Virus record (IMG/VR): IMGVR_UViG_2579779149_000003
DNA length: 22,140 bases
Source: a virus
Taxonomy: Duplodnaviria > Heunggongvirae > Uroviricota > Caudoviricetes
Direction: 5' to 3' (one strand)
Shown here: one piece after another, positions 1 to 22,140 of the stretch
How the letters are laid out: each line of letters opens with the position of its first letter
Numbering within the stretch: position 1 is the stretch's first letter
Notes under the pieces: generated by a model
Database searches by the model: none
Told to the model about the DNA's origin: nothing
What the model saw: the letters and a program-made list of their open reading frames with translations, nothing else
Made by a program: the position numbers and the translations under genes

Positions 1-110
1 AGCTCTGCCACACGGAGCGCCAGTTCTTCTTTCGTCCCCGTCAGGCTGACATCACGGTTCAGTTGTTCACCCAGCGAGCGGAGACGGGCAATCAGTTCAT
101 TTTTCGTCAT
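1..110 (-). CDS. FI: Head-tail/DNA-packaging accessory protein FI, N-terminal 36 codons only (gene runs off the window start)
   Basis: Minus-strand ATG at 110..108 translates MTKDELIARLRSLGEQLNRDVSLTGTKEELALRVAEL, which I recognise as the start of lambda gpFI; it sits directly downstream of E as in lambda. Confidence 0.8.
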   Translation of the reverse strand, partial: MTKNELIARLRSLGEQLNRDVSLTGTKEELALRVAE

Positions 111-151
111 GGACTCCTCCACAGAGAAACAATGGCCCCGAAGGGCCATGA

Positions 152-1177
152 TTACGCCAGTTGTACGGACACGAACTCATCAGGGTCAGCCAGCAGCATC
201 AGCGGTGCTGACTGAATCATGGTGAACTCACGCGCCGGATCGCCGGTGGTCACCCAGTTTTTCGGGTAACGGGCAGAGGCGTTAATGCCTTCGCGCTGTG
301 CGTCCGCATCCTGAATGCAGCCATAGGTGCGCAGACCGCGTGCCTGAGTGTTCCCCAGCACCATCGTGTTGTCCGGCAGGAAGTTCTTTTTGACGCCGTT
401 TTCCACGTACTGTCCGGAATACACGACGATGGCCACATCGCCATACATCCCCTTATAGGACACCGCTTTGCCCAGGTCTTTCACCGCTGTCTCCAGCTCG
501 GAATGAGAGCCACGACGGGTATCCAGCTTCTCCTTGACGGCTTTGAAGGAACGGAACAGCGCCCAGCCTTTCGGATCGAACACGATGATATTCACCACAC
601 CGCTGGCGTTCAGCGCGTAGGCTTCGATATCGTCGGTCGGGTCATACGTGGACTTGTCACGCTTGCTCCACTCCGTGCCGCCGGACTGCGTGATGTTATT
701 CTCCTCACTGCGGCCCATATCCACCTCAACCGGATCGAAGGCTTCACCGGTCATGGTGTATTTGCCCTTAAGCACGGCAGAAACTGCCTGCATCTCTTCG
801 ACCTGAGCAATGGCCAGCTCTTCGTCACGCATGTTCTGCATGATGATGCGACGGCGGCGGTAAGCCGGGTCCGCCAGATTCTGCGGATCTTCATCCGGCA
901 GGCGACGCAGGGTCATCTGCGGATTCACTTCATGCTTCGGCTTGACATATCCCGGCGTAAATTCAGAGGTGGAGCCGCCACGGGAACGGATAACCTCACC
1001 GGAAACAATCGGCGAAACGTACAGCGCCATGTTTACCAGTCCCGGAATTTGTGAGAGATAGACTTTCTCCGTGGTGAAGGGATAGCTCTCACGGAAAAAG
1101 AGACGCAGAAACAGCGGATCAAACTTAAATTTCTGCTCATTTGCCGCCAGCAGTTGGGCGGTTGTGTACATCGACAT
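152..1177 (-). CDS. E: Major capsid protein E (lambda gpE-like, 341 aa)
   Basis: Full-length 341-aa ORF starting MSMYTTAQLLAANEQKFKFDPLFLRLFF, recognised as lambda gpE; sits between D and FI as in lambda. Confidence 0.96.
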   Translation of the reverse strand: MSMYTTAQLLAANEQKFKFDPLFLRLFFRESYPFTTEKVYLSQIPGLVNMALYVSPIVSGEVIRSRGGSTSEFTPGYVKPKHEVNPQMTLRRLPDEDPQNLADPAYRRRRIIMQNMRDEELAIAQVEEMQAVSAVLKGKYTMTGEAFDPVEVDMGRSEENNITQSGGTEWSKRDKSTYDPTDDIEAYALNASGVVNIIVFDPKGWALFRSFKAVKEKLDTRRGSHSELETAVKDLGKAVSYKGMYGDVAIVVYSGQYVENGVKKNFLPDNTMVLGNTQARGLRTYGCIQDADAQREGINASARYPKNWVTTGDPAREFTMIQSAPLMLLADPDEFVSVQLA

Positions 1178-1190
1178 AAAAAAATCCCGT

Positions 1191-1212
1191 AAAAAAAAGC
1201 CGCACAGGCGGC
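1191..1212 (-). terminator. Stem-loop plus U-run in the D-E intergenic space (attenuator or mRNA-stability hairpin rather than a full stop)
   Basis: Minus-strand RNA reads GCCGC-CUGU-GCGGC followed by eight U (plus strand a-run 1191..1198, stem 1199..1203 and 1208..1212). It lies inside the late operon, so a strong terminator is unlikely. Confidence 0.3.
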
Positions 1213-1233
1213 CTTTAGTGATGAAGGGTAAAG

Positions 1234-1566
1234 TTAAACGATGCTGATTGCCGTTCCGGCAAACGCGGTCCGTTTTTTCGTCTCGTCGCTGGCAGCCTCC
1301 GGCCAGAGCACATCCTCATAACGGAACGTGCCGGACTTGTAGAACGTCAGCGTGGTGCTGGTCTGGTCAGCAGCAACCGCAAGAATGCCAACGGCAGCAC
1401 CGTCGGTGGTGCCATCCCACGCAACCAGCTTACGGCTGGAGGTGTCCAGCATCAGCGGGGTCATTGCAGGCGCTTTCGCACTCAATCCGCCGGGCGCGGT
1501 TGCGGTATGAGCCGGGTCACTGTTGCCCAGCGGCTGGTAATGGGTAAAGGTTTCTTTGCTCGTCAT
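1234..1566 (-). CDS. D: Head decoration protein D (lambda gpD-like, 110 aa)
   Basis: ORF 1234..1572; the lambda gpD start [12 protein letters not shown] corresponds to the third codon, so start is placed at 1566. C-terminus ...[14 protein letters not shown] matches gpD. Confidence 0.93.
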
Positions 1567-1575
1567 AAACATCCC

Positions 1576-2181
1576 TTACACTGGTGTGTTCAGCAAATCG
1601 TTAACGGCATCAGATGCCGGGTTACCTGCAGCCAGCGGTGCCGGTGCCCCCTGCATCAGACGATCCAGCGCAGTGTCACTGCGCGCCTGTGCACTCTGTG
1701 GTGCTGCGGCCAGAATGCGGCGGGCCGTTTCCACGGTCATACCGGGGGTTTCTGCCAGCACGCGTGCCTGTTCTTCGCGTCCGTGAGCCTCCTCACAGTT
1801 GAGGATCCCCATAATGCGGCTGTTTTCTGCCGCAACCGCTGCGGTGATCTGCGCGTTCACGTCCGGCTGCGCCGCGCTGGCGTTTTCGCCCTCCGTCGCT
1901 GGCACCACGTCAGTAACGTCAGCCTGCGAAGCAGTGGCTGAAACAGTTGTTGATTGAGTCTCTTTGGTCATTCGCCCTCCTGAGAGACGGGATTTACGTG
2001 CATCCAGTGCATCACGCATGACGGTGATCGCATCGGTGCTGTTAACAAGTTCATCAGCCAGTCCGGCATCAATGGCCTCCTGACCGCTGTACACTGCAGC
2101 CTCGGTATCCAGCACAGCCTGCACGGACAGGCCGGTATATGCCGACACCTTCTGCGCAAACATCTGGCGGGTTGCGTCCAT
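1576..2181 (-). CDS. Nu3: Scaffolding protein Nu3 (in-frame internal start within C, 201 aa)
   Basis: Internal ATG at 2181..2179 in the C frame gives MDATRQMFAQKV... sharing the C stop; this is the known nested arrangement of lambda Nu3. Confidence 0.7.
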   Translation of the reverse strand: MDATRQMFAQKVSAYTGLSVQAVLDTEAAVYSGQEAIDAGLADELVNSTDAITVMRDALDARKSRLSGGRMTKETQSTTVSATASQADVTDVVPATEGENASAAQPDVNAQITAAVAAENSRIMGILNCEEAHGREEQARVLAETPGMTVETARRILAAAPQSAQARSDTALDRLMQGAPAPLAAGNPASDAVNDLLNTPV

Positions 2182-2875
2182 CCGGGACTGCAGTGTCTCC
2201 CGGACGTCATCCGGAAGATGGCTGTAGGGGTTGCCATCCACCTTATGGCTGCCGCTGTAAATCAGAGTGATTTCCACACCCTGTTTCTCCAGCGCAGCAC
2301 CGTAATTACTGTGAGCCATCATGACGCCGATGGAGCCTGTCCGGGCGGTCTGCGTGACCAGACGCCGGGAGGCGGCACTGGCAAGCAGCTGACCTGCACT
2401 GCAGTTCATGTCGTTGGCCAGCGCCCATACCGGTTTTATGTCACGCACACGGGCGATGATGTCAGCGCAGTCAAATGCCCCCGCCACCATCCCGCCGGGC
2501 GTGTCCATATCGAGCAGAATGCCGTCCACCATCGGATCGCTGGCAGCCTGTTGCAGACGGGCGATAATGCCGTTGTAACCGGTCATCCCCGAGTACGGCT
2601 GCAGCGCCCGCGTCCGGCTGACCAGCGTGCCGGACACCGGCAGCACGGCGATGCCGTTCATGACCTGATAACTGCGGGCCTGTCGTGGTCCGTCATCATC
2701 ACCGGATAATGCCAGCGTCGCGAGTGCCTCCTGGGCAGTCAGGCTGTCGCCGGACACCGCATCCATCAGGCGGCTGATCCCAAGCTGGCCTGCAAGCGCA
2801 CAAAAGAAAACCCGCGCATAGGCGGGTTCAAGCATCAGCGGCTCATTAAAAGCCATGCTGGCAATATGCGGGAGA

Positions 2876-2895
<20 letters not shown>
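1576..2895 (-). CDS. C: Head maturation protease/scaffold C (S49-type, lambda gpC-like, 439 aa, GTG start)
   Basis: The ORF is open from 3030, but the lambda gpC sequence (M)TAELRNLPHIASMAFNEPLML begins at a GTG 439 codons before the stop, giving the usual short overlap with the end of B. Contains the S49-like motif LLDMDTPGGMVAG. Confidence 0.9.
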
Positions 2896-6576
<3,681 letters not shown>

Positions 6577-6602
<26 letters not shown>

Positions 6603-7122
6603 TCAGCAACCCCGGTATCAGTTCATCCAGCGCGGCTGCTTTGTTCATGGCTTTGATGATATCCCGTTTCAGGAAATCAACATGTCGGTTTTCCAGTTCC
6701 GGAAAACGCCGCTGCACCGACAGGGGGATCCCGTCGAGAATACTGGCAATTTCACCTGCGATCCGCGACAGCACGAAAGTACAGAATGCGGTTTCCACCA
6801 CTTCAGCTGAGTCTCTGGCATTCTTCAGTTCCTGTGCGTCGGCCTGCGCACGCGTAAGTCGATGGCGTTCGTACTCAATAGTCCCTGGCTGGAGATCTGC
6901 CTCGCTGGCCTGGCGCAGTTCTTCAACCTCCCGGCGCAGCTTTTCGTTCTCAATTTCAGCATCCCTTTCGGCATACCATTTTATAACGGCGGCAGAGTCA
7001 TAAAGCACCTCATTACCCTTGCCACCGCCTCGCAGAACGGGCATTCCCTGTTCCTGCCAGTTCTGAATGGTACGGATACTCGCACCGAAAATGTCAGCCA
7101 GCTGCTTTTTGTTGACTTCCAT
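6577..7122 (-). CDS. Nu1: Terminase small subunit Nu1 (181 aa)
   Basis: 181-aa ORF MEVNKKQLADIFGASIRTIQNWQEQGMPVLRGGGKGNEVLYDS..., recognised as lambda gpNu1; immediately downstream of cos. Confidence 0.96.
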
Positions 7123-7340
7123 TGTTCATTCCACGGCCAAAAACAGAGAAAGGAAACGACAGAGGCCCAAAAGTTCGTTTTCAGCACCTGTCGTTTCCTT
7201 TCTTTTCAGGGGGTATTTTAAATAAAAACATTAAGTTACGACGAAGAAGAACGGAAACGCCTTAAACCGGAAAATTTTCATAAATAGCGAAAACCCGCGA
7301 GGTCGCCGCCCCGTAGCCTGTCGGATCGCCGGAAAGGACC
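7123..7340 (-). other. cos packaging site (cosB-cosN-cosQ); cosN 12-nt cohesive-end sequence at 7300..7311
   Basis: Reverse complement of 7290..7330 reads ...ACAGGCTACG GGGCGGCGACCT CGCGGGTTTTCGCTATTTATGAAAATTTTCCGG, i.e. the lambda right end joined to the left end with GGGCGGCGACCT intact; the following sequence toward Nu1 matches my recollection of lambda cosB. Confidence 0.85.
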
Positions 7341-7434
7341 CGCCAAAATGAAAATAACTATCAATTGTATTTATAGCTATGATATCCAGAATCATTACTG
7401 AAAGACTCTCTTTGATGTGCGCGTGCGATGCGCA

Positions 7435-7459
7435 TAAAAAAGCCCCGCTACTGCGAGGC
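7435..7459 (-). terminator. Rho-independent terminator downstream of the peptidase gene
   Basis: Minus-strand RNA GCCUCGC-AGUA-GCGGGGC (one G-U pair) followed by six U; sits 24 nt after the stop at 7483. Confidence 0.45.
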
Positions 7460-7482
7460 TAATATGGTGTGTAAATAGGTTC

Positions 7483-8385
7483 TTACGATTGCATATTCCA
7501 AATCATAGCATTCCCATTATGGTTTTCTATGATCTTTGCGATCGGGGCTCCACCAAACGAGTGCATGTAACTGTGATGTATGGTCAAAACCAAATCCTGG
7601 AGGACTTGATCACTTTCCAGTTCTGTAACATTCAATCCAATTTTCTGAGCTTTATCGAAATGGATATGTCTCGAATGAGTGTAAGTTGTATGATGATTGT
7701 TCAGCTCTGAGCATACATGAGTTGCTTTTGTTTCTGACTCCGGATCATTTGCAAACATACCCGTCATAAGCCAGTGCTTGACAATCTCATTCGCCCATTG
7801 GATAGCTTTTTCACACTCTCCGATAATAGTGGGGTTGAGTTTCTGAAGTATAAACTGCCACATTTGCACAGCTGCTGGATTGTTAAAAATTTCCGCCTGA
7901 GCTCTATTCCATTCCTCAATAATAGCATGTGTAGAAAATCCATTAAACTGAGGGTCAATCGGGCCAATATTGGACTGTTTACCCATTATGATTTCATTAG
8001 CACAGCACGCAAGCATGGTACCACATGACATTGAAATCATAGGAACGATAGCTCTGATATCAGTCCCAAACTTAGAACGCAGATAATGACCAATAGACTC
8101 TAAGGCAGCGATATCACCTCCAGGGGTATGTAATATTAAATCCACCCCCTTTGTAACATCTAAACCATTAATAACAGTCATTAATCCATTTTTATCATCA
8201 TCTGTCATCAGGGTGAGATGTCGGACTTCTGCACCACCATGTTGCAACCATCCGGAATAATATGTAATTACATTTCTTCCAGTGTGATTAGACAGTTGTA
8301 ATAAATATTTACGGCGAACCTCATCCATCGGACTCTTCTGGGCGAGAGCCGTCATCTCGCCCAGTACGTCACTCCAATTAGGCAT
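7483..8385 (-). CDS. ClpP-fold serine peptidase (S49/SppA-like or SDH-type), 300 aa, AT-rich accessory gene
   Basis: 300-aa ORF with LILHTPGGDIAALESIGHYL and MISMSCGTMLACCAN motifs, resembling the TPGG and active-site serine regions of S49/ClpP-fold peptidases (compare LLDMDTPGG in gpC in this window). No SD; the ATG lies 5 nt after the upstream stop, implying translational coupling. Family assignment is from motif recognition only. Confidence 0.7.
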   Translation of the reverse strand: MPNWSDVLGEMTALAQKSPMDEVRRKYLLQLSNHTGRNVITYYSGWLQHGGAEVRHLTLMTDDDKNGLMTVINGLDVTKGVDLILHTPGGDIAALESIGHYLRSKFGTDIRAIVPMISMSCGTMLACCANEIIMGKQSNIGPIDPQFNGFSTHAIIEEWNRAQAEIFNNPAAVQMWQFILQKLNPTIIGECEKAIQWANEIVKHWLMTGMFANDPESETKATHVCSELNNHHTTYTHSRHIHFDKAQKIGLNVTELESDQVLQDLVLTIHHSYMHSFGGAPIAKIIENHNGNAMIWNMQS

Positions 8386-8390
8386 GGTGT

Positions 8391-8591
8391 TTAGTAGGTG
8401 TAAAGTTGATGATGTGTACTTTGATTTTGCTTAGCCTGCGCTGCAGTACCTTGAGAGTACCAAACGCCGGTACTACCACTCGTACTCGTTTGTTGAGCAA
8501 GTACCCTGGAAGCAAAGTTGTTAACAGTTTCTCCAGTCATCATCTCTGCAGGTTTAATGCCATAGAAATCGTAGAACTCAGCCGGGCTCAT
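8391..8591 (-). CDS. Hypothetical 66-aa protein, first gene of the peptidase operon
   Basis: ORF MSPAEFYDFYGIKPAEMMTGETVNNFASRVLAQQTSTSGSTGVWYSQGTAAQAKQNQSTHHQLYTY with a good SD (AGGAG about 8 nt upstream of the ATG at 8591); its stop is 5 nt before the peptidase ATG. No family recognised. Confidence 0.55.
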   Translation of the reverse strand: MSPAEFYDFYGIKPAEMMTGETVNNFASRVLAQQTSTSGSTGVWYSQGTAAQAKQNQSTHHQLYTY

Positions 8592-8615
8592 AGTGGAATC
8601 TCCTATTGTAGTGCT

Positions 8616-8653
8616 ACATATAGTGTTTTTTTAACACTGAAAACACTATATGT
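8616..8653. promoter_or_regulatory. Nested palindromic operator-like element in the promoter region of the small-ORF/peptidase operon
   Basis: ACATATAGTGTT (8616..8627) and its exact reverse complement AACACTATATGT (8642..8653), with an internal palindrome AGTGTT-TTTTT-AACACT (8622..8638), 25-60 bp upstream of the ATG at 8591. Confidence 0.4.
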
Positions 8654-8676
8654 GCCATTTACTCAATTTCTAAATG

Positions 8677-8700
8677 TGCAAAAAGCCTCAAATGAGGCTT
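8677..8700 (-). terminator. Terminator-like hairpin upstream of the small-ORF/peptidase operon
   Basis: Perfect inverted repeat AGCCTC-AAAT-GAGGCT (8684..8699); on the minus-strand RNA it is followed by UUUUU. Separates the operon from upstream minus-strand transcription. Confidence 0.4.
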
Positions 8701-8853
8701 AAAAAAAATGAAAAGCTGCTTTCTATGGCTGAACTATAGCGAGTTCCCCACATTTTTTACAACCACAAAATGCTCTTTTACGGCAAAACAATTCTTAGAT
8801 AAAACACACAACCATGTCGCACTTACACACATTCGCTTACAAAAGTATTAGTT

Positions 8854-9069
8854 TCAATACATTCTACAGTTAGCCTGCACTGATTTGTTATGCGCCAATA
8901 TGTCCCGCTTCGTCTGCTTATCCTGCACGGTAATATCGTGCTCAGTGAGGTAGATGATGTTCACCCAGTCACAAGCCGTGTCTGTTACTGCAGTTTTTTC
9001 GGGTAAATCTTTCGCGCAACTCACGGTCAACATCGCCATCAGGAAGATGATTAACAATCTGCTGTACAT
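8854..9069 (-). CDS. Putative o-spanin-like secreted or lipoprotein (71 aa), overlapping the 3' end of the preceding gene in another frame
   Basis: MYSRLLIIFLMAMLTVSCAKDLPEKTAV... has a signal-peptide-like N-terminus with Cys18 (non-canonical lipobox TVSC). It starts inside and extends beyond the 8969..9247 ORF, the overlapped Rz/Rz1-type architecture. Confidence 0.35.
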   Translation of the reverse strand: MYSRLLIIFLMAMLTVSCAKDLPEKTAVTDTACDWVNIIYLTEHDITVQDKQTKRDILAHNKSVQANCRMY

Positions 9070-9247
9070 CCCAGGCTCCTTTTGTTGTTTCTACCCGGCG
9101 TATTGCAACGACTTCAGTAGCAGTTGCACGTTCTTTAGTGCGTTGCTGGTTCGCTTTTGTCTCAGCGATACTTGCACCGCGAGATTTACCCAGACCAAAA
9201 GCACCGGCTATTACTGCCAGCAAGGCAGCAATCAGGCCGACAATCAT
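8969..9247 (-). CDS. Putative i-spanin-like membrane protein (92 aa from the internal ATG at 9247)
   Basis: From ATG 9247: MIVGLIAALLAVIAGAFGLGKSRGASIAETKANQQRTKERATATEVV..., an N-terminal TM helix followed by a charged domain. Starts 20 nt after the stop of the endolysin remnant. The longer 166-aa version of this ORF was rejected. Confidence 0.35.
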   Translation of the reverse strand: MIVGLIAALLAVIAGAFGLGKSRGASIAETKANQQRTKERATATEVVAIRRVETTKGAWDVQQIVNHLPDGDVDRELRERFTRKNCSNRHGL

Positions 9248-9269
9248 TTCAATTCCCACATAGACCTCA

Positions 9270-9440
9270 CACCAATGCGGCTTTAGCTTTGACGTAACGT
9301 TCACGGCGGTCTTTAATGCCGTTTTTCCCACCATTAATAATCTGCGTGACGCGCTCCAGATCTTCCGGGTAAAGGAGACAACCACGTAACGTGAAGAACC
9401 AAGCAGCAGAACGGGGAGCATGAGAGACAAACCCGCGAAC
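9270..9440 (-). pseudogene. 3' remnant of a GH19 (chitinase-like) endolysin gene
   Basis: The minus-strand frame ending at stop 9267..9269 translates ...SAAWFFTLRGCLLYPEDLERVTQIINGGKNGIKDRRERYVKAKAALV, matching the conserved C-terminal IINGG-NG-DR-RY motif of GH19 endolysins. The frame upstream has no credible N-terminal catalytic domain and is closed by a stop near 9500. Confidence 0.5.
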
Positions 9441-9677
9441 CATAAACGCGGTAAAAACCCTGTGTGCATCGTTTTTAATTATTCCCGGACACTCCCGCAG
9501 AGAAGTTCCCCGTCAGGGCTGTGGACATAGTTAATCCGGGAATACAATGACGATTCATCGCACCTGACATACATTAATAAATATTAACAATATGAAATTT
9601 CAACTCATTGTTTAGGGTTTGTTTAATTTTCTACACATACGATTCTGCGAACTTCAAAAAGCATCGGGAATAACACC

Positions 9678-9971
9678 ATGAAAAAAATGCTACTCGCTAC
9701 TGCGCTGGCCCTGCTTATTACAGGATGTGCTCAACAGACGTTTACTGTTCAAAACAAACCGGCAGCAGTAGCACCAAAGGAAACCATCACCCATCATTTC
9801 TTCGTTTCGGGAATTGGACAGGAGAAAACTGTTGATGCAGCCAAAATTTGTGGCGGCGCAGAAAATGTTGTTAAAACAGAAACCCAGCAAACATTCGTAA
9901 ATGGATTTCTCGGTTTTATTACTTTAGGCATTTATACTCCACTGGAAGCGCGTGTGTATTGCTCACAATAA
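9678..9971 (+). CDS. bor: Bor lipoprotein (serum-resistance lysogenic-conversion protein, 97 aa)
   Basis: MKKMLLATALALLITGCAQQTFTVQNKPAAVAPKETITHHFFVSGIGQ... matches lambda Bor; opposite strand to the lysis genes as in lambda. Confidence 0.95.
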   Translation: MKKMLLATALALLITGCAQQTFTVQNKPAAVAPKETITHHFFVSGIGQEKTVDAAKICGGAENVVKTETQQTFVNGFLGFITLGIYTPLEARVYCSQ

Positions 9972-10002
9972 TTGCATGAGTTGCCCATCGATATGGGCAG
10001 CT

Positions 10003-10479
10003 CTATCTGCACTGCTCATTAATATACTTCTGGGTTCCTTCCAGTTGTTTTTGCATAGTGATCAGCCTCTCTCTGAGGGTGAAATAATCCCGTTCAGCGG
10101 TGTCTGCCAGTCGGGGGCTGGTTGCATTATCCACGCCGGAGGCGGTGGTGGCTTCACGCACTGACTGACAGACTGCTTTGATGTGCAACCGACGACGACC
10201 AGCGGCAACATCAGCGCGCAGAGTTTCATTTTCAGCTTTCGCATTGGCTAATTCTCTCGAGTACTTTGCATCGAGTGCAGCAACATCACGCTGACGCTGC
10301 TGCATGTCAGCGATGGTGGCGATCGACTGCTTCAGCTCACTGACTTTTTTATCACGCTGTTCTTTGTAGGCGATGGCGTTATCACGGTAATGATTGACCG
10401 CCCACGACAGGCAGACGATGATGCAGATAACCAAAGCATAAATAATCGCGGCGACTCTGCTCACTGCTCTATCCCCCAA
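10003..10479 (-). CDS. Rz: i-spanin Rz (lambda-like)
   Basis: 158-aa ORF with N-terminal TM segment [25 protein letters not shown] and C-terminus ...[23 protein letters not shown], as in lambda Rz. Confidence 0.9.
10062..10244 (-). CDS. Rz1: o-spanin Rz1 lipoprotein, embedded in Rz in the +1 frame
   Basis: [60 protein letters not shown]: lipobox VVGC and proline-rich tail, lambda Rz1-like. Confidence 0.9.
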
Positions 10480-10994
10480 CAGGCTAATGCGCTTTCCTGG
10501 TCACGACGAATAACCTGTCCATAGCAGTTATTTGAACGTATGCGGCAATCGCGCCCACCATCTTTTATCCACCAGCGAATCGCCTCGCATGCGCCCTTAC
10601 GATCACCGGCATTCAGCCGCTTATAAAACGTCGACGGGAAACACTTACCGGGGCCAATGTTATAGGGACAGAATGACGCTATACCCGCTTTTTGTGGTTC
10701 GGTCAGTGGTACTTTAATATTGCGCTCCACCCATGCCAGCGCCTTATCACGCTCAATGGCGTTGACCTGGTCGCATTTTTCCTTCGACAGTTTCATACCG
10801 GGAAAAACGGGTTTTCCATCCACCATCGTGGCACCCCGACAGATGGTCCAGATGCCGGACCCATCGCGGTATGCCGTTGTGTGGTTACCTTCTTTTTCAT
10901 CCAGAAACTGGTCGAGAATATCAGGCGCGGGCGCACCGACGGCAATCAGTGCCAGAACGGCAGCCGACAGGCCGTATCTGATTTTTGCGTTCAT
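10461..10994 (-). CDS. R: SAR endolysin (T4-lysozyme-type muramidase, RrrQ/R21-like, 177 aa)
   Basis: N-terminal signal-anchor-release-like segment [17 protein letters not shown] followed by the catalytic region [20 protein letters not shown]; resembles the E. coli Qin-prophage lysozyme RrrQ as I recall it. Confidence 0.88.
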
Positions 10995-11057
10995 GGATAT
11001 TTATCAGGATTTATCGGTTTCTGCCCACGGACAGGTTTATCTGTTCCGGTCAGTGAC

Positions 11058-11408
11058 TTAAGGTTGTGATTCCGGAGGAGTCTTCAGAGAACCAGTAATT
11101 CTTCCCGGTAGCTTTCCTTTGTAGGTTATCCATACATTCTGCGCCTCTAAAATTACGGGGCGCTTTTCCGGCGACTGCTCATCCCCTTCACATAACCCGG
11201 CAGCAACATCCAGGAAGACCTGTCTGATGCTCATTCTGGCTGCTGCCTCATAAAACTCCAGCGCGGCACCTTCAACACGGTCCAGCGAGATGTCCAGGTC
11301 AAAAATTTCACCGTCAAAGCGTTTTTTGTCCCGTAACGCTAAAGTTACCGTAACTTTATTCTCAAAATTGCGGATCCCTTTCACAATCAGTTCATAGTTT
11401 TGAGTCAT
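11058..11408 (-). CDS. Hypothetical protein between holin and endolysin (YdfR-like, possibly DUF1327), 116 aa
   Basis: Soluble 116-aa ORF in the position occupied by ydfR in Qin-type lysis cassettes; family assignment from gene position and vague recollection only. Confidence 0.5.
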   Translation of the reverse strand: MTQNYELIVKGIRNFENKVTVTLALRDKKRFDGEIFDLDISLDRVEGAALEFYEAAARMSIRQVFLDVAAGLCEGDEQSPEKRPVILEAQNVWITYKGKLPGRITGSLKTPPESQP

Positions 11409-11412
11409 TGAA

Positions 11413-11628
11413 TTACTCTCCCCGTGCAGCCTTACGCTTGTCTTCTCTGATTTTGAAGTACAGATTTGTCAGATAAGTCAGGAAGCCCAGAACCAGACTC
11501 CCAAGTACACCAATCGCAGCCCACTGTGACGGACTGACCTGATCAAGCCACTGTAAAAACCAGTAGCCAGCACTGCCTGCGGAGGTGCCGTAGGCAATGC
11601 CCGTTGAAATTTTGTCCATGGATTTCAT
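11413..11628 (-). CDS. S: Class II pinholin (phage 21 S21 / EssQ-like, 71 aa, dual-start motif MKSM)
   Basis: [71 protein letters not shown] matches the S21 pinholin: two TM segments and a Met-Lys-Ser-Met dual start. Confidence 0.9.
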
Positions 11629-11788
11629 AGCCTCACCTCCGCAAATAACGGATGGCGTAGTTTTACACTGAGAAATGAAAGGGATTTGAAAAGAAAAAAC
11701 CGCAAAAGCGGGCGAAACGATATATACAGAAAGGAAAGCACTCTATCCAACAAACCACCCACAGTTGATCGGAATAAAAGCAGAGTGC

Positions 11789-11861
11789 TTATGAATGATC
11801 GCCTGCCCGAAGGTTAGTATTTCTGCACAGCAATTTTGCAAAAAAAGGCGATCATTCATAA
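11789..11861. repeat. 16-bp perfect inverted repeat with 41-bp spacer (candidate RNA structure or protein-binding site)
   Basis: TTATGAATGATCGCCT at 11789..11804 and its reverse complement AGGCGATCATTCATAA at 11846..11861. Confidence 0.6.
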
Positions 11862-11920
11862 CTTAAACGTCTTTCAGTCACTCCGGGATTTCCCATCATC
11901 GCAGACTGAAAGACTCTGAC

Positions 11921-11995
<75 letters not shown>

Positions 11996-11998
11996 ATA

Positions 11999-12074
<76 letters not shown>

Positions 12075-12076
12075 AC

Positions 12077-12153
12077 TGGACCGCCACCGGGGACTCGAAC
12101 CTCGCACACTCAACTTAAAGGGTTGACGCTCTTTCCTGATGAGCTAGTGGCGG
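12077..12153 (-). tRNA. tRNA-like gene with atypical anticodon loop CCUUUAA (anticodon UUU by position, C at position 33); identity uncertain
   Basis: Acceptor CCGCCAC/GUGGCGG, D-arm GCUC...GAGC, anticodon stem UCAAC/GUUGA, T-arm CGAGG-UUCGAGU-CCCCG (one mismatch), encoded CCA. Packed 2 nt and 1 nt from neighbouring tRNAs. Confidence 0.45.
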
Positions 12154-12154
12154 T

Positions 12155-12230
12155 TGGTGGCCCTTGCTGGATTTGAACCAGCGACCTGGCGATTATGAGT
12201 CGCTCGCTCTCACCACTGAGCTAAAGGGCC
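12155..12230 (-). tRNA. ileZ: tRNA with anticodon CAU (IleX/IleZ-like tRNA-Ile2, or Met)
   Basis: Reverse complement GGCCCUUUAGCUCAGUGGUGAGAGCGAGCGACUCAUAAUCGCCAGGUCGCUGGUUCAAAUCCAGCAAGGGCCACCA closely resembles E. coli tRNA-Ile2 (ileX) and the ileZ gene of lambdoid prophages; T-arm GCUGG/CCAGC is perfect. Confidence 0.8.
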
Positions 12231-12350
12231 GGGCGCAGGATAATAACGTTACGAAATCAATGTTGCAAGCATTCAAAAATCACCTGGTTAAAAATCACCC
12301 TTATCTCCTCCACCAGCGCATTCACCATGTCTATCCGAGATAAGTGACAC

Positions 12351-12372
12351 AAAAAAACCGCTTGATGCGGGT
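12351..12372 (-). terminator. Weak terminator-like hairpin with U7 on the minus strand (possible tR'-like element of the late promoter region)
   Basis: Minus-strand RNA CCGC-AUCAA-GCGG followed by UUUUUUU (plus strand a-run 12351..12357). The stem is only 4-5 bp. Confidence 0.3.
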
Positions 12373-12419
12373 TTAAGTTGTGTGGCGAAGCGACCACTCT
12401 TAACAGATTAAGATAGTTT

Positions 12420-12449
12420 TTGCGTACGCGTTAGTGATTTTTTCATAAT
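12420..12449 (+). promoter_or_regulatory. Candidate sigma-70 promoter for the three-gene membrane cassette
   Basis: TTGCGT (12420..12425), 18-bp spacer, CATAAT (12444..12449), about 45 nt upstream of the proposed start at 12495. Confidence 0.3.
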
Positions 12450-12494
12450 TATCTGTATCCTGTGGCTATTTCTCTTGCGCAAAGGATGCTTTTG

Positions 12495-13373
12495 ATGACG
12501 CAGCAACTCGAAAACATGCCAATAACAGAAATCGAAATTGCCTACGGTGGAGAGGCATACGCAGATAATCAGATCGACGCGAAAACATTAGGCGAAGCCT
12601 TAACCTCTCTTAGTGCCCTGATTGAACACGCCGAAAAAATAATTAATGGCGAAACAGCAGAGCCGAAAGTCAACATCAAGGCAACAAAAGAAGGTTCATT
12701 TACTTTGCTTGTTGCTGTGATGGGGAGCATAAAAACTATTAACGCCCTTGGCCTCGTTGCAGGTGGTGGAGTTGCCGCAGGTGGCGTACTCGGGATAATC
12801 GAATGGCTCAAAGGGCGTAAAATCAGCTCCATTGTCGTCGATGAACAAAAAGATACAGCAGAAATCGAAGTGGATGGTGAGAAGGTTAAATGCAGTAACG
12901 ACATTCAAAAATTAATAACCAGTCCAATCATCCGAAAAGAACTGGATAAATTAATCTATAAACCCCTGCAGACTGAAAAACCATCCACGTTCTCAGTTTC
13001 ACAGCAGAAGCATAAGGTAGTCAGGGTGACGCAAGCTGAAGCAGTAAGTTTTAAAACTGCAAAATCCACCTTTGTCGAGAAAACGCACGTAACGACACGC
13101 CAAGCTAATGTACATTTTGCTAATGTTCGATTCAAGCAAGGCAAAAGCTGGGATATCATCCTGCCAAATGGCGAAGAAGTTAGCGCATCTATGAAAGATG
13201 AGGCTTTTCTTGAACGGGTTGAACACAACCAAGCAGCATTCTGTAAGGGTGATCTTTTTGTTGTAGAACTGACAGAAACAACAAAAGAAACAAATGGCGC
13301 GCTGTCTAAACCACGCTATAGTATTACTAAGGTTATACGCCACAGAGCGGCGGCAGATAGGAAACTACTTTAA
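12495..13373 (+). CDS. Hypothetical membrane-associated protein (about 292 aa), first gene of an AT-rich three-gene cassette
   Basis: ORF open from 12462 (GTG); the preferred start ATG 12495 (MTQQLENMPITEIEIAYGGE...) has AAGGA 9 nt upstream. Central glycine-rich hydrophobic segment SFTLLVAVMGSIKTINALGLVAGGGVAAGGVLGIIEWL flanked by soluble N- and C-terminal regions. No family recognised. Confidence 0.65.
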   Translation: MTQQLENMPITEIEIAYGGEAYADNQIDAKTLGEALTSLSALIEHAEKIINGETAEPKVNIKATKEGSFTLLVAVMGSIKTINALGLVAGGGVAAGGVLGIIEWLKGRKISSIVVDEQKDTAEIEVDGEKVKCSNDIQKLITSPIIRKELDKLIYKPLQTEKPSTFSVSQQKHKVVRVTQAEAVSFKTAKSTFVEKTHVTTRQANVHFANVRFKQGKSWDIILPNGEEVSASMKDEAFLERVEHNQAAFCKGDLFVVELTETTKETNGALSKPRYSITKVIRHRAAADRKLL

Positions 13374-13376
13374 ATC

Positions 13377-13622
13377 ATGTCAATCCTAAGCATTATGCTT
13401 TACATCACTGTATTCATGGCTGTCGCAGCGACGGTCAGATATGCTGTGCTTAGGTTCTTGGTTTGGGTAAAGCCGAATGCGTATATTGAACTAACCTACA
13501 CCGATCCTGAAGGCAGAACCGCTAAAAGGAAAGTCAGCGTTAGAAACGAAAATGACGCAGAAGAGTTGGCGCTACTGCTACGCGAACTCAAAACTCGCAA
13601 CGAAGCAAGTGCAGGAAGGTGA
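13377..13622 (+). CDS. Hypothetical small membrane protein (81 aa, one N-terminal TM helix)
   Basis: MSILSIMLYITVFMAVAATVRYAVLRFLVWV... then a charged tail; starts 3 nt after the stop of the upstream gene. Confidence 0.6.
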   Translation: MSILSIMLYITVFMAVAATVRYAVLRFLVWVKPNAYIELTYTDPEGRTAKRKVSVRNENDAEELALLLRELKTRNEASAGR

Positions 13623-14009
13623 ATGGCGAACACTAAATCCTACCTGGCAATGCAGGCATGGTTTACCACCCTTATCACTGCGGGATTGAATTTCCTTTTT
13701 GACTGGCTTCCTCAATTAGCCTTCTTCAAATCATTGGCGCCTGGAGCTGCTGTCGGCTTATCTCATGTGGTAATTCTTCTTATCGCTTACATAGGTTTGC
13801 CTACGCTTAATGATGTAAGAATGAAAAGGGAAATAAAAACGGCCAGAAAATTCATCACGAACTGCCTGGCCAACCCTAACCTAACACCAGACCAAATTGC
13901 GCACTACAACCAATGTCTTATCGATCTAGACAATAAGCTATTAAAAAACATAAATATTCGTATTGATGCTTTATCTGACGCCGAATCGAAAGCTCAAGCA
14001 AACGAGTAG
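13623..14009 (+). CDS. Hypothetical membrane protein (128 aa, two predicted TM helices)
   Basis: MANTKSYLAMQAWFTTLITAGLNFLFDWLPQLAFFKSLAPGAAVGLSHVVILLIAYIGL... then a soluble tail; the ATG directly abuts the upstream stop (tgaATG). Confidence 0.6.
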   Translation: MANTKSYLAMQAWFTTLITAGLNFLFDWLPQLAFFKSLAPGAAVGLSHVVILLIAYIGLPTLNDVRMKREIKTARKFITNCLANPNLTPDQIAHYNQCLIDLDNKLLKNINIRIDALSDAESKAQANE

Positions 14010-14022
14010 TAACAGTCATAAC

Positions 14023-14382
14023 TTATGATAGAATCAAGCATATACATCCATCAATAAAGCCTAATGCAGTTTGCAGCTCCTTTCTTATAGTTCCATCTGA
14101 GCACCTGCGTTTCTTCGCGATTGAGCGTAGAGAAACACCAATAACAAAGTGAGCTATGAGCAGCTCATATTCCTCTGGTTTATACTTTCGCAACCGAGCC
14201 ACACAACCGTCTATCATGATGCCTTCATCATCATCACACTGGAGACGTGACTTTTTGCCATGTGGCAAAAGCCCCTTGAAGCCCGCTGCTATCGGTTGCC
14301 AATCGACACCGCTATTTTCTGCTGCAGCCCATGCCCCCCAGCGATCTAAAACCTCATACATATCACGCCCCATTACCATCAC
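14023..14382 (-). CDS. Q: Late-gene antiterminator Q (QuuD/Phage_antitermQ-type, about 116-119 aa)
   Basis: MMVMGRDMYEVLDRWGAWAAAENSGVDWQPIAAGFKGLLPHGKKSRLQCDDD...CSDGTIRKELQTALGFIDG aligns by eye with DLP12 QuuD (ERWGAWAA, IAAGFKGL, KSRPQC, CSDG). The start may be the internal ATG at 14373. Confidence 0.85.
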   Translation of the reverse strand: MMVMGRDMYEVLDRWGAWAAAENSGVDWQPIAAGFKGLLPHGKKSRLQCDDDEGIMIDGCVARLRKYKPEEYELLIAHFVIGVSLRSIAKKRRCSDGTIRKELQTALGFIDGCICLILS

Positions 14383-14740
14383 CTCTGATTTCGCAAATCT
14401 TCACGCCCAGTCGCCCACCAGGAACGAGCTGACCGCGCACAATATTGATTTCATCAAACTGCTCGTCGTCTATGAGAAGCCCCGCATGCGTCAGTGCATC
14501 CAGCGGTGCTTTCAGGATATTGTCCAGGTCCCGACGGCGCTTATCCGGCGGCTCTGCAGTAATTTTTATTGCCAGTCTTCCGGACAGGTTTAATTTCAGC
14601 CGCTGCTGGCGAACAATTAGCGCCACATCACGGCGATAACGCTTTCCGGCCTCCGAGATGAAATACGTATTGCCATGACGTCGCCAGTAGGTATTCACCG
14701 TCGGCGGGTAAGGCAAAACAAATTCTATGCGTTCAGTCAT
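14363..14740 (-). CDS. rusA: Holliday-junction resolvase RusA
   Basis: MTERIEFVLPYPPTVNTYWRRHGNTYFISEAGKRYRRDV...PDKRRRDLDNILKAPLDALTHAGLLIDDEQ shows the conserved RusA motifs (PPS/TVN, DxRRRDLDN, DDxQ); typical nin-region position before Q. Confidence 0.9.
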   Translation of the reverse strand: MTERIEFVLPYPPTVNTYWRRHGNTYFISEAGKRYRRDVALIVRQQRLKLNLSGRLAIKITAEPPDKRRRDLDNILKAPLDALTHAGLLIDDEQFDEINIVRGQLVPGGRLGVKICEIRGDGNGA

Positions 14741-15724
14741 TCATGCTTTCCACTTCAGGACACCCGAATTTCTCGCGTGCATTAAAAAACGAATCAGCAA
14801 CAACAGCTGGCTGCCGTGTTTTTCTTCAAAATCTTTTACCCCGGCGTGCAGTTCGTTATGACATTTACGGCACAGCGGAATAACAAACAAATCATCAGCC
14901 TTTGTTCCCATCCCTCCCAGTCCATGACCAATGATGTGATGCGGATCATCTGCCTGATTACCGCACGTCATGCATTTCTGCGTTTTTACCCAGCGCGTGT
15001 ATACAGGCATCTCTTCCCGTTGTGGTTTCTGGCGCTGGAGATACTGAGCCGGTGACTCCGGATCAACAGCAATGCTGACCACCGTCTTTTCCTGTGGCGG
15101 TTTTTGCTGGTGGGCGTGAGGCAGCGGCGCAAGATTTTTTGTGCGCTGCTTCAGTATGCTGGTGGCGGTCTGCTCTCCCGGTACGATGTCGCTTTCACGG
15201 TACATTGAACGGATTTTTTCCGCACGCAACCCCAGCGAACGACGTAATACCGCTTCCGGTAGCGCGTCCGCCACCTGATTGCGGACCGCCCACCAGGATA
15301 ATTCAGCCAGAGATAATTCACGCTCCTGCGTACCGCTTATTGCGTGACCGATGACGTCAATCATCCATGCTGACAGGTTTTGATGAGCAAGTTGCCCGAG
15401 TGATTCGGATGTCTGGTCACGCAACTGGTTGTCGCAGTGCCAGCACAACACCATCGCGCCGGTACCGTAACGATGTATGACGATTTCACTGTGATGATAG
15501 TCACCATGAGGCCACTGGCAGGATTTGACATGACGCAACAGCCAGTCAGACAGTGCCCCAGCGCCGCCAGCAGCACGAATCACCCGCTCATCGCTGAAAA
15601 ATGGCAGTAATGATTTATCCTCCGCCAGCGGCTGGCGAACGGCAGGGACGACTCCGGACGGCAGACCGCGCATGCTTTTCGGTTCAGGCTCCACCAGCAC
15701 TCGAGGGTTATGAAATACTTGCAT
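14741..15724 (-). CDS. DUF968-type protein with C-terminal HNH-like zinc finger (YdfU-like)
   Basis: C-terminus CMTCGNQADDPHHIIGHGLGGMGTKADDLFVIPLCRKCHNELHAG (CxxC...HH...CxxCH). The ORF is open to 15868, but the start is placed at the internal ATG 15724 (MQVFHNPRVLVEPEP) because the extension overlaps the neighbouring gene in another frame; start uncertain. Confidence 0.7.
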   Translation of the reverse strand: MQVFHNPRVLVEPEPKSMRGLPSGVVPAVRQPLAEDKSLLPFFSDERVIRAAGGAGALSDWLLRHVKSCQWPHGDYHHSEIVIHRYGTGAMVLCWHCDNQLRDQTSESLGQLAHQNLSAWMIDVIGHAISGTQERELSLAELSWWAVRNQVADALPEAVLRRSLGLRAEKIRSMYRESDIVPGEQTATSILKQRTKNLAPLPHAHQQKPPQEKTVVSIAVDPESPAQYLQRQKPQREEMPVYTRWVKTQKCMTCGNQADDPHHIIGHGLGGMGTKADDLFVIPLCRKCHNELHAGVKDFEEKHGSQLLLLIRFLMHARNSGVLKWKA

Positions 15725-15797
15725 GGATTCACGGCCCGGCCTAAGGACCACCAGCCCGAGTTCCGGTACCAGAACAGGTCGAAGTAATATCCGCACG

Positions 15798-16076
15798 TTA
15801 CCTCCAGATCCGTTGCTGGTATGTGCGGGATGGGCGCGGTGGGCGTTCGGAATAAGGGAGCCTGACATAGATTATCCAGTGACGATAATCGAGGCTGAGG
15901 GCTTTCTTAATCTCGTATCCGCGTCTGCGATAGTTATGAATTAGCCATTCGGCCTGTTCTTCAGTACATGGGTCATGCTGGAACCAGTCAGATTTGAAAG
16001 TGCGGGAACGCCGCCCGTGCCTGCTGGCAAAGACGGCAGAATCATCAGAATTGTGTAATTTGGTATCGTGCGCCAT
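15798..16076 (-). CDS. Hypothetical nin-region protein (about 93 aa from the internal ATG)
   Basis: ORF 15798..16157; preferred start ATG 16076 (MAHDTKLHNSDDSAVFASRHGRRSRTFKSDWFQHDPCTEEQAEWLIHNYRRRGYEIKK...). No family recognised and the C-terminal end is unusual. Confidence 0.4.
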   Translation of the reverse strand: MAHDTKLHNSDDSAVFASRHGRRSRTFKSDWFQHDPCTEEQAEWLIHNYRRRGYEIKKALSLDYRHWIIYVRLPYSERPPRPSRTYQQRIWR

Positions 16077-16149
16077 CGGTTGTCTCTGCTGGCGCAGCAG
16101 GTGCCAGTTGTTCAGGCTGGCGTGCGAATTGTAAACCAGAATGCCAGGA

Positions 16150-16174
16150 AAAAACAAAACCCGCCGAAGCGGGT
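16150..16174 (-). terminator. Rho-independent terminator downstream of the lipoprotein gene
   Basis: Minus-strand RNA CCCGC-UUCG-GCGGG followed by UUUUGUUUUU (stem 16060-series plus coordinates 16160..16173; a-run 16150..16159). Confidence 0.5.
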
Positions 16175-16372
16175 ATGCTAAAACAAACTGAAAGTAATAT
16201 ACCGGACTTGTAAAGGAACGATAGAATAATTATTGGATTAAACCCTGACTCAATCCAGATTTTATAGGCAACAACTACGGACTAATCATCACAGTCATGT
16301 TTGATAGGCTTAGTCCACATTGGGTGAGGGTTTACGGCGTTTTCACTAATAATTTATCGTCCAAACTATACA

Positions 16373-16765
16373 CTACTGCCCTGTTTTAACGAAGTTTTTA
16401 AAGGAAACAACTGCCTGATAGGGGTTTGGTTGACAGCCAAACATATTATCGCAAAAAGGCTTGATGAAAATTCTTGAGGATCCATCTTCATTTGGCATTT
16501 TACTCACTTGATAAGCGAGGAATGGACTATTTGGAGAGGGATTATAAGTGGAAATTAGCGTGTCTGTCGCCGTTTGAATTTTCCATGAGGAATTATTAGC
16601 CAACCAGAATTGCGCTCGTTTCCAATAAAAGTCACATTGCTTTTCATCATTACATGTTAGTGGCTTCATTGCTTCTGCTTTCAACGCTGGATCGACCTTT
16701 GCTGCACACCCTCCCAACATTACTGTTGCAATCATTACACCTGCGACTAAAACAAGTTTCTTCAT
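16373..16765 (-). CDS. Putative lipoprotein (130 aa), AT-rich moron
   Basis: MKKLVLVAGVMIATVMLGGCAAK... has a signal peptide with canonical lipobox LGGC; flanked by terminator-like hairpins sharing the 13-mer CGCCGAAGCGGGT. No family recognised. Confidence 0.7.
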   Translation of the reverse strand: MKKLVLVAGVMIATVMLGGCAAKVDPALKAEAMKPLTCNDEKQCDFYWKRAQFWLANNSSWKIQTATDTLISTYNPSPNSPFLAYQVSKMPNEDGSSRIFIKPFCDNMFGCQPNPYQAVVSFKNFVKTGQ

Positions 16766-16908
16766 CTCCCTGCCCCATCAATAAAAGTTCGGTTCTCTAA
16801 TAACTAGAGTTAATCAACGGAAAAAACGCCGAAGCGGGTTAAGTGCGGGTGCGTTGAGGATGCCTGACACATCAGAGGTGGCGAGGGATTTCTCCCCCGC
16901 CAGGTCTC

Positions 16909-17064
16909 TTACTCCTCAGGTTCGTAAGCTGTGAAGACAGCGACCTCCGTCTGGCCGGTTCGGATTCGTACCTCGCAGAGGTCTTTCCTCGTTACCAGTG
17001 CCGTCACAATGACGGTTAAACAGATGACGATCAGGGCGATTAACATCGCCTTTTGCTGCTTCAT
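16909..17064 (-). CDS. hokD: Hok-family type I toxin (HokD/RelF-like, 51 aa)
   Basis: From the internal ATG at 17064: MKQQKAMLIALIVICLTVIVTALVTRKDLCEVRIRTGQTEVAVFTAYEPEE, recognised as HokD/RelF. The in-frame upstream extension (ORF from 17121) is probably leader sequence. Confidence 0.85.
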   Translation of the reverse strand: MKQQKAMLIALIVICLTVIVTALVTRKDLCEVRIRTGQTEVAVFTAYEPEE

Positions 17065-17275
17065 AGCCTGCTTCTCCTTGCCTTTCGGCACGTAAGAGGC
17101 TAACCTAGATTTGCCGTTCATAGATTGAGCCTCAGATTAATGTTAAGCGTCTTGCAGGACGCGTAATGTTAACTGGGGCTTTTCTCTATCTGCCTTTGGT
17201 GTTCATGCCTGAGACAGATAGCCTCAAGCACCCGCAGCCATTCTACTTAACTCCCGTTACCTCGCCAATATAAAA

Positions 17276-17365
17276 TCAATCAGAAAGGCGATCCATAAGA
17301 ACAACAGCAAGACAATAAATTGCCATTACAGCTGCAATAGCCAGCGCACATTTGAGAACCAGCAC
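17276..17365 (-). CDS. Candidate small hydrophobic peptide (29 codons, GTG start) with consensus SD; type-I-toxin-like
   Basis: Minus strand reads AGGAGG-ttgtc-GTG CTG GTT CTC AAA TGT ... GAT TGA, giving (M)LVLKCALAIAAVMAIYCLAVVLMDRLSD. It is in a different frame from the rejected 107-aa ORF 17280..17603. Confidence 0.3.
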   Translation of the reverse strand: MLVLKCALAIAAVMAIYCLAVVLMDRLSD

Positions 17366-17650
17366 GACAACCTCCTGTATTGGACGTACACCAGTCCTGA
17401 TAAATATGAGGCTGTCTCATCATTGATTCAATATAACTATTGGGTATAGTTTCTGTGATTTTGTTCTGTAGAAATGGAACACAACAACCAGTCACCACCA
17501 GCACTTCTTTAAATACGCCAAGTCCGACGCAAGCTAACCTTCTAGTCCGCTTTGGGCGAAGACCGGACGTTCGATAGGTGTGAACTAGTAACTTTAAAAA
17601 CATTTAATTACCAGTAAAAAAACAAGAATATACTATCACTTTTCCAATTT

Positions 17651-18688
17651 TTAATTACCCTTATCAATTTTAAGAAATACATTTCCAATCTCATCAGAAT
17701 AATCCTGTATTATTTTTGAAATGACGGCATGATCAATGGTTGGTTTTAAAAATAAAAGTGTCACAGTAATCTGCATCAAACTAATAGCAGTAGCATGGGC
17801 TGGATCAGCCATTCCTGAATCACTTTGCCCGACCAATAATATATCATCACCAGTTTCACAGAGACCAAGCCTATTTCTCATTGCCTTGGAACCGGTGTGT
17901 ACATTCTGACTCGCCCACTTATAATAAGGGCGCATGTGTTCTAACTGAACATCTTTCTCAATAGCTCCAAACCCCACTTTATTATGGTTAGGGAAAATAT
18001 AAGATGCCCAGCCATAATTATCTGCATATTTTTTGCCATATTTTTTTATTAATATATCAAATTGAACTTTACACTCAGCTATTTCTTCAATAGTTGGACC
18101 TTTTGCTTCTAACCGGTGCTCGTACTTTTTGTGTTCCAACATTCCAGTATATGAATCAACCACTTCATGGTAGTAAAAGCGCTCAGCACACTCTTTTCCA
18201 TGCTTTGCTATAAACATAGCTGTGGCCGCTACCTCATGAAGTGCTCGCCATCTCGCTTGGGCAGCATCTGCAAATCCATTCTTTAAGAGACACAAAATTT
18301 CGTTGGCGATGTGGCAAGCTCTTGCGTGATGCCGAACGACTAAATCAAAAACCACATCCTCTTCAGAGGCAGCTTGTGGTCTATAAGAACGATTGAACTC
18401 TTCACCGGACTCCGTGCATATCACTATAAGTGTTTCGAGCAAATCAAAAGCCTCTGCCCATCTTGAAATATTTCTCTCAACAAATTCATCACAAAGAGAA
18501 CGATGTTCTCTAAGCATTGCATTGGCCGAGCCAATAAGAGATTTTTTAACGACAATGGCTATTTTGGGAATTAGGTTATTAATTTCTTTTTCGATATCAG
18601 CGTCACCAGATAAATCAAGTCTCTCTTTTAAAAGGCTGTCTATGTGCTCAAGCAAAATATTATGAAAAGTATCCATGTCATATCTCAA
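17651..18688 (-). CDS. Hypothetical 345-aa protein, AT-rich orphan gene (candidate defence or abortive-infection gene)
   Basis: Long ORF MRYDMDTFHNILLEHIDSLLKERLDLSGDADIEKEINNLIPK... with K/I/N/E-rich composition, flanked by AT-rich intergenic regions. No family recognised. Confidence 0.7.
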   Translation of the reverse strand: MRYDMDTFHNILLEHIDSLLKERLDLSGDADIEKEINNLIPKIAIVVKKSLIGSANAMLREHRSLCDEFVERNISRWAEAFDLLETLIVICTESGEEFNRSYRPQAASEEDVVFDLVVRHHARACHIANEILCLLKNGFADAAQARWRALHEVAATAMFIAKHGKECAERFYYHEVVDSYTGMLEHKKYEHRLEAKGPTIEEIAECKVQFDILIKKYGKKYADNYGWASYIFPNHNKVGFGAIEKDVQLEHMRPYYKWASQNVHTGSKAMRNRLGLCETGDDILLVGQSDSGMADPAHATAISLMQITVTLLFLKPTIDHAVISKIIQDYSDEIGNVFLKIDKGN

Positions 18689-18903
18689 TAAGTTTTAAAT
18701 CCATGTGGCACACCCATAATATAAAAATAAACAGCATGCCAGTCTAAGTCTGGCTATTTGTATATCATATCACCTGAAACATTGACAGATGTAACCCACC
18801 AAAATATTATCAATGACCACTCTTGGCACAAAGCGAACAACCACGCTAGCTCTACCTTGTGCCATGAAAATGTCAATGCATATCTGAACTAATGCCCTTT
18901 AAT

Positions 18904-19329
18904 CTAGTAACGTCTAAAATACCTAACATTTCCCTGATAAAATGCCAGAATGCGCTGCATAACTTCGCTCTTCCGGCACTCGCGACAGATTATGTTTAGA
19001 CAACTATCGTAGCGACGTATTTCTCCGTCAGGTAATGACCAGATAAGGTCCGGATCAACCGCAGATGGTTTCTTCAGCTTTGCCCTTGAGAGCTTTTTAC
19101 GGGCATTTTGCCAGTCCTTACGCGCCTGTTCAGACGGGAATAACCCGTAACCAGAGTTGTATACATCGCCACTGGCAACCAGCTCTCTGGCCAGAACGTT
19201 CATCAGATATCTTGTTGCCCCAGTTTTAGTTTCCAGTTGTCTTAACGTCTCGCGCCCACTCTGGCGTACGAGTTCAACAACCTGCCCTTTAATTTTTTCC
19301 CGCTCTTCTTGTGTAAAAACTTTTGCCAC
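18904..19329 (-). CDS. Hypothetical 141-aa protein downstream of the replication initiator gene
   Basis: MAKVFTQEEREKIKGQVVELVRQSGRETLRQLETKTGATRYLMNVLARELVASGD... contains a Cys cluster CLNIICRECRK. It lies where a helicase loader (P/DnaC-like) would be expected but is too small and unlike either. Confidence 0.5.
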   Translation of the reverse strand: MAKVFTQEEREKIKGQVVELVRQSGRETLRQLETKTGATRYLMNVLARELVASGDVYNSGYGLFPSEQARKDWQNARKKLSRAKLKKPSAVDPDLIWSLPDGEIRRYDSCLNIICRECRKSEVMQRILAFYQGNVRYFRRY

Positions 19330-19369
19330 AAGCCCTCCTGAAAATTACCTCATGACCAGAAATTAACAC

Positions 19370-20458
19370 TTACCCCCTGAAGCCCGGCGGAATTTCGTTA
19401 TCCGGTTCAGAAATATGATTCACACAACGCTGGTTGTTCGTGCCGCTTACCGGGAGCAACCAGGGGTTCTCAAAATTCCGGTCCGGTCCAAAAAACGTCG
19501 TCGCTCGCTGAACAAATTCCGTTCCCGTTTTCCCGGTAGCCGCCAAGTATCTTGCGTAACGCCTCACGCCATCCAGCATGGCCTCTGGTGGCACCCCCTC
19601 GCGTAATCTGGCCTTCCAGGCACTGAAAGCGGATTTCTTCGGGTTTGCCCCAGCACGCAACGGGTACTCCCGCCAGACCTGTTCGAACACATCCGGATAA
19701 TCCACTCGTCCCACAGACTGCCCGGTGTTTTCCGGGACTACCCGATCGGCTTCCCGCTGAATGGCGGAATCGGCTTCGGGCTGCTGCAGTTGGTGTGATT
19801 GCTCCGGCCTTGCGGTCATCACCTGCTGCACAGCGCCCGAATCGGCTTTCAGCGCATACGCTGAATCGGCTTCCGGTGTCGTGCCTGCTGGCTGACCAAG
19901 ATTGACGGTCTGAACATCCCCTGCCTGGTTCGTGGCGTTTTTTACGCCATGGACCATAGTGTTTTGATCTTCTTGATCTGTATCTTTATCTGTATCTTTA
20001 TCTGTATCTTTATCTGTCGTGACTCGTCGTGACATGTGCGTGACATTTCGTGACGCGCCGTGACAATCGCCATTTTGTTCCCGCTTTCTTTCCCTCTCTC
20101 GCTGCGCCCTCTTGCGCTCTGCAGGAGATTTTGCGGTTTGCGAAATATTGCCGTTGTCCTCTTTAAGCACCTGGCGTTTTTCCCATCCAGTGATTAAATC
20201 ACCATCAAGTACCCGCCCCTGCATCGTCTGCAAAATTGAATCAATTACCTCTTCTGTCACGTCGAGCGCACTTGCCAAATCTTCTGTCGTGACATCAATG
20301 TGACCTCGCGTGACATTTCGTGACGCGCTCACCAGGAGGTGGATATACACTGCCATCACTGTTGCAATTGGCTGCCCTGACACCCTGGCAATTGTTCGCC
20401 ACTTAGGGTCATTTGGCATGTCATGCCATAATCTGAGCCAGGCGTTAGCCATACTCAC
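19370..20458 (-). CDS. Putative replication initiation protein (lambda O-like organisation: iterons inside the gene, O-like C-terminal motif), 362 aa
   Basis: The C-terminal region DVFEQVWREYPLRAGANPKKSAFSAWKARL...FFGPDRNFENPWLLP resembles the F-x-W-x-YP...K...W motif I recall from phage O-type replisome organisers. The gene contains two clusters of CGTGAC direct repeats at helical spacing and an adjacent AT-rich tandem repeat. Confidence 0.7.
   Translation of the reverse strand: MSMANAWLRLWHDMPNDPKWRTIARVSGQPIATVMAVYIHLLVSASRNVTRGHIDVTTEDLASALDVTEEVIDSILQTMQGRVLDGDLITGWEKRQVLKEDNGNISQTAKSPAERKRAQRERERKREQNGDCHGASRNVTHMSRRVTTDKDTDKDTDKDTDQEDQNTMVHGVKNATNQAGDVQTVNLGQPAGTTPEADSAYALKADSGAVQQVMTARPEQSHQLQQPEADSAIQREADRVVPENTGQSVGRVDYPDVFEQVWREYPLRAGANPKKSAFSAWKARLREGVPPEAMLDGVRRYARYLAATGKTGTEFVQRATTFFGPDRNFENPWLLPVSGTNNQRCVNHISEPDNEIPPGFRG
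19981..20016. repeat. AT-rich tandem repeat, 3 x 12 bp (TATCTTTATCTG), adjacent to the iterons (ori AT-rich region analogue)
   Basis: Three exact tandem copies at 19981..20016; on the minus strand they encode DKDTDKDTDKDTD within the initiator protein. Confidence 0.8.
20018..20064. repeat. Iteron cluster 1: five direct CGTGAC repeats at 10-11 bp spacing (putative ori)
   Basis: CGTGAC at 20018, 20028, 20039, 20049 and 20059. Includes the 21-mer GCGTGACATTTCGTGACGCGC that recurs in cluster 2. Confidence 0.75.
20256..20324. repeat. Iteron cluster 2: CGTGAC-type repeats (three direct plus one variant and one inverted copy)
   Basis: GTCACG (inverted) at 20256, CGTGAC at 20288, 20309 and 20319, and TGTGAC at 20299. 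Both clusters encode SRNVT-type peptide repeats in the initiator. Confidence 0.7.
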
Positions 20459-20523
20459 CTCTTTTGATACCGAATCTTTTTACTCACAAATTGCCGGAAG
20501 TGATCCGGTATGAATATTGCGAG

Positions 20524-20949
20524 TCAATGCACAGCCACAATATTTCCTGCAGGGCCACCACGATTCATCTGGTTGAAACCAGCGATCGCCACTGCGACAA
20601 AATCATCAGCGTCTCTCACCAGTCGTTCCCGCGTCTCCACTAGTTCCCGAAAATAGGCTGAGCTATGACTGCGCATTCGGGCCACCAGCAGAGGTGGCAT
20701 TGCTTTTTCGATAGCTGGTAACAACGCCTGAATTTTTTTAACCGCATCAGGGGTGTCTTTCTCCACCCAGCGGAAAATTTTCTGAGTATTGCGAGCCAGG
20801 GCTTCCGGATGGCTGTCGTCATACAGTTCTGGGAACGTCATACCCAGTTCAAAATAAGCCCTGGTTATTTCAGCTGCCGGAACTTTTTCACCGTCCGGAT
20901 GCGCCCAGGCATTCATCGCCATGCGGATGTGTTCATGCTTGATTTTCAT
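20524..20949 (-). CDS. YdaT-like protein (CII-position gene of Rac-type immunity regions), 141 aa
   Basis: Begins MKIKHEHI..., which I associate with Rac YdaT-family proteins; sits between the Cro-like gene and the replication initiator. Identity is from weak recollection plus position. Confidence 0.55.
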   Translation of the reverse strand: MKIKHEHIRMAMNAWAHPDGEKVPAAEITRAYFELGMTFPELYDDSHPEALARNTQKIFRWVEKDTPDAVKKIQALLPAIEKAMPPLLVARMRSHSSAYFRELVETRERLVRDADDFVAVAIAGFNQMNRGGPAGNIVAVH

Positions 20950-21214
20950 GAATCAAGCTCCTAGAAAGTGGTTGTGTTAACGTTTTGGTATCTTCCAGCT
21001 CGGGCCAAATATTCATCCAATCAAAAGGCCTTAGTTGCTGACGTGTAACTTCACCATTACTGGCTCGCTCAATAAGGACACATAACGATGCCCCTAACAC
21101 TTGACCTTTACTCAATGCCTTTCTTAGATAACCGATGCTGGTACCACACTCGCATGCAAACATACGCTGTTCATCTGACGAAAGAGAATTGAGAAATATT
21201 CTTAATTCTTCCAT
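20933..21214 (-). CDS. Cro-like HTH regulator (YdaS/DicC-position), 93 aa
   Basis: Transcribed divergently from the repressor; good SD (AAGGAG 6 nt upstream of ATG 21214); HTH-like segment GTSIGYLRKALSKGQ. Confidence 0.65.
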   Translation of the reverse strand: MEELRIFLNSLSSDEQRMFACECGTSIGYLRKALSKGQVLGASLCVLIERASNGEVTRQQLRPFDWMNIWPELEDTKTLTQPLSRSLIHENQA

Positions 21215-21243
21215 AGCTACTCCTTAGTAAACACAGTAAAGAA

Positions 21244-21294
21244 TACCCGCAGGTAAACAAAAGTCAATACCCACAGGTTGTTTACCTTGCGGTA
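21244..21294. promoter_or_regulatory. Divergent promoter/operator region (OR analogue) with three TACC-N5-GGTA-like 12-mers
   Basis: TACCCGCAGGTA (21244..21255), TACCCACAGGTT (21268..21279) and TACCTTGCGGTA (21283..21294) between the Cro-like and repressor genes. A TATTAT -10-like hexamer lies about 7 nt before the repressor ATG, suggesting a leaderless mRNA. Confidence 0.55.
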
Positions 21295-21314
21295 ATCGCA
21301 TCTATTATTTACCT

Positions 21315-21734
21315 ATGGACAAATATGAATTTAGACGACAGCAACTCATCAAAATTCGTGATGAGAAATGCGATGGTAAAGCGGTTAACGTGGCCAGAAA
21401 GATCGGGCGCGAGCCTTCTTATGTATCAAGAATGTTGTACCCAGAGGGGAAAAAGGGAAAAAAACGGATCGCTGATGATATGGTGGAGATTATCGAAGAG
21501 TCCTTTGGGTTACCCCGGGGATGGATGGATGGTATCGTTTCATCATCAACGAACACAGCCTCCAGTTATGAAACAAGGGTTCTAACGCCACGACAACGTA
21601 TTTTTTTAGATCTCTTAGACGAACTGCCAGAAAGTGAAGCGGATAACTTATTAAAAACTCTTGAAGAGAAAAAACAGTATTACAATATGATCTACGAAGA
21701 AATCCGTAAAAAGAAAGCACAAAACGCATCATAG
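21315..21734 (+). CDS. Prophage repressor (DicA/RacR-like HTH protein), 139 aa
   Basis: HTH GKAVNVARKIGREPSYVSRML; the C-terminal LTPRQRIFLDLLDELPESEADNLLKTLEEKKQYYNMIYEEI resembles the DicA tail (LSPKELELLELFNALPESEQDTQL...) as I recall it. Divergent from the Cro-like gene. Confidence 0.75.
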   Translation: MDKYEFRRQQLIKIRDEKCDGKAVNVARKIGREPSYVSRMLYPEGKKGKKRIADDMVEIIEESFGLPRGWMDGIVSSSTNTASSYETRVLTPRQRIFLDLLDELPESEADNLLKTLEEKKQYYNMIYEEIRKKKAQNAS

Positions 21735-21776
21735 CTCACCAAACAACTAGTCACCAGTTAAGACACCGCAAAAAGT

Positions 21777-21813
21777 TACCCATGGGTATTTACTTTTTAA
21801 ATACCTATGGGTA
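21777..21813. promoter_or_regulatory. Second operator pair (OL analogue) downstream of the repressor gene
   Basis: Perfect palindrome TACCCATGGGTA (21777..21788) and TACCTATGGGTA (21802..21813), same TACC-N5-GGTA family as the OR sites. A possible promoter (TTTACT, 17 bp, TATCCT) overlaps the second site. Confidence 0.5.
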
Positions 21814-21999
21814 TCCTTCTTTTCATACCAACCCACCCCGCCCCACAGAATGCAGGGCAATACTTCGAGTTACCAGGCAGTGGTCAGGGGTTAAGTAGCC
21901 AGCCCGAGGCGTAAGAACATGACGGCAGGGTTCAACTTTAATAACTATGCAGCAGGTTTTTGTTCCGCTACCCCGGCGTTAAGGGGAAATGAGGTCAGC

Positions 22000-22140
22000 A
22001 TGGATACTATCGATCTTGGCAACAACGAATCTCTGGTGTACGGCGTGTTTCCCAACCAGGACGGCACGTTCACCGCGATGACGTATACCAAAAGCAAAAC
22101 GTTTAAAACCGAAAATGGTGCCCGTCGCTGGCTGGAAAGA
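22000..22140 (+). CDS. Hypothetical protein, N-terminal 47 codons (gene runs off the window end)
   Basis: ATG at 22000 with GAGGT SD; translates MDTIDLGNNESLVYGVFPNQDGTFTAMTYTKSKTFKTENGARRWLER. It occupies the position of the first leftward early gene. Confidence 0.4.
   Translation, partial: MDTIDLGNNESLVYGVFPNQDGTFTAMTYTKSKTFKTENGARRWLER

Follow-up and report, generated by a model that had tools for sequence, protein, structure and literature searches.

The question raised by this locus is why a lambda-like prophage of Escherichia coli, whose head module already encodes a protease of its own, should carry another ClpP-fold peptidase gene together with a small gene coupled to it. The window analyzed, i.e., the whole stretch of 22,140 nucleotides in IMG/VR record IMGVR_UViG_2579779149_000003, has cosN (GGGCGGCGACCT) at 7300-7311 with Nu1 and terminase on its far side, bor at 9678-9971, Rz/R at 10003-10994 and the S49 protease of the head module, gpC (PF01343, E 1.7e-44), at 1576-3030, adjoining the portal and capsid genes. 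The gene pair is located between the lysis/bor region and cos and outside the head module, which is where the preliminary description had placed it. Our reading, to which we would give a probability of roughly 0.4, is that a lambda-like prophage of E. coli has here a mobile two-gene moron, in which an SDH peptidase and its coupled 66-aa partner may form a gated or processing system with a role in conflict. The elements of the cassette and its surroundings are the following:

8733..8762, minus strand: putative sigma-70-type promoter of the cassette (TTGTAA, 18 nt, TATAGT), called by consensus match
8679..8700, minus strand: leader hairpin T1, an AAGCCUC/GAGGCUU stem followed by a U-run, intrinsic-terminator-like, with the promoter 5' and the genes 3' of it
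8616..8653, minus strand: leader hairpin hp2, ACAUAUAGUGUUUU ... AAAACACUAUAUGU, ending ca. 12 nt ahead of the Shine-Dalgarno
8391..8591 (stop counted), minus strand: 66-aa partner protein, with AGGAG at 8600-8604
8386..8390, minus strand: 5-nt intercistronic spacer ACACC without Shine-Dalgarno, predicted site of translational coupling
7483..8385 (stop counted), minus strand: 300-aa SDH-type ClpP-fold serine peptidase
7433..7460, minus strand: predicted intrinsic terminator 3' of the protease gene, in the phage backbone and upstream of cos
8854..9422, minus strand: recombination scar directly upstream of the cassette, with what is left of a second lysis module, namely a fragment of a GH19 endolysin and an Rz/Rz1-like pair of spanins

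A 66-aa gene with a Shine-Dalgarno, followed 5 nt later by a 300-aa gene without one, had been described, and both are there. The AGGAG lies 8 nt ahead of the ATG of the first gene, the TAA of which is separated from the ATG of the second by the spacer only, and the junction (CTTTACACCTACTAAACACCATG), read directly, has no purine-rich Shine-Dalgarno. The pair had also been presented as AT-rich and bracketed by hairpins. The low GC content is real (0.41 in the module vs. 0.54 in the terminase genes) and both hairpins exist, but the upstream one does not act as a bracket: it sits between the conserved promoter and the genes, so that the unit reaches to ca. 8765. The downstream one is terminator-like (a stem of 8 pairs, 6 of them G-C, followed by UUUUUUAU) but is not part of the cassette, since the segment 7400-7465 of the window is 88–92% identical to mEp237, HK639, mEp213 and mEp043, all of them without the cassette, and its counterpart in HK639 is annotated as a terminator. 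Related phages have just 66 nt of backbone in common with the cassette region. On the other side, the Rz-like spanins of the scar correspond to PHROG 1275 and 1026, and RefSeq has there a “glycoside hydrolase family 19 protein, incomplete” and two genes labelled hypothetical. In prophages of Enterobacter and Klebsiella the cassette comes with GH19 modules that are intact.

The 300-aa protein carries the TPGG and SMSCG motifs attributed to it (HTPGGD at residues 86-91, MSCGT at 119-123). An S49 or SDH-type peptidase had been expected, and in a Pfam profile search residues 22-255 matched PF01972, the SDH-type ClpP-fold family, with 79.1 bits against a gathering score of 31.3 (E 3.7e-22); the other domain match, to PF25145, was weak (25 bits vs. 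40) and is to a ClpP-fold family as well. The protein has the ClpP/crotonase fold with a serine (S120) at the position of the ClpP nucleophile. Its catalytic residues are probably Ser-Asp-His, with the Asp and the His assigned from conservation: D144 and H237, H240, H270 and H271 are at least 95% conserved and their order fits such an arrangement after S120. The score against the NCBIfam equivalog NF047768 (Clp_like_SDH) was 92.7 bits, below the 250-bit cut-off, so the protein belongs to a related but separate subfamily, with MPNW conserved at the N-terminus and a helical C-terminal part rich in His. RefSeq already names it SDH family Clp fold serine proteinase, with a start 19 codons too short. 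The family is large (>7,800 database hits, and 345 loci in a collection with one genome for each of ca. 100,000 species), and the libraries searched contained neither a solved structure of a member nor a described function. Unlike the NfeD (1510-N)/stomatin pair, exemplified by Pyrococcus PH1510/PH1511, the cassette protease lacks membrane and OB domains, matches ClpP-fold families only and probably uses Ser-Asp-His instead of a Ser-Lys dyad, and its partner is a soluble 66-aa protein with neither an SPFH nor any other Pfam domain.

Both ORFs are under purifying selection. In the comparison with an 81%-identical copy, dN/dS was 0.017 for the protease and 0.063 for the 66-aa ORF (13.5 non-synonymous vs. 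26.5 synonymous differences), and the partner evolves at about three times the rate of the protease. The small protein matches PHROG 25714 (function unknown) and is in RefSeq the hypothetical protein WP_029397174.1, without a Pfam or NCBIfam family; no Pfam domain was found in 11 diverse partners. Its gene is often unannotated: RefSeq lacks it for many genomes and for one phage at least. The AF2 model predicts helices at residues 3-10 and 23-37 and disorder from 39 to 66, and in this tail Y45 is invariant and a Tyr-Ser near-invariant. Enterobacterial partners end in [LM]Y[ST]Y, and outside the enterobacteria the tail past the Y-S is not conserved. A single-sequence search with the partner retrieved 9 close clusters only, and its detection needed synteny and profiles; the exhaustive search yielded 155 cluster representatives, nearly all of 52–90 aa (with two long outliers) and each matching over most of its length. 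Natural fusions of partner and protease were also looked for and none appeared among the matches, the long proteins being N-terminal mis-starts or Gln/Pro-rich C-terminal extensions.

Are the two genes together by chance? Taking as paired any protease gene with a same-strand ORF of 45–130 aa abutting or overlapping its start, 61 out of 78 species-level loci were paired, vs. 93 out of 348 control genes (27%; Fisher P 4.6e-17), i.e., the pairing with a small coupled partner is kept across homologues. The stop of the partner falls between −58 and +29 of the protease ATG across species (between −9 and +8 in 37 of the 61), and 12 loci have an 8-nt gene overlap with the TAA inside ATGCCTAAT. Of 173 loci, 91 had a partner homologue recognizable by profile, among them archaeal loci and one in Gordonia phage BeeGee, the ORF of which is unannotated. 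The partner classes match the protease tree and are linked to one another in profile-profile comparisons (P 5e-5 to 7e-4). The pairing of the protease with a small partner is old. The partnerless loci, about one fifth of the species-level total, form one Clostridia/Lachnospiraceae clade, indicating that the protease is able to work, or be tolerated, alone. We also compared partnered and partnerless proteases for a guess at the docking surface, and only L31 and C127 differed, which was uninformative. This analysis shows a protease family usually accompanied by a dedicated and mostly unannotated small partner, which is absent from the description of PF01972.

The layout proposed for the pair, that of a moron, is supported by its site between modules, its absence from close relatives, its low GC and what appear by consensus to be a promoter and terminators. 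Like the morons and late-operon cargo of lambdoid phages (bor, lom, stx, orphan methyltransferases) it is found between conserved modules, downstream of Q and with a patchy distribution, has a lower GC, and seems, from consensus calls, to have its own promoter and terminator. Unlike them, it carries as cargo an enzyme system of two proteins, preceded by a structured leader, and is common to Mu-like phages, actinophages, Bacteroidota prophages and archaea. Among the 150 neighbors of 48 viral loci there were 13 integrases, 12 Q antiterminators and ca. 20 lysis genes, the cargo sites being the intervals from Q to lysis and from lysis to cos, the vicinity of the integrase and other variable regions; one further copy adjoins a TIR-domain gene. 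The spread of the cassette covers nearly all bacterial phyla and the Methanosarcinales, with non-phage chromosomal regions included, and some homologues adjoin housekeeping genes. Among E. coli strains, EC14 and A28 have it.

The leader is the other conserved part of the enterobacterial cassette. Its putative promoter scored 9/12 in the consensus scan (10/12 in the copy of locus L114), and the same −35/−10 pair (TTGnnn, 17–18 nt, cTATAGT) is found upstream of the Enterobacter, Mangrovibacter, Buttiauxella, Kluyvera, Proteus and Aeromonas copies, recurring despite their differing prophage contexts. The leader has a folding z of −3.5, and both hairpins covary. In 25 non-redundant leaders the T1 stem has CG 10/GC 9 at positions 54-68, CG 12/UA 7 at 56-66 and CG 9/UA 8 at 57-65, and it was predicted independently by RNAalifold, which recovered hp2 too. 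The core arms of hp2 are similar to CUACAUnUnGUG / CACUAnAUGUAG, with a central pair that varies between AU 7, GC 6, CG 3, GU 3 and UG 2, and a pair 124-159 that is CG 16/UA 6. Covariation over the whole structure was 0.315 vs. 0.189 in shuffles (0/500 reach the observed value), and slid controls gave ≤0.15. The tolerance of hp2 for G-U pairs points to an RNA more than to a DNA operator. Direct repeats were discarded because the inverted registration fits better, and an operator bound by a protein is the less probable reading, as the G-U pairs and covarying center favor RNA. The T1 arrangement is limited to the Enterobacterales/Aeromonas lineage, with a terminator-like hairpin in just 7 of 31 other leaders, and a universal leader was discarded. 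Neither was a promoter between T1 and hp2 retained, given that by eye the 25 leaders have no conserved −35/−10 there and the TTTAGA-18-TATAGT of the window is not conserved. The comparison with Rfam gave no family, the sole match being a sub-threshold, chance mir-223 hairpin. Judging from these sequence comparisons, the leader, with its promoter, terminator and covarying hairpin, is a candidate for a new cis-regulatory RNA.

What could such a cassette do? The preliminary description knew of no defence system with this composition, and the searches agree: PADLOC-DB v2 has no model of either protein and neither matched anything in it at E up to 0.1, so the pair was discarded as a known defence system, and no description of it turned up in the literature search. 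The “Clp-like protease” of CP-933O and the one in Aravind's conflict systems differ from the protease described here. About 15 of 207 neighbor proteins match PADLOC families (among them MTases, mad2/3, AriA-like, GajB, DRT and DrmD), a coarse count over the two closest genes to either side of the cassette that is suggestive at most of a defence role. In lambdoid phages the Q-dependent late operon contains the cassette, which makes a lytic-phase or counter-defence role as possible as defence.

We consider it unlikely that the pair is a toxin-antitoxin-like addiction unit, in which the protease would be a toxin degrading essential proteins, the labile small partner would block its active site, and loss of the element or shut-off by infection would free the protease. 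There are points of likeness: as in type II toxin-antitoxins and in ietAS, we have a small mobile two-gene unit with a fast-evolving first gene located upstream of, and coupled to or overlapping, the gene of a larger enzyme. The disordered tail of the partner recalls many antitoxins, the cassette adjoins HicAB in Porphyromonas phages, and one E. coli contig has the protease frameshifted and the small ORF intact. For a subtilisin-like serine protease as the toxin there is a precedent in ietAS, which PMC13069673 cites. However, the cassette has no ATPase component, unlike ietAS, and the 11 diverse partners contain no recognizable DNA-binding domain of the kind found in type II antitoxins; hp2 behaves as an RNA hairpin and not as an operator, and the PADLOC searches were negative. 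It is neither frequent in plasmids (4 close relatives among 72,556) nor multicopy: of 5426 complete genomes of E. coli, 23 have the pair, in one copy or at most two. Moreover, an entire protease clade lacks the partner, which counts against a simple toxin with an essential antitoxin, or an obligatory neutralization.

A similarly low probability corresponds to a helper of the lytic phase or counter-defence function expressed late under Q, like stx, in which the protease would degrade host immune, envelope or stress proteins and the partner would be a chaperone, an inhibitor or a specificity factor. The lambdoid cassette does lie within the late operon, in the interval from Q to holin or from lysis to cos, and in locus L114, where it is located between Q and the holin, there is no consensus promoter after the cassette terminator, so that late transcription must cross the cassette. 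A promoter with a terminator close behind is the logic of PR'-tR', which the leader resembles. The cargo region of the cassette in a Klebsiella prophage also contains an Acb2/Tad1-like anti-defence gene. Against this, the cassette is found with the same promoter and leader at prophage ends, in Proteus adjoining the tail-fibre end and in Mu-like phages in the interval from Mor to lysis, and a leaderless Pseudomonas copy is at the edge of the prophage adjoining the integrase. Other copies are in non-phage chromosomal regions and in archaea, and a survey of 50,697 sequenced phage isolates gave only 7 with the cassette, judged temperate or prophage-derived by their names and context.

Quite improbable is that the protease is the maturase of a propeptide, cutting the tail of the partner near the Tyr-Ser and freeing a signal or effector peptide. 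A conserved disordered tail with its Y-S, the strictly conserved LY[ST]Y end of the enterobacterial partners and the presence of a dedicated protease alongside would suit it, but the cassette lacks a signal peptide as well as genes for an exporter or a receptor, no third gene is constant across its loci, and the part of the tail past the Y-S is not conserved outside the enterobacteria. Finally, it is hardly conceivable that the protein serves the structural module as its head-maturation or scaffold protease, or duplicates that enzyme, in spite of the nearby cos and terminase genes and of weak matches to NF045542 (E 4.5e-4) and phrog_53 (E 1.3e-4), since these are far below their cut-offs (20.2 bits vs. 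120 for the former), gpC is separate and belongs with SppA to PF01343, the portal and capsid genes adjoin gpC, cos separates the head genes from the cassette, no structural genes accompany the cassette, related lambda-like phages lack it, and its homologues adjoin integrases, Q, lysis and housekeeping genes. The cassette has no virion-assembly function, as had been proposed, and of the outcomes that the preliminary description regarded as fatal to it, neither a head-maturation protease nor a loss of pairing was found.

We thus return to the reading of the pair as a moron that encodes a gated or processing peptidase. The physical interaction of the two proteins, cleavage or inhibition, their regulation and their biological role are what we infer in the following. 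A cytoplasmic SDH-type peptidase and its partner would be made in fixed proportion through translational coupling. The two-helix N-terminal part of the partner would dock on the peptidase, with the disordered tail (including Tyr45-Ser46 and, among enterobacteria, a terminal LYTY) sitting in the substrate groove near Ser120, as a dedicated substrate or a pseudosubstrate lid; the proteolytic output would in either case hang on the state of the partner. In the prophage, the sequence suggests a constitutive sigma-70 promoter attenuated by the terminator of the leader, and during late lytic transcription antitermination by Q would lead to read-through. The role may be in phage-host or phage-phage conflict, be it defence, exclusion or counter-defence, and the distribution of the cassette over cargo hot-spots and variable regions fits such a role. 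Carried further, the proposal would be that of a widely transferred two-component proteolytic conflict system, in which a partner-gated SDH peptidase is switched on at infection or induction and either aborts or excludes phages or disarms immunity, with control in enterobacteria by a new structured leader RNA made up of the terminator and the conserved hairpin; this version is tentative.

The protease family has so far been named by annotation pipelines with its function undescribed, and the pair rides temperate phages and mobile regions across phyla and domains. It would offer a simple two-gene model of how a small disordered protein may control a self-compartmentalizing protease and, if it does act in defence or counter-defence, it would represent a protease-based mechanism of new composition.

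Read on the reverse strand, the window is a lambda-like E. coli prophage, and window positions 1,500-10,400 were collinear with, and nearly identical to, DNA of E. coli EC14 and other strains. The two-gene cassette and its surroundings are arranged as follows.

Features of the window around the cassette
14023-14382, minus strand, Q (PF06530)
10003-10994, minus strand, lysis genes R and Rz
9678-9971, plus strand, bor
8854-9422, minus strand, second-lysis-module remnant: GH19 endolysin C-terminal fragment and Rz/Rz1-like spanin pair (PHROG 1275, 1026)
8733-8762, minus strand, putative sigma-70 promoter, good match
8679-8700, minus strand, T1, a G+C hairpin with a U-run
8616-8653, minus strand, hp2, a second hairpin
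8391-8591, minus strand, 66-aa partner ORF, AGGAG 8 nt 5' of the ATG
7483-8385, minus strand, 300-aa protease ORF
7433-7460, terminator 3' of the protease gene
7300-7311, cosN
6577-7122, minus strand, nu1
4677-6602, minus strand, large terminase subunit
1576-3030, minus strand, head protease gpC (PF01343, E 1.7e-44)

The preliminary description had proposed two coupled genes in an AT-rich module, and both points were borne out: besides the AGGAG of the partner, the junction reads partner TAA, ACACC and protease ATG, without a Shine-Dalgarno, and the module has a GC content of 0.41 vs. 0.54 in the terminase genes. The 66-aa ORF is a gene under selection. An 81%-identical pair, located in a different lambdoid prophage of a second E. 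coli lineage, has both ORFs intact, and comparison of the two copies gave dN/dS values of 0.063 (small ORF) and 0.017 (protease). In that copy (E. coli YPE10, L002 9986-10186) the partner gene is unannotated, and so is the partner ORF upstream of gp31 in Gordonia phage BeeGee (L093, about 3825-4001), which overlaps the protease ATG and ends ...VRYSTSATR; gene callers often miss this family. The 66-aa protein belongs to PHROG 25714 (function unknown), and no Pfam or NCBIfam family was found for it, nor any Pfam family for ten diverse relatives.

A single-sequence search with the partner recovered only close relatives. Synteny, on the other hand, revealed a small ORF directly upstream of the protease in the copies of Enterobacter, Proteus and Aeromonas, where its product always ends in LYTY. 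With a locally iterated profile, the partner was detected at 91 of 173 loci, archaea included, and the same profile picked up the BeeGee ORF. Counting as paired any 45-130-aa ORF on the same strand that ended between -70 and +40 relative to the protease ATG, 61 of 78 species-level loci had an upstream small ORF vs. 93 of 348 control genes from the same loci (Fisher P 4.6e-17). The sequence classes of the partner correspond to clades in the protease tree, where the partnerless loci are essentially one Clostridia/Lachnospiraceae clade. The profile-profile links between classes are moderate only (P 5e-5 to 7e-4); their common architecture is an N-terminal F..LG[IL] motif, a hydrophobic strand and a Ser/Thr-rich end. 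When 1.84 billion representatives were searched exhaustively by HMM, 155 cluster representatives of the partner emerged, nearly all of 52-90 aa with two long outliers, the match covering most of each protein. By these comparisons, the pairing is conserved and old.

In 12 loci the genes overlap by 8 nt, the partner stop being the TAA inside ATGCCTAAT. The Met-Pro-Asn N-terminus of the protease is often encoded ATGCCTAAT, whose +2-frame TAA is the partner stop in 12 species (compare 8374-8405 in the window), and this dual use may possibly explain its conservation at the levels of both protein and coupling. Among the partnerless Clostridia, a Mogibacterium MAG (L071, about 5000) has an ORF that ends 23 nt 5' of the protease and that, by eye, looks similar to the C-terminal domain found in HsdR subunits of type I restriction; other partnerless loci have AAA_21/RloB, UvrD/GajB-like and AriA-like neighbors.

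In Pfam, the 300-aa protein scored 79 bits against PF01972 (SDH-type ClpP-like serine proteinase), above the gathering score of 31. Since it falls far below the NCBIfam SDH equivalog (93 bits, cut-off 250), the ClpP-related head-maturation model (20 bits, cut-off 120) and the SppA model, it is a distinct subfamily, a PF01972 member outside the NCBIfam SDH equivalog, S49 and head-maturation families. In alignments, S120 falls on the catalytic Ser of both ClpP and 1510-N. Across 84 diverse homologues, conservation is 95% or higher at H86, S120, K136, D144, H237, H240, H270 and H271, and Ser120-Asp144-His is the putative catalytic triad. The N-terminal MPNW..VL.E is kept from Enterobacteria to Firmicutes and archaea. 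RefSeq (PGAP) starts the protein at the internal M20 (281 aa; WP_240760433.1, WP_223610852.1); because conservation across phyla extends to the 19 codons before it (MPNWSDVLGEM...), the first ATG is the true start. The family is very large (more than 7,800 hits), and a scan of one genome per species over 100,044 species yielded, at about 50% identity, 345 loci spread over nearly all bacterial phyla and Methanosarcinales. Gln/Pro-rich C-terminal extensions of 30-60 residues occur in some homologues of Firmicutes and of one clade of proteobacteria (P0058, P0075, P0077, P0078, P0080, P0117; L045, L051, L055, L072, L087), and in that proteobacterial clade the partner falls into another sequence class, which lacks the Tyr-Ser motif. 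In an E. coli-type prophage contig (L180, 5608-6735) a frameshift splits the protease into 51 and 244 aa next to an intact 69-aa partner ORF, a case of enzyme decay with the partner retained.

The leader comparison drew on 25 non-redundant copies, all of Enterobacterales or Aeromonas, the lineage to which the promoter-terminator-hairpin arrangement is limited. The order was constant in all of them: promoter, about 30 nt, T1, hp2 and Shine-Dalgarno. Pairs of T1 covary (CG 10/GC 9 and CG 12/UA 7), as does the central pair of hp2 (AU 7, GC 6, CG 3, GU 3, UG 2). Overall covariation was 0.315 vs. 0.189 in shuffles, none of 500 reaching it, with slid controls at 0.15 or less; RNAalifold recovered both hairpins, folding gave a z of -3.5 against shuffles, and Rfam held no family for the leader. 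Of the hairpins said to bracket the module, the one after the protease (7433-7460) is a terminator of the phage backbone. T1 lies between promoter and genes, and the upstream one is therefore a terminator within the leader; from its sequence, it is expected to attenuate transcription started at the cassette promoter. Where prophages have the cassette between Q and holin, the protease gene ends at a strong terminator and the holin lacks a promoter of its own, so that Q-modified late transcription must traverse the whole cassette.

Comparison of neighborhoods across loci revealed no fixed third gene; positions and carriers were as follows.

Locations and carriers of the cassette
Enterobacter and Klebsiella prophages: between Q and holin, often adjoining an orphan N6/N4 methyltransferase
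The window and the 81% copy: between lysis genes and cos
Proteus: prophage end, beside tail-fibre genes
Pseudomonas: prophage edge, beside integrase
Mu-like phages of Aeromonas and Shewanella: between Mor/C and lysis
Porphyromonas phages: beside HicAB
Gordonia phage BeeGee: after minor tail genes
Complete E. coli genomes: 23 of 5,426 carriers
Sequenced phage isolates: 7 of 50,697 carriers
IMG/VR contigs: 160 carriers
Plasmids (close relatives): 4 of 72,556 carriers

The 150 neighbors from 48 distinct viral loci included, by PHROG, 13 integrases, 12 Q antiterminators and about 20 lysis proteins; in genome loci they were a mixture of integrases, transposases, methyltransferases and housekeeping genes. 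Related lambda-like phages have only a 66-nt backbone terminator in common with the cassette region. Together with the GC of 0.41 and the few E. coli carriers, this agrees with the moron layout first proposed, and the distribution is the pattern of a moron moving by recombination.

Other genes nearby deserve mention. The GH19/spanin remnant, situated between bor and the cassette and redundant in function with the intact R/Rz, is probably a recombination scar of the arrival of the cassette. Two plus-strand ORFs of 303 and 128 aa (12462-13373 and 13623-14009), without a Pfam match, lie between Q and the lysis genes, antiparallel to the late operon, and a DUF5677 protein is encoded farther upstream (17651-18688, minus strand); the three are possibly further cargo. 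In an Aeromonas hydrophila Mu-like prophage (L010, 3784-5034), Mor and the cassette are immediately preceded, on the other strand, by a TIR_2-domain gene and its 127-aa companion, apparently a further cargo unit of a defence kind. A Klebsiella aerogenes prophage has the pair before the lysis cassette and an Acb2/Tad1-hairpin (anti-CBASS/anti-Thoeris sponge-like) gene after it (L177, 13136-13420), and in several prophages (L177-L180) an orphan N6/N4 methyltransferase adjoins the pair.

AlphaFold, with an alignment of 39 relatives, predicted partner helices at 3-10 and 23-37 (pLDDT about 80-85) and a disordered tail at 39-66 (pLDDT below 50), i.e., a helical head with a conserved tail in which Y45 is invariant and the enterobacterial C-terminus is strictly [LM]Y[ST]Y. 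The nearest functional analogy is NfeD 1510-N with stomatin, a ClpP-fold protease encoded beside the protein it acts on, and SppA (4kwb) is a precedent for C-termini bound in active sites. Our tentative reading (probability about 0.4) of this intact, selected, translationally coupled and co-inherited pair, with its ClpP-fold serine peptidase, cargo location and structured leader, is that the partner would dock onto the peptidase, its tail would enter the active-site groove as substrate or pseudosubstrate and would gate protease output, and the system may act in phage-host or phage-phage conflict. PADLOC had no hit for the cassette proteins, and only about 15 of 207 neighbors are of defence families. 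A toxin-antitoxin-like module is unlikely, the partnerless clade and the rarity on plasmids speaking against its simple form; a late lytic or counter-defence helper, for which the positions near Q and lysis genes speak, is similarly unlikely. That the partner is a propeptide and the protease its maturase is quite improbable. A head protease can practically be dismissed, given the 20 bits against a cut-off of 120 and the head module's own S49 protease, the true gpC, at 1576-3030.

The pair has no published description in the literature searched and no PADLOC match, in keeping with the initial statement that no described phage-defence system of this composition was known. Both the enzyme family and the moron as a concept are established, unlike the two-component cassette with its leader, and the partner is a new, unannotated small-protein family.

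Follow-up and report, generated by a model that had tools for sequence, protein, structure and literature searches.

The stretch of DNA analysed here (the window, 22,140 nucleotides at its full length) represents a lambdoid E. coli prophage whose late genes lie on the minus strand; the features are collected in Table 1. A near-identical locus is annotated in E. coli EC14, where the second spanin pair adjoins a truncated GH19 endolysin pseudogene. This pair is a relic from the lysis module of another phage. The element studied here is a palindrome located in the 262-nt gap upstream of an ORF of 66 aa, which is followed by the gene of a ClpP-fold serine peptidase. A preliminary description of the locus had placed the palindrome directly upstream of these two minus-strand genes, hereafter the cassette, and this arrangement was confirmed from the sequence. 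The genes downstream of the element are the 66-aa ORF and the PF01972 peptidase, with no ribonucleotide reductase (RNR) or nrdR gene, and no RNR protein was found among the tested proteins of the window.

Table 1. Features of the prophage locus, in window coordinates.
Feature	Position	Strand	Details
Terminase large subunit	4677-6602		
Nu1-like terminase small subunit	6577-7122		
Terminator-like hairpin past the peptidase gene	7441-7460	-	marks the cassette end
SDH-type ClpP-fold serine peptidase, 300 aa (cassette gene 2)	7483-8385	-	PF01972; PHROG 11747
Small ORF, 66 aa (cassette gene 1)	8391-8591	-	PHROG 25714; ATG 8591-8589
Shine-Dalgarno sequence GGAG	8600-8603	-	8 nt before the small-ORF ATG; AGGAG conserved in the alignment
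NrdR-type box 2	8611-8626	-	ACACTATATGTAGCAC; all six key positions; 17.0 bits; 19 nt before the ATG
Inverted repeat	8616-8653		each arm combines the inner part of one box with 4 linker bases
16-bp linker	8627-8642	-	TTTCAGTGTTAAAAAA; holds the middle AACACT/AGTGTT copy of the preliminary description
Linker, minus-strand reading	8642-8627	-	tttcagtgttaaaaaa
NrdR-type box 1 (distal from the ATG)	8643-8658	-	ATGGCACATATAGTGT; A6, A8, T9, T11, G13; 9.3 bits
Candidate sigma-70 promoter P2	8645-8674	-	-35 TTTAGA (8674-8669), 18-bp spacer, -10 TATAGT (8650-8645)
Intrinsic-terminator-like hairpin	8680-8700	-	AAGCCTCA-TT-TGAGGCTT, then T-run; 22 nt upstream of box 1
Sigma-70-like promoter P1	8733-8762	-	TTGTAA-18-TATAGT; upstream of the terminator; conserved
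Second spanin pair (Rz1-like, 71 aa; Rz-like, 166 aa)	8854-9469		upstream of the cassette
bor	9678-9971		
Rz, lysozyme, DUF1327 protein, holin	10003-11628		
Four tRNA genes (Gly-TCC, Thr-TGT, Lys-TTT, Met-CAT)	11921-12230	-	upstream of the lysis genes
sok antitoxin RNA of a hok/sok-type toxin-antitoxin locus	17059-17233	-	Rfam RF01794, 110 bits
Regulator-like prophage genes (YdaT-like and others)	20.5-21.7 kb		about 12 kb from the cassette

Both cassette proteins belong to PHROG families without functional annotation. The small protein was found in only nine clusters of a large protein collection, and in all enteric variants it is conserved with a length of 64-70 aa. The C-terminal sequence of enteric small proteins is (L/M)Y(T/S)Y. 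The N-terminus of the peptidase, MPNW, is conserved, which supports the start giving a protein of 300 aa. An ORF of approximately 60-70 aa precedes the peptidase gene in many relatives, including metagenomic ones at 36-50% identity (L171-L250); thus, the gene pair is old and widespread. Among complete E. coli genomes the cassette is rare: 7 contain it at approximately 100% identity and 42 contain it as a variant of 78-81% identity. In enteric prophages, the pair occurs after the spanin genes, before the terminase, or between Q and the holin, and these varied positions point to the behaviour of a mobile accessory cassette. The lambdoid prophages that host it differ in their Q proteins and lysis modules. 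In the locus L014, where the cassette lies between the Q antiterminator and holin genes, it is flanked by near-identical terminators (3533-3556 and 5000-5023, AAAACCTCGC..GCGGGGTTTT), an arrangement resembling an insertion or duplication scar.

The PADLOC defence-system models matched neither of the two cassette proteins and none of the neighbouring ORFs, and a PDB sequence search returned just a marginal ClpP match. No DNA-binding domain was detected in the two cassette proteins. The cassette was not found by megablast in a phage collection. A literature search on the peptidase family found nothing relevant, and one with the arm sequences returned unrelated primers only.

The preliminary description had reported a 12-nt inverted repeat, ACATATAGTGTT at 8616-8627 and AACACTATATGT at 8642-8653, enclosing an inner palindrome, AGTGTT (8622-8627)-TTTTT-AACACT (8633-8638). 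Both are present in the sequence, and a repeat finder gave even longer perfect arms of 14 nt (8616-8629 and 8640-8653) with 10 nt between them. Three AACACT-type half-sites had been counted within the element, and the whole had been taken for the binding site of a dimeric regulator of the operon. Additional copies of the motif were looked for in the window. No further exact copy of the 12-mer was found; the only other match has 2 mismatches, and 15 of 100 shuffles gave equal or more matches. The AACACT hexamer, with 12 copies in the window against 9.8 expected, shows no enrichment either. The number of half-sites therefore has no statistical weight on its own.

The element was compared with the published binding site of NrdR. 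This site consists of two partially palindromic 16-bp boxes separated by an unconserved linker of 15-16 bp; positions C4, A6, A8, T9, T11 and G13 of a box are conserved, C4 and G13 being critical, and at least 63% of the bases between positions 4 and 13 are A/T (PMC13584703, PMC12176259). NrdR loaded with ATP and dATP requires both boxes and binds as a tetramer across them (PMC13584703, PMC12176259). The usual C4-G13 spacing is 8 bp and a spacing of 9 bp is tolerated in one box; one engineered box with 7 bp lost NrdR binding, but the construct carried other base changes too (PMC13584703). In rare cases the linker measures 26-27 bp; its length is conserved, unlike its sequence.

On the minus strand, 11 of the 12 key NrdR positions are present at 8611-8658. 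The only miss is C4 of box 1, where G4/C5 is found instead, so that the C-to-G distance is 7 bp. Between positions 4 and 13, the A/T share of box 1 is 75% and that of box 2 is 88%, both above the 63% threshold. Sequence inspection revealed no extra boxes 15-16 bp on either side of the pair. It should be noted that the count of key positions alone is weak, since 11% of shuffled windows also reach 11/12. A pair matrix was built solely from six E. coli boxes experimentally bound by NrdR. With this matrix, 8611-8658 scores 26.2 bits and the runner-up pair in the 22-kb window 9.6 bits, while the best pairs of 100 shuffles have a mean of 9.0 (sd 2.3) and a maximum of 15.2 bits. The NrdR-type pair score of the element is far above chance. 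Even with C4 lacking, box 1 alone reaches 9.3 bits with the E. coli matrix. The E. coli operators from which the matrix was built score 30-33 bits. Box 2 shares 12 of its 16 bases with box 1 of E. coli nrdDG (GCACTATATATAGACT); box 1 has the same 3' half (TATAGTGT) as box 1 of E. coli nrdAB (PMC13584703).

To follow the element through relatives of the cassette, we compared 23 distinct upstream variants with a peptidase identity of 62-100%. In the first alignments, the centre of the palindrome was wholly different in relatives, and the outer sequences GGCACATATAGT and CACTATATGTAG(C) were kept, with conservation continuing beyond the ends of the arms. The units conserved are two 16-bp boxes that reach 5 nt past the arms on each outer side. 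An ungapped alignment of 14 variants accordingly consists of two conserved 16-column blocks. All six key positions of box 2, and A6, A8, T9, T11 and G13 of box 1, are invariant in all 23 variants. C4 of box 1 is present in 13 of them; the other 10, i.e., the window and its nine closest relatives (the window clade), have G4 C5. Outside the window clade, all 13 variants have 12/12 key positions. Pairwise identity at the key positions is 1.00 inside each clade, compared with 0.72-0.74 (window clade) and 0.41-0.49 (other clade) at the non-key box positions. For the linker it is 0.33-0.39 across the variants, which is little above the level for unrelated sequence. As to length, 14 variants have a linker of 16 bp, 8 have one of 15 bp and a single variant has one of 17 bp.

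Several variants are informative with respect to the architecture of the element. In L151, L156, L158 and L159 the arm sequences stand in swapped order, yet 12/12 NrdR positions are present. The variant L163 has the worst pairing between its boxes and still shows 12/12 NrdR positions; its two sides form separate palindromes, CACAACATGTTGTG and CACTATATATAGTG, whose centres are 32 bp apart. It was from the swapped-order variants, the variants that do not fold between the arms and the two separate palindromes of L163 that the NrdR architecture was recognised. A wider collection, assembled from contigs of the small-protein clusters and from a peptidase-alignment scan of viral and metagenome collections, comprised 86 distinct upstream regions. 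No NrdR pair was found upstream of the distant peptidase relatives (below 60% identity) in 59 loci, and the site is not regarded as ancient.

Based on the above comparison, the palindrome is probably the core of a predicted NrdR operator (8611-8658, minus strand) that is maintained by selection before the two-gene cassette. The alignments show this putative operator evolving under exactly the published NrdR constraints across relatives. The window copy was classed as a deviant copy of the operator because the 13 more distant cassette variants are canonical (12/12). It may bind weakly, since the critical C4 is missing and the 7-bp construct lost binding; we consider efficient binding of the G4 copy by NrdR to be somewhat less probable than the operator assignment itself.

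The claim of an operator for the operon is thus retained in the light of box conservation in the 23 variants, and its nested three-half-site dimer anatomy is not, the centre being unconserved. At the homologous loci the outer boxes occur in 23 of 23 variants and the inner palindrome is absent. Both this palindrome and the middle AACACT, proposed as a functional half-site, fall into the 16-bp linker; judged from the divergence of this linker, neither the nested palindrome nor the third half-site is more than an incidental part of it. The cassette contains no regulator gene, in agreement with the preliminary description, and the factor, encoded elsewhere, is read here as a host factor. The preliminary interpretation as a whole is partly supported by the sequence data, and control by a trans-acting host factor belongs to its supported part.

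The -10 hexamer of the candidate promoter P2 occupies positions 9-14 of box 1. Of the 23 variants, 13 retain a -10-like hexamer there, and 10 with intact boxes have lost it. P2 is most likely the operon promoter, but with the hexamer retained in no more than 13 variants this assignment is weak. In the RNR promoters of P. aeruginosa, NrdR box 1 overlaps the -10 element, and the NrdR sites overlap the RNA polymerase site (PMC4409342). Two other candidates were rejected. A third promoter, with a -35 TTAAAA in the linker and a -10 TACAAT after box 2, would start transcription in or after the Shine-Dalgarno sequence, and its hexamers are unconserved. For a sigma-54 promoter (GGCAC), sequence inspection found no GC element at the correct distance.

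Farther upstream, P1 and the terminator hairpin, approximately 30 nt apart, form a unit (8678-8762) whose distance from the boxes is constant in almost all enteric variants. Both are kept across the enteric clade even where their sequence differs. Nineteen of the 23 variants have the hairpin with its T-run, the last T of which lies 20 or 22 nt from box 1, and the distance from the P1 -10 to box 1 is 79-82 or 69-72 nt across the variants. The equivalent hairpin of L014 was detected as a terminator. The P1-leader unit gave no Rfam match. Complementarity of the P1 leader to the operon leader was no better than in shuffles, and none of it was conserved. The P1/terminator unit may insulate the NrdR-controlled promoter, or it may yield a short RNA or leader. 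In view of the fixed spacing of 20-22 nt between the upstream terminator and box 1, one may speculate that an NrdR roadblock might hold RNA polymerase at the terminator and in this way link P1 termination to the nucleotide pool.

To see where the same pattern occurs in other genomes, the arm pattern of the window was scanned in one genome per species, giving 99 raw matches. Most of these either arose by chance or belong to palindromic repeats that occur in many copies in a few metagenome-assembled genomes (MAGs). Because any match to the pattern automatically has 10 of the 12 key positions, evidence was drawn from the gene context alone. Nine matches were tested, all of them non-repeat, with 12/12 key positions and a large ORF within 600 nt. 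The neighbouring gene was nrdR, nrdA or nrdB (one each), nrdD (two) or nrdJ (two) in seven of the nine.

Some other matches deserve mention. In the Erwinia sp. JUb26 chromosome (L112:2551-2589), an NrdR-like pair with 11/12 key positions (ACACCACATATAGTGC, 16-bp linker, GCACTATATGTATTAT) lies 35 nt upstream of an unrelated 83-aa gene, which is a possible further non-RNR target. A strong -35 TTGTCA is found within its linker and a -10 TATTAT just past its box 2. A SAR116 MAG (L061:1611-1647) has a topoisomerase gene of the gyrB/parE type that is preceded, at a distance of 3 nt, by an NrdR-like pair whose linker measures 14 bp. The matches L033, L051, L054, L058, L059, L072, L078, L096, L105 and L108 are repeats from one Peptostreptococcales MAG, and a part of L036-L111 represents multi-copy palindromic repeats from Bacillota MAGs. 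These repeat families, present in at least 10 copies in each genome, show the same arm pattern around centres of 15 or 16 bp. A role as NrdR sites is improbable for them, and they could represent mobile or REP-like repeats.

As one other explanation, the arms might form a stem-loop in the 5' UTR of the operon mRNA, acting in stability, processing or protein binding, either instead of or alongside an operator. The RNA of the window folds as a 14-bp hairpin, and the whole leader has a z-score of -3.3. At the four pair positions not determined by the logo, 82 of 92 cells are complementary across the variants, compared with 71.6 +/- 2.3 in shuffles, and G.U cells number 14 on the sense strand versus 2 on the antisense strand. 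In the inter-box helix, 95% of the cells are paired and 2 pairs are changed on both sides; its covariation score was reached by 0 of 500 shuffles, but the relatedness of the sequences inflates such tests. Moreover, 5 of the 9 pairs never vary and, being palindromic logo positions, are complementary automatically. Template switching at quasi-palindromes could equally keep the arms alike.

The pattern of conservation also argues against a pure RNA stem, which would not freeze the primary sequence at C4, A6, A8, T9, T11 and G13, nor would it keep 5 nt past the stem or a 'loop' length of 15-16 nt. In L163, L176 and L165, no hairpin folds between the boxes, and the NrdR boxes are still perfect. If P2 is the promoter, the transcript would start within the element and the stem could not form. 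Rfam returned no bacterial family, with spurious microRNA models appearing only below threshold. The hairpin had been favoured as the main explanation on account of apparently compensatory double changes, from A-U to G-C, and single A-to-G changes giving G.U, and was demoted when all variants were seen to fit two independent NrdR boxes; we now regard it as unlikely. However, the complementarity between the two boxes goes beyond what the NrdR logo demands, a feature that the native E. coli RNR operators do not share. The NrdR model alone leaves this excess unexplained, which leaves room for an added RNA-level or symmetry-related constraint.

The reading of the preliminary description, an operator for some other symmetric regulator of prophage, cassette or host origin with half-sites ACATATAGT/ACTATATGT, draws on the perfect inverted repeat directly upstream of the operon and on the conservation of the arms in close relatives. 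The swapped order of half-sites in L151, L156, L158 and L159 does not suit a ACATATAGT-N20-ACTATATGT dimer and fits independent palindromic 16-bp boxes, and the centres of the half-sites are 29 bp apart. A phage-specific repressor is unlikely because the cassette moves among prophages with different Q proteins and lysis modules. The lack of a detectable DNA-binding domain in the cassette proteins speaks against a regulator of its own, and the window holds no second copy of the element. Taken together, such a regulator seems very improbable. Among known operators, those of the LexA, CRP, OxyR, Fur and MerR types were rejected because of misfitting spacing or bases.

Finally, it is scarcely credible that the element has no regulatory role and is a chance or mutational quasi-palindrome over an ordinary -10 hexamer: AT-rich palindromes do resemble -10 elements, AACACT is unenriched, and a few unrelated MAGs carry multi-copy palindromic repeats with the same arm pattern, but the logo positions stay invariant in 23 variants at 62-100% peptidase identity while the linker diverges almost fully, the matrix score is far above shuffles, and a -10 hexamer would account for one arm only and is lost in 10 variants with intact boxes.

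Returning to the predicted NrdR operator, we suggest the following scheme for its action. Host NrdR loaded with ATP and dATP would bind both boxes as a tetramer and occlude the promoter whose -10 TATAGT lies inside box 1, so that the cassette would be off while dATP is plentiful. A fall in dATP relative to ATP, for example under replication stress or heavy phage DNA synthesis, would release NrdR and allow expression of the cassette. In the lysogen, the terminator 22 nt upstream would shield the promoter from upstream transcription, whereas during lytic growth the Q-antiterminated late transcription would read through it. It is conceivable, though rather doubtful, that a mobile prophage cassette recruited NrdR, the dATP/ATP sensor of the host, as a switch and that an accessory function would be triggered by a fall of the dNTP pool. 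Possibly, this function is defence or lysis timing.

NrdR is described as a repressor specific to RNR genes (PMC9110341, PMC13584703), and a conserved site on a prophage accessory cassette is therefore unusual. Literature searches on NrdR together with prophage found nothing relevant. If the prediction is true, the NrdR regulon would extend to mobile elements, which suggests that prophages would read the host dNTP pool to time their accessory genes. The element would also offer an experimental handle on the PHROG 25714 and PHROG 11747 (PF01972) families, and its natural variants (G4/C5 in box 1, near-perfect symmetry between the boxes) would be useful for the rules of NrdR recognition.

Compared with known systems, the element is closest in design to the E. 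coli nrdAB, nrdHIEF and nrdDG operators. It shares with them the two 16-bp partial palindromes, a linker of 15-16 bp with free sequence, the key positions, the AT-rich core, and a site that, with P2 as the candidate promoter, would lie at or just downstream of a -10-like element. The E. coli operators control RNR genes, whereas the window element precedes a prophage small protein and a ClpP-like peptidase. The G4/C5 of box 1, boxes that are near-perfect inverted copies of each other, and a terminator at a fixed distance of 20-22 nt upstream set the window element apart from them.

The cassette itself can be compared with the 'morons' of lambdoid phages, accessory genes, bor among them, that are each equipped with a promoter and a terminator. 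Like a moron, it is autonomous, has a terminator on either side in the interval from the lysis genes to cos/terminase, and is found at varied positions in phages with different neighbours. Unlike morons, it carries a predicted operator for a host metabolic sensor, which appears to be kept as the cassette moves.

In the NrdR literature examined, the only non-RNR target found was topA of Pseudomonas aeruginosa (PMC4409342). Like the cassette, topA is a non-RNR gene; it has a predicted NrdR box in its promoter and nrdR-dependent expression (PMC4409342). It differs in having a single box, in being activated and not repressed, and in being a chromosomal, replication-related gene (PMC4409342). Against this background, the element of the window is probably best described as a variant NrdR operator, this time on a non-RNR prophage cassette.

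Follow-up and report, generated by a model that had tools for sequence, protein, structure and literature searches.

A probable 0.6-kb recombination scar in a lambda-like Escherichia coli prophage: a dead GH19 endolysin stump and an open but redundant spanin gene pair

The segment described here is a 0.6-kb scar in a lambda-like E. coli prophage, in which the dead 3' piece of a GH19 endolysin gene is followed by an open but redundant pair of spanin genes. It lies in a 22,140-nucleotide stretch of Caudoviricetes DNA (IMG/VR record IMGVR_UViG_2579779149_000003), the whole of which we call the window (Table 1). We consider it very probable (roughly 0.85) that this is the recombination scar of a holin-holin-GH19-spanin cassette, in which the endolysin stump is dead and the gene pair is a young, undisrupted but drifting relic, at most dispensable; the functionality of the pair today is uncertain. 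The region is an ordinary mosaic-junction remnant, a by-product of the swapping of phage modules, and represents no new system or mechanism. An initial annotation had proposed a truncated GH19 endolysin, an overlapped i-spanin/o-spanin pair and a recombination junction. The endolysin stump and both small ORFs are found on the minus strand at the coordinates it had given, and its reading is borne out by a RefSeq pseudogene, by intact relatives and by the listing of Kongari et al. (2018).

Table 1. Features of the scar and of its surroundings, in window coordinates.
Feature	Position	Strand	Remark
Resident complete lysis cassette	10003..11628	-	context
P21-type holin	11628-11413	-	
DUF1327	11408-11058	-	
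Lysozyme	10994-10461	-	
Rz	10479-10003	-	
Rz1	10244-10062	-	embedded in Rz
bor lipoprotein gene	9678-9971	+	opposite strand
End of lambda-like segment (left junction)	9455..9562	-	equivalent to lambda 46867-46974, bor upstream region
32-nt filler between lambda and GH19 homology	9423..9454	-	three-way comparison of the window, lambda and L002 (an E. coli prophage with an intact cassette)
GH19 3' fragment	9267..9422	-	codons 154-204 and stop; pseudogene
i-spanin-like gene	8969..9259	-	96 aa, GTG start, phrog_1026
o-spanin-like lipoprotein gene	8854..9069	-	71 aa, phrog_1275
Right junction	8854..8867	-	E. coli GH19 cassette homology ends at 8867, just past the Cys68 codon
orf66	8591-8391	-	low-GC, moron-like block (7483..8591)
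SDH-type ClpP-like serine proteinase	8385-7483	-	same moron-like block as orf66

What is left of the endolysin gene is contained in a 58-aa minus-strand ORF (9443-9267) whose C-terminus reads ...YPEDLERVTQIINGGKNGIKDRRERYVKAKAALV. This ORF matches the endolysin family phrog_181 (E 3e-14), and its last 51 residues are 84% identical (BLASTP, E 4e-31) to residues 154-204 of the intact 204-aa GH19 endolysin of the E. coli prophage L002. The GH19 C-terminal motif recognised initially thus reflects significant similarity, and the truncation point maps to GH19 codon 154, at position 9422. The intact homologue belongs to Pfam PF00182 (Glyco_hydro_19) and matches the SPN1S endolysin (PDB 4OK7) with an E-value of 3e-79. 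The stump is homologous to the C-terminal helices of such SPN1S-type enzymes (...SAAWFF...VTQIINGG.NG..DR..RY...), but the whole N-terminal module of 153 residues is gone, and with it Glu49 and Glu58 of the HES...VEN motif of the intact homologue, which we take to be the catalytic glutamates of GH19 enzymes. As the break at codon 154 has removed both the catalytic residues and any credible translation start, the stump is dead. The ATG at 9443 is spurious, being supplied by the filler, and no Shine-Dalgarno site stands in front of it; the filler encodes the first seven codons of the ORF (MVRGFVS), which have no GH19 similarity. The stump alone does not reach the Pfam threshold and has no significant match in NCBIfam or PADLOC. 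In RefSeq this stretch is a partial GH19 pseudogene, labelled "incomplete; missing N-terminus". Judged by its sequence, 9267..9422 is a pseudogene fragment and no member enzyme.

The module junction can be pinned to the base. Homology to lambda (from Rz to bor) and to 167 phage records ends at 9455, and homology to the GH19 cassette spans 9422 to about 8857. In prophages that have no bor (L010 and L018), the stretch 9455..9562 is a diverged allele, with near-identity from about 9460. At the other end, L019, whose tail (...NCMMYEGAKS) is a closer variant, remains homologous as far as about 8857, at the stop codon. Between these limits the DNA is colinear with intact cassettes over 556 nt, at 87-89% and with no indels. 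The scar would thus be the last ~566 bp of a holin-holin-GH19 endolysin-spanin cassette of the mEp390/HK639 type, common in Enterobacteriaceae prophages; the break would have fallen inside the endolysin gene, at codon 154, with the two downstream genes surviving whole. Its placement beyond a functional lysis cassette and bor, as initially described, agrees with the complete cassette and the bor gene found there, and the host prophage still looks complete. The shortness of the pieces is the sole point in favour of a chance similarity of the ORFs and the GH19-like motif, or of an assembly artefact. This is refuted, and we regard it as practically out of the question, given E-values of 1e-14 to 1e-31, the colinear homology to intact cassettes, and the recurrence of the same or nearly the same arrangement in 7 independent complete genomes as well as in other assemblies (24 contigs read of 116 indexed blocks of a sequence collection).

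The first of the two surviving genes encodes a transmembrane (TM) protein whose family-conserved start lies at 9259, as GTG here and ATG in the intact relatives, with a GAGG Shine-Dalgarno site 5 nt before it. The one-TM protein of the initial annotation is therefore real, but not the start that gave it 92 aa, the ATG at 9247 being the internal Met5 of a 96-aa protein. Kyte-Doolittle values of 1.8-2.6 (19-residue windows) across residues 1-26 indicate a single N-terminal TM segment, conserved in the family; the helix, at about residues 3-24, is followed by a charged, putatively helical domain. An AlphaFold model has helices at 3-21, 31-69 and 74-88, with a mean pLDDT of only 57, too low for the model to be used in the fold search. 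The protein matches phrog_1026 ("Rz-like spanin", E 1.8e-27) and is 64% identical to mEp390 gp51 (E 8e-40). Its HMM score is the 10th from the bottom of 121, still in the family range. Four substitutions (E42K, E53I, T68I and D75G) fall at positions that are 82-96% conserved, and the residues introduced occur there in 0-1% of 119 homologue clusters. A C-terminal extension of 7 residues was considered as a possible defect and rejected, the same 96-aa form being present in an intact GH108 cassette.

The second gene, a 71-aa ORF (9069-8854) with MYSRLLIIFLMAMLTVSC, has the full-length form conserved in the family, with AAGGAG 6 nt before its ATG; this bears out the coordinates and the length first proposed for a signal-peptide/Cys protein, and makes the RefSeq call of 59 aa 12 codons too short. 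By pattern inspection it is a lipoprotein, with the signal peptide MYSRLLIIFLMAMLTVS ahead of C18-A19 and the lipobox LTVS-C18 (family consensus MLIASC); M1, L6, L14, S17 and C18 are invariant across 30 homologues. The +2 residue is Ala19 and not Asp, which is the outer-membrane sorting pattern. Cys33 and Cys68, both invariant in the family, are kept, as is every other family-invariant column. The protein matches phrog_1275 ("Rz-like spanin", E 1.5e-27), shares 62% identity with the full-length o-spanin of mEp390 (E 1e-28) and has an HMM score above the family median. Past Cys68 only RMY remains. We rejected the idea that the o-spanin is dead through C-terminal truncation, because this tail is unconserved and naturally ranges from 0 to 14 aa, and comparison with the L019 relative (MMYEGAKS) puts the loss at only about 5 residues.

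The two genes overlap out of frame by 101 nt (9259-8969 and 9069-8854), as against 80 nt in the intact L002, so that the overlapped architecture first suspected is confirmed by measurement. Their homologues in HK639 and mEp390 are catalogued as overlapped spanins by Kongari et al. (2018, PMC6139136, Tables 3 and 4), who place the i-spanins in the group "(HK639, mEP390)" and the o-spanins in the family "BcepNazgul". In the same survey, 507 of 528 spanin systems have one or more periplasmic Cys through which a disulfide could link them. The pattern here, no Cys in the i-spanin and two in the o-spanin, is the commonest one. Both genes lie directly 3' of the endolysin stump, and in the intact relatives the same two genes follow two holins and a GH19 endolysin (L002, L003, L007, L008) or a GH108 endolysin (L005). 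On this homology, the pair belongs to the HK639/mEp390 overlapped spanin type. In intact cassettes, the i-spanin would be an inner-membrane-anchored helical protein and the o-spanin an outer-membrane lipoprotein; together they would span the periplasm and complete lysis by disrupting the outer membrane. The small genes are not lambda p78/p79, the known lambda-region genes with which comparison had initially been suggested: tblastn of these against the window gave a best E-value of 0.58, and nothing in the window corresponds to the lambda DNA right of 46974.

One might still ask whether the small genes encode a membrane protein and a lipoprotein of another kind, such as a regulator of lysis or a lipoprotein that modifies the surface, retained for another role. 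PHROGs alone recognised the two proteins, Pfam, NCBIfam and PADLOC giving no significant match for either, and our literature search found neither an experiment on the family nor a description of this remnant. The i-spanin is short (89-96 aa in the family), its model has the low confidence given above, and the alignment reads MGIEM before the helix and GKSRG after it, so that an N-in orientation is not obviously favoured, a caveat that extends to the family as a whole; the lack of a basic residue ahead of the helix, with KSR just behind it, would misfit the positive-inside rule for an N-in/C-out i-spanin. The o-spanin model, moreover, is a folded helical domain that does not have the proline richness of Rz1. 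Against this, the pair always stands directly after the endolysin at the end of a lysis cassette, be it of GH19 or GH108 type, its out-of-frame overlap is typical of spanins, and the Ala at +2 and the 0/2 Cys pattern fit spanins as well. The curated listings and the PHROG annotation both say spanin, annotated o-spanins are among the structures that the o-spanin model matches, if weakly (E 0.01-0.02, TM 0.53-0.61), and the absence of a PADLOC match also tells against another role. We therefore hold a non-spanin role to be very improbable.

The initial suggestion that the pair may still be intact holds for the reading frames. Neither ORF has a stop or a frameshift, the 556 aligned nt are free of indels, each gene retains its own Shine-Dalgarno site, and the lipobox and both Cys are conserved. 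Situated between Rz and the terminase genes and oriented like the late operon, the pair would presumably be transcribed late. It holds less well for the i-spanin, which shows signs of relaxed constraint at the sequence level. In the non-overlapping part of this gene, lineage-specific changes number N12:S3 (nonsynonymous:synonymous) in the remnant, as against N4:S17 for three lineages with intact cassettes (Fisher p = 5e-4), and N17:S6 versus N7:S27 when the GH19 fragment is added (p = 1e-4); these counts were made by parsimony with three intact references only, on a branch part of which predates the truncation and belongs to a donor lineage that is unsampled. Several of the i-spanin changes sit in the weakly constrained TM helix. 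The core of the o-spanin has a single lineage-specific change (N1:S0) and pairwise dN/dS values of 0.08-0.17. Divergence inside the remnant clade, at about 1%, is too low to measure selection after the truncation; its polymorphisms are mostly nonsynonymous (~N4:S1).

These data bear on the possibility that only the endolysin stump is junk and that the pair is a functional second spanin system under selection, an orthogonal backup or complement to Rz/Rz1. If functional, the pair would be made late beside Rz/Rz1, giving two orthogonal spanin complexes, and would be carried along with the packaging/head module. The open and indel-free ORFs, the preserved translation and lipoprotein signals and family-invariant columns, the low dN/dS of the o-spanin core and the HMM scores of both proteins in the family range are all in keeping with this, as are the identical i-spanin in 116 indexed blocks and the persistence of the remnant across at least three combinations of upstream modules. 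Yet the N:S ratio of the i-spanin (12:3) is near the neutral expectation, its four substitutions at conserved positions are radical, and its start codon has been weakened from ATG to GTG. The nonsynonymous polymorphisms of the clade point the same way, and in a clade so young open ORFs are expected even without selection. Moreover, all three left contexts that were checked have an intact Rz/Rz1, and linkage to the terminase/head module can account for the persistence. We consider a functional pair unlikely; if it were true, it would provide evidence from nature that a spanin pair is able to act with holins and an endolysin foreign to it, and that such a pair can be retained in reserve. The pair appears, rather, to be redundant with the resident Rz/Rz1 and drifting, most clearly so for the i-spanin.

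The distribution of this drifting remnant bears on its origin. A search of 5426 complete E. coli genomes finds it in 7, and the index of the sequence collection gives 116 blocks with the identical i-spanin, of which 24 contigs were read. One and the same right flank (orf66/protease) was found in all 9 loci examined with gene calls. The left contexts are of three different kinds, with an intact Rz and an embedded Rz1 lipoprotein in one translated representative of each. Among the 5426 genomes, the flank 8380-8866 is confined to the 7 that bear the remnant; no near match to it was found in 50,697 phage records, and neither an "empty site" nor a donor (an intact GH19 cassette with the same right flank) was found in either set. 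With the flank so restricted, the order of the recombination events cannot be reconstructed. The initial annotation took part of another phage's lysis module to have been captured here; the recombination junction stands, but the direction of exchange is not fixed by the data. The remnant always travels with orf66, the protease and the terminase, and the lysis modules upstream of it differ; it is therefore at least as likely to be the residue of a resident cassette displaced by an incoming lysis module. The remnant is probably co-inherited with the downstream orf66/protease/terminase block, the upstream lysis modules being exchanged.

The main value of the case lies in annotation and in the reading of phage mosaicism. 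Two RefSeq "hypothetical proteins" become spanins of the HK639/mEp390 type, with which they share the families, the out-of-frame overlap, the place after a GH19 endolysin and the 0/2 Cys pattern. Unlike its counterparts in HK639 and mEp390, the pair here is orphaned, the holins being gone and the endolysin cut to 51 codons, and a second, complete lysis cassette and bor lie upstream of it; the i-spanin starts with GTG, is extended by 7 residues at its C-terminus and carries the four atypical substitutions, and the o-spanin tail is reduced to RMY. With lambda Rz/Rz1 (PF03245, PF06085), an intact copy of which lies 0.5-1.2 kb upstream of the remnant, the pair shares the proposed job of bridging the periplasm by an inner-membrane protein and an outer-membrane lipoprotein, but no sequence similarity. 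The genes are overlapped here and embedded in lambda, the i-spanin has 96 aa as against ~153, and the o-spanin is a helical two-Cys domain and not a proline-rich peptide.

A spanin pair parted from its own holin and endolysin, and lying beside an intact Rz/Rz1, is a convenient test case for the rate at which redundant lysis genes decay, and the same natural example is suited to asking whether spanins are interchangeable between cassettes. Remnants of the rzpR/rzoR and rzpQ/rzoQ type, in the defective Rac and Qin prophages of K-12, are spanin genes that persist after prophage recombination or decay has parted them from a matching holin and endolysin. The remnant described here differs from these in that its prophage looks complete, its spanins are of a different family, and it lies beside an intact cassette and not in a decayed element.

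The prophage segment between bor and orf66 of this lambdoid E. coli prophage, whose late genes lie on the minus strand (see table), is in all probability (about 85%) the scar of a lysis cassette with an orphan spanin pair. An E. coli assembly contig matches the window from 12000 to 6500 at 99.7% identity, and the E. coli EC14 chromosome matches 1-10468 at about 98%. The three frames reported by the initial annotation exist on the window, and its interpretation (a truncated GH19 endolysin and a spanin pair at a recombination junction) holds, with corrections to the gene models and junctions. RefSeq already flags the endolysin stump as a pseudogene, the two spanin genes being listed there only as 'hypothetical proteins'.

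Late-region genes of the window, listed in the direction of late transcription
Feature	Coordinates	Strand	Basis or remark
Antiterminator Q	14382-14023	-	Pfam scan
P21-type holin	11628-11413	-	Pfam scan
DUF1327 protein	11408-11058	-	Pfam scan
Lysozyme	10994-10461	-	Pfam scan
Rz	10479-10003	-	Pfam scan
Rz1, embedded in Rz	10244-10062	-	
bor	9678-9971	+	Between Rz and remnant
orf66, 66 aa	8591-8391	-	phrog_25714
SDH-type ClpP-like serine proteinase, 300 aa	8385-7483	-	PF01972
Nu1	7122-6577	-	Pfam scan
Terminase large subunit	6602-4677	-	Pfam scan

The first piece of the remnant is a 58-aa frame (9443-9267, minus strand), whose final 51 residues align without gaps with residues 154-204 of the intact 204-aa GH19 endolysin of E. 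coli DA33137 (84% identity, E 4e-31). The fragment also matches the PHROG endolysin family phrog_181 (E 3e-14); PF00182 is present in the intact homologue, for which the SPN1S endolysin of known structure (4OK7) is a match at E 3e-79. In EC14 and strain 2017-02-2CC, RefSeq labels the identical stretch 'glycoside hydrolase family 19 protein; incomplete; missing N-terminus'. The fragment lacks the HES...VEN region, with residues 49 and 58 of the intact protein, which we take to be the two catalytic glutamates of GH19 enzymes. No Shine-Dalgarno site precedes the fortuitous ATG of the stump, which would be inactive even if made.

The two ORFs downstream match the PHROG 'Rz-like spanin' families phrog_1026 (i-spanin, E 1.8e-27) and phrog_1275 (o-spanin, E 1.5e-27). 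The same spanin pair stands directly behind two holin genes and a complete GH19 endolysin gene in phage mEp390 and in intact prophages of E. coli; in one metagenomic contig it comes after a GH108 endolysin instead. Kongari et al. 2018 (PMC6139136) have (HK639, mEP390) among their groups of overlapped i-spanins, with the o-spanins of these phages in the BcepNazgul overlapped family; the mEp390 proteins are 64% (i-spanin) and 62% (o-spanin) identical to those of the window. The family matches, the position in intact cassettes and this listing together support an overlapped i-spanin/o-spanin pair. Lambda p78 and p79, proposed earlier for comparison, both lack a homologue in the window, and our literature search found no experiment on the HK639/mEp390-type spanin family.

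The i-spanin start of the family corresponds to window 9259, where MG(L/I)EM is nearly invariant; five intact cassettes have ATG at this codon, and the window has GTG, preceded by GAGG at a distance of 5 nt. The product is thus of 96 aa, and the ATG at 9247 first proposed as the start of a 92-aa protein is its Met5. The 71-aa o-spanin model (start 9069, MYSRLL..., AAGGAG 6 nt upstream) is conserved family-wide and is to be preferred to the 59-aa call of RefSeq. The two genes share 101 nt, read in different frames. The RefSeq protein (WP_029397176.1, window 9033-8854) begins at an internal ATG 12 codons downstream of 9069, a choice that cuts off half of the signal peptide together with the n-region. 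Throughout the i-spanin family no basic residue precedes the Gly/Ala-rich TM helix (MG[LI]EM; MGIEM in the window) and KSR follows it directly, so that the flanking charges, as read from the proteins, do not appear to fit the usual positive-inside bias for the N-in/C-out orientation that i-spanins need.

A megablast search against 50,697 phage records placed the left junction. Sequence of lambda type, comprising Rz, bor and the region upstream of bor, reaches only to window 9455 (lambda 46974); the adjoining 32 nt (9454-9423) show no resemblance to lambda or to GH19 genes, and from 9422 to 8867 the homology to three E. coli GH19 cassettes is colinear, with zero gaps and 87-89% identity. The right break falls at the extreme end of the o-spanin: homology to most cassettes stops just past the last conserved Cys codon, and with a contig whose o-spanin ends in ...NCMMYEGAKS it goes on through ...NC(R/M)MY to the window stop codon at about 8857. 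The cassette has thus left a piece of about 566 bp, which grows to about 598 bp when the 32-nt filler is counted in.

Among 5426 complete E. coli genomes, 7 carry the remnant, always with the same right flank (orf66, SDH protease, Nu1). The identical i-spanin protein occurs in 116 blocks of the collection index, for which 24 contigs were read and 8 places listed. Three left contexts were found: Rz/Rz1 and bor, as in the window; a different lysozyme with Rz/Rz1 and no bor; and a further lysis set with a KilA-N gene after it. The remnant thus stays with the packaging and head side of the genome, the lysis modules on its left being exchanged. It is either the residue of the original cassette of the right-hand module or a fragment brought in with that module, the data being compatible with both directions.

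The second and third contexts have a diverged allele at 9455-9562 and become near-identical to the window at about 9460. This stretch of some 100 nt of lambda-like bor-upstream sequence thus exists as two distinct alleles, with about 25 differences per 100 nt between the window and bor-less loci (L010, L018), which are at least 99% identical to the window right of about 9460. This point is a sharp recombination boundary, reused in bor-carrying and bor-less prophages alike. A reciprocal kind of scar is found in E. coli STE15 (NZ_CP095823, locus 3397-3978), where an intact GH19 cassette complete with its spanin pair precedes a piece of lambda-type Rz/Rz1, annotated as an Rz1 lipoprotein; beyond that piece, 53 nt from the 3' end of the o-spanin gene occur a second time. 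Such lysis-module junctions evidently recur, and the remnant is an ordinary product of lambdoid mosaicism.

The spanin pair itself is structurally intact. The o-spanin retains all invariant columns of a 30-sequence alignment, including M1, L6, L14, S17, the lipobox C18, D30, T31, C33 and W35, through N67 and C68. Its RMY tail is within the normal range, since the unconserved tails past C68 are 0-14 residues long in all but five of 118 sequences (the five outliers, 18-46). The i-spanin has a 7-residue C-terminal extension, because the stop codon that normally lies within the overlap has been lost; the intact GH108 cassette has the same extension. AlphaFold predicts for the i-spanin, with low confidence (pLDDT 57), a TM helix (3-21) and helices 31-69 and 74-88, and for the o-spanin a signal helix and a small helical domain (residues 31-70 at pLDDT 81-91), whose weak fold matches include annotated o-spanins. 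The Cys pattern (none in the i-spanin, two periplasmic in the o-spanin) is the commonest among spanins and is shared with T4 PseT.3/PseT.2.

Sequence evolution points to relaxed constraint on the i-spanin. In a codon-by-codon comparison with three intact E. coli cassettes, the lineage-specific nonsynonymous:synonymous counts in its 63 non-overlapping codons were 12:3 for the remnant and 4:17 for the three intact cassettes combined (Fisher p = 5e-4), or 17:6 against 7:27 with the GH19 stump included (p = 1e-4), the long branch of the remnant taking in history within an unsampled intact donor and several of the i-spanin changes falling in the TM helix. Pairwise dN/dS over this part was 0.23-0.66 between window and intact cassettes and 0.09-0.13 among the latter. 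Four changes (E42K, E53I, T68I, D75G) affect positions conserved at 82-96% in 119 homologue clusters, the window residues being found in 0-1% of homologue sequences; by HMM score the i-spanin is the tenth lowest of 121, inside the family range. For the o-spanin, the non-overlapping counts were 1:0 and 1:4, core dN/dS against intact cassettes was low (0.08-0.17) and the HMM score exceeded the median. Copies of the remnant differ by about 1%, with nonsynonymous differences A29T, V50A and T86I/P23S (and E24K in another cluster) and one synonymous difference each in the stump and the o-spanin; this agrees with relaxed constraint, in counts too small to decide. As indels are wholly lacking, the truncation seems to be recent relative to the remnant branch.

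Rz/Rz1 is intact in the window, and Rz with its embedded Rz1 lipoprotein ORF is intact in one translated representative of each bor-less context; the pair is therefore redundant in every context checked. In lambda, the Q-antiterminated late transcript passes through the corresponding region. Since the remnant stands in late orientation between the lysis and terminase genes and no convincing minus-strand terminator was found ahead of it (the sole candidate being a weak hairpin in the i-spanin TM coding region), the late transcript should cross it here as well, and both spanin genes could be translated from their own Shine-Dalgarno sites. If competent, the pair would form a second bridge from the inner to the outer membrane, acting after peptidoglycan degradation; if not, it would be neutral cargo. 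We consider it unlikely that it is still functional and maintained.

The orf66/protease block always linked to the remnant (7441-8850, minus strand) resembles a moron and separates the lysis genes from cos/Nu1. The block has low GC (0.39-0.45), an AT-rich upstream stretch (8600-8850, GC 0.335) containing promoter-like sites, and a strong terminator-like hairpin at 7460-7441. Its nearest phage relatives (Shewanella, Porphyromonas and Gordonia phages) are just 37-46% identical, and the block has no PADLOC match. A possible defence moron of the prophage lies between the antiterminator and holin genes: a 303-aa ORF opposite to the late genes (12462-13373, plus strand), without a Pfam domain, whose PADLOC match is to the candidate defence family PDC-S42 (E 3.3e-53).

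Follow-up and report, generated by a model that had tools for sequence, protein, structure and literature searches.

Two long inverted repeats between the tRNA genes and the holin gene of the window, which is the whole stretch of 22,140 nucleotides of a virus (Caudoviricetes; IMG/VR record IMGVR_UViG_2579779149_000003) that we analysed, are two of three hairpin modules, namely, A, B, and C, on the minus strand, which is the strand of the late genes. The hairpins are conserved among phages and prophages, their stems covary, the modules can be separated from one another, and they have a fixed place between tRNAs and terminators. It is very probable that they are a selected, strand-specific, non-coding structure that forms part of a tRNA cassette. 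We propose that hairpins A-B-C (11914 to 11736, minus strand) would be the structured 3' trailer of a phage tRNA operon, and we put the probability of this whole account, including release of the trailer as a stable product, at about one half. We file the element as a new, unannotated family of prophage-encoded structured small RNA that belongs to no named family.

A repeat search of the window reproduced exactly the coordinates that an earlier note on this DNA had given for its two perfect inverted repeats. The repeat I1 has arms of 16 nt at 11789-11804 and 11846-11861 with a spacer of 41 nt, and the repeat I2 has arms of 11 nt at 11869-11879 and 11904-11914 with a spacer of 24 nt, the arms being 100% complementary in both. 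Their claimed position in the tRNA-to-holin gap was also right because both are between tRNA-Gly (11921-11995) and the holin gene (11413-11628), all on the minus strand. A third hairpin, I5, which adjoins I1 and was absent from the earlier note, has its arms at 11736-11744 and 11782-11790. Perfect inverted repeats of 11 bp or more with a spacer of 3-60 nt number 4 in the window, and in 100 dinucleotide-preserving shuffles of the window the mean was 0.31 such repeats, the longest was 14 bp, and 0 of 100 had one of 16 bp; both inverted repeats are well beyond what is expected by chance. The minus-strand RNA from 11920 to 11629 folds with -96 kcal/mol (z = -5.3 against shuffles), and a 141-nt core of it folds with -52.5 kcal/mol (z = -4.7). 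Since the plus strand of the core folds about equally well (z = -5.5), the window by itself cannot identify the relevant strand and it is the relatives that settle it.

Hairpin A (11869..11914, minus strand) starts 6 nt past the 3' end of tRNA-Gly and consists of the 11-bp lower stem of I2, a purine-rich internal loop that is conserved (UGCGAUGA/GAGU), a 4-bp upper stem (UGGG/CCCG), and a small loop. A reading of this internal loop as a kink-turn, a box C/D, or a loop-E motif was tried by hand, and no canonical fit was found. Hairpin B (11789..11861, minus strand), which is 73 nt long, is the core module of the RNA family. Its closing stem, I1, is 16 bp in the window and 14 pairs in the family consensus, and it encloses an inner hairpin, which has 8 bp and the loop AAAUUGCUG, and a mini-hairpin, CC-UUCG-GG. 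Hairpin C (11736..11790, minus strand) has an 8-bp outer stem (GCACUCUG/UAGAGUGC), two inner stems, the apical loop GUGGGU, and a G/U-rich 3' side (GGGUGGUUUGUUGG). The model R1 matches the minus strand of the window at 11736-11862 with 136 bits. Although hairpin B has the length of a tRNA, neither ARAGORN nor Rfam calls a tRNA over 11736-11914 and a tRNA or tRNA-like element was therefore rejected. A promoter within hairpin B, TTGCAA-16 nt-TACTAA, that was noticed by eye was also rejected because its -10 box is without the final T and the promoter scan was silent there.

Evidence for a selected RNA structure comes from the alignments of the relatives, which have 26 distinct sequences and 41 pairs for B+C and 29 distinct sequences and 15 pairs for A (alignment A3). 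A standard pair is formed by 97.3% of the cells in B+C and by 94% in A, and when the partners were slid by 1-3 columns as a control these values were 32-50% and 36-56%, respectively. Cells changed on both sides number 52 in B+C and 18 in A, and 0 of 500 shuffles reached either count, while pairs changed on both sides number 8 in B+C (reached in 161 of 500 shuffles) and 6 of 15 in A (reached in 2 of 500); the shuffle control ignores relatedness and the covariation counts are thus supportive and are not a formal probability. The control with slid partners agrees with them, as do the many independent pair types. In the closing stem of B, 4 pairs are changed on both sides (helices 1-3 cover hairpin B), and 4 are changed in this way in helices 4-5 of hairpin C where 95-99% of the cells are paired. 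Pairwise alignment of the copy in phage HK639 with the window shows that all three stems are held by compensatory substitutions and that the loop sequences are unchanged. The ratio of G·U to A·C cells is 134:10 in B+C and 57:7 in A. Since G·U pairs can form on this strand only and A·C mismatches would be G·U pairs on the other strand only, this large excess means that the structure has been selected in the late-sense RNA and not as a DNA palindrome. Thus, the stem-loops that had been claimed for the late, minus-strand transcript are under selection, as is seen from the compensatory changes and the many G·U pairs in relatives.

The same ratio bears on the explanation that the repeats are a DNA-level element, that is, an operator for a dimeric protein, a recombination or attachment site by the 3' half of tRNA-Gly, a cruciform, or a MITE/REP repeat. 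The arms are perfectly palindromic in the window, loop B has within it a 10-bp palindrome (TTTTGCAAAA), and the tRNA-Gly of HK639 has a 3' part identical to that of the window and a degenerate 5' part, as is found at integration sites. However, the symmetry of double-stranded DNA predicts no bias towards G·U, and the element is present in 1 to 3 copies per genome in prophage late regions, is never dispersed, and is fixed in its orientation to the late genes. We consider a DNA-level role to be very improbable. A dispersed repeat of the REP, ERIC, or MITE type was rejected since the median is 1 copy per genome and all the loci examined in detail belong to prophage late regions. A 38-aa ORF over hairpins B and C (11743-11859) was rejected as a gene because changes of 1-2 nt in the length of the U-run in near-identical relatives break its frame. 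The element has the general features of a structured non-coding RNA, namely, compensatory changes, strand-specific G·U pairs, and no conserved reading frame.

Relatives were found by exact-motif scans of viral and genome collections and by BLAST. The 441-bp query around the repeats has an identical sequence in E. coli S51, and BLAST showed that the region is nearly unchanged in the phages phi467, vB_EcoM-606R7, vB_EcoS-689R5, and PhiR47_1. The copy in HK639 is 75-79% identical by BLAST and lies after Q and before the lysis genes, in a gap for which the HK639 record has only terminators annotated. Among 5426 complete E. coli genomes, 536 (~10%) carry the family at 580 places, all of them chromosomal, with a median of 1 and a maximum of 3 copies per carrier genome. 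E. coli 042 and SMS-3-5 are carriers too. The family is also present in Shigella flexneri, Enterobacter hormaechei, Citrobacter sedlakii, Yokenella regensburgei, and Phytobacter ursingii, and in many uncultivated viral contigs, and the prophage Fels-1 of Salmonella LT2 has hairpin B alone. Conservation in late leaders, which the earlier note had proposed to check in phages of the phage 21/Qin type, holds for HK639, phi467, Fels-1, and others but not for the late leaders of Qin and DLP12 (IpeX) in K-12, which have no match to R1.

The family has escaped annotation. A scan of the whole window with Rfam 15 at the gathering thresholds gave only the 4 tRNAs and sok and no family over the hairpins, and none matched the hairpins when 11600-12300 was scanned permissively, E values up to 10 being allowed. 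The records that were searched have nothing annotated over the element except an occasional 'hypothetical protein', and the RNA element explains this recurrent spurious call over the region in some phage records. The literature on HK639 and phi467 that could be reached has nothing on the hairpin region, and an older description is possible in subscription journals, most of which were not reached. A review of phage sRNAs from 2025 mentions neither tRNAs nor holins.

The hairpins are modular. The 80 distinct loci that were anchored on the B-loop motif comprise 56 with A+B+C, 16 with B+C, 5 with A+B, and 3 with B only. In some loci (for example, L025 and L041) tRNA-Gly is directly followed by B+C without A, and others (L062 and L006) have A+B without C. 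In L108 a terminator comes directly after A+B, and in L176 hairpin A is followed by a different long hairpin. Hairpin C is found without B in L214 and L223, and in L214 it is alone and ahead of a tRNA, whereas B alone or B+C follows a protein gene in Fels-1, L084, and L004. A tRNA ends directly upstream of the element in 59 of the 80 distinct loci, and 21 of the 80, such as Fels-1, have no adjacent tRNA. The sequences of loops and junctions, for example UUUUUGCAAAAUUGCUGUG and GGGUGGUUUGUUGG, are almost invariant across genera, in part by construction since exact motifs from the loops of B, A, and C were used to gather the relatives; the B loop is able to change, as is shown by the variants in L208 and Fels-1.

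This combination of separable modules and conserved loops has to be weighed in deciding whether the hairpins are purely cis-acting processing or stability structures, that is, sites for RNase III or RNase E or protective stem-loops at 5' or 3' ends with no function in trans. Such hairpins would define the ends left by tRNA excision, shield the precursor of the last tRNA from 3' exonucleases, and shield the downstream lysis mRNA, with its new monophosphate 5' end, from RNase E. The RNase III sites of phage T7 are long regular stems broken by asymmetric internal loops, and the long regular stems of the element with their asymmetric internal loops may recall them. Hairpin A is only 6 nt away from tRNA-Gly, the modules are separable and shuffled as independent hairpin units would be, and a tRNA is directly upstream in most loci. 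On the other hand, simple stabilisers would not need near-invariant loops and junctions across genera, 21 of the 80 loci have no adjacent tRNA, and terminators separate the hairpins from the lysis genes so that without Q the hairpins would not be on the lysis mRNA. We regard a purely cis-acting role as rather unlikely, but it is the main rival of the trailer account. The suggestion in the earlier note that the hairpins are processing sites for tRNA release is weakened by the loci without an adjacent tRNA and by loops that are conserved far beyond the needs of a cleavage site.

The arrangement of the genes around the hairpins is what suggests a tRNA operon with a trailer. The window comes from a lambdoid prophage that resembles Qin, and the gene order of its late strand begins at the upstream end with RusA (14363-14740, minus strand) and the Q antiterminator (14023-14382, minus strand; PF06530), which is frameshifted according to the S51 record. 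Three convergent ORFs on the plus strand (12462-14009) are between Q and a short remnant on the minus strand that is annotated as 'antiterminator' (about 12288-12398). The source of this small fragment was sought among the neighbouring ORFs of relatives, in Pfam, and in PHROGs, and no match was found. A weak terminator-like hairpin that was read from the sequence, CCGC-AUCAA-GCGG followed by U7, is at 12351..12370 on the minus strand just upstream of the tRNA promoter, and the scanner was silent on it since its stem has only 4 pairs. In relatives, the alignment has stronger terminators at the matching position. This hairpin is in position to be the tR' of a lost or replaced Q-pR' unit. The promoter scan predicts a sigma-70-type promoter, TTGCAA-17 nt-TATTAT, at 12240..12268 on the minus strand, with the predicted start a few bases ahead of the first tRNA (12230). 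In most of 14 diverse aligned loci a -35 box of the TTGCA type and a -10 box of the TATCAT/TATTAT type precede the first tRNA, and in the divergent loci the spacing between the boxes is 17-18 nt. Similarity between the divergent loci starts at the -35 box and the sequence farther upstream differs, and in several aligned loci an intrinsic terminator is just ahead of the tRNA promoter. In an Stx2 phage, a start site has been mapped for a promoter between tR' and the tRNAs (PMC7547250; Sy et al. 2020).

Four tRNA genes follow on the minus strand, called by ARAGORN, by Rfam, and in the RefSeq annotation of the identical S51 prophage: a tRNA with a CAU anticodon (tRNA-Ile in RefSeq; 12155-12230), tRNA-Lys(UUU) (12077-12153), tRNA-Thr(UGU) (11999-12074), and tRNA-Gly(UCC) (11921-11995). 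After the three hairpins there is a terminator-like hairpin on the minus strand, CCGC-UUUU-GCGG followed by U6 (11694..11713), which, as read from the sequence, would be the end of the tRNA-hairpin transcript about 65 nt ahead of the holin start. It was missed by the scanner because its stem is too short; its equivalents have 5-6-bp stems in close relatives and are strong single or double terminators in other subfamilies. A simple scan, which misses imperfect terminators, found a hairpin and T-run at most 160 nt downstream of the element in 63 of the 80 distinct loci. The next gene is a phage-21-type class II holin (11413..11628, minus strand; Pfam PF04971, E = 1.4e-35) with a dual start, MKSM, and downstream of it are a DUF1327 protein, lysozyme, and Rz. 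The holin is a downstream neighbour and is outside the element.

In all loci examined the element is co-oriented with the late genes and has a Q-sized ORF or a tRNA array on one side and a lysis-sized cassette on the other. The ORFs that flank it upstream range from 119 to about 280 aa, the annotated Q being 165 aa in HK639 and 271 aa in Fels-1, and the first downstream ORFs also vary in size. In the Qin prophage of K-12 the slot that separates Q from the lysis genes is filled by cspB/cspF, in DLP12 it is filled by nmpC, and in Shiga-toxin phages it is occupied by stx. Similarity to S21-type loci (essD, lambda-hybrid phages) stops ~30-40 nt upstream of the holin start, at 11659-11665, this limit being the first 100-106 bases of the query. 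Since the divergent loci share a start at the -35 box, the S21-type similarity has this limit, and Qin and DLP12 have different inserts, the promoter, tRNAs, hairpins, and terminator (about 12268 to 11694) behave as an insertable cassette in this slot.

These boundaries also speak to the possibility, raised in the earlier note, that the hairpins are leader structures that set the timing of holin translation. The hairpins are within the 292-nt gap upstream of the holin start, as such structures should be. However, the terminator-like site at 11713-11694 separates them from the holin, the similarity that goes with the holin ends short of them, the same hairpins are found with differently sized first lysis ORFs and upstream ORFs, and Qin and DLP12 of K-12, which have the same holin family, are without the hairpins by model R1. 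Because the Q and holin types that accompany the cassette are unrelated and the leaders of Qin and DLP12 are without it, control of holin translation by the hairpins is unlikely, and as an explanation of the whole element we give it very little weight. A separate local repeat of 10 bp (11578-11587 and 11634-11643) overlaps the holin ribosome-binding region.

Taken in this setting, our proposal is that the window has a self-contained phage tRNA unit in which the sigma-70 promoter (12268-12240) would be followed by the four tRNAs, by A-B-C, and by the terminator at about 11713-11694. This promoter would fire without Q and would give a precursor of about 540 nt in lysogens, from which the host RNase P and RNase E would excise the tRNAs. 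What is left over, a strongly structured trailer RNA of about 200-230 nt with the terminator hairpin at its end, would be the functional product, and its conserved loops would pair with other RNAs or would bind a protein; a protein-binding site was also among the suggestions of the earlier note. In lytic growth this sequence would also be within the Q-antiterminated late transcript. The promoter activity, co-transcription, processing, and stability of this RNA and any action in trans are what we infer for the unit. The trailer account is supported by the precedent of StxS, in which a transcript of a prophage late leader is processed into a working sRNA (PMC7547250). Of the features of an Hfq-dependent trans-acting sRNA the element has indirect ones only, namely, an A/U-rich spacer and a terminator after hairpin C.

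Several observations go against the trailer account. The terminators in the window are weak, with 4-bp stems; the hairpins are separable in some loci, which fits independent cis-acting units as well as it fits a composite RNA; there is no adjacent tRNA in about a quarter of the loci, as given above; and the HK639 record has a terminator between Q and the tRNA. Several genes of the S51 prophage, including Q, are frameshifted in RefSeq and the copy in the window may therefore be decaying. Within the window, no sites complementary to the conserved B loop or to the G/U tract of C were found elsewhere.

Since one or two strong intrinsic terminators and the lysis genes come directly after the element, the element could also be thought of as a cis-acting transcription control device, either a processive antiterminator like put or a riboswitch-like device that sets late read-through. 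The HK639 record annotates a 'putL-like antiterminator RNA' elsewhere, so that this phage carries both a put-like RNA and the hairpin element, and the put RNAs of HK022 are ~70 nt with two stem-loops (PMC9378689), the 73 nt of hairpin B being close to this length. But with filters off, R1 had no match at the early put regions in HK022 22000-40751 and HK639 28000-40500, which includes the putL-like RNA, the best hit being 11.5 bits (E = 0.3). In addition, the Q of these phages already copes with terminators, and the distance from hairpin C to the terminator and the sequence between them vary freely, unlike the expression platform of a riboswitch. Transcription control is thus improbable. The put RNAs (HK022/HK639; PMC9378689, HM208537) are like the element in being structured phage leader RNAs of similar size upstream of terminators. 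A put RNA makes RNA polymerase resistant to terminators in cis, and mutations in the beta' zinc-binding domain block this. They differ from the element in that put sites are downstream of an early promoter, pL or pR (putL directly and putR about 270 nt) and have two adjacent stem-loops in ~70 nt (PMC9378689), whereas the element is about 310 nt past the nearest predicted promoter, after four tRNAs and in the late region, and its hairpin B is one closed Y-shaped hairpin. No sequence similarity was found between the element and any curated or fetched RNA, and the likenesses to the closest known RNAs that we describe are of position or of the logic of biogenesis.

The T4 tRNA cluster gives rise to 'species 1' and 'species 2', two small, stable, structured RNAs that are co-transcribed and co-processed with the tRNAs. 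These are from a virulent phage and are likened to the element by genomic setting and not by sequence. In E. coli, the trailer of the glyW-cysT-leuZ tRNA operon is 3'ETS-leuZ, which acts as an sRNA sponge. Like the proposed trailer RNA, it is derived from the 3' external spacer of a tRNA operon, ends at the operon terminator, and works as an RNA, but it is short and belongs to the core genome while the proposed trailer, at about 200 nt, is carried by phages and contains three conserved hairpins. In the window the element is situated as 3'ETS-type RNAs are, between the last tRNA and the operon terminator on the same strand. An RNA written as '3'ESTleuZ' is listed among the Hfq-bound RNAs (PMC8550237).

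StxS and the lambda 6S RNA (PMC7547250) are, like the element, non-coding RNAs in the Q-to-lysis leader of lambdoid prophages. They end at an intrinsic terminator that is read through by Q-modified polymerase and are made in lysogens, both of which we propose for the element. RNase E processes the StxS leader into a stable regulator (PMC7547250). StxS extends from pR' to tR' and is upstream of the tRNAs, while the element is downstream of the tRNAs and apparently made from the tRNA promoter. The element is also longer than StxS and has three hairpin modules, and it is set apart from StxS by position and architecture only.

The Pas sRNAs (PasA, PasB, PasC, and PasD) are from EPEC prophages (PMC8550237; bioRxiv 10.64898/2026.05.13.724894), and PasA, PasC, and PasD1 adjoin a holin/lysozyme operon with tRNAs and sok nearby. 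PasA and PasC are listed on the minus strand, opposite to the esterase and holin genes that neighbour them on the plus strand, and PasB is between tail genes. Identity with PasA, PasB, and PasC was rejected because R1 has no match at the PasB, PasA, and PasC loci of E2348/69 (L124-L126) and because strand and position differ. The printed fragment of PasA is unrelated to the element.

A further step beyond the release of a trailer would be that the element is a new class of phage tRNA-operon trailer RNA which is made constitutively in lysogens and acts in trans on the host or on competing phages. We offer this tentatively and consider it somewhat unlikely as it stands. Such an RNA might be a regulator or a sponge that works through the invariant loops, namely, AAAUUGCUG in B and GUGGGU with the G/U-rich side in C. 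It might also come with the phage tRNAs for Ile, Lys, Thr, and Gly as a decoy or a partner for tRNA-targeting factors. The element would unite the late-leader sRNAs of prophages, such as StxS, and the sponges made from tRNA trailers. This widespread, strongly structured RNA travels with phage tRNA genes, and neither Rfam nor the annotations searched contain it. With its covariation-backed structure and HK639 as a carrier that is convenient for the laboratory, the question of what phage tRNA cassettes carry besides tRNAs is directly testable. In the same neighbourhood, a candidate defence gene, PDC-S42, adjoins.

The ribosome-binding region of the holin gene (GGAGGUG) pairs with holin codons about 14 to 17 through a 10-bp perfect inverted repeat, whose arms at 11578-11587 and 11634-11643 enclose the dual-start motif MKSM of the holin. 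Going by the sequence, local control of holin translation by this repeat would be more plausible than control by the hairpins that lie further upstream, between tRNA-Gly and the holin gene.

The hairpin locus itself varies among relatives. In some members of the hairpin family, namely, the loci L217 (about 2100-2215) and L087, an insertion sequence interrupts hairpin B or hairpin C is replaced by unrelated sequence. Rearrangements often strike this locus. In one viral contig, L108, the model of hairpins B and C has a second match at 5530-5632 on the plus strand, some 1.1 kb upstream of the main copy; it is weak, at 32 bits (E about 2e-5). This match may be a diverged extra copy of the hairpins.

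The last tRNA before the hairpins is tRNA-Gly(UCC) (11921-11995, minus strand). The genomes among the matches listed have a chromosomal tRNA-Gly gene that is 100% identical to this phage tRNA over 77 bases, and 5421 of the 5426 complete E. coli genomes had some match to the query. In phage HK639, which carries a related hairpin copy, the 3' part of tRNA-Gly is identical to that in the window and the 5' part is degenerate. The phage may have acquired this tRNA from its host, or the gene may mark a joint of recombination or integration. The second tRNA of the array, Lys(UUU) (12077-12153, minus strand), scored 44 bits on the tRNA model as against 65 to 72 bits for its neighbours, and the tRNAs that occupy this slot in relatives are unusual or cannot be assigned; examples are Phe(AAA), Arg(UCU), and one whose anticodon is undetermined. 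Evolution at this array position seems to be rapid.

Directly before the first tRNA is a conserved sigma-70 promoter (12240-12268, minus strand), which is preceded by a 36-46-aa remnant annotated as 'antiterminator' (about 12288-12398) and by a weak terminator-like hairpin (12351-12370, minus strand). The late leader seems to be pieced together from two Q regions. Between the late antiterminator gene Q and the tRNA cassette there are three convergent ORFs of 303, 81, and 128 aa (12462-14009, plus strand). None of the three products matched in the Pfam search; all have PHROGs matches of unknown function, and the 303-aa product has a match (E = 3.3e-53) to PDC-S42, a candidate defence family of PADLOC. 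Within the late leader, this trio resembles an inserted candidate defence locus.

Elsewhere in the window, the segment 17059-17233 on the minus strand matches the antitoxin RNA sok over its full length (Rfam RF01794; 110 bits, E = 1.4e-24), and a hokD toxin gene is annotated near it in the identical prophage of E. coli S51. This is a hok/sok-type type I toxin-antitoxin locus within the prophage. A 16-bp perfect inverted repeat (7147-7162 and 7188-7203) looks like a terminator, with a T-run after it on the minus strand. A 14-bp perfect inverted repeat with arms ACATATAGTGTTTT (8616-8629) and AAAACACTATATGT (8640-8653) appears to be intergenic and operator-like.

Follow-up and report, generated by a model that had tools for sequence, protein, structure and literature searches.

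In this E. coli prophage, the late promoter PR' and the Q-utilisation region are probably located on the minus strand at 12443..12351, as judged from homology. This position is close upstream of the tRNA genes, at a distance of 1.6 kb from the Q gene. The window, i.e., the whole stretch of DNA that was analysed, comprises 22,140 nucleotides. The distance between Q and PR' is attributed to a swappable antisense cargo cassette that sits between them. The preliminary description had considered that PR'/qut might fall within 12240..12460, where a hairpin with U7 could serve as the tR'-like terminator, and that the cassette would separate Q from its target. This proposal is supported by the homology to the PR' of Sp5/933W, by the module profile, and by the junctions seen in strain W224N. 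The late transcription start can thus be placed for the window, and the cassette no longer needs to be seen as conflicting with late expression.

Organisation of the locus

The main features of the locus, in the order in which they follow the Q gene on the minus strand, are:

14023..14373, minus: Q antiterminator gene, Q21 family, short form of 115-116 aa (PF06530, RefSeq)
14016..14021, minus: left TTATGA copy, with the left cassette junction at 14016/14015
13623..14009, plus: cassette gene C, 128 aa, N-terminal half hydrophobic
13377..13622, plus: cassette gene B, 81 aa, hydrophobic N-terminus
12495..13373, plus: cassette gene A (ORF open from 12462), candidate defence protein
12443..12448, minus: right TTATGA copy, with the right cassette junction at 12443/12442
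12240..12268, minus: tRNA promoter, TTGCAA, 17-nt spacer, TATTAT and G+C-rich discriminator (promoter scan, 9/12 matches)
11921..12230, minus: four tRNA genes, CAT (Ile2 in RefSeq), Lys, Thr and Gly (ARAGORN, Rfam, RefSeq)
11413..11628, minus: holin, first protein-coding gene of the late operon (PF04971, phage 21 holin S, E 1.4e-35)

The features named in the preliminary description, which are Q at 14373..14023 (minus), three plus-strand ORFs within 12495..14009 and four tRNAs at 12230..11921, were all recovered. The Q stop codon TAA occupies 14025..14023, and the reading frame is open from 14382, with the RefSeq start at 14373. The stops of Q and cassette gene C converge 13 bp apart. The terminator scan of the window found no plus-strand terminator downstream of gene C and detected none between Q and the cassette. 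The Rfam matches are tRNAs only. The tRNA genes are separated from the holin by a strongly structured spacer of 290 nt (z -5.3) with long hairpins.

The tRNA promoter has a sequence common to O157 prophages, and in Sp5 a tRNA promoter has been mapped between tR' and stx2 (Sy et al.). Such a promoter, with its G+C-rich discriminator 2-3 nt upstream of the first tRNA and its equivalent position in Sp5, might by itself drive most of the expression of the tRNA and lysis genes, in place of Q and PR'. This is very improbable, since the structured spacer with its long hairpins stands between the tRNAs and the holin, constitutive holin expression would be lethal, and both the Q gene and a matched module have been maintained.

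The probable late promoter module

The module profile, which was built from 8 related loci, one of them 12443..12351 itself, matches the window at 12443..12351 with E 1.6e-29 and gives no other significant match. Independent support comes from 80 GTDB loci that carry related Qs, in 69 of which the profile finds a module on the same strand downstream of Q; these 69 are further species-level loci of Enterobacterales. On this sequence evidence, the segment is not a chance feature. The following parts can be assigned within and around it:

12420..12449, plus: candidate leftward cassette promoter, -35 TTGCGT (12420..12425), 18-nt spacer, -10 CATAAT (12444..12449)
12422..12434, minus: CTAACGCGTACGC with the palindrome GCGTACGC, candidate Q-binding element (clade tracking)
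12405..12410, minus: PR' -10 hexamer TAATCT (alignment to Sp5 TATCAT)
12394..12401, minus: AAGAGTGG, with the predicted PR' start at about 12398, range 12401..12397 (count-back from the Sp5 tR' U-tract)
12382..12397, minus: possible 5' stem-loop of the PR' transcript, +2..+17 (folding, 5 pairs)
12351..12370, minus: tR'-like hairpin CCGC-AUCAA-GCGG followed by U7, +29..+48 (folding)

The experimental anchor of the module comes from the Stx phage Sp5, in which the distance from the primary 5' end of PR' to the 3' end of tR' was determined as 258 nt by dRNA-seq and Term-seq (PMC7547250). With this distance, the start falls inside the AAGAG of the start motif, and the Sp5 hexamer TATCAT lies 5-9 nt upstream of the mapped start. 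The module of the window and the region after Q933 in Sp5/PA4 share the pattern ACG..CG.AAAAA-N6-TATCxT-Gx-TAAGAGTGGTTAC..GCCAC, which is followed by a hairpin and U7. Homology with the mapped Sp5 start would place the start of this prophage at about 12398, 1625 bp from the Q stop; the Q of the donor of this start site (Sp5/933W) is only 45% identical to the Q described here.

At the position of the -10 element, TAxxxT occurs in 69/69 loci, in the form of 18 different hexamers. No acceptable -35 precedes TAATCT, and the expected position is occupied by TAACGC or AACGCG. The A-tract at the upstream end of the module (12443..12435) might compensate for this absence. Judged by the features expected of a lambdoid late unit, the window thus has a -10 (by homology) and a terminator shortly downstream; it has no recognisable -35, and its PR' does not lie immediately after Q.

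The search for a sigma-dependent pause element gave no convincing candidate early in the transcribed region of the window, and no TAxxxT is conserved there across 65 sequences. At the pause position (+6..+13), the window has TCGCTT, whereas its relatives have TTACTT, TACATT or TACTTT. The possible 5' stem-loop is paired in 79% of cells over 65 distinct sequences, with modest covariation. The tR'-like hairpin at 12370..12351, whose existence in 12240..12460 the preliminary description had correctly reported, has only 4 G-C pairs (dG -5.2 kcal/mol), which is why the generic terminator scan missed it. In the related loci, a hairpin and U-tract starting at +33..+90 is present in 53/69, with a median dG of -9.5 kcal/mol. 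The efficiency of the hairpin in the window is doubtful, because the Sp5 transcripts evidently pass the homologous first hairpin and continue to tR' at +258.

These weak points allow for the reading that the module is an ancestral PR' which has decayed in this prophage, its terminator weakened and its early transcribed sequence degenerate, so that Q control would be lost or leaky and the prophage cryptic for late regulation. One G of the terminator stem is indeed missing in comparison with a 99.8%-identical relative, where the stem is CCCGC/GCGGG (dG -8.7 vs -5.2 kcal/mol in the window), TCGCTT stands where close relatives have TTACTT, and the DLP12 prophage of K-12 demonstrates that such modules persist in defective prophages. 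Nevertheless, no damage is seen in the -10, in the start motif or in the palindrome matched to Q, the modules of the O104:H4/ST131 type have an equally weak hairpin (-5.0 kcal/mol), and 30 genomes share the arrangement with 99.5-100% identity, their lysis, terminase and Q genes being annotated as intact. Decay of the module is therefore unlikely.

RefSeq annotates a 36-aa CDS named 'antiterminator' at 12257..12397, which was considered as the remnant of a second Q and rejected after it gave no Pfam or NCBIfam match. The annotated CDS falls in the PR' leader and is therefore probably not a real gene.

The alternative location of PR'/qut raised in the preliminary description is overlapping or directly after the 3' end of Q, from where the Q-modified polymerase would have to cross the 1.6-kb cassette in the antisense direction before it reached the tRNAs and lysis genes. 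A promoter-like TTGATG-N18-TATCAT does overlap the Q stop (14054..14025), and no terminator was detected in the interval between Q and the cassette. This sequence was rejected as PR', because its TTGATG is accounted for by the codons that specify the conserved GFIDG motif of the protein, its TATCAT is absent in relatives with different Q C-termini, and no module lies downstream of it. The converging gene comes as close as 13 bp to Q, and the module profile has no match under Q. In the locus AMSHJX01, a hairpin and then a T run can be read in the sequence right after Q. Finally, the conserved and experimentally anchored promoter motif is found beyond the cassette in 55/59 loci with short Qs. 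Read-through of the cassette from a promoter at Q thus found no support and is extremely improbable.

The Q protein and its candidate binding element

The Q protein matches PF06530 over residues 6-116 with 153 bits (cut-off 26, E 3.8e-45), and RefSeq names it 'antiterminator Q family protein'. PF06530 corresponds to the Q21 family (PMC9388147); the Q82 type, which had first been assumed for this Pfam family, was dropped on the basis of the same source. The preliminary description of the protein as QuuD-like agrees with its 51% identity to QuuD of K-12, while the suggested comparison with 21/82-type systems holds for the Q21 family (PF06530) and not for the Q82 type. A profile of Q and its relatives also matches the solved Q21 chains 6JNX/6P18 with E 3e-8. 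The alignment pairs only residues 8-86 with Q21 residues 20-99 and includes neither the long loop nor the C-terminal recognition helix of Q21 (115 aa vs 162 aa). Judging from the sequence lengths and the extent of the profile match, the short Qs appear to be devoid of the long loop that lies between the two DNA-binding helices of Q21, which makes a different binding geometry plausible.

The candidate DNA element for such binding is the palindrome GCGTACGC, located at -31..-24 relative to the PR' start. The type of the palindrome matches the Q clade in 69/69 loci, with GCGTACGC in 49 of them, GCGGNCCG in 13, TACGTACGTA in 3, and TCGTTACGA and GTAATTAC in 2 each. At the equivalent position, Sp5/933W carries TACGATCGTA. 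This pairing suggests that Q binds to the palindrome; it could also result from co-inheritance rather than recognition. The pairing offers a testable candidate DNA site for a Q subgroup without a defined binding element.

The phage 21 protein provides a different precedent, as Q21 binds two direct TGAGCA repeats at -25..-12 and not a palindrome (PMC6606751). These repeats were confirmed at -25..-12 in the PR'21 sequence reconstructed from IMG/VR contigs; in the window, neither TGAGCA repeats nor other direct repeats spaced by 8 bp are present at -25..-12. The comparison with PR'21, which the preliminary description had called for, gave the same order of parts and no sequence similarity.

A less probable view is that PR' is correctly placed while the palindrome has another role: it could supply the leftward cassette promoter with its -35 or an operator, or simply be linked to Q, and the true binding element would lie at -23..-12 as in phage 21. 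The phage 21 precedent speaks for this, as does the right half of the palindrome, which reads TTGCGT on the opposite strand and is followed at 17 nt by TAxxxT in 24/56 loci. The segment -23..-13, however, is poorly conserved within a Q clade, and the palindrome is present without the cassette in W224N, in Sp5 and in adjacent long-Q loci. The downstream halves of the modules are shuffled between Q clades, whereas the palindrome always stays with its Q type. The apparent absence of the Q21 long loop from short Qs makes a geometry other than that of direct repeats plausible.

The cassette

The boundaries of the cassette become visible in comparison with W224N, which carries a 99%-identical Q and in which the module begins 7 nt after the Q stop. 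In W224N, the end of Q (...ATCATAAGTTATGA) is directly joined to AAAAATCACTAACGCG, whereas in the window the same Q end is joined to the cassette, and the homology resumes at AAAAATCACTAACGCG. This defines a cassette of 1573 bp that is bounded by the TTATGA copies, with the junctions 14016/14015 and 12443/12442. The cassette-less form is the rarer one and looks like the product of a secondary deletion between the TTATGA repeats.

Gene A matches PADLOC PDC-S42 (E 3.3e-53, residues 22-299), NCBIfam LAPAL_fam (E 1e-66) and PHROG 3243 (class: unknown function), and AMSHJX01 encodes a divergent PDC-S42 homologue (4e-27). The PDC systems of PADLOC are candidates only, and PDC-S42 was not mentioned in the literature searched; gene A is accordingly a candidate anti-phage defence protein. 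Gene B matches PHROG 27630 (class: unknown function) and has no Pfam, NCBIfam or PADLOC match, and gene C matches PHROG 26468 (class: unknown function).

The cassette is probably transcribed from the leftward promoter, back to back with PR'. TTGCGT is followed by TAxxxT at exactly 17 nt in 24 of the 56 cassette-bearing loci, while neighbouring offsets occur in at most 5 loci, except for one offset that overlaps the conserved CTAACG motif. The copy in the window, with its 18-nt spacer, scores below the threshold of the generic scan. The cassette would be cargo expressed in the lysogen.

The slot between Q and PR'

For short Qs of the Q21 family, it is usual that cargo separates the Q gene from PR'. 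Among the 69 species-level Enterobacterales loci, 59 have a short Q (125 aa or less), and in 55 of these the distance between Q and the module is 500 bp or more; over all 69 loci, the median gap is 1557 bp. The 1.6-kb gap of the window is real, as the preliminary description had stated; its account of a 'displaced' Q and an 'inserted' cassette overstated the oddity of this arrangement. The gaps of the 55 loci contain 97 antisense proteins, which form 49 clusters in 31 architectures. PADLOC matches among the occupants include KwaA and KwaB of Kiwa (2 members each), PD-Lambda-5_A (3 members) and the candidate PDC-M53 (3 members). Conserved flanks, many unrelated occupants and some validated defence systems are features of a cargo or defence hotspot, and the slot has them all. 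The term defence hotspot rests on a minority of the occupants, because the commonest cassettes have no PADLOC match. Nothing specific about a hotspot between Q and PR' was described in the literature searched.

Within E. coli, the cassette of this window occurs in the 30 genomes mentioned above and the cassette-less form in 15, and about 1000 genomes have the module with other upstream content, so that they match W224N only from the right junction onward. Unrelated antisense cassettes are found at the same place in O104:H4, ST131 and ETEC prophages and in two Stx phages, and at least 6 different cassettes occupy the slot in E. coli alone.

Proposed working of the locus

Q produced from the early operon would act at the distant PR' site beyond the cassette. 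With Q, RNA polymerase would read past the terminator, the tRNA genes and the structured spacer and so transcribe the holin and lysis genes. The interval of 1573 bp that separates Q from PR' would constitute a cargo slot, here filled by the three-gene plus-strand cassette. As PR' points away from the cassette, the two diverge and no collision arises. The preliminary description had expected the cassette to interfere with late expression wherever PR' lay; this does not apply to the supported location. The transcripts of the cassette and the Q operon, in turn, would converge, which may have a regulatory effect.

The broader picture combines a dedicated slot, widespread in Enterobacterales prophages, that is served by a leftward promoter of its own adjoining PR' in opposite orientation and always holds antisense cassettes, many of them anti-phage, convergent transcription that produces mutually exclusive states, with the cargo on and Q damped by antisense transcription in the lysogen and the cargo silenced when early transcription passes through Q, and short Qs that recognise a clade-specific palindrome at -32..-23 in a geometry unlike that of the Q21 direct repeats. 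Taken jointly, these statements are tentative, and at least one of them may well not hold.

The occurrence of the same slot in Stx phages and in O104:H4, ST131 and ETEC prophages implies that an annotation of PR' 'just after Q' would be wrong for a large share of lambdoid prophages. The location of PR' matters for the prediction of Stx or lysis-gene expression from the Q-stx region. As most occupants of the slot match nothing known, it may also serve as a practical hunting ground for new anti-phage systems.

Comparison with known systems

The closest parallel in layout is the DLP12 prophage of K-12, with the order quuD, antisense nmpC, module and essD-rrrD-rzpD and a Q of the same Pfam family. 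Its module (nhmmer E 2e-22) follows the antisense nmpC, about 120 bp before the S21-type holin gene essD, and an antisense cargo gene expressed in the lysogen likewise parts Q from the module. The regulatory region of the DLP12 lysis operon that has been used experimentally adjoins essD and was reported to be under Q control (PMC7918800). DLP12 differs in its cargo, which is the porin gene nmpC interrupted by IS5 and not a three-gene defence candidate, in its gap of 2.86 kb, in its palindrome TTTACGTACGTAAA, and in the absence of tRNA genes. With the same layout in K-12, the arrangement of the window is ordinary.

The PR'-tR' region (StxS) of Sp5/933W shares a homologous -10 and start motif (TATCAT-GA-TAAGAGTGG), the early transcribed sequence, and the first hairpin with U7, as well as the tRNA promoter and an ileZ-type tRNA downstream and a Q of the same family. 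In contrast to the window, Q933 has 144 aa, and PR' overlaps the 3' end of the Q933 gene, so that no cargo slot exists. The palindrome of Sp5/933W reads TACGATCGTA, its PR' possesses a -35 (TTTACG), and its tR' as mapped, at +258, is a second terminator without a counterpart in the window.

Phage 21 resembles the window in its PF06530 Q and in the order of its parts, namely a promoter, an element upstream of the start to which protein binds, and a terminator whose end is near +48. It differs in the length of Q21 (162 aa), in its QBE of two direct TGAGCA repeats at -25..-12, and in the consensus TTGACA -35 and the TAAGCT pause element at +2..+7, neither of which occurs in the window. The candidate element of the window is a palindrome and lies about 7 bp further upstream.

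The anti-phage hotspots of P2-like phages and P4-like satellites (Rousset 2022; Vassallo 2022) are comparable in their conserved phage flanks, short slot, and swapped unrelated small systems, some of which are validated defences. They belong to another phage type, whereas the slot described here lies between an antiterminator gene and its target promoter, carries all of its cargo antisense to the phage operons, and holds mostly occupants without a PADLOC match.

Gene organization around Q

The window belongs to a lambdoid prophage of E. coli, with the phage genes on the minus strand. Over 11400..14400 it matches strains LSN03-016011/A and EcPNK006 at 100% identity. Re-examination of the gene layout upheld every coordinate in the preliminary description for Q, the antisense cassette, the tRNAs and the holin.

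Features in the phage direction
14373..14023, minus strand: Q, preceded by a DUF968 gene and rusA
12495..13373, 13377..13622 and 13623..14009, plus strand: cassette ORFs (genes A, B and C) between Q and the next spacer
230-bp spacer between the cassette and the tRNAs
12230..11921, minus strand: four tRNAs
11629..11920, minus strand: 290-nt structured spacer between tRNA-Gly and the holin
11628..11413, minus strand: S21-type holin, then a DUF1327 gene, lysozyme and spanins

The stops of Q and the last cassette gene are separated by 13 bp. The first tRNA (12155..12230, minus) is called Met (CAT) by ARAGORN and tRNA-Ile in RefSeq; like its counterpart in Stx phages, it presumably resembles ileZ and carries a lysidine modification. 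Another antisense cargo gene (9678..9971, plus), located 3′ of the lysis genes, encodes an Iss/Bor-type lipoprotein and is annotated as iss in an identical genome.

Location of the late promoter

The window Q is a member of Pfam PF06530, which Yin et al. (PMC9388147) equate with the Q21 family. Q933 of the Stx phages, 45% identical to the window Q, belongs to the same family. In Sp5, which carries Q933, dRNA-seq and Term-seq place the primary 5′ end of PR′ 258 nt from the 3′ end of tR′, "closely associated with Q" (PMC7547250). Counted back from the terminator U-tract, this start falls within ATAAGAG, 5–9 nt past TATCAT. The Sp5 arrangement TATCAT-GA-TAAGAGTGG corresponds to TAATCT-GT-TAAGAGTGG in the window, and the likeness takes in ACG..CG.AAAAA on the upstream side and, on the downstream side, GGTYAC.T.GCCAC followed by a hairpin and U7. 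By homology, the −10 element of the window PR′ would be 12410..12405, with the start at about 12398 (minus). The profile of this conserved PR′ segment, the module, has a single significant match in the window, 12448..12346 (E 1.6e-29), and nothing near Q. Thus, of the two places considered earlier for PR′ and qut, the one just below Q finds no match, and the one within 12240..12460 holds the homolog of the mapped Sp5 promoter. Neither a −35 element for PR′ nor a clear sigma-dependent pause element was found there (TCGCTT in the window versus TTACTT in close relatives).

Several other features accompany the start. A possible 5′ stem-loop of the PR′ transcript (12382..12397, minus; +2..+17), has 79% of cells paired; its covariation is modest and includes replacement of G-C by A-U pairs. 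The start motif AAGAGTGG is conserved far more than promoter function requires. A 36-aa "antiterminator" CDS (12288..12398, minus), present in RefSeq for some near-identical genomes (4889-4999 in L002, a 99.8% identical relative), is probably spurious, as it shares its DNA with the leader and terminator of PR′ and matches no protein family.

The tR′-like hairpin (12351..12370, minus) has four G-C pairs and a dG of −5.2 kcal/mol, versus a family median of −9.5. The window and locus L001 lack one G of the 3′ arm relative to L002, so that the stem is CCGC/GCGG (−5.2 kcal/mol) versus CCCGC/GCGGG (−8.7 kcal/mol). The efficiency of this terminator is uncertain, because the 258-nt StxS of Sp5 can arise only if polymerase reads past the homologous first hairpin. 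The strongly structured spacer that separates tRNA-Gly from the holin (11629..11920, minus), with an MFE of −96 kcal/mol (z −5.3), two long hairpins and no match in an Rfam search, may contain additional terminators or an sRNA, and may be among the real barriers to late expression.

Boundaries and content of the cassette

The query 12231..12470 consists of two parts with different distributions. The first, 12374..12231, is found in about 900 E. coli genomes beside ileZ-type tRNAs, and the second, 12452..12367, matches DNA directly 3′ of a Q gene in strain W224N, whose Q is 99% identical to that of the window. The W224N junction reads ...ATCATAAGTTATGA|AAAAATCACTAACGCGTACGC...; its left side enters the cassette in the window at 14016|14015, and its right side resumes at 12443|12442, past the second TTATGA. 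Since the homology breaks and resumes at these points, the cassette is, by this comparison, a discrete 1573-bp segment between copies of the 6-bp direct repeat TTATGA. The W224N form would most simply be a deletion between the repeats, if the direction of change is inferred correctly. Among E. coli complete genomes, 30 carry the cassette, 15 the cassette-less form, and about 1000 match W224N solely from the junction onwards.

Gene A matches the PADLOC candidate PDC-S42 (E 3.3e-53) and NCBIfam LAPAL_fam; genes B and C encode small hydrophobic proteins with PHROG matches of unknown function only. A homologous three-gene cassette, with gene A 29% identical, lies beside a different Q clade in AMSHJX01. 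Some other occupants of the slot, i.e., the gap between Q and PR′, match the validated systems Kiwa and PD-Lambda-5 or the candidate PDC-M53, and some contain defence-typical domains (KAP NTPase, AbiEii-like AAA, HipA-like kinase, RelA/SpoT, NYN). The term defence hotspot is reasonable but only partly shown, because only some occupants match defence systems and the commonest cassettes have no PADLOC match. The most frequent one (8 of the related-Q loci L013-L092) encodes a pair of about 400 and 370 aa, whose representative in L023 has no match in PADLOC. Across the gaps of L013-L092 as a whole, nine proteins match Pfam NA37 (nucleoid-associated protein).

Generality of the layout

One genome per GTDB species was scanned, yielding 80 loci with related Qs, 69 of which have the module 3′ of Q on the same strand. 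The −10 hexamer TAxxxT is present in all 69 modules (18 sequence variants), a pattern that marks a functional −10 element. The inferred start lies a median of 1557 bp from the Q stop. Of the 59 Qs no longer than 125 aa, 55 have a gap of at least 500 bp; nine of the ten longer Qs adjoin the module. Antisense ORFs make up nearly all of the gap content (97 proteins, 49 clusters and 31 architectures in 55 loci). Within E. coli, the same slot holds different, unrelated antisense cassettes in the lineage of the O104:H4 outbreak, in ST131, in one ETEC strain, and in phages Stx1_499 and Stx2a_WGPS2. In K-12 DLP12 (L213, 4198-4277), the module (E 2e-22) lies 2.86 kb from quuD, on the far side of antisense nmpC/IS5, and essD follows about 120 bp downstream; the lysis-operon regulatory region used experimentally adjoins essD and is reportedly controlled by Q (PMC7918800). 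Given this prevalence in related loci, E. coli prophages and DLP12, a displaced Q is the usual condition in the window's Q subgroup. Three Serratia loci without a cargo cassette (L060, 6459-7308; L058; L062) have two to seven tandem PR′-like modules directly 3′ of Q, with a period of about 105–110 bp.

Transcription across the slot

The observation that Q lies some 1.6 kb from the late operon was correct, and the question of where PR′ lies can now be answered. Interference between the cassette and late expression had been expected for either location. PR′ and the cassette point away from each other, their inferred starts about 58 bp apart in the window; late transcription therefore runs clear of the cassette. 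It is the Q-operon transcription that converges on it. A terminator scan gave nothing on either strand between the Q and cassette stops, and in related loci the nearest gap ORF is mostly within about 35 bp of the Q stop or overlaps it. Plausibly, cargo transcripts in the lysogen would continue into Q as antisense RNA, and early transcription would suppress the cargo after induction.

A clade-specific palindrome as the candidate Q-binding element

A short palindrome is centred at about −27.5 of PR′, and its sequence varies with the Q clade.

Palindrome types by Q clade
GCGTACGC: 49 loci, Q at least 57% identical to the window Q
GCGG(T/A)CCG: 13 loci, second Q clade
TACGTACGTA: 3 loci, Q clade including DLP12 relatives
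TCGTTACGA: 2 loci
GTAATTAC: 2 loci
TACGATCGTA: Sp5 with Q933, not in the GTDB set

The module targeted by quuD in DLP12 has TTTACGTACGTAAA. For all 69 Qs, the nearest Q neighbour shares the palindrome type. Q clades exchange the intervening cassette as well as the module's downstream half; because the palindrome type stays with Q through these exchanges, the relation argues for a functional pairing beyond linkage and shows the window Q and its distant promoter to be a matched pair. In a competing role, the palindrome's right half, which reads TTGCGT on the opposite strand, would serve as the −35 element of a leftward cargo promoter: TAxxxT follows at exactly 17 nt in 24 of the 56 cassette-bearing loci, versus 5 or fewer at neighbouring offsets. 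The window has such a candidate:

12420..12425 (TTGCGT), 18-nt spacer, 12444..12449 (CATAAT), plus strand: candidate leftward cargo promoter, start about 12456

Binding of the palindrome by Q is thus putative, inferred from the co-variation with Q clade.

Comparison with known systems

In phage 21, the QBE consists of two direct TGAGCA repeats at −25..−12 (PMC6606751), beside a consensus −35 and with a TAAGCT pause element at +2..+7 in the reconstructed PR′21; the window arrangement differs. The short Qs (125 aa or less) align with Q21 over residues 8-86 only and, judging from sequence lengths, seem to be without the long loop between its helices. The novelty of the layout is modest, since it is already present in K-12 and many pathogen prophages; what merits follow-up is how general the slot is, together with the clade-specific palindrome.

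Follow-up and report, generated by a model that had tools for sequence, protein, structure and literature searches.

Which function can be ascribed to an operon that lies between the antiterminator gene Q and the late genes of a prophage? In the window (the whole stretch of 22,140 nucleotides analyzed here, IMG/VR record IMGVR_UViG_2579779149_000003) the ORF map places three co-oriented and tightly linked genes, called A, B, and C in the following, on the plus strand of the interval from a tRNA-Met gene to Q. The host of this cassette is a lambdoid E. coli prophage, and the features of the region are compiled in Table 1. The ORF coordinates agree with an earlier note on this DNA, which had described three linked genes for proteins of about 292, 81, and 128 aa: A and B are separated by 3 nt, and the start codon of C directly abuts the stop codon of B. 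Gene A starts with the ATG at 12495, which is preceded by the Shine–Dalgarno sequence AAAGGA 8 nt upstream and gives the same 292 aa that are called in RefSeq; the alternative start codon GTG at 12462 would lead to a protein of 303 aa. Gene B is unannotated in the RefSeq copies of the cassette. We also considered that stop-codon readthrough joins the three genes, which share a single frame here. The genes of other alleles, however, overlap and lie in different frames; the shared frame is therefore a coincidence and readthrough was rejected.

Table 1. Features of the cassette and of its surroundings in the window
Feature	Position	Strand	Remarks
P21-type class II holin S	11413-11628	-	lysis cassette starts here
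Four tRNA genes (Gly-TCC, Thr-TGT, Lys-TTT, CAT-anticodon Met/Ile2)	11921-12230	-	between terminator and lysis genes
Intrinsic-terminator-like hairpin, tR'-like	12351-12374	-	AAACCCGCATCAAGCGG then T7
Q-associated conserved block	12376-12446	-	AAAAAATCACTAACGCGTACGCAAAA, ~12 nt, TGTTAAGAGTGGTCGCTTCGCCAC; candidate PR'/QBE/pause region
Candidate sigma-70 cassette promoter	12420-12449	+	-35 TTGCGT 12420-12425, 18 nt, -10 CATAAT 12444-12449
Imperfect 11-bp repeat TCATAAnTTAT, left copy	12443-12453		flanks the 1.57-kb insert
Gene A	12495-13373	+	292 aa; ORF map, RefSeq start; PADLOC PDC-S42, NCBIfam NF053583 'LAPAL', phrog_3243
Hydrophobic glycine-rich helix of A, ALGLVAGGGVAAGGVLGIIEWL	codons 84-105, 12744-12809	+	candidate membrane-inserting element
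C-terminal beta1-beta2-beta3-alpha-beta4-beta5 domain of A, OB-like	codons 195-284, 13077-13346	+	
Gene B	13377-13622	+	81 aa; N-terminal transmembrane helix, then basic C-terminal domain of ~50 aa; phrog_27630
Gene C	13623-14009	+	128 aa; two predicted membrane helices (hairpin), then cytoplasmic helical hairpin; phrog_26468
Imperfect 11-bp repeat, right copy	14016-14026		flanks the insert; overlaps the Q stop codon
Antiterminator Q	14023-14382	-	PF06530, 3.8e-45; then RusA, DUF968
Alternative promoter-like site in the Q 3' end	14025-14054	-	TTGATG, 18 nt, TATCAT; rival PR' position

The Q protein is a remote relative of Q21 (E 0.002). Its gene is convergent with the cassette, and only 13 nt, which hold no terminator, separate the stop codons of C and Q. 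With a GC content of 0.433 the insert is, as had been noticed before, richer in AT than the flanking phage genes (0.522 in the 2 kb on the Q side, 0.496 for the window). Within the window no restriction–modification (RM) or BREX genes lie beside the cassette. A hok/sok locus is found close by in the same prophage.

The empty site was provided by a prophage whose Q is 95% identical and which lacks the cassette. The sequences flanking the cassette in the window are contiguous there, and the comparison defines the cassette as an insertion of 1.57 kb, with the stop codon of Q on one side and a conserved leader/terminator block on the other. The lysis module of this cassette-free prophage is complete. 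Besides A-B-C, the slot takes up at least six further types of cargo, of which five are antisense; one cargo matches the PADLOC models NsnA and PD-T4-2_A (5.6e-46), and another PDC-M53 A and B. Several slot cargoes bear no annotation at all. The empty site together with the alternative cargoes bears out the view that A-B-C is an accessory cassette in a variable site behind Q. One cargo of this Q family is a pair of an ADP-ribosyltransferase and an AB5 toxin, which is located after the terminator, co-directional with the late genes, and is therefore expressed on induction. A-B-C and the defense-like cargoes, in contrast, precede the block; they are encoded by the opposite strand and placed behind an outward-facing promoter.

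The -35 element of this candidate promoter is situated inside the conserved phage block and the -10 element at the edge of the insert. At the antisense-cargo loci the same -35 element is followed at a distance of 17–18 nt by nAnnnT in 11/11 cases, and eight of these 11 loci have TAnnnT at that spacing (background 0.024 per position). The outward promoter is also present in the empty site, where it would read antisense into Q. Judging from this shared geometry, a promoter leading out of the leader block appears to drive the antisense cargoes. The earlier note had credited the operon with a promoter of its own. A candidate pair of -35 and -10 elements does exist, but its -35 element is backbone DNA common to all antisense slot cargoes, and a cassette-borne promoter was therefore rejected.

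The Q-associated block, which in the cassette-free relative directly adjoins the stop codon of Q, contains the proposed Q-binding stretch ACTAACGCGTACGCAAAA, and the tR'-like hairpin behind it is common to the cassette-free relatives and the PPompW phages. In the window the candidate block and the terminator are 1.57 kb away from Q, whereas they are contiguous with Q in the empty site; in every case the conserved leader/terminator block is on the far side of the cargo. From the position of these sequence elements PR' is probably located downstream of the cassette. The rival site in the 3' end of Q has a -10 element that is not conserved in diverged copies. Since the Q-adjoining block sits beyond the cargo in every case, the cassette is probably outside the Q-dependent late transcript. 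The operon had been described as antisense to Q-dependent late transcription; its convergence with Q stands, but it probably does not overlap the late transcript. Nor is the antisense orientation a property of the cassette as such, as a 52% identical copy between hokD and DUF968 is co-directional with the early genes. The Rfam search covered the whole window and had no match within the cassette or within the leader block.

It had further been stated that none of the three proteins can be recognized. This has to be corrected, as all three are already catalogued though uncharacterized. Protein A matches the PADLOC model of PDC-S42 (PDLC05015) with an E-value of 3.3e-53 and 179 bits, residues 22–299 (278 residues) aligning to profile positions 4–294 of 302. 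It also scores 225.3 bits against the NCBIfam equivalog NF053583 (cut-off 60) and falls into phrog_3243. B and C belong to PHROGs of unknown function (phrog_27630 and phrog_26468) and are without a PADLOC model. With standard thresholds no Pfam match was obtained for A, B, or C, and a lenient Pfam search with five B and five C orthologues returned inconsistent noise only.

PDC-S42 is one of 145 candidate systems and was derived, as a single-gene candidate, by looking for genes inside BREX, DISARM, and type I RM loci (Payne et al., 10.1101/2024.01.29.577857). Contrary to the single-gene definition, B and C come after A here and in 50+ loci; A on its own was found only in a distant branch carrying the LAPAL motif and as ORF19 of Lactobacillus phage A2. 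The title of NF053583 is “LAPAL motif-containing putative phage structural protein”. The eponymous motif is absent from A, whose helix 1 reads T-L-G-E-A-L at this position; “ELAPAL” is present in distant members (P0101, P0144), and the LAPAL branch lacks B and C. The whole A family comprises 2915 clusters at 50% identity (E ≤1e-3). Our literature search for PDC-S42, the LAPAL motif, WP_000193722, and DUF7946 found no paper, nor is the family mentioned in the supplementary data of the work on PADLOC embedding, DefensePredictor, and EACC1 or in that of Kaur.

Two Pfam families are nevertheless approached by members of the A family. DUF7946 (PF25678), a family of no known function, is matched by 17/48 members (E ≤1), colinearly from the N-terminus and over the N-terminal 80–175 residues; the best match, P0036 with 25.6 bits and E 1.4e-5, does not reach the gathering threshold of 27 bits. 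The second family is EACC1 (PF19953). Here the scores are 15.6 bits for A of the window, 18.3 for P0006, 19.4 for P0010, and 13.0 for P0036, all below the gathering threshold of 23.6 bits. These sub-threshold matches, seen in 4/11 inspected members with E-values of 0.001–0.1, concern a low-complexity hydrophobic stretch; they are colinear, with A residues 71–140 falling on profile positions 38–103, and at the glycine-rich helix of A they span residues 81–140. EACC1 proteins have about 107 aa with a transmembrane helix that bears a central glycine patch between alpha+beta flanks, they are encoded beside a caspase-like protease, and they occur mainly in actinobacteria and other multicellular bacteria (PMC7159879). 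According to a preprint (10.1101/2025.11.14.688446), EACC1 is a pore-forming death effector; it is activated by the protease, and its toxic part is C-terminal.

The glycine-rich segment that had been noticed in A could be located precisely. Codons 84–105 form a hydrophobic helix with the motif G86xxxG90 and a glycine zipper G92xxxG96xxxG100. Over residues 84–102 the Kyte–Doolittle average of a 19-residue window reaches 1.97; as the corresponding peaks of B and C are 2.18 and 2.12, each of the three proteins indeed has a hydrophobic segment. Throughout the A family a hydrophobic peak is present at residues 60–125 in 175/178 members (median fraction of small residues 0.37), so that at the sequence level a small-residue-rich hydrophobic segment at a fixed position is a mark of this family. 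In the A proteins of Pasteurellaceae no strongly hydrophobic segment was found. The AlphaFold2 model of A (pLDDT 82.6, pTM 0.74) depicts the glycine-rich region as a low-confidence helix–loop–helix with beta strands on either side. The description of A as a membrane protein is therefore only partly retained: it has one hydrophobic segment, but the model is mostly that of a soluble alpha/beta protein and not of a typical polytopic one. Searching the PDB sequences with the A profile yielded nothing credible. In the BFVD the model matched only uncharacterized phage proteins and a DUF6575 protein (TM ~0.35), and the structure comparison revealed no similarity to any virion protein. Neither the three proteins nor those encoded next to them contain a protease domain according to the Pfam searches.

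In B the hydrophobic peak corresponds to residues 2–20, in C to residues 41–59 with a weaker segment at about 8–30. The model of C (pLDDT 71) consists of the helices 3–28, 30–57, 62–82, and 89–127, and the fold search with it gave no solved-structure match. Any role of B and C is deduced solely from this predicted topology. Comparison with diverged copies gave dN/dS values of 0.05–0.06 for A and 0.06–0.08 for B, and of 0.04–0.08 across the three genes; all three are under strong purifying selection. For the same pair, dN is 0.32–0.35 for B and C and 0.10 for A.

The three genes also stay together. In all of the 40 close loci that we read, homologues of B and C follow A in the same order and on the same strand, and three further, closer Citrobacter-type loci carry the triad as well. 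Another 14, more distant loci have the same three-gene architecture as judged by gene size and hydrophobic segments, with support from the B profile in one and from the C profile in none of the 14; their A proteins are 23–32% identical. The conserved unit is an A protein of about 290 aa, a protein of about 80–90 aa with one transmembrane segment, and a protein of about 120–160 aa with one or two. This triad and its accessory positions are a new observation. In Avibacterium, Glaesserella, and metagenomic phages it is found directly downstream of cI on the same strand, and in a marine phage near cI with an opposite-strand gene in between. Other copies are located at the ends of satellites or P4-like islands and of tail modules, toxin genes (RelB/YafQ, ParE, and Ibs) surround one distant triad, and the triad of a non-tailed Vibrio element (Vinavirales) is beside the integrase. 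Among 5426 complete E. coli genomes 37 + 4 carry the cassette. With megablast it was detected in no isolate among the sequenced phages, and tblastn against these phages gave four distant relatives only.

A-B-C is a mobile prophage accessory operon. We tentatively favor, at a little below even chances, that it serves anti-phage defense or superinfection exclusion at the inner membrane, as an analogue but not a homologue of RexAB. In favor of this reading are the match to PDC-S42, the rex-like positions, the cargoes with defense models in the same slot, the hydrophobic segment and EACC1 matches of A, and the shared promoter geometry. A defense or exclusion function had already been suspected, and the context of the distant triads, downstream of cI in the Pasteurellaceae and near cI in the marine phage, agrees with it. 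Less in keeping with it are the EACC1 scores below the threshold, the lack of a protease in the cassette, and the Pasteurellaceae A proteins with no strongly hydrophobic segment. The context alone does not distinguish between abortive infection, the blocking of injection, and a lysogenic conversion other than defense.

In such a system the operon would be transcribed in the lysogen from the sigma-70 promoter whose -35 element is part of the phage block, and translation of A, B, and C would be coupled. B and C would reside in the inner membrane with their cytoplasmic domains, and A would be cytoplasmic or peripheral, its N-terminal alpha/beta part and the OB-like domain holding the EACC1-like glycine-zipper helix latent. 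On infection, a phage cue perceived by A or by way of B and C could then free the helix, which would insert and oligomerize in the membrane; the membrane potential would collapse and the infection would be aborted. During lytic growth of the prophage itself, convergent transcription through Q may reduce expression of the cassette, and binding of Q to the block, which overlaps the -35 element of the cassette, may reduce it further. Taken to its full extent, this proposal describes a Rex-type immune module in which A is a new latent pore-former, with an EACC1-like helix unlocked by a ligand of the OB-like domain or by the membrane partners and without a protease. The site between Q and PR' would then be a docking slot of enterobacterial lambdoid phages, and as the outward promoter of the slot would overlap the Q-binding element, Q would turn the defense cargo off at the commitment to late expression. 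In this extended form we consider the proposal unlikely.

Other explanations have to be weighed against a Rex-like membrane defense. With A assisting from the cytoplasm, B and C could block DNA entry or another early step at the inner membrane, as SieA of P22, Imm of T4, and gp15 of HK97 do, such that the host survives. Such a non-lethal superinfection exclusion would be consistent with the conservation of two small inner-membrane proteins alongside A, with the lysogen-type positions including those downstream of cI, and with the faster divergence of B and C compared with A, which is expected of parts touching variable phage components. We nevertheless regard it as rather improbable. Members of the A family without B and C exist (the LAPAL branch and ORF19 of phage A2), and they also belong to the PADLOC set that was compiled from genes within BREX and RM loci, which suggests that A itself carries the activity. 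In addition, the conserved glycine-zipper helix of A would suit an effector better than a plug. That the operon instead is an addiction or toxin–antitoxin-like membrane module, in which A or C is a restrained membrane toxin and which stabilizes the prophage or island or regulates the host, appears quite unlikely to us. The tight translational coupling and the small membrane proteins would be in keeping with it, as would the distant triad amid toxin genes and the hok/sok locus near the cassette of the window. Toxin–antitoxin and defense islands overlap, however, so that such neighbors do not help to decide. Phage conflict is indicated by the PADLOC derivation and by the repeated occurrence at hotspots and rex-like sites, and conservation of three genes with an OB-like domain would be unusual for a type I or type II toxin–antitoxin system.

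The remaining two explanations assign the cassette to the biology of the phage itself. As it adjoins the lysis genes, ends so close to Q without a terminator, and is preceded by a promoter that in the empty site would read antisense into Q, it might modulate the timing of lysis or late-gene expression, either as an antiholin-like or as a Q-antisense device. We find this highly unlikely: the same triad occurs at unrelated sites (at cI, between hokD and DUF968, at the ends of tail modules, in satellites, and in the non-tailed element), unrelated cargoes fill the same slot, and any effect of an anti-Q RNA would be one of the slot promoter and not of the A-B-C proteins. The title of NF053583, together with the score of A far above the cut-off, would make A a structural protein of the virion and B and C assembly factors. 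The evidence from the loci argues against this. The cassette is missing from the prophage with the 95% identical Q and the complete lysis module, it is found in no structural module but sometimes in the cI operon, and it is present in so few of the complete E. coli genomes. Moreover the triad is carried by satellites and by the Vinavirales element, whose virion architecture is that of a different viral realm, and A resembles no virion protein in structure. A structural function is therefore extremely improbable.

Compared with known systems, A-B-C shares with the Q-slot morons (stxAB, and here the ADP-ribosyltransferase/AB5 pair) the same hypervariable slot with the same Q and leader block; the toxin genes are, however, co-directional and past the terminator, whereas A-B-C is antisense and before the block. 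With a resident outward promoter, the slot between Q and the leader block is a practical site in E. coli for mining new prophage cargo. With NF053583 the likeness is that A passes the cut-off, but it has LGEAL in place of LAPAL and the context lends the label “structural” no support. A also belongs to the PDC-S42 family, yet here it heads a conserved three-gene prophage operon with two membrane proteins, whereas PDC-S42 is a single-gene system. If A works with two membrane proteins, the cloning and testing of PDC-S42 should change, because a construct with A alone may be toxic or lack activity.

EACC1 and A have in common a hydrophobic helix (residues 84–105 of A) with a patch of glycine and other small residues and beta strands on both sides, and the sub-threshold matches of A fall on the toxic C-terminal part of EACC1 (positions 38–103). 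On the other hand, A is with 292 aa much larger and has extra domains, it has no protease neighbor, and it is accompanied by two membrane partners. If the link to EACC1 holds, this effector extends beyond the protease-coupled systems and there would be a non-proteolytic route to a pore.

The closest parallel is Rex. In phage lambda rexAB is an abortive-infection and exclusion operon co-transcribed with cI, and in the textbook model superinfection leads to membrane depolarization. Rex is among the oldest phage-exclusion systems known and its mechanism is still debated. Like RexA/RexB, A-B-C combines a temperate-phage protein of about 280–290 aa without a predicted enzymatic domain with small inner-membrane protein(s), and the distant triads occupy the rex position downstream of cI, whereas the cassette of the window is instead found after Q. 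Homology was rejected, as hhalign gave probabilities of 0.4% and 0.2%, in line with the earlier statement that the proteins resemble neither RexA nor RexB. Comparative studies would profit from an analogue that occupies the position of Rex without being homologous to it and offers a glycine-zipper helix as a handle.

The window comes from a lambdoid prophage of E. coli, and its gene order, given for the minus strand, is HK97-type head and terminase module, Bor, lysis genes, four tRNAs, Q, RusA, DUF968, hokD and immunity region. The cassette of three genes, A, B and C, is found between the tRNAs and Q (see table). The earlier note had described three linked reading frames with a 3-nt gap and then an abutting stop and start, and their coordinates and sizes were confirmed, as were at least one hydrophobic stretch in each product and the AT-richness of the insert (GC 0.433, window 0.496). 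A, B and C are genuine genes, and each gives a dN/dS of 0.04–0.08 against copies differing by 10–19% in DNA; B and C diverge faster than A. Translation of A is likely to start at ATG 12495, which has the Shine–Dalgarno sequence AAAGGA 8 nt upstream and is identical to the RefSeq start. The RefSeq/PGAP annotation of the identical sequence omits B, a gene subject to purifying selection and present in all of the close loci read; the omission is an annotation gap. In the window allele all three genes share one reading frame (12495–14009), separated by TAA plus one codon and then by TGA; other alleles have overlapping genes (ATGA) in differing frames, so the shared frame looks coincidental.

Positions in the window of the cassette genes, their neighbours and the conserved block associated with Q
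Feature	Coordinates	Strand	Description
tRNA-Met	ends 12230		left neighbour of cassette
Conserved block	12351–12446	-	~95 bp: ACTAACGCGTACGCAAAA, ~12 nt, TGTTAAGAGTGGTnnCTTCGCCAC, intrinsic terminator (compared with loci L041, L044, L053–L060)
A	12495–13373	+	292-aa ORF
B	13377–13622	+	81-aa ORF
C	13623–14009	+	128-aa ORF
Q	14023–14382		right neighbour of cassette

In the relative E. coli Combat2C1 (locus L041; Q 95% identical) the Q stop codon is directly followed by the minus-strand sequence that the window has from 12446 to 12351 (AAAAAATCACTAACGCGTACGCAAAA ... TGTTAAGAGTGG ... CTTCGCCAC, then a terminator hairpin and a T-run). Because the flanks of the cassette are contiguous after Q in this empty site, the comparison identifies the cassette as a 1.57-kb insertion, which bears out the earlier claim that it was inserted between Q and the late genes. 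The imperfect repeat TCATAAnTTAT flanks the insertion at 12443–12453 and 14016–14026.

The cassette is cargo. Tabulating the genes of the Q-to-lysis slot, as had been proposed, for this Q family, we found seven cargo types among the prophages sampled. Six are operons on the opposite strand between the Q stop codon and the block, namely A-B-C, a 427-aa protein, DUF262 (PADLOC NsnA and PD-T4-2_A matches, 5.6e-46) with a HEPN nuclease, a nucleoid-associated protein with a partner of ~400 aa, PDC-M53 A and B, and an 87-aa/247-aa pair; the seventh, an ADP-ribosyltransferase/AB5 toxin pair, is located past the terminator and shares the direction of the late genes. The 427-aa protein, the nucleoid-associated pair and the 87-aa/247-aa pair had no PADLOC match or informative annotation and are candidates for further defence systems. 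At least five opposite-strand cargoes other than A-B-C are seen in E. coli prophages that share this Q family (L043/L056, L044, L057/L059, L058 and L060). In Combat2C1 the ADP-ribosyltransferase, related to scabin, is encoded at 3049–3777 of L041 and the AB5 B subunit, of the subtilase family, at 2491–2916. The window has another antisense moron, a Bor/Iss-family lipoprotein gene (9678–9971, plus strand), which is next to the Rz/lysozyme genes and opposite to them in strand; bor of lambda is an antisense moron likewise.

Copies of the cassette on the opposite strand of the Q-to-holin slot are found in the window, in Citrobacter-type phages and in 37 of 5426 complete E. coli genomes; a further copy in this slot is only 37% identical. 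The cassette is also found between hokD and DUF968, co-directional with the early genes (4 genomes), at island ends (primase- or resolvase-bearing islands, a P4-like element), adjoining tail genes, and adjoining the integrase of a non-tailed virus-like element. The most telling context is that in Avibacterium, Glaesserella and metagenomic lambdoid phages, where the triad follows cI immediately, in the same orientation, and diverges from cro; in lambda this position holds rexA-rexB. In a marine phage the triad is near cI with one opposite-strand gene between. The 14-kb Vibrio element PQ189332 (L067, Vinavirales), of non-tailed, tectivirus-like type, has an A-like gene and then, by size only, 83-aa and 161-aa genes (3504–5108) beside its integrase, which indicates that the cassette crosses viral realms. 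In the nin-like region of the window a strong Rfam match to sok (110 bits) lies beside hokD (17059–17233 and ~16535–16690, both minus strand), and the two make up a type I toxin-antitoxin locus, hok/sok. Other prophages have an A-B-C allele of 52% identity inserted in this neighbourhood. L001, a sister prophage that also has this cassette, encodes a Ser/Thr protein kinase together with a PP2C phosphatase on the opposite strand near hokD (10883–12377), possibly another accessory or defence pair.

In each of the 40 close loci read, where A identity is as low as 37%, homologues of B and C follow A in the same order and on the same strand. At 23–32% A identity the architecture is A, a one-TM protein of ~80–90 aa and a protein of ~120–160 aa with one or two TM helices; such distant triads, judged by gene size and hydrophobic segments, occur in Pasteurellaceae prophages, the marine phage, a TA-rich island and the Vibrio element. 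Among the distant loci tested, the B profile detected Avibacterium B (E 4e-6) and no other B, and the C profile detected no C. Since A is a single gene in the far 'LAPAL' branch and as ORF19 of Lactobacillus phage A2, it can stand alone, B and C being an add-on of one large branch.

The block, for which Rfam has no family, accompanies this Q family. Wherever antisense cargo is present, the cargo separates the block from Q, and the block invariably remains joined to the terminator. It is probably a unit of PR', Q-binding site, pause element and tR', and the direct repeat ACGC-GT-ACGC is a candidate for the Q-binding site. As the canonical Q unit consists of promoter, pause element and then terminator directly after Q, and the block stays with the terminator, we think it likely that PR' and the Q-binding site are in the block and not in the 3' end of Q, where a promoter-like site (14054–14025) has a −10 that is not conserved. 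With PR' in the block, the placement we favour, the late transcript would not include the cassette, which would sit between Q and PR' and be antisense only to early transcription through Q. This would correct part of the earlier model, in which the cassette is antisense to late transcription. On the plus strand the block contains TTGCGT (12420–12425), followed after 17–18 nt by an nAnnnT hexamer in all 11 antisense-cargo loci and by TAnnnT in eight of them (background 0.024 per position), and the hexamer DNA belongs to differing cargoes. We read this arrangement as a resident outward promoter that would drive whatever cargo occupies the slot. The promoter-like site that had been assigned to the cassette itself is present, but its TTGCGT part is block DNA common to antisense cargoes.

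The part of the window between the terminator and tRNA-Met (12231–12375) shares ~92% identity with the intergenic region that separates Q from the tRNAs in PPompW/Stx2a-type phages, whose Q is a different one of 229 aa (the same-sized Q in the compared locus L004 is PF06323); the terminator appears to mark a recombination joint between Q modules. Immediately before the tRNAs this stretch also has a promoter-like site (TTGCAA, 17 nt, TATTAT), and in some genomes RefSeq annotates a 36-aa 'antiterminator' fragment here. The tRNAs between terminator and holin are Gly-TCC, Thr-TGT, Lys-TTT and a CAT-anticodon tRNA (12155–12230, minus strand), which is Met by ARAGORN and tRNA-Ile (lysidine type) by RefSeq for the identical gene.

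None of A, B and C passed a Pfam threshold. The earlier note had recognised none of the three, but A is already catalogued in PADLOC, whose search it had suggested (PDC-S42, E 3.3e-53), in NCBIfam (NF053583, 'LAPAL motif-containing putative phage structural protein', 225 bits) and in PHROGs (phrog_3243), and B and C in PHROGs of unknown function (phrog_27630 and phrog_26468). PDC-S42 belongs to a set of 145 candidates, described as untested by their authors, that were drawn from genes lying within BREX, DISARM and type I RM loci (Payne et al., 10.1101/2024.01.29.577857); our literature search found no paper on the family. An exhaustive profile search (E <= 1e-3) gave 2915 representatives at 50% identity, nearly all of 285–315 aa.

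According to the AlphaFold2 model (pLDDT 82.6, pTM 0.74) A is a mainly soluble α/β protein. Of its four parts, the N-terminal one is a β-α-β-β unit; then come a helix-loop-helix that is poorly modelled (residues 79–105, the glycine-rich segment), a middle β/α part and a C-terminal β1-β2-β3-α-β4-β5 domain. The glycine-rich segment, ALGLVAGGGVAAGGVLGIIEWL, carries G92xxxG96xxxG100, and 175 of 178 family members have a small-residue-rich hydrophobic peak at residues 60–125. At lenient thresholds DUF7946 matches the N-terminal part in 17 of 48 members, and Pfam EACC1 is matched colinearly by the glycine-rich region and the following strands in four (residues 71–140 to profile positions 38–103; E 0.001–0.1; 13–19 bits, all below the cut-off of 23.6 bits). 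EACC1 is defined by a TM helix, a central glycine patch and α+β flanks (PMC7159879) and is reported to be a pore-forming toxin released by protease cleavage (2025 preprint, 10.1101/2025.11.14.688446). Because the threshold is missed and the cassette, unlike EACC1 systems, has no protease, we treat the relation as a lead rather than as membership. For B an N-terminal TM helix and then a basic domain of ~50 aa are predicted. C is modelled with four helices, two as a membrane hairpin and two as a cytoplasmic hairpin (pLDDT 71); its best-conserved part is the first helix, SYLAMQAWFTTLITAGL, with several invariant polar residues. Family searches and a fold search gave no match for B or C.

The best-supported reading, every functional step of which we infer, is that the triad is a lysogen-expressed defence or exclusion module: it would act at the inner membrane, with A as latent membrane-active effector and sensor and B and C as its membrane partners. 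The alternatives, in decreasing order of likelihood, are a non-lethal form of exclusion, a TA-like module, a modulator of lysis or of Q and, following the NCBIfam title, a phage structural protein; the structural label is disfavoured by the varied positions of the cassette, its occurrence in two viral realms and the empty site. The A-B-C cassette is real and worth an experiment.

The A family was on a list of defence candidates before this analysis, and lambdoid hotspots are well known to carry defence cargo; the novelty lies in the architecture of three genes, the relatives in the rex position, the EACC1-like helix and the anatomy of the Q-proximal cargo slot. With the same Q, Combat2C1 carries a toxin moron in the position of stx, co-directional with the lysis genes. 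In agreement with the earlier note, we found no homology to lambda RexA or RexB, to which the triad is unrelated in sequence; in its proposed logic the triad would be Rex-like.

Follow-up and report, generated by a model that had tools for sequence, protein, structure and literature searches.

Lipoprotein genes carried as morons by prophages form a known class, but few of its families have been characterised, and those consist of small proteins. Llp (T5, FhuA), Cor (phi80/N15/T1, FhuA) and Rtp45 (Rtp, LptD) are superinfection-exclusion lipoproteins; proteins of this kind bind the periplasmic face of the receptors and are encoded in structural or receptor-binding-protein gene clusters, as are Lpp021 and Lpp010 of mEpimmI, structural-cluster products that exclude OmpA-/LamB-dependent phages (PMC9586334, PMC12685063, PMC11893012). 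Among the lambdoid morons, gene 15 of HK97 occupies a lysogen-expressed position (PMC3594210).

The locus analysed here belongs to a lambda-like E. coli prophage contained in a stretch of 22,140 nucleotides (IMG/VR record IMGVR_UViG_2579779149_000003), hereafter the window, and its gene order is read along the minus strand. Similar to Llp, Cor, Rtp45 and the Lpp proteins, the product is phage-encoded, bears a lipobox and is predicted to be an outer-membrane lipoprotein facing the periplasm; it is encoded by a small accessory gene, and relatives of this protein are placed within or beside tail or receptor-binding-protein genes. It differs from them in its mature part, 111 aa as compared with about 60 aa, with two CX5C motifs and a predicted helix-grip-like alpha+beta fold, and in the location of the E. 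coli copy in the nin region, away from the tail genes. The roughly twofold size of the mature protein relative to the known exclusion lipoproteins counts against a role in exclusion. The locus resembles the lambdoid morons (HK97 gene 15, lambda bor and lom) in being extra DNA of deviant GC content, bounded by a terminator and located where expression from the prophage is expected. In contrast to them, the E. coli cassette apparently has no promoter of its own and seems to borrow that of hok, and the protein is not homologous to Bor, Lom or gp15.

Along the minus strand, the genes of the prophage succeed one another as follows:

First, replication genes, a DUF5677 gene, hok/sok and the lipoprotein gene
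Next, a small ORF of PHROG 1212, DUF968 and RusA
Then tRNAs, lysis genes and the head genes Nu1, gpA, portal, protease and gpE

The hok/sok locus and the lipoprotein gene sit together in the nin region, and the tail genes do not adjoin them. The hok-nin module is itself found beside varied head modules, lambda-like in the window versus HK97-like in vB_EcoS-689R5. That the E. coli gene is unlinked to tail genes and occurs with different head modules is a further observation counting against exclusion. The features of the locus, in the direction of transcription, are:

17268-17240, minus strand: hok promoter, TTGGCG-17-TAGAAT, from a promoter scan
17235-17222, minus strand: 5' tac element, pairing with fbi in the fold
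17059-17233, minus strand: sok antitoxin region, Rfam RF01794, 110 bits (gathering 59), E = 1.4e-24
16909-17064, minus strand: hok (hokD-type) toxin gene, 51 aa, Pfam HOK_GEF E = 3e-23
16845-16859, minus strand: fbi (fold-back inhibition) element of the hok mRNA, an intact inverted repeat
16819-16839, minus strand: crippled terminator copy in the gap between hok and the lipoprotein gene, ACCCGCUUCGGCG then UUUUUUCC
16175-16826, minus strand: unique DNA of the cassette, 652 bp (665 bp including one repeat copy)
16766-16826, minus strand: 5' leader of the lipoprotein gene, 61 nt, with a G-rich ribosome-binding region, GGGGCAGGGAG
16373-16765, minus strand: lipoprotein precursor gene, ORF of 130 aa, PHROG 16082
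16765-16709, minus strand: signal peptide, residues 1-19, MKKLVLVAGVMIATVMLGG, followed by C
16708-16706, minus strand: predicted lipidated Cys20, lipobox LGGC
16175-16372, minus strand: 3' UTR of 198 nt, found with the E. coli cassette only
16149-16174, minus strand: intact intrinsic terminator 3' of the lipoprotein gene, RNA ACCCGCUUCGGCGGGU then UUUGUUUUUU

Comparison with related prophages shows that the lipoprotein gene lies on inserted DNA, made up of the leader, the ORF and the 3' UTR. In phage Evi the site is uninterrupted: the hok 3' region runs through a single hairpin (ACCCGCUUCGGCGGGU followed by a U-run) into the same left flank as in the window, and alignment of the two yields a clean 665-bp insertion inside the hairpin. 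Among 5426 complete E. coli genomes, at least 2138 have the empty contiguous site, with one intact hok terminator, and 255 have the 665-bp insert; together with the organization of Evi, these counts indicate that the insert is the derived, minority state. Its GC content is 38-41%, as compared with 50-55% in the flanks. The insert therefore combines the two properties by which a moron is recognized, extra DNA in otherwise collinear relatives and deviant base composition, and the first-pass annotation was right in calling the region an AT-rich moron, here with very common empty-site relatives as the reference.

The cassette is carried by about 5% of complete E. coli genomes, pathogenic strains among them, with a median of one copy per genome and always in the same context. 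This context was also shared by all 56 E. coli-type copies in IMG/VR and by the RefSeq loci inspected, which points to one origin and to later dissemination along with the hok-nin module. Of the 255 genomes, 251 have an intact ORF (95-100% identity), as does each of the 56 IMG/VR loci. A transposon or MITE origin was considered and rejected, as the cassette has no terminal inverted repeats, no transposase and no other substantial ORF, and occupies a single context in the IMG/VR and RefSeq loci just mentioned. The 3' UTR holds a 16-nt inverted repeat (16239-16254 / 16319-16334), and a 69-bp segment of it (about 16258-16326) is deleted in around one-sixth of the copies. It was examined as a candidate structured RNA or sRNA and dismissed: this cassette-only sequence has no Rfam match and folds no better than its shuffles (z = -0.46).

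The gene had initially been described as flanked by two hairpins with a 13-mer in common. The 13-mer CGCCGAAGCGGGT does occur exactly twice in the window, at 16162 and 16827, and no further copy was found there at up to two mismatches. The repeat extends beyond 13 nt, to 28 nt on one side (16147-16174, GGAAAAAAC[AAAACCC]GCCGAAGCGGGT) versus 21 nt on the other (16819-16839, GGAAAAAACGCCGAAGCGGGT). As the comparison with Evi shows, the repeat is no coincidence: what it represents is one split hok terminator rather than two hairpins. The copy 3' of the lipoprotein gene contains the 13-mer at 16162-16174 and is identical to the single hairpin of the empty site; on the minus strand, 16174-16159 and the U-run fold at -10.5 to -13.1 kcal/mol, the sole terminator call in that interval. 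Judged by its sequence, the terminator at 16149-16174 is the original hok terminator, now located 3' of the lipoprotein gene. The other copy, which contains the 13-mer at 16827-16839, is devoid of the 7 nt GGGUUUU that form the 3' arm of the stem; it folds no better than its shuffles (z = -0.1), with just a 3-bp stem. This crippled form was present in all of the 60 E. coli-type loci examined that have hok directly upstream. The earlier remark that the downstream element is a good terminator is correct for the copy 3' of the gene, at low coordinates, and incorrect for the one at high coordinates. The comparison of filled and empty sites gives us high confidence in this structural description, namely a moron, a lipoprotein gene, a split hok terminator and an intact downstream terminator.

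The hok/sok locus upstream of the cassette has the components expected of a type I toxin-antitoxin system. The hok gene, with an in-frame extended ORF reaching 17121, is identical to one annotated hokD in RefSeq. When the hok mRNA is folded at minimum free energy, nt 5-18 pair with nt 381-395, corresponding to a 14-bp tac/fbi pairing; this pairing, the hok promoter and sok are all intact. The fbi element is separated by 5 nt from the cassette junction downstream of it, whereas an intact terminal hairpin is a property of the empty site only. E. coli K-12 has chromosomal hok loci disrupted by IS, as Pedersen and Gerdes reportedly found in 1999. The present locus resembles them in that foreign DNA has entered just behind the hok frame, where the hok mRNA has its 3' end. 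It differs in that the insert is a lipoprotein gene, fbi remains intact 5 nt from the junction, and the original terminator is re-used 665 nt further on.

The proposal that the lipoprotein is expressed from its own unit found no support on closer analysis. No sigma-70-like promoter was called anywhere from hok to the ATG, the 61-nt leader included, in a kind of consensus scan that can miss real promoters. The leader sequence AGTTATTAGAG is a degenerate version of the extended -10-like element TGnTAGGAT of the relatives, one variant having a better -10 hexamer (TATTAT), and the terminator that would insulate the gene from hok is the one crippled in 60/60 loci. In terms of autonomy, the moron does have a terminator, but this is the re-used hok terminator, and no promoter was called in its leader. 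With an upstream copy that cannot fold and a leader in which no promoter was called, the gene is probably carried on hok RNA. Transcription initiated at the constitutive hok promoter would run through the lipoprotein gene and stop at the intact terminator copy, and such read-through would provide expression in the prophage without any promoter belonging to the cassette. We thus consider it probable, from the arrangement of these elements, that the gene is expressed by read-through as a passenger in an extended hok 3' UTR. This apparent co-option of the hok transcript via a half-deleted terminator is new.

Two other readings of the junction bear on this point. The gene might have lost its promoter upon insertion, be unexpressed in lysogens and simply hitch-hike with the hok-nin module. 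The degenerate -10-like element would fit, as would the few strains with an IS between hok and the gene, or by the ATG, and the existence of frameshifted or truncated variants (for instance P0012 and P0006). We regard such silence as quite improbable in view of the ORF conservation reported above for genomes and IMG/VR loci alike, of an insulating terminator specifically disabled in every examined copy, and of the position of the gene in the path of antiterminated early transcription during lytic growth. The lipoprotein could also be a functional partner of hok/sok, modulating Hok toxicity or forming with it a joint abortive-infection module. It adjoins hok, and is probably co-transcribed with it, in every examined E. 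coli copy without an intervening IS. However, hok was not found near the homologues of other genera in the Pfam tables of the loci inspected, and the hok-only arrangement is about eight times commoner, making a partnership highly improbable.

The upstream regions of homologues suggest how the cassette came to lie within the hok terminator. In a Pantoea prophage, a 16-nt hairpin identical to that of hok precedes the homologue by 65 nt, and a near-identical one, AGCCCGCUUCGGUGGGUUUUG, directly follows the tape-measure gene upstream of the Enterobacter homologue. The homologues share a common layout consisting of the hairpin, about 20 nt, TGnTAGGATT, about 20 nt, ACUGAUGGGGAUAGGGAU and the ATG, in which TGnTAGGATT corresponds to an extended -10-like element. 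The E. coli copy retains the hairpin-proximal CCGUU and the ribosome-binding region, with AGTTATTAGAG in place of TGnTAGGATT, and what follows the crippled copy on its 3' side (UUUU..CCGUU..AAC) is similar to the sequence flanking the Enterobacter cassette. Insertion most likely occurred by recombination within the UUCG-tetraloop hairpin, leaving a terminator copy on either side: the cassette would have arrived with a hairpin upstream of its gene, and this hairpin would have recombined with the identical one of hok. If the intermediate was circular, one crossover would produce hybrid copies on both sides, matching what is observed.

Recurrence of the flanking motif at other moron boundaries had been put forward as a possible check. 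The hairpin is a generic UUCG-tetraloop terminator whose 19-mer is present in more than 120 viral contigs; among the matches listed, it directly follows hok in about 25 of 120, the rest being in other contexts. The hairpin being generic, it would be a convenient shared junction and no dedicated moron signal. The 13-mer was accordingly discarded as a moron-specific boundary motif: it has two copies only in the window, and the full hairpin occurs mostly in unrelated contexts.

Turning to the product, the signal peptide consists of MKK, then LVLVAGVMIATVM, then LGG followed by Cys20, that is, a positive n-region, a hydrophobic h-region and a lipobox with an invariant Cys, as in bacterial lipoproteins processed by Lgt and LspA. 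Cys20 is invariant in an alignment of 83 family members; the lipobox of the homologues is mostly LSGC, Gly at -2 being rarer than Ala or Ser. The residue at +2 is Ala in the window protein and A, V or N, never D, in 16 aligned members. With Ala at +2 the lipoprotein should, by the Lol +2 rule, be sorted to the outer membrane, where it is predicted to reside in the inner leaflet. The 130-aa lipoprotein with its LGGC lipobox and its predicted outer-membrane targeting are thus both retained from the first-pass annotation.

The two CX5C motifs of the 111-aa mature protein involve C38/C44 and C105/C111. Across the 83 sequences C38, C44 and C105 do not vary, and C111 occurs in at least 90% of them; these cysteines presumably form periplasmic disulfides. 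An AlphaFold2 model (mean pLDDT 84, core >90) displays a helix, a four-stranded sheet and a second helix, from which we predict that the mature protein is a compact, disulfide-stabilised periplasmic domain of the alpha+beta (helix-grip-like) type. Foldseek against the PDB gave no match below E = 0.01, the generic fold matches having 5-15% identity, and its search of BFVD gave no significant match. Francisella Flpp3 (DUF3568) and the N-terminal domain of BamC have a likeness in fold class only (identity 11-13%, Foldseek E > 0.01), and the DUF3568 Pfam profile did not match the window protein. In terms of the model, the fold class is common to other envelope lipoproteins, and function is not transferable from them.

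This structural resemblance raises the alternative that the protein is a small ligand- or lipid-binding periplasmic domain (helix-grip/START/KA1) whose target would be a hydrophobic molecule or an envelope protein, captured by phages by chance and with no specific role for them. Besides the generic nature of the structural matches just mentioned, two observations argue against it: every inspected relative of at least 44% identity resides in a prophage, and its conservation at 64-85% in the phage operons of different genera speaks for selection in a phage context. We consider chance capture improbable.

Residues 1-130 of the protein match positions 1-130 of the profile of PHROG 16082, a family of unknown function, with E = 2.6e-84. 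Searches of Pfam, NCBIfam, PADLOC and PDB sequences gave no match to the lipoprotein, in keeping with the initial statement that no family is recognized. That annotation had also compared the protein with Cor and Llp, a parallel for which homology searches provide no basis: the match to Cor (PHROG 1119, E = 0.0071) covers residues 1-44 only, that is, the signal peptide and a short linker, and no similarity to Llp, Rtp45 or Cor was found by PDB sequence search or among the listed fold matches. These negative results, and that of PADLOC, count against exclusion. Enterobacter, Pantoea and Phytobacter have homologues with 66-85% identity. When 1.84 billion cluster representatives were searched with a profile, 1141 proteins were retrieved at E <= 1e-3, of which 532 reach E <= 1e-10, so that the family comprises at least 1141 clusters at 50% identity; most members are 125-135 aa long.

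A C-terminal PDZ domain is present on 12 of 83 sampled members, and the wider family also includes chromosomal, non-phage members. The existence of PDZ-fused and chromosomal non-phage members implies that anti-phage activity is no intrinsic property of the domain. Homology to a housekeeping lipoprotein, named at the outset as evidence that would speak against exclusion, is thus encountered weakly, through distant chromosomal or PDZ relatives, whereas all close relatives inspected (at least 44% identity) are prophage-borne. Among GenBank phage records, tblastn identified homologues in only two induced E. coli prophages, and a scan of species-representative genomes with close-family patterns gave no match. 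Within the library covered, literature searches by accession, peptide strings and topic recovered no paper on the lipoprotein or its family. This lipoprotein family is new: large, unnamed, uncharacterised and unrelated to the known exclusion lipoproteins.

The genomic settings of the relatives are diverse:

Enterobacter hormaechei and gut metagenomes, 81% identity: between the tape-measure gene H and M
Logan contig L012, 64-68% identity: between M and L
Logan contig L013, 82% identity: between K and I
Pantoea ananatis, 73-76% identity: between I and J
Pantoea sp., 85% identity: after an ant/Bro gene, a few small ORFs upstream of J
Phytobacter, 68-70% identity: degraded prophage, near a gpM fragment
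P0162, 31% identity: tail cluster of an unrelated phiJL001/GTA-like siphophage
Citrobacter freundii group P0187, 44% identity: 45 nt downstream of a cI-type repressor gene, same strand
P0172, about 30% identity: IS-rich region
P0165, a PDZ fusion, about 35% identity: ordinary chromosomal setting

Homologues of 64-85% identity fill five slots among lambda-like tail-tip genes (H|M, M|L, K|I, I|J and upstream of J), and those in tail clusters usually have a promoter-like element of their own and in every case a strong downstream terminator of their own. The arrangement of P0187 is found in four prophages with different replication modules and has no terminator between cI and the gene; the Citrobacter relative is the second gene of an immunity (cI) operon and in this respect resembles lambda rexAB. 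The tail-tip slots and the cI operon together indicate repeated placement where expression in the lysogen is expected. These gene arrangements support the view that phages have repeatedly placed the gene in lysogen-expressed positions, most often among tail-tip genes, and that it is probably an envelope moron expressed by lysogens. The breadth of lysogen-expressed positions occupied by this family is new. The C-termini of J from five carriers of the lipoprotein are 50-82% identical, similar to the rest of J, a comparison that says little about co-variation. We note, as points counting against exclusion, that no special co-variation of the J C-terminus with the lipoprotein emerges from it and that the family includes chromosomal and PDZ members.

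An envelope protein expressed by lysogens could also benefit the host itself. A lipoprotein of lysogenic conversion, modelled on lambda Bor and Lom, would modify the envelope to the advantage of the bacterium, for example in serum or antimicrobial-peptide resistance, adhesion or stress tolerance. Homology to Bor was not detected (no Pfam or NCBIfam match), and the repeated independent placement of the gene by M, L, K, I and J, across several genera as well as in a distant siphophage, favours exclusion instead. We view a host-fitness function, in any of these forms, as a serious competitor that is somewhat less likely than exclusion, and one or the other of these two roles as probable.

Superinfection exclusion is our best functional guess for the lipoprotein, a tentative one that is based on genomic context and on analogy with the systems cited at the beginning. 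Once exported, lipidated at Cys20 and anchored in the outer membrane on its inner side, the product would attach from the periplasm to an outer-membrane receptor or complex, or hinder the tail tip of an incoming siphophage. It is tempting to go a step further, and somewhat more speculatively, to suggest that phages carry a large family of outer-membrane lipoproteins whose structures are unrelated to those of Llp, Cor and Rtp45, with the window protein as its founding representative in E. coli, and that this family would exclude siphophages with a lambda-type tail tip via a new receptor or periplasmic step. Expression in the lysogen would have been achieved in three ways within this family, namely by an extended -10 promoter of its own in the tail operon, by co-transcription with cI and by capture of the hok promoter, the last of these in E. 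coli through deletion of half the hok terminator.

If the lipoprotein does exclude phages, it would represent a structurally new receptor-blocking protein, with a bearing on host range in phage therapy, and could serve as a probe for an outer-membrane protein. The insertion itself shows that a shared terminator hairpin can serve as a junction for moron exchange, and that a passenger gene may come to be driven by a hok promoter.

The lipoprotein cassette, the AT-rich insert in the hok terminator, lies at the 3' end of a toxin-antitoxin unit and is followed by a small reading frame; its own 3' UTR contains a segment that varies between copies.

16840-17270, minus strand: prophage type I toxin-antitoxin locus hok/sok, complete, with promoter, 14-bp tac/fbi end-pairing and Rfam sok region
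16258-16326: 69-bp segment of the cassette 3' UTR, with a 16-nt inverted repeat on both sides (16239-16254 and 16319-16334)
15798-16157, minus strand: small ORF matching PHROG 1212 (unknown function), directly 3' of the re-used terminator, that is, the original hok terminator

Owing to the cassette, the 3' end of the hok mRNA is probably 665 nt longer. Further insertions and rearrangements are drawn to the interval between hok and the lipoprotein gene. At five loci, an IS1203 lies inside the leader (L020, E. coli 503440), an IS3-family element is found about 11 nt from the ATG (L141), the crippled hairpin, a terminator copy lacking 7 nt, is the site of a 1.3-kb insert (L155), the hok region carries about 3.3 kb of additional DNA (L177), and hok is partly duplicated in tandem (L178). 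On the 3' side of the gene, the 69-bp segment is missing in approximately 10 of the 56 IMG/VR copies and also in phage vB_EcoM-606R7, and a single copy (L195) has a distinct deletion of about 100 bp.

The PHROG 1212 ORF is annotated in RefSeq as a 92-aa hypothetical protein and is labelled 'toxin to Rem' in one phage record. Where it starts is uncertain: in its longest form the ORF opens with TTG and overlaps the U-run of the terminator.

A homologue of the lipoprotein was also found in Citrobacter freundii.

4251-5381 (L203-L206, C. freundii prophages): homologue with 44% identity, placed second in a cI-type repressor operon

In these four prophages, whose replication modules differ, the homologue lies 45 nt downstream of the cI-type repressor gene and no terminator is present between the two genes.

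Further genes lie elsewhere in the window.

17651-18688, minus strand: DUF5677 protein, 345 aa, PHROG 27456 (unknown function)
11924-12230, minus strand: tandem array of four tRNA genes, with the Q antiterminator region on one side and the lysis genes on the other
7483-8385, minus strand: 300-aa ORF for a ClpP-like SDH-type serine protease, flanked by the terminase and lysis regions

In related prophages the tRNA site holds other sets, Met/Thr/Gly or Ile/Lys/Thr. The DUF5677 gene, located just upstream of hok within a second AT-rich island (34-38% GC) and whose product has no match in PADLOC or NCBIfam, looks like another moron. The position of the ClpP-like protease ORF falls outside the usual lambda head-gene order, and this ORF may be another accessory gene.

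Follow-up and report, generated by a model that had tools for sequence, protein, structure and literature searches.

A very probably complete hok/mok/sok type I cassette in the early-right operon of a Qin-like lambdoid prophage

The hok/sok (parB) cassette of plasmid R1 serves plasmid maintenance; its hok mRNA carries a metastable 5' hairpin, switches from a closed to an open form, and, once truncated, is ended and protected by its last stem-loop (PMC9841398). The closest tested relative of the locus described here is hokW-mokW-sokW of the Stx2 phages Sp5 (VT2-Sakai) and 933W. HokW of Sp5 is toxic and hokW-sokW is a working type I system (Takada et al., PMC8621323): sokW expressed from its own promoter neutralises HokW, a -10 mutation abolishes this antitoxin activity, and both RNAs are detected in the Sp5 lysogen. 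Upon RecA-dependent induction sokW is lost and HokW appears in the inner membrane, and deletion of hokW-sokW halves the phage yield, the cassette promoting phage release (PMC8621323). The E. coli chromosome carries hokC/mokC/sokC (gef), and the hokD gene of K-12 (relF, in relBEF of the Qin prophage) is transcribed from the relB promoter (PMC3598666). According to a preprint, hok occurs in thousands of phages and prophages; the same work used HokD as a known-toxic control on the strength of earlier reports.

We analysed 22,140 nt of DNA from a tailed-phage record (IMGVR_UViG_2579779149_000003), hereafter the window. A hok/mok/sok type I cassette that belongs to the hokD/hokW subfamily lies at positions 16821..17268; it is very probably complete and under the same control as its R1 and Sp5 counterparts. 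The sequence elements are read from the window itself, while the behaviour of the RNAs is modelled on those two systems. The cassette is already known in kind: it is an ordinary, complete hok/sok copy in a lambda-like prophage.

Compared with Sp5, nucleotide identity is about 94% over the whole mRNA (an estimate from the alignment; megablast gives 93.1%), with identical tac, ucb, fbi, hok Shine-Dalgarno (SD) and Sok promoter blocks. Both toxins have 51 aa and both loci lie in a lambdoid early-right operon, but HokW differs from the window Hok at four residues near the C-terminus, the two loci carry different alleles of the patch that is complementary to the Sok 5' end, and the downstream DNA differs, the window having a lipoprotein moron between two terminator copies. 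R1 shows the same elements in the same order (tac, metastable hairpin, ucb, mok SD, dcb, fbi), likewise has 19 mok codons before hok, and has a Sok promoter TTGnnn-17-TAnCCT in register; at the same time, its Hok is only about 44% identical (the figure given for HokW, PMC8621323), its mok is out of frame and 58 nt from hok (57 nt and in frame in the window), its Sok is shorter (compared with the Rfam consensus, 16 nt are inserted in the Sok hairpin of the window), and the cassette is plasmid-borne rather than in a prophage. The hokC locus encodes a Hok 82% identical to ours behind an in-frame, 19-codon mok lead, and shares a nearly identical first 59 nt of the leader and an identical Sok 3' end, but is chromosomal and not prophage-borne, has a shorter Sok hairpin and, in K-12, is disrupted downstream by IS186.

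The toxin gene and its relation to relBE

The coding features of the cassette are as follows.

16909..17064, minus strand: hok, membrane toxin of 51 aa (HokD identity; Pfam PF01848)
17079..17074, minus strand: SD of hok itself, AAGGAG (columns invariant or nearly so in a 34-locus alignment)
16909..17121, minus strand: mok, a 70-codon frame opening 19 codons before hok and in frame with it (open reading frame list; mokC/hokC layout; PHROG 251)

The 51 codons of 16909..17064 (minus strand) translate as MKQQKAMLIALIVICLTVIVTALVTRKDLCEVRIRTGQTEVAVFTAYEPEE. This protein is 100% identical to K-12 HokD and matches Pfam HOK_GEF (PF01848) with 81.6 bits (E 3e-23; cut-off 22), which places it among the small hydrophobic Hok/Gef-family toxins and agrees with a prior sequence-only reading that had called it HokD/RelF-type. 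Its Tyr47 codon UAC and the following G form a UACG motif (16923..16926, minus strand); this motif permits A-to-I editing by TadA, which turns Tyr into Cys in those Hok proteins that have Tyr at this position (bioRxiv 2025.08.07.668861).

The same reading had remarked on the missing relBE module, and searching the whole 22-kb window by tblastn with K-12 RelB and RelE indeed gave no match (best E values 5.8 and 3.8, which is noise); the relBEF arrangement of Qin, with relB-relE upstream of hokD under one shared promoter, is not found here. A degraded relBE hidden in AT-rich upstream DNA was considered and rejected, the tblastn search being empty and the DNA upstream of 17298 being a different module elsewhere. 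That reading also took the absence of relBE as an anomaly, and here the comparison points the other way. K-12 hokD aligns with the window over 16821..17078 only (98% identity), that is, from 14 nt 5' of the hok ATG, covering the SD, an identical Hok, fbi and the terminator; K-12 Qin also shares the downstream neighbourhood (DUF968/YdfU, 80% identical). Upstream, the K-12 locus has relE instead, without hok promoter, tac, ucb, mok start, Sok promoter or Sok. Because these leader elements and Sok are gone and yet a partnerless fbi is kept, we conclude that K-12 hokD is a truncated copy.

Of 5426 complete E. coli genomes, at least 3807 carry the leader-bearing form (counted as copies covering at least 80% of a 521-nt query) and 1167 the relE-hokD junction, making the former about three times commoner. 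These counts, together with the truncation in K-12, indicate that the free-standing cassette is the common and complete form, and the textbook relBE-hokD of K-12 a truncated minority form. The same allele, at 99% identity or more, is present in 185 records, and strains D10 and APEC IMT5155 (99.8%) are examples of its carriers. The locus also occurs in 102 deposited phage genomes, where it is labelled MokW, gef homolog or host killer; all counts of phage copies given below refer to 103 usable IMG/VR phage contigs with the leader unless stated otherwise, and 58 of these encode an identical Hok. A relE-hok junction is seen in Kluyvera sp. (locus L031) as well, so this fusion is not confined to E. 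coli. E. coli ECMA0423 carries a copy (L009) with an identical Hok and a deletion inside tac, a decayed copy.

Leader, fold-back elements and Sok

The open reading frame 16909..17121 (minus strand) encodes 70 aa and begins at an ATG (17121) 57 nt 5' of the hok ATG (17064), with its own SD, GAGG, 8 nt before the start; it matches PHROG 251, "MokW-like host killing" (E 7.7e-33). The sequence-only reading had described a 19-codon in-frame extension of hok in place of a separate mok frame. The extension is real, but it does not stand instead of mok, since it is mok: RefSeq annotates mokC as just such a 19-codon in-frame extension of hokC, and 83 of the 103 phage copies have the same in-frame spacing of 57 nt. 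In the remaining 20 the spacing is 56, 58, 77 or 29 nt, and of these the 56- and 58-nt classes at least, 15 copies in all, are genuinely out of frame. Such variation argues that the frame of mok relative to hok is unimportant.

Upstream of the toxin, that reading had seen AT-rich non-coding DNA. This was imprecise: the 170 nt 5' of hok have 44–49% G+C and match Rfam RF01794, and the only strongly AT-rich stretch is 17550..17750 (23–33% G+C), comprising the end of a DUF5677 gene and its spacer. The 170 nt are the hok mRNA leader, a structured RNA. The Rfam match (RF01794, "sok") spans 17059..17233 on the minus strand and is full-length (model positions 1–157; 110 bits, gathering score 59; E 1.4e-24). 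The model consensus opens with GGGUGCUUGAG and finishes at the hok AUG. Because it spans the hok mRNA from its 5' end to the hok AUG, the model must be built in the hok sense and represent the leader complementary to Sok; the idea that Sok lies on the wrong strand, raised by a minus-strand "sok" match, was accordingly rejected. The hok promoter is sigma-70-like; its -10 ends 7 nt upstream of the first Rfam-matched base, and its TAGAAT block is also seen in phage copies. From this layout the mRNA probably starts at the G near 17233, and the mRNA of the present copy probably continues past fbi.

The remaining elements of the mRNA were placed by comparison with R1 (its sequence taken from an IncF plasmid), using published definitions (PMC9841398).

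17240..17268, minus strand: hok/mok promoter, -35 TTGGCG (17268..17263), 17-nt spacer, -10 TAGAAT (17245..17240) (consensus scan)
16847..17233, minus strand: putative hok mRNA from the predicted +1 to the end of fbi, 387 nt (Rfam start; fold; consensus pairs)
17222..17233, minus strand: tac, GGGUGCUUGAGG (pairs fbi in the full-length fold and ucb in the 3'-shortened fold)
17205..17231, minus strand: predicted metastable 5' hairpin, tac with the stretch just 3' of it (folding of the first 30 nt)
17175..17181, minus strand: ucb, AAGCCCC, anti-SD for mok (consensus helix 3; pairs tac in the shortened fold)
17096..17133, minus strand: predicted Sok-target hairpin with mok SD GAGG (17133..17130), mok ATG (17121..17119) and dcb GCCUC (17100..17096) (folding)
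16880..16901, minus strand: G+C-rich 3' stem-loop (consensus helix 12)
16847..16859, minus strand: fbi, CCUCAACGCACCC (pairs tac)

Alignment with hok/sok and with chromosomal hok loci, the check that the sequence-only reading had proposed, thus located mok, the Sok promoter (see below), tac and fbi. That reading would have taken the lack of an antisense promoter and of hok fold-back elements as the mark of a decayed locus; both are present.

In silico folding gives the pairings expected of this family. The first 30 nt of the hok mRNA form a hairpin of -16.9 kcal/mol (z = -4.6), with none of 200 shuffles equally stable, consistent with a metastable hairpin in the nascent transcript. A 422-nt mRNA from the window folds with the 5' end closed on the 3' end by tac-fbi and with ucb on the mok SD (z = -7.5). 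When fbi is removed in silico, the RNA refolds to tac-ucb and mok SD-dcb, so that both the closed and the open pairings are recovered as predicted folds. The Sok-target hairpin also folds alone (-14.7 kcal/mol, z = -4.0) and forms in the 3'-shortened mRNA. The long-range tac-fbi pairing appears in the minimum-free-energy fold and, without reference to the window, in RNAalifold; with RNAduplex, clean tac-fbi pairs were obtained when the bait was limited to the first 14 nt, whereas long 5' and 3' arms gave cluttered duplexes. By analogy with the truncated R1 mRNA, the G+C-rich 3' stem-loop is expected to end and protect the processed (active) mRNA. Among the phage copies, tac is identical in 103/103 and fbi is found in 95.

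Covariation supports these folds. A homology search supplied 53 loci from other genomes, in which tac-fbi partners were identified. The alignment comprises 34 full mRNAs and represents Escherichia, Shigella, Kluyvera, Pseudocitrobacter, Citrobacter, Photorhabdus, Pantoea and plasmid R1. RNAalifold yields a consensus of 65 pairs, of which 18 show changes on both sides. This consensus includes the 5'-3' closure, the ucb-SD helix (helix 3, with four covarying pairs in the full-length consensus), base pairing over the hok start, and the 3' stem-loop; every one of the 65 pairs also forms in the window. Paired cells amount to 97.1%, against 39–46% when partners are slid; on four of five measures none of 500 shuffles reached the observed value, and 25 of 500 did so for further pair types, although these counts overstate independence because the aligned sequences are related. 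The fourth position of tac is a U paired with A of fbi in 20 loci and a compensated C-G in 12, and compensated pairs of this kind point to a real constraint. Across genera, the hok SD and hok ATG vary little or not at all.

The antisense gene was placed on the opposite strand.

17078..17106, plus strand: Sok promoter, -35 TTGCCT (17078..17083), 17-nt spacer, -10 TAACCT (17101..17106) (register with sokC, sokB and R1)
17113..17189, plus strand: predicted Sok antisense RNA of about 77 nt, both ends placed by homology (sokC/sokB alignment)

A simple consensus promoter scan did not pick up the Sok promoter, whose -10 fits just three of six consensus positions; it was placed through homology to annotated sok genes. 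K-12 sokC and sokB and R1 Sok have in common CTCC-TTGnnn-17 nt-TAnnnT followed by a G start 6–7 nt on; the window has TTGCCT-17-TAACCT in the same register, and this promoter is carried by the majority of the 103 phage copies. The putative 5' G of Sok at 17113 was positioned on the model of the annotated sokC and sokB genes. The 3' end, GGGGCUUUUCUCUAU (to 17189), is identical to that of sokC. The RNA is predicted to fold into seven free 5' nt and a long hairpin (-33.3 kcal/mol, z = -6.4), the free 5' nt being complementary to the loop of the target hairpin. Promoter register, identity to the sokW promoter block and the predicted fold together indicate, at the sequence level, an antisense Sok gene with its own promoter; the small RNA that the earlier reading had expected around 17060..17140 is shifted to about 17113..17189.

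Complementary to the Sok 5' end, and taking in mok codons 1–3, is a 15-nt stretch (17114..17128, minus strand) that is the focus of divergence when eight close hokD/hokW-type loci are compared: differences affect 47 of its 105 cells, against 0–16 in flanking bins. In 121 phage copies whose flanks are identical, the surrounding 25–27-nt patch occurs as 21 alleles. Genomes hold a median of two co-resident copies, and up to ten. The stretch may be a specificity patch between co-resident copies.

Terminator, lipoprotein gene and prophage neighbourhood

Downstream of fbi the window departs from the usual layout.

16821..16839, minus strand: degenerate copy of the hok terminator, CGC-UUCG-GCG and U6, with GG changed to TT (direct repeat arm)
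16156..16174, minus strand: intact terminator copy, 665 nt downstream, past the lipoprotein gene (extended terminator scan)
16373..16765, minus strand: lipoprotein gene, 130 aa (PHROG 16082, unknown function)

The canonical post-fbi terminator, CCCGC-UUCG-GCGGG and a U-run, is present in 71 of the 103 phage copies. In the window the stem at 16821..16839 is down to three G-C pairs, the segment gives no significant hairpin (z = 0.13) and no call in the terminator scan, and no intrinsic terminator was found shortly after fbi. The two terminator copies form a 19-nt direct repeat flanking the lipoprotein gene, and the flank past the intact copy, read by eye, resembles the DNA right after hok in L011 and L009. 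The 665-bp lipoprotein segment (16156..16839, minus strand) therefore resembles a moron insertion at the hok terminator; its junction is common to about 252 complete E. coli genomes. The lipoprotein has a weak N-terminal match to Cor, and a homologue search returned "hypothetical protein" entries alone. A consensus scan found no promoter-like site between the broken terminator and the lipoprotein start, and transcription begun at the hok promoter may run on into the lipoprotein gene to give a hok-lipoprotein co-transcript. Because the canonical terminator is broken, the 3' end of the mRNA and its R1-type activation by 3' trimming may differ; if the co-transcript exists, fbi would be buried far from the 3' end and the trimming that arms the mRNA would be altered. 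We do not count the broken terminator against activity, because hokW of Sp5 works without a canonical one and this element thus seems dispensable.

The surrounding genes form the early-right operon of a Qin-like lambdoid prophage, with which the cassette is co-directional. The minus-strand order is a cro-like regulator, YdaT, a replication initiator, DUF977, DUF5677 and then hok, followed by the lipoprotein, a PHROG-1212 protein, DUF968 (80% identical to YdfU), RusA and, further on, tRNA genes; at its far end the window has a repressor-like gene on the plus strand. In strain D10 a QueH gene replaces the sequence upstream of 17298, which sets the cassette boundary about 30 nt upstream of the hok -35. 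The DUF5677 protein just 5' of the cassette (345 aa; 17651..18688, minus strand; gene ends with 23–39% G+C) is encoded by another accessory gene.

Between the two we noted a 29-codon hydrophobic open reading frame (17276..17365, minus strand; MLVLKCALAIAAVMAIYCLAVVLMDRLSD) with a GTG start and AGGAGG 6 nt upstream, ending 8 nt before the hok -35. The frame and its SD are kept open 5' of hok in phages Tritos, Evi, mEp460 and HannyBb (82–100% identity), with three synonymous and seven conservative non-synonymous substitutions; the 29-aa product has no Pfam or PHROG match and is unannotated on the minus strand in all records examined. Four tandem tRNA genes (11924..12230, minus strand), as in many lambdoid and Stx prophages, lie on the side where the related prophages examined carry an antiterminator gene.

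Proposed regulation and role

If the locus behaves as R1 and Sp5 do, the promoter at 17268..17240 would make a minus-strand mRNA from about 17233. In the nascent RNA tac would be held in the short 5' hairpin; in the finished RNA it would pair with fbi some 375 nt downstream while ucb covers the mok ribosome-binding site, and this closed full-length RNA would be neither translated nor bound by Sok. Loss of the fbi-bearing 3' end would let tac pair with ucb, exposing the mok start region in its hairpin. The plus-strand Sok of about 77 nt, made from the TTGCCT-17-TAACCT promoter, would then pair with the exposed hairpin through its free 5' end, blocking translation of mok and so the coupled translation of hok, and exposing the duplex to RNase III. 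Loss of Sok would permit translation of Mok followed by that of Hok, and Hok would damage the inner membrane. By analogy with Sp5, the most likely role is that the cassette is silent in the lysogen and that Hok is made after prophage induction, speeding lysis and release. This role is less certain than the intactness of the cassette, as it rests on a single tested relative.

The sequence-only reading was right to caution that activity cannot be judged by eye, and an intact-looking cassette could be inert, a relic like K-12 hokD or non-activatable like other chromosomal hok loci: hokA, hokB and hokC are reported without post-segregational killing or rifampicin response, decayed copies such as L009 exist, and the hok terminator of the window is lost, displaced by 665 nt. 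We nevertheless consider inertness highly improbable, given that all regulatory elements are in place and every consensus pair forms, that the hok and mok frames are both open, that the Sok promoter block is the same as in the tested sokW, that Sp5 hokW works although it too lacks the canonical terminator, and that this allele recurs at 99% identity or more in 185 records. A different proposal accepts an active locus and makes the 70-aa Mok-Hok fusion from the mok ATG itself the toxin, with no need for coupling to a separate hok start. The in-frame 57-nt spacing, here and in 83 of 103 phage copies, would allow it, and the RefSeq MokC likewise contains all of HokC. This too is quite improbable: a fifth of close relatives (20/103) differ in spacing, at least 15 copies being truly out of frame, the hok SD AAGGAG and hok ATG are kept (nearly) invariant across genera, and in R1, where mok is out of frame, all that counts is that its translation reaches the hok start region (PMC9841398).

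A working toxin-antitoxin system might also serve mainly prophage retention or abortive-infection defence rather than lysis. In the one prophage cassette of near-identical sequence that has been tested directly, deletion of hokW-sokW has no growth effect in the uninduced lysogen, while HokW production is RecA-dependent and phage yield is halved without the cassette (PMC8621323), and the preprint finds hok not enriched near defence systems, all of which make this reading somewhat unlikely despite the post-segregational killing given by R1 hok/sok, its lowering of T4 plating on a high-copy plasmid, and the roughly four-fold enrichment of hok in prophages (preprint). The retention or defence and lysis roles are not mutually exclusive.

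Annotation pipelines mark the 51-aa coding sequence alone and miss mok, the Sok RNA and the moron-displaced terminator, and RefSeq labels the toxin hokD, leaving mok and Sok unannotated. The moron at the terminator and an antisense Sok with a hypervariable patch might together alter the behaviour of the known cassette, a suggestion that we make tentatively and think unlikely to hold. The hypervariable patch fits an arrangement in which co-resident prophages would each keep a private Sok-hok pairing. Sok is antisense to the prophage early-right operon, which fits with read-through from the early promoter shutting off the Sok promoter by collision on induction; if true, such promoter collision would account for the RecA-dependent loss of sokW in Sp5.

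Follow-up and report, generated by a model that had tools for sequence, protein, structure and literature searches.

A candidate accessory gene for a 29-residue membrane peptide upstream of hok in Escherichia lambdoid prophages

Type I toxins such as Hok/Gef, Ldr, Ibs, TisB, ShoB, DinQ and ZorO are short hydrophobic single-helix peptides encoded on mobile DNA, and long structured 5' UTRs are characteristic of the class. A second group of comparable size are AcrZ, CydX/AppX, KdpF, MgtS and MgrB, small proteins of E. coli and Salmonella that act as modulators in the inner membrane. Phage morons, for example gp15 of HK97, are autonomous accessory cassettes of lambdoid phages. The small open reading frame (ORF) described here resembles each of these in part. 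With type I toxins it shares the short hydrophobic single-helix product and the location on mobile DNA. However, it matches no toxin HMM, no antisense or divergent sRNA was detected for it, its peptide is neutral to acidic, and its leader is short and apparently open. The likeness to the inner-membrane modulators comprises a length of about 30 aa, one membrane-spanning helix with invariant residues, an ordinary promoter (predicted for the small ORF) combined with a Shine-Dalgarno (SD) sequence, and translation in growing cells. The small ORF differs from them in showing no sequence similarity and no Pfam match, in lacking the CydX/AppX signature MWYxxW, and in being borne by prophages and plasmids without an adjoining partner gene. 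Like a moron it is a small insert between phage operon genes, with its own predicted promoter, a patchy distribution and variable neighbours; unlike for morons, a terminator of its own was not found.

The sequence analysed here (22,140 nt, in the following termed the window) is a Qin-like lambdoid prophage, which we read on its minus strand. The small ORF lies between a DUF5677 gene and the hok/sok locus. The features referred to in the text are the following, ordered from upstream to downstream:

17651-18688: DUF5677 gene, upstream of the small ORF
17280-17603, minus strand: Cys-rich ORF of 107 aa, overlapping the small ORF in another frame and judged spurious
17431-17426, minus strand: predicted -35 box TTGAAT, 17 nt upstream of the -10 box; TTGAAG or TTGAGT in other alleles
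17408-17403, minus strand: predicted -10 box CATATT of the sigma-70 type, identical in six independent allele groups
17388-17383, minus strand: TACGTC box, invariant in seven aligned alleles and located within the predicted 5' UTR
17376-17371, minus strand: SD sequence AGGAGG, followed by the 5-nt spacer TTGTC and then the GTG of the small ORF
17365-17276, minus strand: small ORF of 29 codons, with GTG at 17365-17363 followed by 28 codons and TGA at 17278-17276; product (M)LVLKCALAIAAVMAIYCLAVVLMDRLSD
17268-17240, minus strand: hok promoter TTGGCG-N17-TAGAAT, a consensus match
17233-17059, minus strand: hok mRNA leader and sok antisense region (Rfam RF01794, 110 bits against a gathering threshold of 59)
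17121-16909, minus strand: mok/hok frame of 70 aa, with Hok proper starting at the ATG at 17064; the RefSeq orthologue is hokD and homologues carry PF01848

The position of the small ORF, its GTG start, the AGGAGG sequence, the 5-nt spacer and the number of 29 codons, all given in the initial annotation, were verified on the sequence, and the minus strand across SD and ORF reads ...ACAGGAGGTTGTCGTGCTGGTT.... Hok had been placed about 210 nt downstream on the same strand; its ATG at 17064 is 212 nt away. The stretch had also been described as AT-rich, which is true only mildly, the local GC content being 41-46%. As to the peptide, the proposed single hydrophobic helix with a short charged tail was borne out: residues 6-24 have a mean Kyte-Doolittle value of 2.7, which is sufficient for one membrane-spanning helix and makes the 29-aa product a small, hydrophobic, membrane-targeted peptide of the kind seen in the type I toxin class. 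The peptide is not cationic. Its net charge is neutral to acidic and its C-terminal tail, DRLSD, is acidic. Across alleles the residues K5, A9, I10, I16, Y17, C18, L19 and L23 are invariant. The variable positions showed no significant helical periodicity along the helix (p = 0.18), so that no conserved binding face is evident.

By its length alone the small ORF is unremarkable, as the surrounding 1.8 kb contain 31 ORFs of at least 20 aa. The arrangement AGGAGG-N4-8-RTG is rare: the window contains 5 such sites, vs 1.3 expected. What raises the small ORF above chance is the comparative evidence, namely the distribution of changes over the codon positions and the pairwise dN/dS values.

For this comparison 134 loci carrying the region were collapsed into 26 gapless ORF haplotypes, and parsimony changes were counted on a neighbour-joining tree. 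In the frame of the small ORF, codon positions 1, 2 and 3 had changed 17, 8 and 39 times, respectively. Of these changes 38 are synonymous and 26 non-synonymous, none creates a stop codon, and dN/dS is about 0.24. The other five frames showed dN/dS values of 0.37-1.63, and stop codons were acquired in four of the five. The majority of the loci came from searches that presupposed part of the peptide; the half of the ORF free of this conditioning (codons 2-15; 28 synonymous vs 13 non-synonymous changes, dN/dS 0.19) and the copies derived from blastn agree. Deep alleles (pWR501, L129, L143, L144 and L147), which were found by blastn, tblastn or HMM search, were compared pairwise. Here dS ranged from 0.4 to 1.5 vs 0.07 to 0.37 for dN, with a dN/dS of 0.1-0.4 in every pair. 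The L129 allele, for example, differs from the window allele by 10 synonymous vs 4 non-synonymous changes. For the close pair formed by the window and the HannyBb/BL21 allele dN/dS was 0.85, a value derived from seven differences only.

Changes in length are also in frame: L147 carries a two-codon duplication and L143 one additional codon. The start codon is either GTG or ATG, and its distance from the GGAG core of the SD sequence is fixed; ATG is used in the Shigella allele and in L144, with the SD distance unchanged. The GGAG core is retained in all diverged intact alleles aligned as well as in L143, L144 and L147. SD variants are GGGGG in the L010/L139 variant and AGAAG in L027, one of the L129-type copies. 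Only two copies are frameshifted (L062 and L095), and in both the SD sequence is mutated to AGAAAG and the -10 box is altered too.

These substitution patterns indicate that purifying selection at the protein level acts on the frame of the small ORF only. Conservation of the peptide frame across homologous regions had been named in the initial annotation as a check, and synonymous-site patterns favouring another frame as a refutation; the former was found, the latter was not, since the other five frames all fared worse. The earlier view of a functional-looking SD sequence in front of a genuine coding frame is likewise supported. The overlapping Cys-rich frame of 107 aa, which had been suspected to be spurious, was rejected as a gene: its changes are 8 synonymous vs 53 non-synonymous (dN/dS about 1.6), and homology is lost upstream, where two thirds of the frame correspond to unrelated sequence in other alleles. 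Within the small ORF we noticed that the 3' half (window 17276-17320) has undergone fewer synonymous changes than the 5' half (10 vs 28) at similar numbers of sites. An overlapping element, the upstream region of the hok promoter or recombination could account for this deficit.

Upstream of the SD sequence, six allele groups share TTGA(A/G)(T/G) and CATATT at constant spacing around a strongly different 17-nt spacer:

Window allele: -35 TTGAAT, spacer caatgatgagacagcct, -10 CATATT
HannyBb/REL606 allele: -35 TTGAAG, spacer taacgagcacgaagaca, -10 CATATT
L129 allele: -35 TTGAAG, spacer tagtgagtacaaagcca, -10 CATATT
L128 allele: -35 TTGAAG, spacer caagaaataggttgcta, -10 CATATT
pWR501 allele: -35 TTGAGT, spacer cagttgagatacaaata, -10 CATATT
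L147 allele: -35 TTGAAG, spacer ccgggaaggggcggcta, -10 CATATT

Taken as a phylogenetic footprint, this arrangement suggests a promoter from which transcription would start near 17396, the resulting leader measuring about 30 nt. The homology between the groups starts at the -35 box of the small ORF, which fits a cassette boundary. Another minus-strand promoter match at 17459-17430 was discarded, as it is not conserved in other alleles, and was replaced by TTGAAT-N17-CATATT. The TACGTC box is altered in some further alleles, e.g. to TACATA in L147. Window-type alleles have in common a block of some 160 nt ahead of the predicted promoter (window 17440-17600, minus strand); it contains the hairpin GTCCG-N14-CGGAC and is conserved irrespective of the gene located further upstream.

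In some intact copies the promoter footprint is absent or altered, namely in BL21, L050, L143 and a palindrome variant. The latter was found in four viral contigs (L019, L018, L036 and L021), in which the -35 box TTGAAT is replaced at about window 17415-17434 by the perfect palindrome TCTCATCAATGATGAGA; this should result in a weaker predicted promoter or a new binding site. In BL21(DE3) (L136, 1204-1563) the annotated DUF977 gene extends 40 nt into the small ORF. Here a deletion fused the DUF977 gene to the TACGTC box, exactly at which the homology begins, and removed the small ORF's own promoter. Despite this promoter loss, initiation at the BL21 small ORF is still reported in the ribosome profiling entries of a published supplement (PMC11188072).

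We then determined how widely the region is distributed. A 241-nt query (17240-17480) had matches in 3,060 of 5,426 complete E. coli genomes, with at least 80% of the query covered in 1,729 of them. Carriers include BL21(DE3), REL606, UTI89, 55989 and Shigella virulence plasmids, and most copies are more than 90% identical. The peptide is furthermore encoded in four sequenced phages and in 143 plasmid records, mostly of the Shigella virulence plasmid. When one genome per species was scanned across bacteria, it was found in the representatives of E. coli, E. albertii and E. ruysiae and in one Shigella flexneri record, and additionally in three short contigs that were apparently mis-binned into unrelated MAGs. 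A word-indexed protein search and a HMMER profile search (1.84 billion representatives) returned only Escherichia/Shigella among the matches with a source name; the most distant peptide found is MLIIKGVLAIVIVVAIYCLVVTLWERLSD. In K-12 MG1655 (NC_000913.3; 975-1047 of L148) the stop codon of relE is separated from the ATG of hokD by 71 nt, and the small ORF, the hok leader and the hok promoter are missing. The lack of the gene in K-12 would explain why it is missing from small-protein catalogues based on this strain.

The small ORF had been called unannotated. This holds for RefSeq/PGAP, as the interval from DUF5677 to hokD is empty in the RefSeq annotation of every genome listed. It does not hold for NCBI nr/UniRef, where the exact peptide is found as "hypothetical protein" or "membrane protein", nor for the microprotein cluster Escherichia_98807. 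The latter derives from a survey of intergenic small ORFs of Enterobacteriaceae, in which retapamulin ribosome profiling data of BL21 were re-analysed (Fesenko et al. 2024, bioRxiv; PMC11188072). Table S4 of this survey lists ORF.63248 (NC_012971.2, 1591437-1591524, minus strand) with the sequence VLVLKCTLAIVAVMAIYCLVIVLMDHLSD. According to these entries the BL21 ORF belongs to the Entero67K set, cluster Escherichia_98807, with a dN/dS of 0.46, and shows 13 initiation-site reads and 38 ribosome-protected-fragment (RPF) reads at an RPF fraction of 0.90. The coordinates are exactly those of the small ORF which we located in BL21 (L136). The BL21(DE3) allele VLVLKCTLAIVAVMAIYCLVIVLMDHLSD aligns with the window ORF without gaps, 24 of the 29 residues being identical, and both share the position upstream of hokD. 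The BL21 ORF of cluster Escherichia_98807 is orthologous to the small ORF of the window. Ribosome profiling, which had been suggested as a check, therefore has a positive published result for the BL21 allele in the Table S4 entry. The signal is weak at 13 initiation reads, and the authors of PMC11188072 caution that low signals can be spurious translation. The main text mentions neither hok nor a prophage, the locus being one supplementary row among 67,297 clusters, and as far as available the supplementary tables contain no entry for the cluster on its promoter, context or function. A full-text literature search with the peptide sequence yielded no paper, the sole match coming via Table S4 of PMC11188072. 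As a predicted microprotein the peptide already has an entry in a bulk catalogue, which does not cover its anatomy, its contexts or a possible relation to hok.

As the hok promoter occupies 17268-17240, the stop codon of the small ORF is located only 8 nt before the hok -35 box. No terminator was predicted between this stop codon and the hok promoter; the sole predicted one lies inside the small ORF. We analysed the downstream context of 143 intact copies. In 119 the hok promoter or leader comes next, 19 are followed by a convergent DUF1971 gene without hok, 2 by other sequence and 3 by the end of the contig. The small ORF is retained in three different downstream contexts, and the link to hok is kept in alleles with saturated synonymous sites. 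A 901-nt query containing hok gave 12,768 matches vs 3,627 for the region with the small ORF. At three hok loci (L126, L127 and L142) the small ORF is truncated by inserted cargo and only its last 7-13 codons are left. The junctions inside the small ORF are located at about 1495-1525 in L126, 1500-1535 in L127 and 600-645 in L142, and among the cargo are queH, an alpha/beta hydrolase region and a SEC-C-domain protein. In other loci the same spot is occupied by DUF5677, by a TPR protein, by a HigB-like toxin together with an HTH protein, by ORF6N or by a restriction-modification pair. The insertion site upstream of hok looks like a hot spot for accessory or defence genes.

On the Shigella virulence plasmid pWR501 (L004, NC_002698.1, 1601-1790) we found an ATG-started small ORF, followed by a hok promoter that looks intact (TTGGCG-N18-TAGAAT) and by roughly 80 nt of hok leader sequence. 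This block is located about 290 nt upstream of the ATG of icsP (1981 in L004). The coding sequence of hok is gone, and the relic promoter therefore points into the regulatory region of icsP.

The existence of copies without hok and of hok loci with a truncated small ORF means that neither of the two requires the other. A role of the small ORF as a regulatory frame upstream of hok was also considered and rejected, because the hok promoter follows the stop codon of the small ORF and because the small ORF occurs without hok. The gene is dispensable, having been truncated several times by cargo and being missing from K-12.

Further observations concern the surroundings in the window. Here mok extends hok at the N-terminus in the same reading frame, and the two form a single 70-aa ORF (16909-17121, minus strand). 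On plasmid R1 mok overlaps hok in a different frame. Downstream of hok, at the position of rem in related prophages, a lipoprotein-like ORF of 130 aa (MKKLVLVAGVMIATVMLGGC...; 16373-16765, minus strand) was found, for which PADLOC gave no match. Four clustered tRNA genes (11924-12230, minus strand) are located between the antiterminator region and the lysis genes.

Because of its length and composition the peptide had initially been compared to type I toxins, with the remark that it matched none of the known ones. In agreement with this remark, scans of the peptide against Pfam, NCBIfam, PHROG and PADLOC yielded no family match. PF01848 (Hok/Gef) was not matched in a Pfam scan of three alleles at E-values up to 10. 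Ldr, Ibs, TisB, ShoB, DinQ, ZorO and Fst likewise gave no Pfam/NCBIfam match, and only unrelated helices (CoxIIa, ATP synthase subunit c) appeared below threshold. A degenerate duplicate of hok was dismissed on account of the missing HMM similarity and the different leader architecture.

We next considered the regulatory elements expected of a type I pair. The initial annotation had suggested a search for the promoter of a cis-antisense sRNA on the plus strand; a site was predicted at 17247-17276 and is not conserved in pINV, L129 and mEp460. No conserved plus-strand terminator was found near the small ORF, and Rfam detected only hok/sok over the locus. Searches for direct and inverted repeats, which would imply complementarity to a trans-acting sRNA, gave only matches of 11-14 nt at chance level. 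No conserved fold hiding the SD sequence was detected (RNAalifold covariation term -0.57 kcal/mol; single-sequence folds inconsistent with one another, z-scores -2.6 to +1.6). What we did find on the plus strand, just beyond the stop codon, is a weak -10-like box (TAAAAT, TGAAAT or TATAAT) in most alleles. It has no conserved -35 box, the key A at position 2 is often missing, and it coincides with the AT-rich stretch immediately upstream of the hok -35 box.

We regard it as probable, at roughly 60%, that the small ORF is a genuine translated gene encoding a 29-residue single-pass inner-membrane peptide, and that it constitutes an autonomous accessory cassette of Escherichia lambdoid prophages. 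The cassette is located in a variable region that is bordered by the replication genes and the hok/sok locus and, as predicted from its sequence, would be transcribed from its own moderate sigma-70 promoter TTGAAT-N17-CATATT; copies without this promoter may be transcribed via read-through from upstream phage genes. Since no terminator precedes hok, transcription probably continues into the hok region. The peptide would be inserted with Lys5 in the cytoplasm and the acidic DRLSD tail in the periplasm, and would act within the membrane through its eight invariant residues (K5 to L23). Most likely it would associate with itself or bind a membrane protein; a killer under tight repression seems less likely. 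An ordinary membrane-acting accessory peptide is therefore favoured over a classical type I toxin.

It is unlikely that the small ORF encodes the toxin of a new type I pair, which would damage the membrane, be repressed by an antisense or nearby sRNA and form a second module beside hok/sok. Size, hydrophobicity and charged tail suit this class, the linkage to hok/sok is tight and ancient (119 of 143 intact copies), and the prophage spot gathers toxin and defence-type cargo. We keep this possibility because the -10-like box just past the stop codon and the low synonymous change in the 3' half (10 vs 28) fit a hidden overlapping element. However, that box lacks a conserved -35 and no conserved plus-strand terminator accompanies it, no repeats imply a trans-acting sRNA, Rfam identifies hok/sok only, and the predicted 5' UTR is short and shows no conserved SD-hiding fold. 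The peptide moreover is not cationic and matches no type I toxin HMM, and ribosome initiation is reported in growing BL21 (Table S4 of PMC11188072).

Somewhat more doubtful still is a cooperation with hok/sok, in which Hok would be modulated by the peptide within the membrane, or expression of hok or sok would be tuned by transcription of the small ORF across the hok promoter. The 8-nt distance between stop codon and hok -35 box, the missing terminator and the linkage retained across very diverged alleles are in line with such a unit. Against it stand the intact copies without hok, among them the DUF1971-type L129 with 10 synonymous vs 4 other differences from the window allele, as well as the survival of the small gene on the Shigella plasmid after hok was lost. 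Conversely, many hok loci are devoid of the small ORF (12,768 vs 3,627 matches) or persist after cargo has truncated it. The least probable explanation is a non-functional ORF, its conservation resulting from DNA or RNA constraint near the hok promoter or from recent mobile-DNA ancestry, and its ribosome signal being noise. The identity of more than 90% among the majority of copies, the weak profiling signal, the frequent loss or truncation and the reduced synonymous change in the 3' half would be compatible with this. It is contradicted by the third-position bias and by dN/dS values of 0.1-0.4 in the frame of the small ORF alone, even at dS above 1. The in-frame indels, the switch between GTG and ATG at constant SD spacing, the joint decay of ORF, SD sequence and -10 box in the two disrupted copies, and the maintenance of the small ORF where the hok promoter is absent argue in the same direction.

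About a third of the complete E. coli genomes (1,729 of 5,426) carry a gene that is missed by standard annotation. It is a well-supported addition to the growing set of small membrane proteins, and it points to a possible functional partner of hok/sok, a locus that has been studied extensively. If the product is an ordinary accessory peptide, as we favour, the value of the finding lies mainly in the correction of the annotation. That the peptide is instead a new membrane toxin, either without an antitoxin or controlled by an sRNA, or a partner modulating Hok, appears improbable to us. If this were true, the hok/sok locus of Escherichia prophages would be a two-peptide membrane module, acting for example in abortive infection, and with the remnant upstream of icsP the Shigella virulence plasmid would possess an active gene. 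A toxic or Hok-related peptide would change the interpretation of prophage hok/sok loci.

Follow-up and report, generated by a model that had tools for sequence, protein, structure and literature searches.

The window analysed here, a 22,140-nucleotide stretch of caudovirus DNA (IMG/VR record IMGVR_UViG_2579779149_000003), carries a full-length member of DUF5677, an uncharacterised family to which no function is assigned and for which neither a solved structure nor a positive experiment was found. The gene stands alone and, judging from homology breakpoints, is an autonomous, swappable cassette of ~1.24 kb (~17573-18807) between DUF977/LygF and hok/sok, in a variable accessory site of a lambdoid prophage where related phages carry defence genes as alternative cargo. 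As a mobile cassette in a slot that also receives known anti-phage genes, it is a reasonable but unproven single-protein defence candidate. Our tentatively preferred reading, to which as a whole we give somewhat less than an even chance, is that of a stand-alone prophage exclusion or abortive-infection protein, activated by a trigger and acting through HEPN-like RNase chemistry.

The open reading frame runs uninterrupted on the minus strand over 17651-18688 and encodes 345 aa when counted from the farthest TTG (18688). Translation almost certainly begins further in, at the ATG at 18676, as judged from alignments and annotation: the alignment to PHROG 27456 begins at residue 5 of the 345-aa version (spanning residues 5-345), RefSeq WP_000379313.1 (a 341-aa CDS in E. 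coli 55989) starts at the same ATG, and all homologs begin at the equivalent position. The coding sequence then occupies 17651-18676 (341 aa plus stop). The earlier note, made from the letters alone, had taken this gene for an orphan of no recognised family, a description that the Pfam, PHROG and homolog searches overturn. The protein matches Pfam DUF5677 (PF18928) over residues 116-278 of the longer version (117.4 bits, the cut-off being 27.1; E = 9e-34), matches PHROG 27456 end to end and is already named “DUF5677 domain-containing protein” in RefSeq. It has 552 word-indexed relatives, and those of 341-343 aa align with it over the full length; at E ≤ 0.001 the family extends to 3,115 representative clusters (at 50% identity) drawn from bacteria, archaea, prophages and satellite-like islands. 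The columns invariant in alignments of 52 and 148 sequences (L130, G134, R144, E148, W223 and H260) are all present in the window protein, as are the near-invariant R142, W143 and H147; it differs in nothing from the Pfam and PHROG families, which are simply its own. A search of NCBIfam returned no match. Nor did any replication or recombination protein turn up as a homolog, the kind of finding that the earlier note had named as evidence against its proposal. Domain fusions are uninformative about function: there is one NTPase_1-DUF5677 protein, and longer family members have no recognisable extra domain.

The surroundings are as previously described, within a replication/nin-like series and beside hok and a lipoprotein-type ORF. 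The order is cro, YdaT, a replication gene, DUF977, the DUF5677 gene and hok, followed by an ORF that has an LGGC lipobox and is matched by no Pfam model, and by DUF968, RusA and Q; the DUF5677 gene is co-oriented with cro, the replication genes, DUF977, hok and Q. The upstream conserved flank of the slot is the DUF977 gene (18904-19329, minus strand; Pfam 6e-29), called “LygF” in the annotations of the related phages mEp460 and Evi and of E. coli 55989. The downstream conserved flank (16909-17233, minus strand) comprises the hok/mok toxin ORF (16909-17121; Pfam HOK_GEF, 3e-23; labelled hokD or MokW in sister phages) and the sok RNA region (17059-17233; Rfam RF01794, 110 bits, E = 1.9e-25). 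The AT bias of the ORF and of the region upstream of it also holds on measurement. The gene has a GC content of 0.383 and a GC3 of 0.304, compared with 0.40-0.54 and 0.33-0.68 in neighbouring genes and a GC content of 0.503 in the rest of the window, and the 227-nt spacer 5' of the gene has a GC content of 0.37. The GC minimum across the 22 kb is the 1,026-nt segment starting at 17571, just 0.5% of segments of that size being equally low.

By comparing related phages we identify five different contents between DUF977/LygF and hok: the DUF5677 gene; PD-T7-1 in mEp460 (mEp460_ev081; PADLOC, 4e-157), which is among 21 systems recovered by functional selection for defence in E. coli (PMC9519451); a candidate PDC-S15/FRG gene in Tritos (PADLOC, 1.2e-98); a GNAT gene with an HTH regulator in Evi; and, in a further E. 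coli prophage, remnants of DUF551. With mEp460, Tritos and Evi, homology is lost sharply at 18803-18817 and regained at 17559-17575, and in L025 the break falls exactly at 17573. On these breakpoints the cassette would include, on the minus strand, a 5' non-coding part at 18677-18807 and a 3' non-coding tail at 17573-17650 that ends where homology with the phages bearing other cargo resumes. In other hosts the gene is accompanied by ~80-160 nt of its upstream non-coding DNA, homology reaching 18795 (Klebsiella), 18834 (L029) and 18759 (L030/L038); that this stretch stays with the gene across unrelated settings suggests that it carries the gene's own expression signals. Scanning for promoters and terminators there reveals a weakly terminator-like element (18738-18754), in which a 5-bp hairpin precedes a T-rich run, and a weak sigma-70-like site (18746 to 18718) with 9 of 12 matches to the consensus. 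Since the gene is co-oriented with the early-right operon, expression in a lysogen would depend on this weakly matching promoter. A structured RNA or regulatory element in the non-coding parts was considered and rejected, folding z-scores being -0.4 for the 5' part and -0.7 for the 3' tail, neither significant, and the Rfam scan matching only sok next door and nothing inside the cassette. Likewise, a recurrent antisense open stretch over sense nucleotides 14-290, considered as a conserved antisense gene comparable to Ith of the Tha system, can be explained by the absence of Tyr codons in residues 1-97, and we take it to be a by-product.

Horizontal acquisition of the gene, proposed earlier, is well supported. 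Among 5,426 complete E. coli genomes, 73 carry the gene, all of them in chromosomal copies of ≥99% identity, and every E. coli copy whose context was examined lies within a lambdoid prophage. Full-length relatives of 60-89% identity occur in Salmonella, Pectobacterium, Providencia, Vibrio, Sulfurovum and Nitrospiraceae, 34 IMG/VR viral contigs carry the gene, and its GC content is lower than that of its flanks in 8/8 hosts examined. Its settings are diverse. A Klebsiella lambdoid prophage has it in the same post-replication slot despite different replication genes; in Enterobacter an integrase-AlpA-D5 primase island without phage structural genes has it at its cargo end, one island copy being accompanied by PDC-M01A/B; in SPbeta-like Bacillus prophages it is found near the arbitrium genes AimR/AimP; and in Photobacterium it stands by itself, inserted between core genes. 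The Kushneria homolog, at a chromosomal locus as in Desulfuromonas, adjoins a PDC-S15/FRG gene, and on one metagenome contig the gene lies between transposases, an Abi_2 gene (2 kb away) and an NYN nuclease.

The view of the gene as a single-gene determinant is also supported. Among 141 immediate neighbours from 80 species we find no recurrent partner, neither a conserved operon partner nor an antitoxin; the median gap to these neighbours is 215 nt on the upstream side and 118 nt on the downstream side, and only ~14% of them are tightly coupled on the same strand. Genes of defence or mobility do occur across the 80 species (type I R-M S subunits, three; Mrr, two; AAA_21, two; SMODS; HEPN_LA2681; PLD/DrmC; transposases), and many homologs lie among ordinary housekeeping genes, with non-phage neighbours in most of the species.

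Modelling predicts DUF5677 to be an all-helical fold with near-invariant Arg, His and Glu residues. The alignment shows three conserved blocks (all on the minus strand; column counts from the 148-sequence alignment). Block 1, G134-F-A-D-A-A-Q-A-R142-W-R144-A-L-H147-E148 (18233-18277), contains the invariant R144 and E148, and R142, W143 and H147 are each kept in at least 145 of the 148 sequences (R142 in 147 and H147 in 145, figures that test only the R-x4-H spacing); in the predicted model it lies in the first turns of helix 136-189, directly after loop 133-135. Block 2, H247-M-R249-P-Y-Y-K253-W-A-S-Q-N-V-H260-T (17894-17938), has a [K/R]-x6-H spacing, with a basic residue at position 253 in 130/148 sequences and the His, H260, kept in 148/148 (counts that again bear on the spacing alone); H260 is located just beyond the end of predicted helix 246-257. 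Block 3, G283-x-S285-x-x-G288-x-x-D-P292 (17801-17830), lies in the loop preceding predicted helix 290-308.

Whether this fold is related to the HEPN domain, or to the abortive-infection families that the earlier note had suggested searching, was examined at the levels of sequence and structure. A sequence link is rejected: none of 119 diverse DUF5677 members matches a HEPN or Abi model of Pfam even at E ≤ 10, hhalign against the alignment of Abi_2 (which has the canonical R-N-x3-H motif, and is the single HEPN family compared profile to profile) gives a probability of 0.3%, and phmmer and profile searches of PDB sequences return no relevant match. At the structural level, Foldseek with the predicted model finds nothing in the PDB at E < 0.001, and the model yields a weak HEPN-like sub-domain match over about a third of the protein. 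Our first mapping placed a HEPN core on the consecutive helices of residues 45-195 and took R142-x4-H147 for the canonical motif; it was wrong: residues 45-195 modelled alone (pLDDT 92.9) retrieved only generic bundles, with no HEPN protein among the top 60 structural matches. The current, provisional mapping combines R142/R144/H147/E148 with K253/H260. Candidates for the conserved acidic residue that HEPN domains have in helix 2, close to the motif, are E148 (invariant) and E126 (137/148), both in helices before block 2, one of which may correspond to HEPN helix 2. In canonical HEPN proteins the motif is found where helix 3 ends or the loop to helix 4 begins, and its Arg is followed by a polar N, D or H (PMC3710099). 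Both DUF5677 motifs are atypical in this respect. On the predicted helices, R142-H147 fits neither in position, being at the start of a helix, nor in residue, being followed by Trp, whereas K253-H260 fits in position, just past helix 246-257, but not in the residue that follows (Met, Leu or Trp).

Taken as a whole, the earlier proposal is partly borne out. In favour of a defence or abortive-infection role are the slot shared with PD-T7-1 or PDC-S15/FRG and the weak HEPN-like match; against it stand the negative comparisons with HEPN and Abi families, the weak promoter on which expression in a lysogen would depend, the many homologs among housekeeping genes, the outcome of an experiment in Enterococcus faecalis and the search of PADLOC-DB v2.0.0, in which none of 5,027 models matches the window protein at E ≤ 1. 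With the NCBIfam search also negative, identity with a known defence system is rejected. The experiment, the sole published test of a DUF5677 homolog, involved constitutive expression of a distant DUF5677 ORF in E. faecalis challenged with six phages, and that ORF is absent from the five reported as protective. DUF5677 has also been reported as enriched beside serine recombinases that mark defence loci in Bacillota. One precedent is HepS, a solo HEPN abortive-infection protein whose gene follows the replication genes, in the accessory region of the Salmonella prophage Gifsy-1; HepS is non-toxic at rest and is activated by a tail-tip protein (PMC13043305); Tha of S. aureus prophages is a comparable system (PMC11087260). 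By analogy, the DUF5677 protein would benefit the lysogen as a solo phage-exclusion or abortive-infection protein, made in an inactive resting state and switched on by a component of the infecting phage. A polar catalytic site formed by the mapped residues of blocks 1 and 2 would lie at one end of a HEPN-like helical bundle, and its most plausible activity would be metal-independent cleavage of tRNA or mRNA. From genomic context and structural resemblance we lean slightly towards a defence function; HEPN-type RNase chemistry seems to us rather doubtful, and trigger-dependent activation is suggested by the analogy with HepS and Tha.

A rival reading, which we consider unlikely, keeps the role in defence or exclusion but not the HEPN RNase activity. 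Here the dense set of conserved residues H117, E126, D137, R142, R144, H147, E148, E240, H247, H260 and S285 would form a metal- or nucleotide-binding site in a distinct all-helical enzyme or ligand-binding fold, whose different chemistry might be, for example, to hydrolyse nucleotides or cofactors or to modify proteins. A bolder version, which we regard as decidedly unlikely, takes the two signatures R-W-R-x-L-H-E and H-x-R-P-Y-Y-K-x-A-S-x-N-V-H as those of an unrecognised all-helical catalytic fold that is no HEPN domain, and DUF5677 as a new and very widespread class of single-protein anti-phage effectors whose chemistry is unlike that of known abortive-infection nucleases and whose range, on this same reading, would run from E. 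coli prophages to Chloroflexota and archaea.

Two further readings dispense with defence of the lysogen. The gene may serve the phage's own lytic or induction programme: it would be read from the early-right (PR) transcript along with the genes of replication and the nin region and would act, for example, in host RNA shut-off or in countering a host defence system. Its shared orientation with the genes of that transcript, the opposite orientation of PD-T7-1 and PDC-S15 in the sister-phage slot, the weakness of its own predicted promoter and its co-oriented position within a long block of phage genes in SPbeta-like phages are all consistent with this, but close full-length copies outside phages (in Photobacterium, Kushneria, Desulfuromonas, the integrative island and most of the 80 species) and the upstream DNA that travels with the gene argue against it, and we find it improbable. 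We give the least weight to a selfish, addiction-type toxin or neutral accessory cargo that rides mobile elements and has no role in phage resistance. Such cargo would account for the patchy occurrence, the association with mobile elements, the negative E. faecalis test and the company of addiction genes (hok/sok here; YoeB/YefM or HipA in other genomes), but no antitoxin-like partner is conserved among the neighbours examined, and strong full-length conservation across phyla (60% identity between the E. coli copy and those of Sulfurovum or Vibrio), together with invariant catalytic-looking residues, points to sustained selection on a biochemical activity, not neutrality.

The gene is of interest beyond this phage: DUF5677 comprises ~3,100 clusters with no known function and is missing from current defence-gene catalogues, and the window provides a well-defined E. 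coli representative. Since the 1.24-kb cassette occupies a slot in which sister phages carry PD-T7-1 or an FRG candidate, it is directly clonable and testable in a model host. If the gene does act in defence, a new solo sensor-effector family would be added to prophage immunity of the HepS/Tha type and the DUF977-hok junction would stand out among lambdoid prophages as a hotspot for defence genes; should it have no such role, the case would caution that hotspot position and a HEPN-like fold match do not suffice for a defence call.

Several known systems invite comparison. The HEPN-T/UPF0332 domain, for example AF0298 of Archaeoglobus (PDB 2hsb), is matched over ~1/3 of the DUF5677 protein at 8% sequence identity, a match that the model of residues 45-195 does not reproduce; HEPN-T proteins are small, frequently pair with nucleotidyltransferases and are without the large N- and C-terminal helical regions of DUF5677. 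Abi_2 (AbiD/AbiD1/AbiF, PF07751) and DUF5677 are both families of all-helical, stand-alone proteins of ~300-340 aa linked to mobile elements and prophages, but Abi_2 has an invariant textbook R-N-x3-H-H motif and none of the 119 DUF5677 members matches its model. For HepS, we sought an ORF with R100-H105 in the LT2 Gifsy-1 record for comparison and found none. PD-T7-1 and PDC-S15 encode unrelated proteins and lie on the opposite strand, and PD-T7-1 is backed by an experimental selection that DUF5677 does not have; in genomic position they are its counterparts, being single genes of ~1.3 kb that replace the DUF5677 cassette in exactly the same slot.

The uninterrupted minus-strand ORF at 17651-18688 encodes 345 aa when counted from its farthest TTG in the ORF listing of the window. 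The start supported by sequence comparison is the ATG at 18676, giving a protein of 341 aa, since the alignment to PHROG 27456 begins at residue 5 of the 345-aa version, the RefSeq product in E. coli 55989 (WP_000379313.1) is 341 aa long and the equivalent methionine is the first residue in all homologs aligned. A Pfam search places the protein in DUF5677 (PF18928), with 117 bits where the threshold is 27; its alignment to PHROG 27456 is full-length (1e-209), and RefSeq already names it “DUF5677 domain-containing protein”. The family is already catalogued, and the description of the gene as an orphan without a recognised family has to be withdrawn in the face of thousands of homolog clusters. 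A word-indexed search gave 552 relatives, with full-length members at 60-89% identity in Salmonella, Pectobacterium, Providencia, Serratia, Klebsiella, Vibrio, Colwellia, Sulfurovum and Nitrospiraceae, and an exhaustive search of 50%-identity representatives gave 3,115 clusters at E ≤ 0.001 (1,156 at E ≤ 1e-30). A single strict peptide pattern, applied to one genome per species, recovered 197 loci across Proteobacteria, Chloroflexota, Planctomycetota, Bacteroidota, Thermotogota, CPR bacteria and archaea, and 34 IMG/VR viral contigs carry a relative. The literature found to mention the family gives no function for it; the defence-catalogue search that the earlier note had suggested yielded no PADLOC v2 match, nor did any NCBIfam model match the protein.

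The family varies in copy number and architecture. Some Chloroflexota have two paralogs (loci L092/L105 and L123/L124): a single Caldilineaceae contig holds one pair and a single Dehalococcoidia MAG the other, and a large part of the 80 loci listed comes from these two groups. The variants inspected (family proteins P0146, P0220 and P0265) include one fusion of NTPase_1 (PF03266) to DUF5677 and two long proteins (671 and 840 aa) in which no Pfam family matches the N-terminal half, and a large subgroup of 410-430 aa has a ~75-aa N-terminal extension.

The AT bias described from the sequence is borne out: the gene has a GC of 0.383 and a GC3 of 0.304, against a GC3 of 0.33-0.68 in neighbouring genes and a GC of 0.503 in the window outside it, and the upstream spacer, also described as AT-rich, has a GC of 0.37. 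The 1,026-nt window starting at 17571 is the GC minimum of the 22 kb (just 0.5% of windows of that length go this low), and the gene lies below its flanks in all eight hosts examined. Homology to the sister lambdoid phages mEp460_ev081 (mEp460), Tritos and Evi stops at 18803-18817 and restarts at 17559-17575, and these sharp ends define a swapped module of roughly 1.24 kb (~17573-18807). In its place mEp460 carries a 449-aa PD-T7-1 (PADLOC 4e-157), Tritos a 444-aa FRG-domain protein, PDC-S15 (PADLOC 1.2e-98), Evi a GNAT acetyltransferase with an HTH regulator, and the closest complete-genome relative of the window only DUF551 pseudogene fragments. PD-T7-1 is one of 21 systems from a functional selection in E. 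coli, in a study that stressed prophage hotspots as holding many uncharacterised candidates (PMC9519451). The gene occurs in 73 of 5,426 complete E. coli genomes, always chromosomal and at ≥99% identity; E. coli 55989 has the same order of DUF977, DUF5677 and hokD. Between unrelated contexts, the gene moves together with some 80-160 nt of the non-coding DNA upstream of it.

The best sigma-70-like site of the region, TTGACA-17 nt-TATTAT at 18782-18810 (+), matches 11 of 12 positions and lies at the upstream edge of the cassette, antisense toward the 3' end of the DUF977 gene; three of five homologous cassettes conserve its TATTAT, and the site may give rise to an antisense RNA or represent what is left of a divergent promoter. 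A 90-codon antisense ORF at 18393-18665 (+), opposite codons 5-97, has a stop-free counterpart in eight of nine homologs examined, because residues 1-97 lack tyrosine codons; it is probably a by-product of this rather than a gene like Ith, the antisense inhibitor of the prophage protein Tha.

Taken as a whole, the window is a lambdoid prophage of mosaic make-up, of which complete E. coli genomes match 76% at most. The minus-strand order is cro-like, YdaT-like, replication gene, DUF977, DUF5677, hok/sok, lipobox ORF, DUF968, RusA and Q, with sok identified beside the DUF5677 gene by an Rfam match (110 bits), so that the setting read from the sequence (a replication/nin series, a hok toxin and an adjoining lipoprotein ORF) was correct. 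The lipoprotein ORF (16373-16765, minus strand, 130 aa, GC 0.40), with the typical signal MKKLVLVAGVMIATVMLGGC, sits between hok and the DUF968 gene as a second accessory gene of low GC; it matches no Pfam family and is only “hypothetical” in the RefSeq annotation of a relative. The sole other ~1-kb stretch with GC ≤ 0.40 is 7841-8867, which holds a 300-aa minus-strand ORF (7483-8385); the closest relative has a KilA-N protein and a small hypothetical there instead, which marks the interval from the small terminase subunit to the lysis genes as a further variable accessory region. Four minus-strand tRNA genes form an array with the lysis genes on one side and the Q region on the other (11921-12230; Gly-tcc, Thr-tgt, Lys-ttt and one with a CAT anticodon, called Met by ARAGORN and Ile by RefSeq for its equivalent in a relative), where E. 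coli 55989, with the same DUF5677 cassette, has Arg and Ile tRNAs. Anticodon nucleases such as PrrC target Lys-UUU tRNA, hence the interest of phage tRNA sets that include it. Two plus-strand ORFs between the array and Q (12462-13373, 303 aa; 13623-14009, 128 aa) oppose the surrounding minus-strand late and early genes, are both “hypothetical” in the RefSeq annotation of a relative and are possibly further accessory cargo; the 128-aa product looks membrane-associated, judging by its sequence.

Outside E. coli the gene behaves as accessory cargo. A Klebsiella lambdoid prophage has it in the same post-replication position with different replication genes, Enterobacter at the cargo end of an integrase-AlpA-D5 primase island (in one strain with PDC-M01A/B nearby), SPbeta-like Bacillus prophages near AimR/AimP, and Photobacterium as a solitary insert among core genes; in Kushneria it adjoins YoeB/YefM and a PDC-S15/FRG gene, and on a metagenome contig it is flanked by transposases, an Abi_2 gene and a NYN nuclease. 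In the Enterobacter hormaechei islands (loci L003-L008) a 777-779-aa protein (about 9200-11533, plus strand), with a C-terminal SEC-C motif as its sole recognisable feature, always follows ~170 nt downstream on the same strand, split into two ORFs in one strain; this pairing was seen in no other taxa. Taking the nearest ORF on either side at 80 species-level loci, we found median gaps of 215 nt upstream and 118 nt downstream, tight co-directional neighbours in 10/73 and 10/72 cases, respectively, and no recurrent partner among 141 neighbours scanned with Pfam and PADLOC, in keeping with the single-gene character proposed earlier. The commonest neighbour families are DDE transposases (~6), type I R-M specificity subunits (3), AAA_21, Mrr and NTP_transf_2 (2 each), with single cases including SMODS, HEPN_LA2681 and PLD/DrmC; the rest are ordinary housekeeping genes. 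Defence and mobile genes seem enriched, a pattern that is suggestive only.

The AlphaFold2 model (52-sequence alignment) is confident and all-helical (pLDDT 91.5, pTM 0.86), and no whole-protein resemblance to a solved structure emerged from Foldseek (no PDB match at E < 0.001) or from sequence and profile searches of the PDB. Among 148 divergent members L130, G134, R144, E148, W223 and H260 are invariant, R142, W143 and H147 are conserved in at least 145, and D137, E126, H117, E240, H247, R249, Y252, S285 and G288 are also strongly conserved. The spacing in two blocks, R142-x4-H147(-E148) and [K/R]253-x6-H260, is compatible with HEPN, and in neither is the basic residue followed by the usual polar one. 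In the published definition, the HEPN motif lies at the end of helix 3, helix 2 carries an acidic residue, and an insert separates these two helices (PMC3710099). The mapping that best fits this, drawn from secondary structure rather than superposition, would make 108-132, 136-~165, 236-257 and 290-308 helices 1-4, with invariant E148 in putative helix 2, a long insert after it, and putative helix 3 ending at K253...H260. HEPN/Abi Pfam models matched none of 119 members, even at E ≤ 10, and profile-profile comparison with an Abi_2 alignment that has the canonical invariant R-N-x3-H motif, gave 0.3% probability; the protein is therefore not classed as a HEPN member, and the resemblance is a lead.

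We lean towards a defence or exclusion gene. The earlier proposal of a defence or abortive-infection determinant stands as far as its slot mates PD-T7-1 and PDC-S15 go; it gained nothing from PADLOC or the Abi/HEPN Pfam models. The sole experiment on the family, in which E. faecalis expressing a DUF5677 ORF of lactic-acid bacterial or enterococcal origin was challenged with six phages and that ORF was not among the five protective ones reported, is negative evidence against defence, and weak because the homolog is distant and host and phages differ. A part in the phage's own lytic programme is possible, given co-orientation with the early-right operon and an own promoter matching the sigma-70-like consensus at only 9 of 12 positions, but the many non-phage chromosomal copies speak against it. 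A selfish toxin remains a further reading.

As to mechanism, the defence protein would be a self-contained sensor-effector, autoinhibited by flanking helical regions until a phage component relieves the inhibition, whereupon the conserved R/H/E site would cleave RNA. HEPN-type RNA cleavage we consider less likely than not as the actual chemistry, and a non-HEPN enzymatic fold remains its competitor, suggested by an unusual wealth of conserved His/Asp/Glu positions; the layered explanation as a whole is tentative, falling slightly short of an even chance. If true, it would add a new family and architecture to single-protein prophage abortive-infection effectors, a finding not very surprising to a specialist, and would mark the DUF977-hok junction as a defence hotspot of lambdoid prophages. 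The gene in the window offers a clean way, testable in E. coli, into a very large family that is still uncharacterised. In where they lie, how they are organised and how they are distributed, the nearest functional analogues are HepS (Gifsy-1) and Tha (prophages of S. aureus). HepS, a HEPN protein that acts alone and whose gene follows the replication genes, is harmless at rest until a siphovirus tail-tip protein activates it to cleave tRNA anticodon loops (PMC13043305); Tha, too, is tail-activated (PMC11087260).
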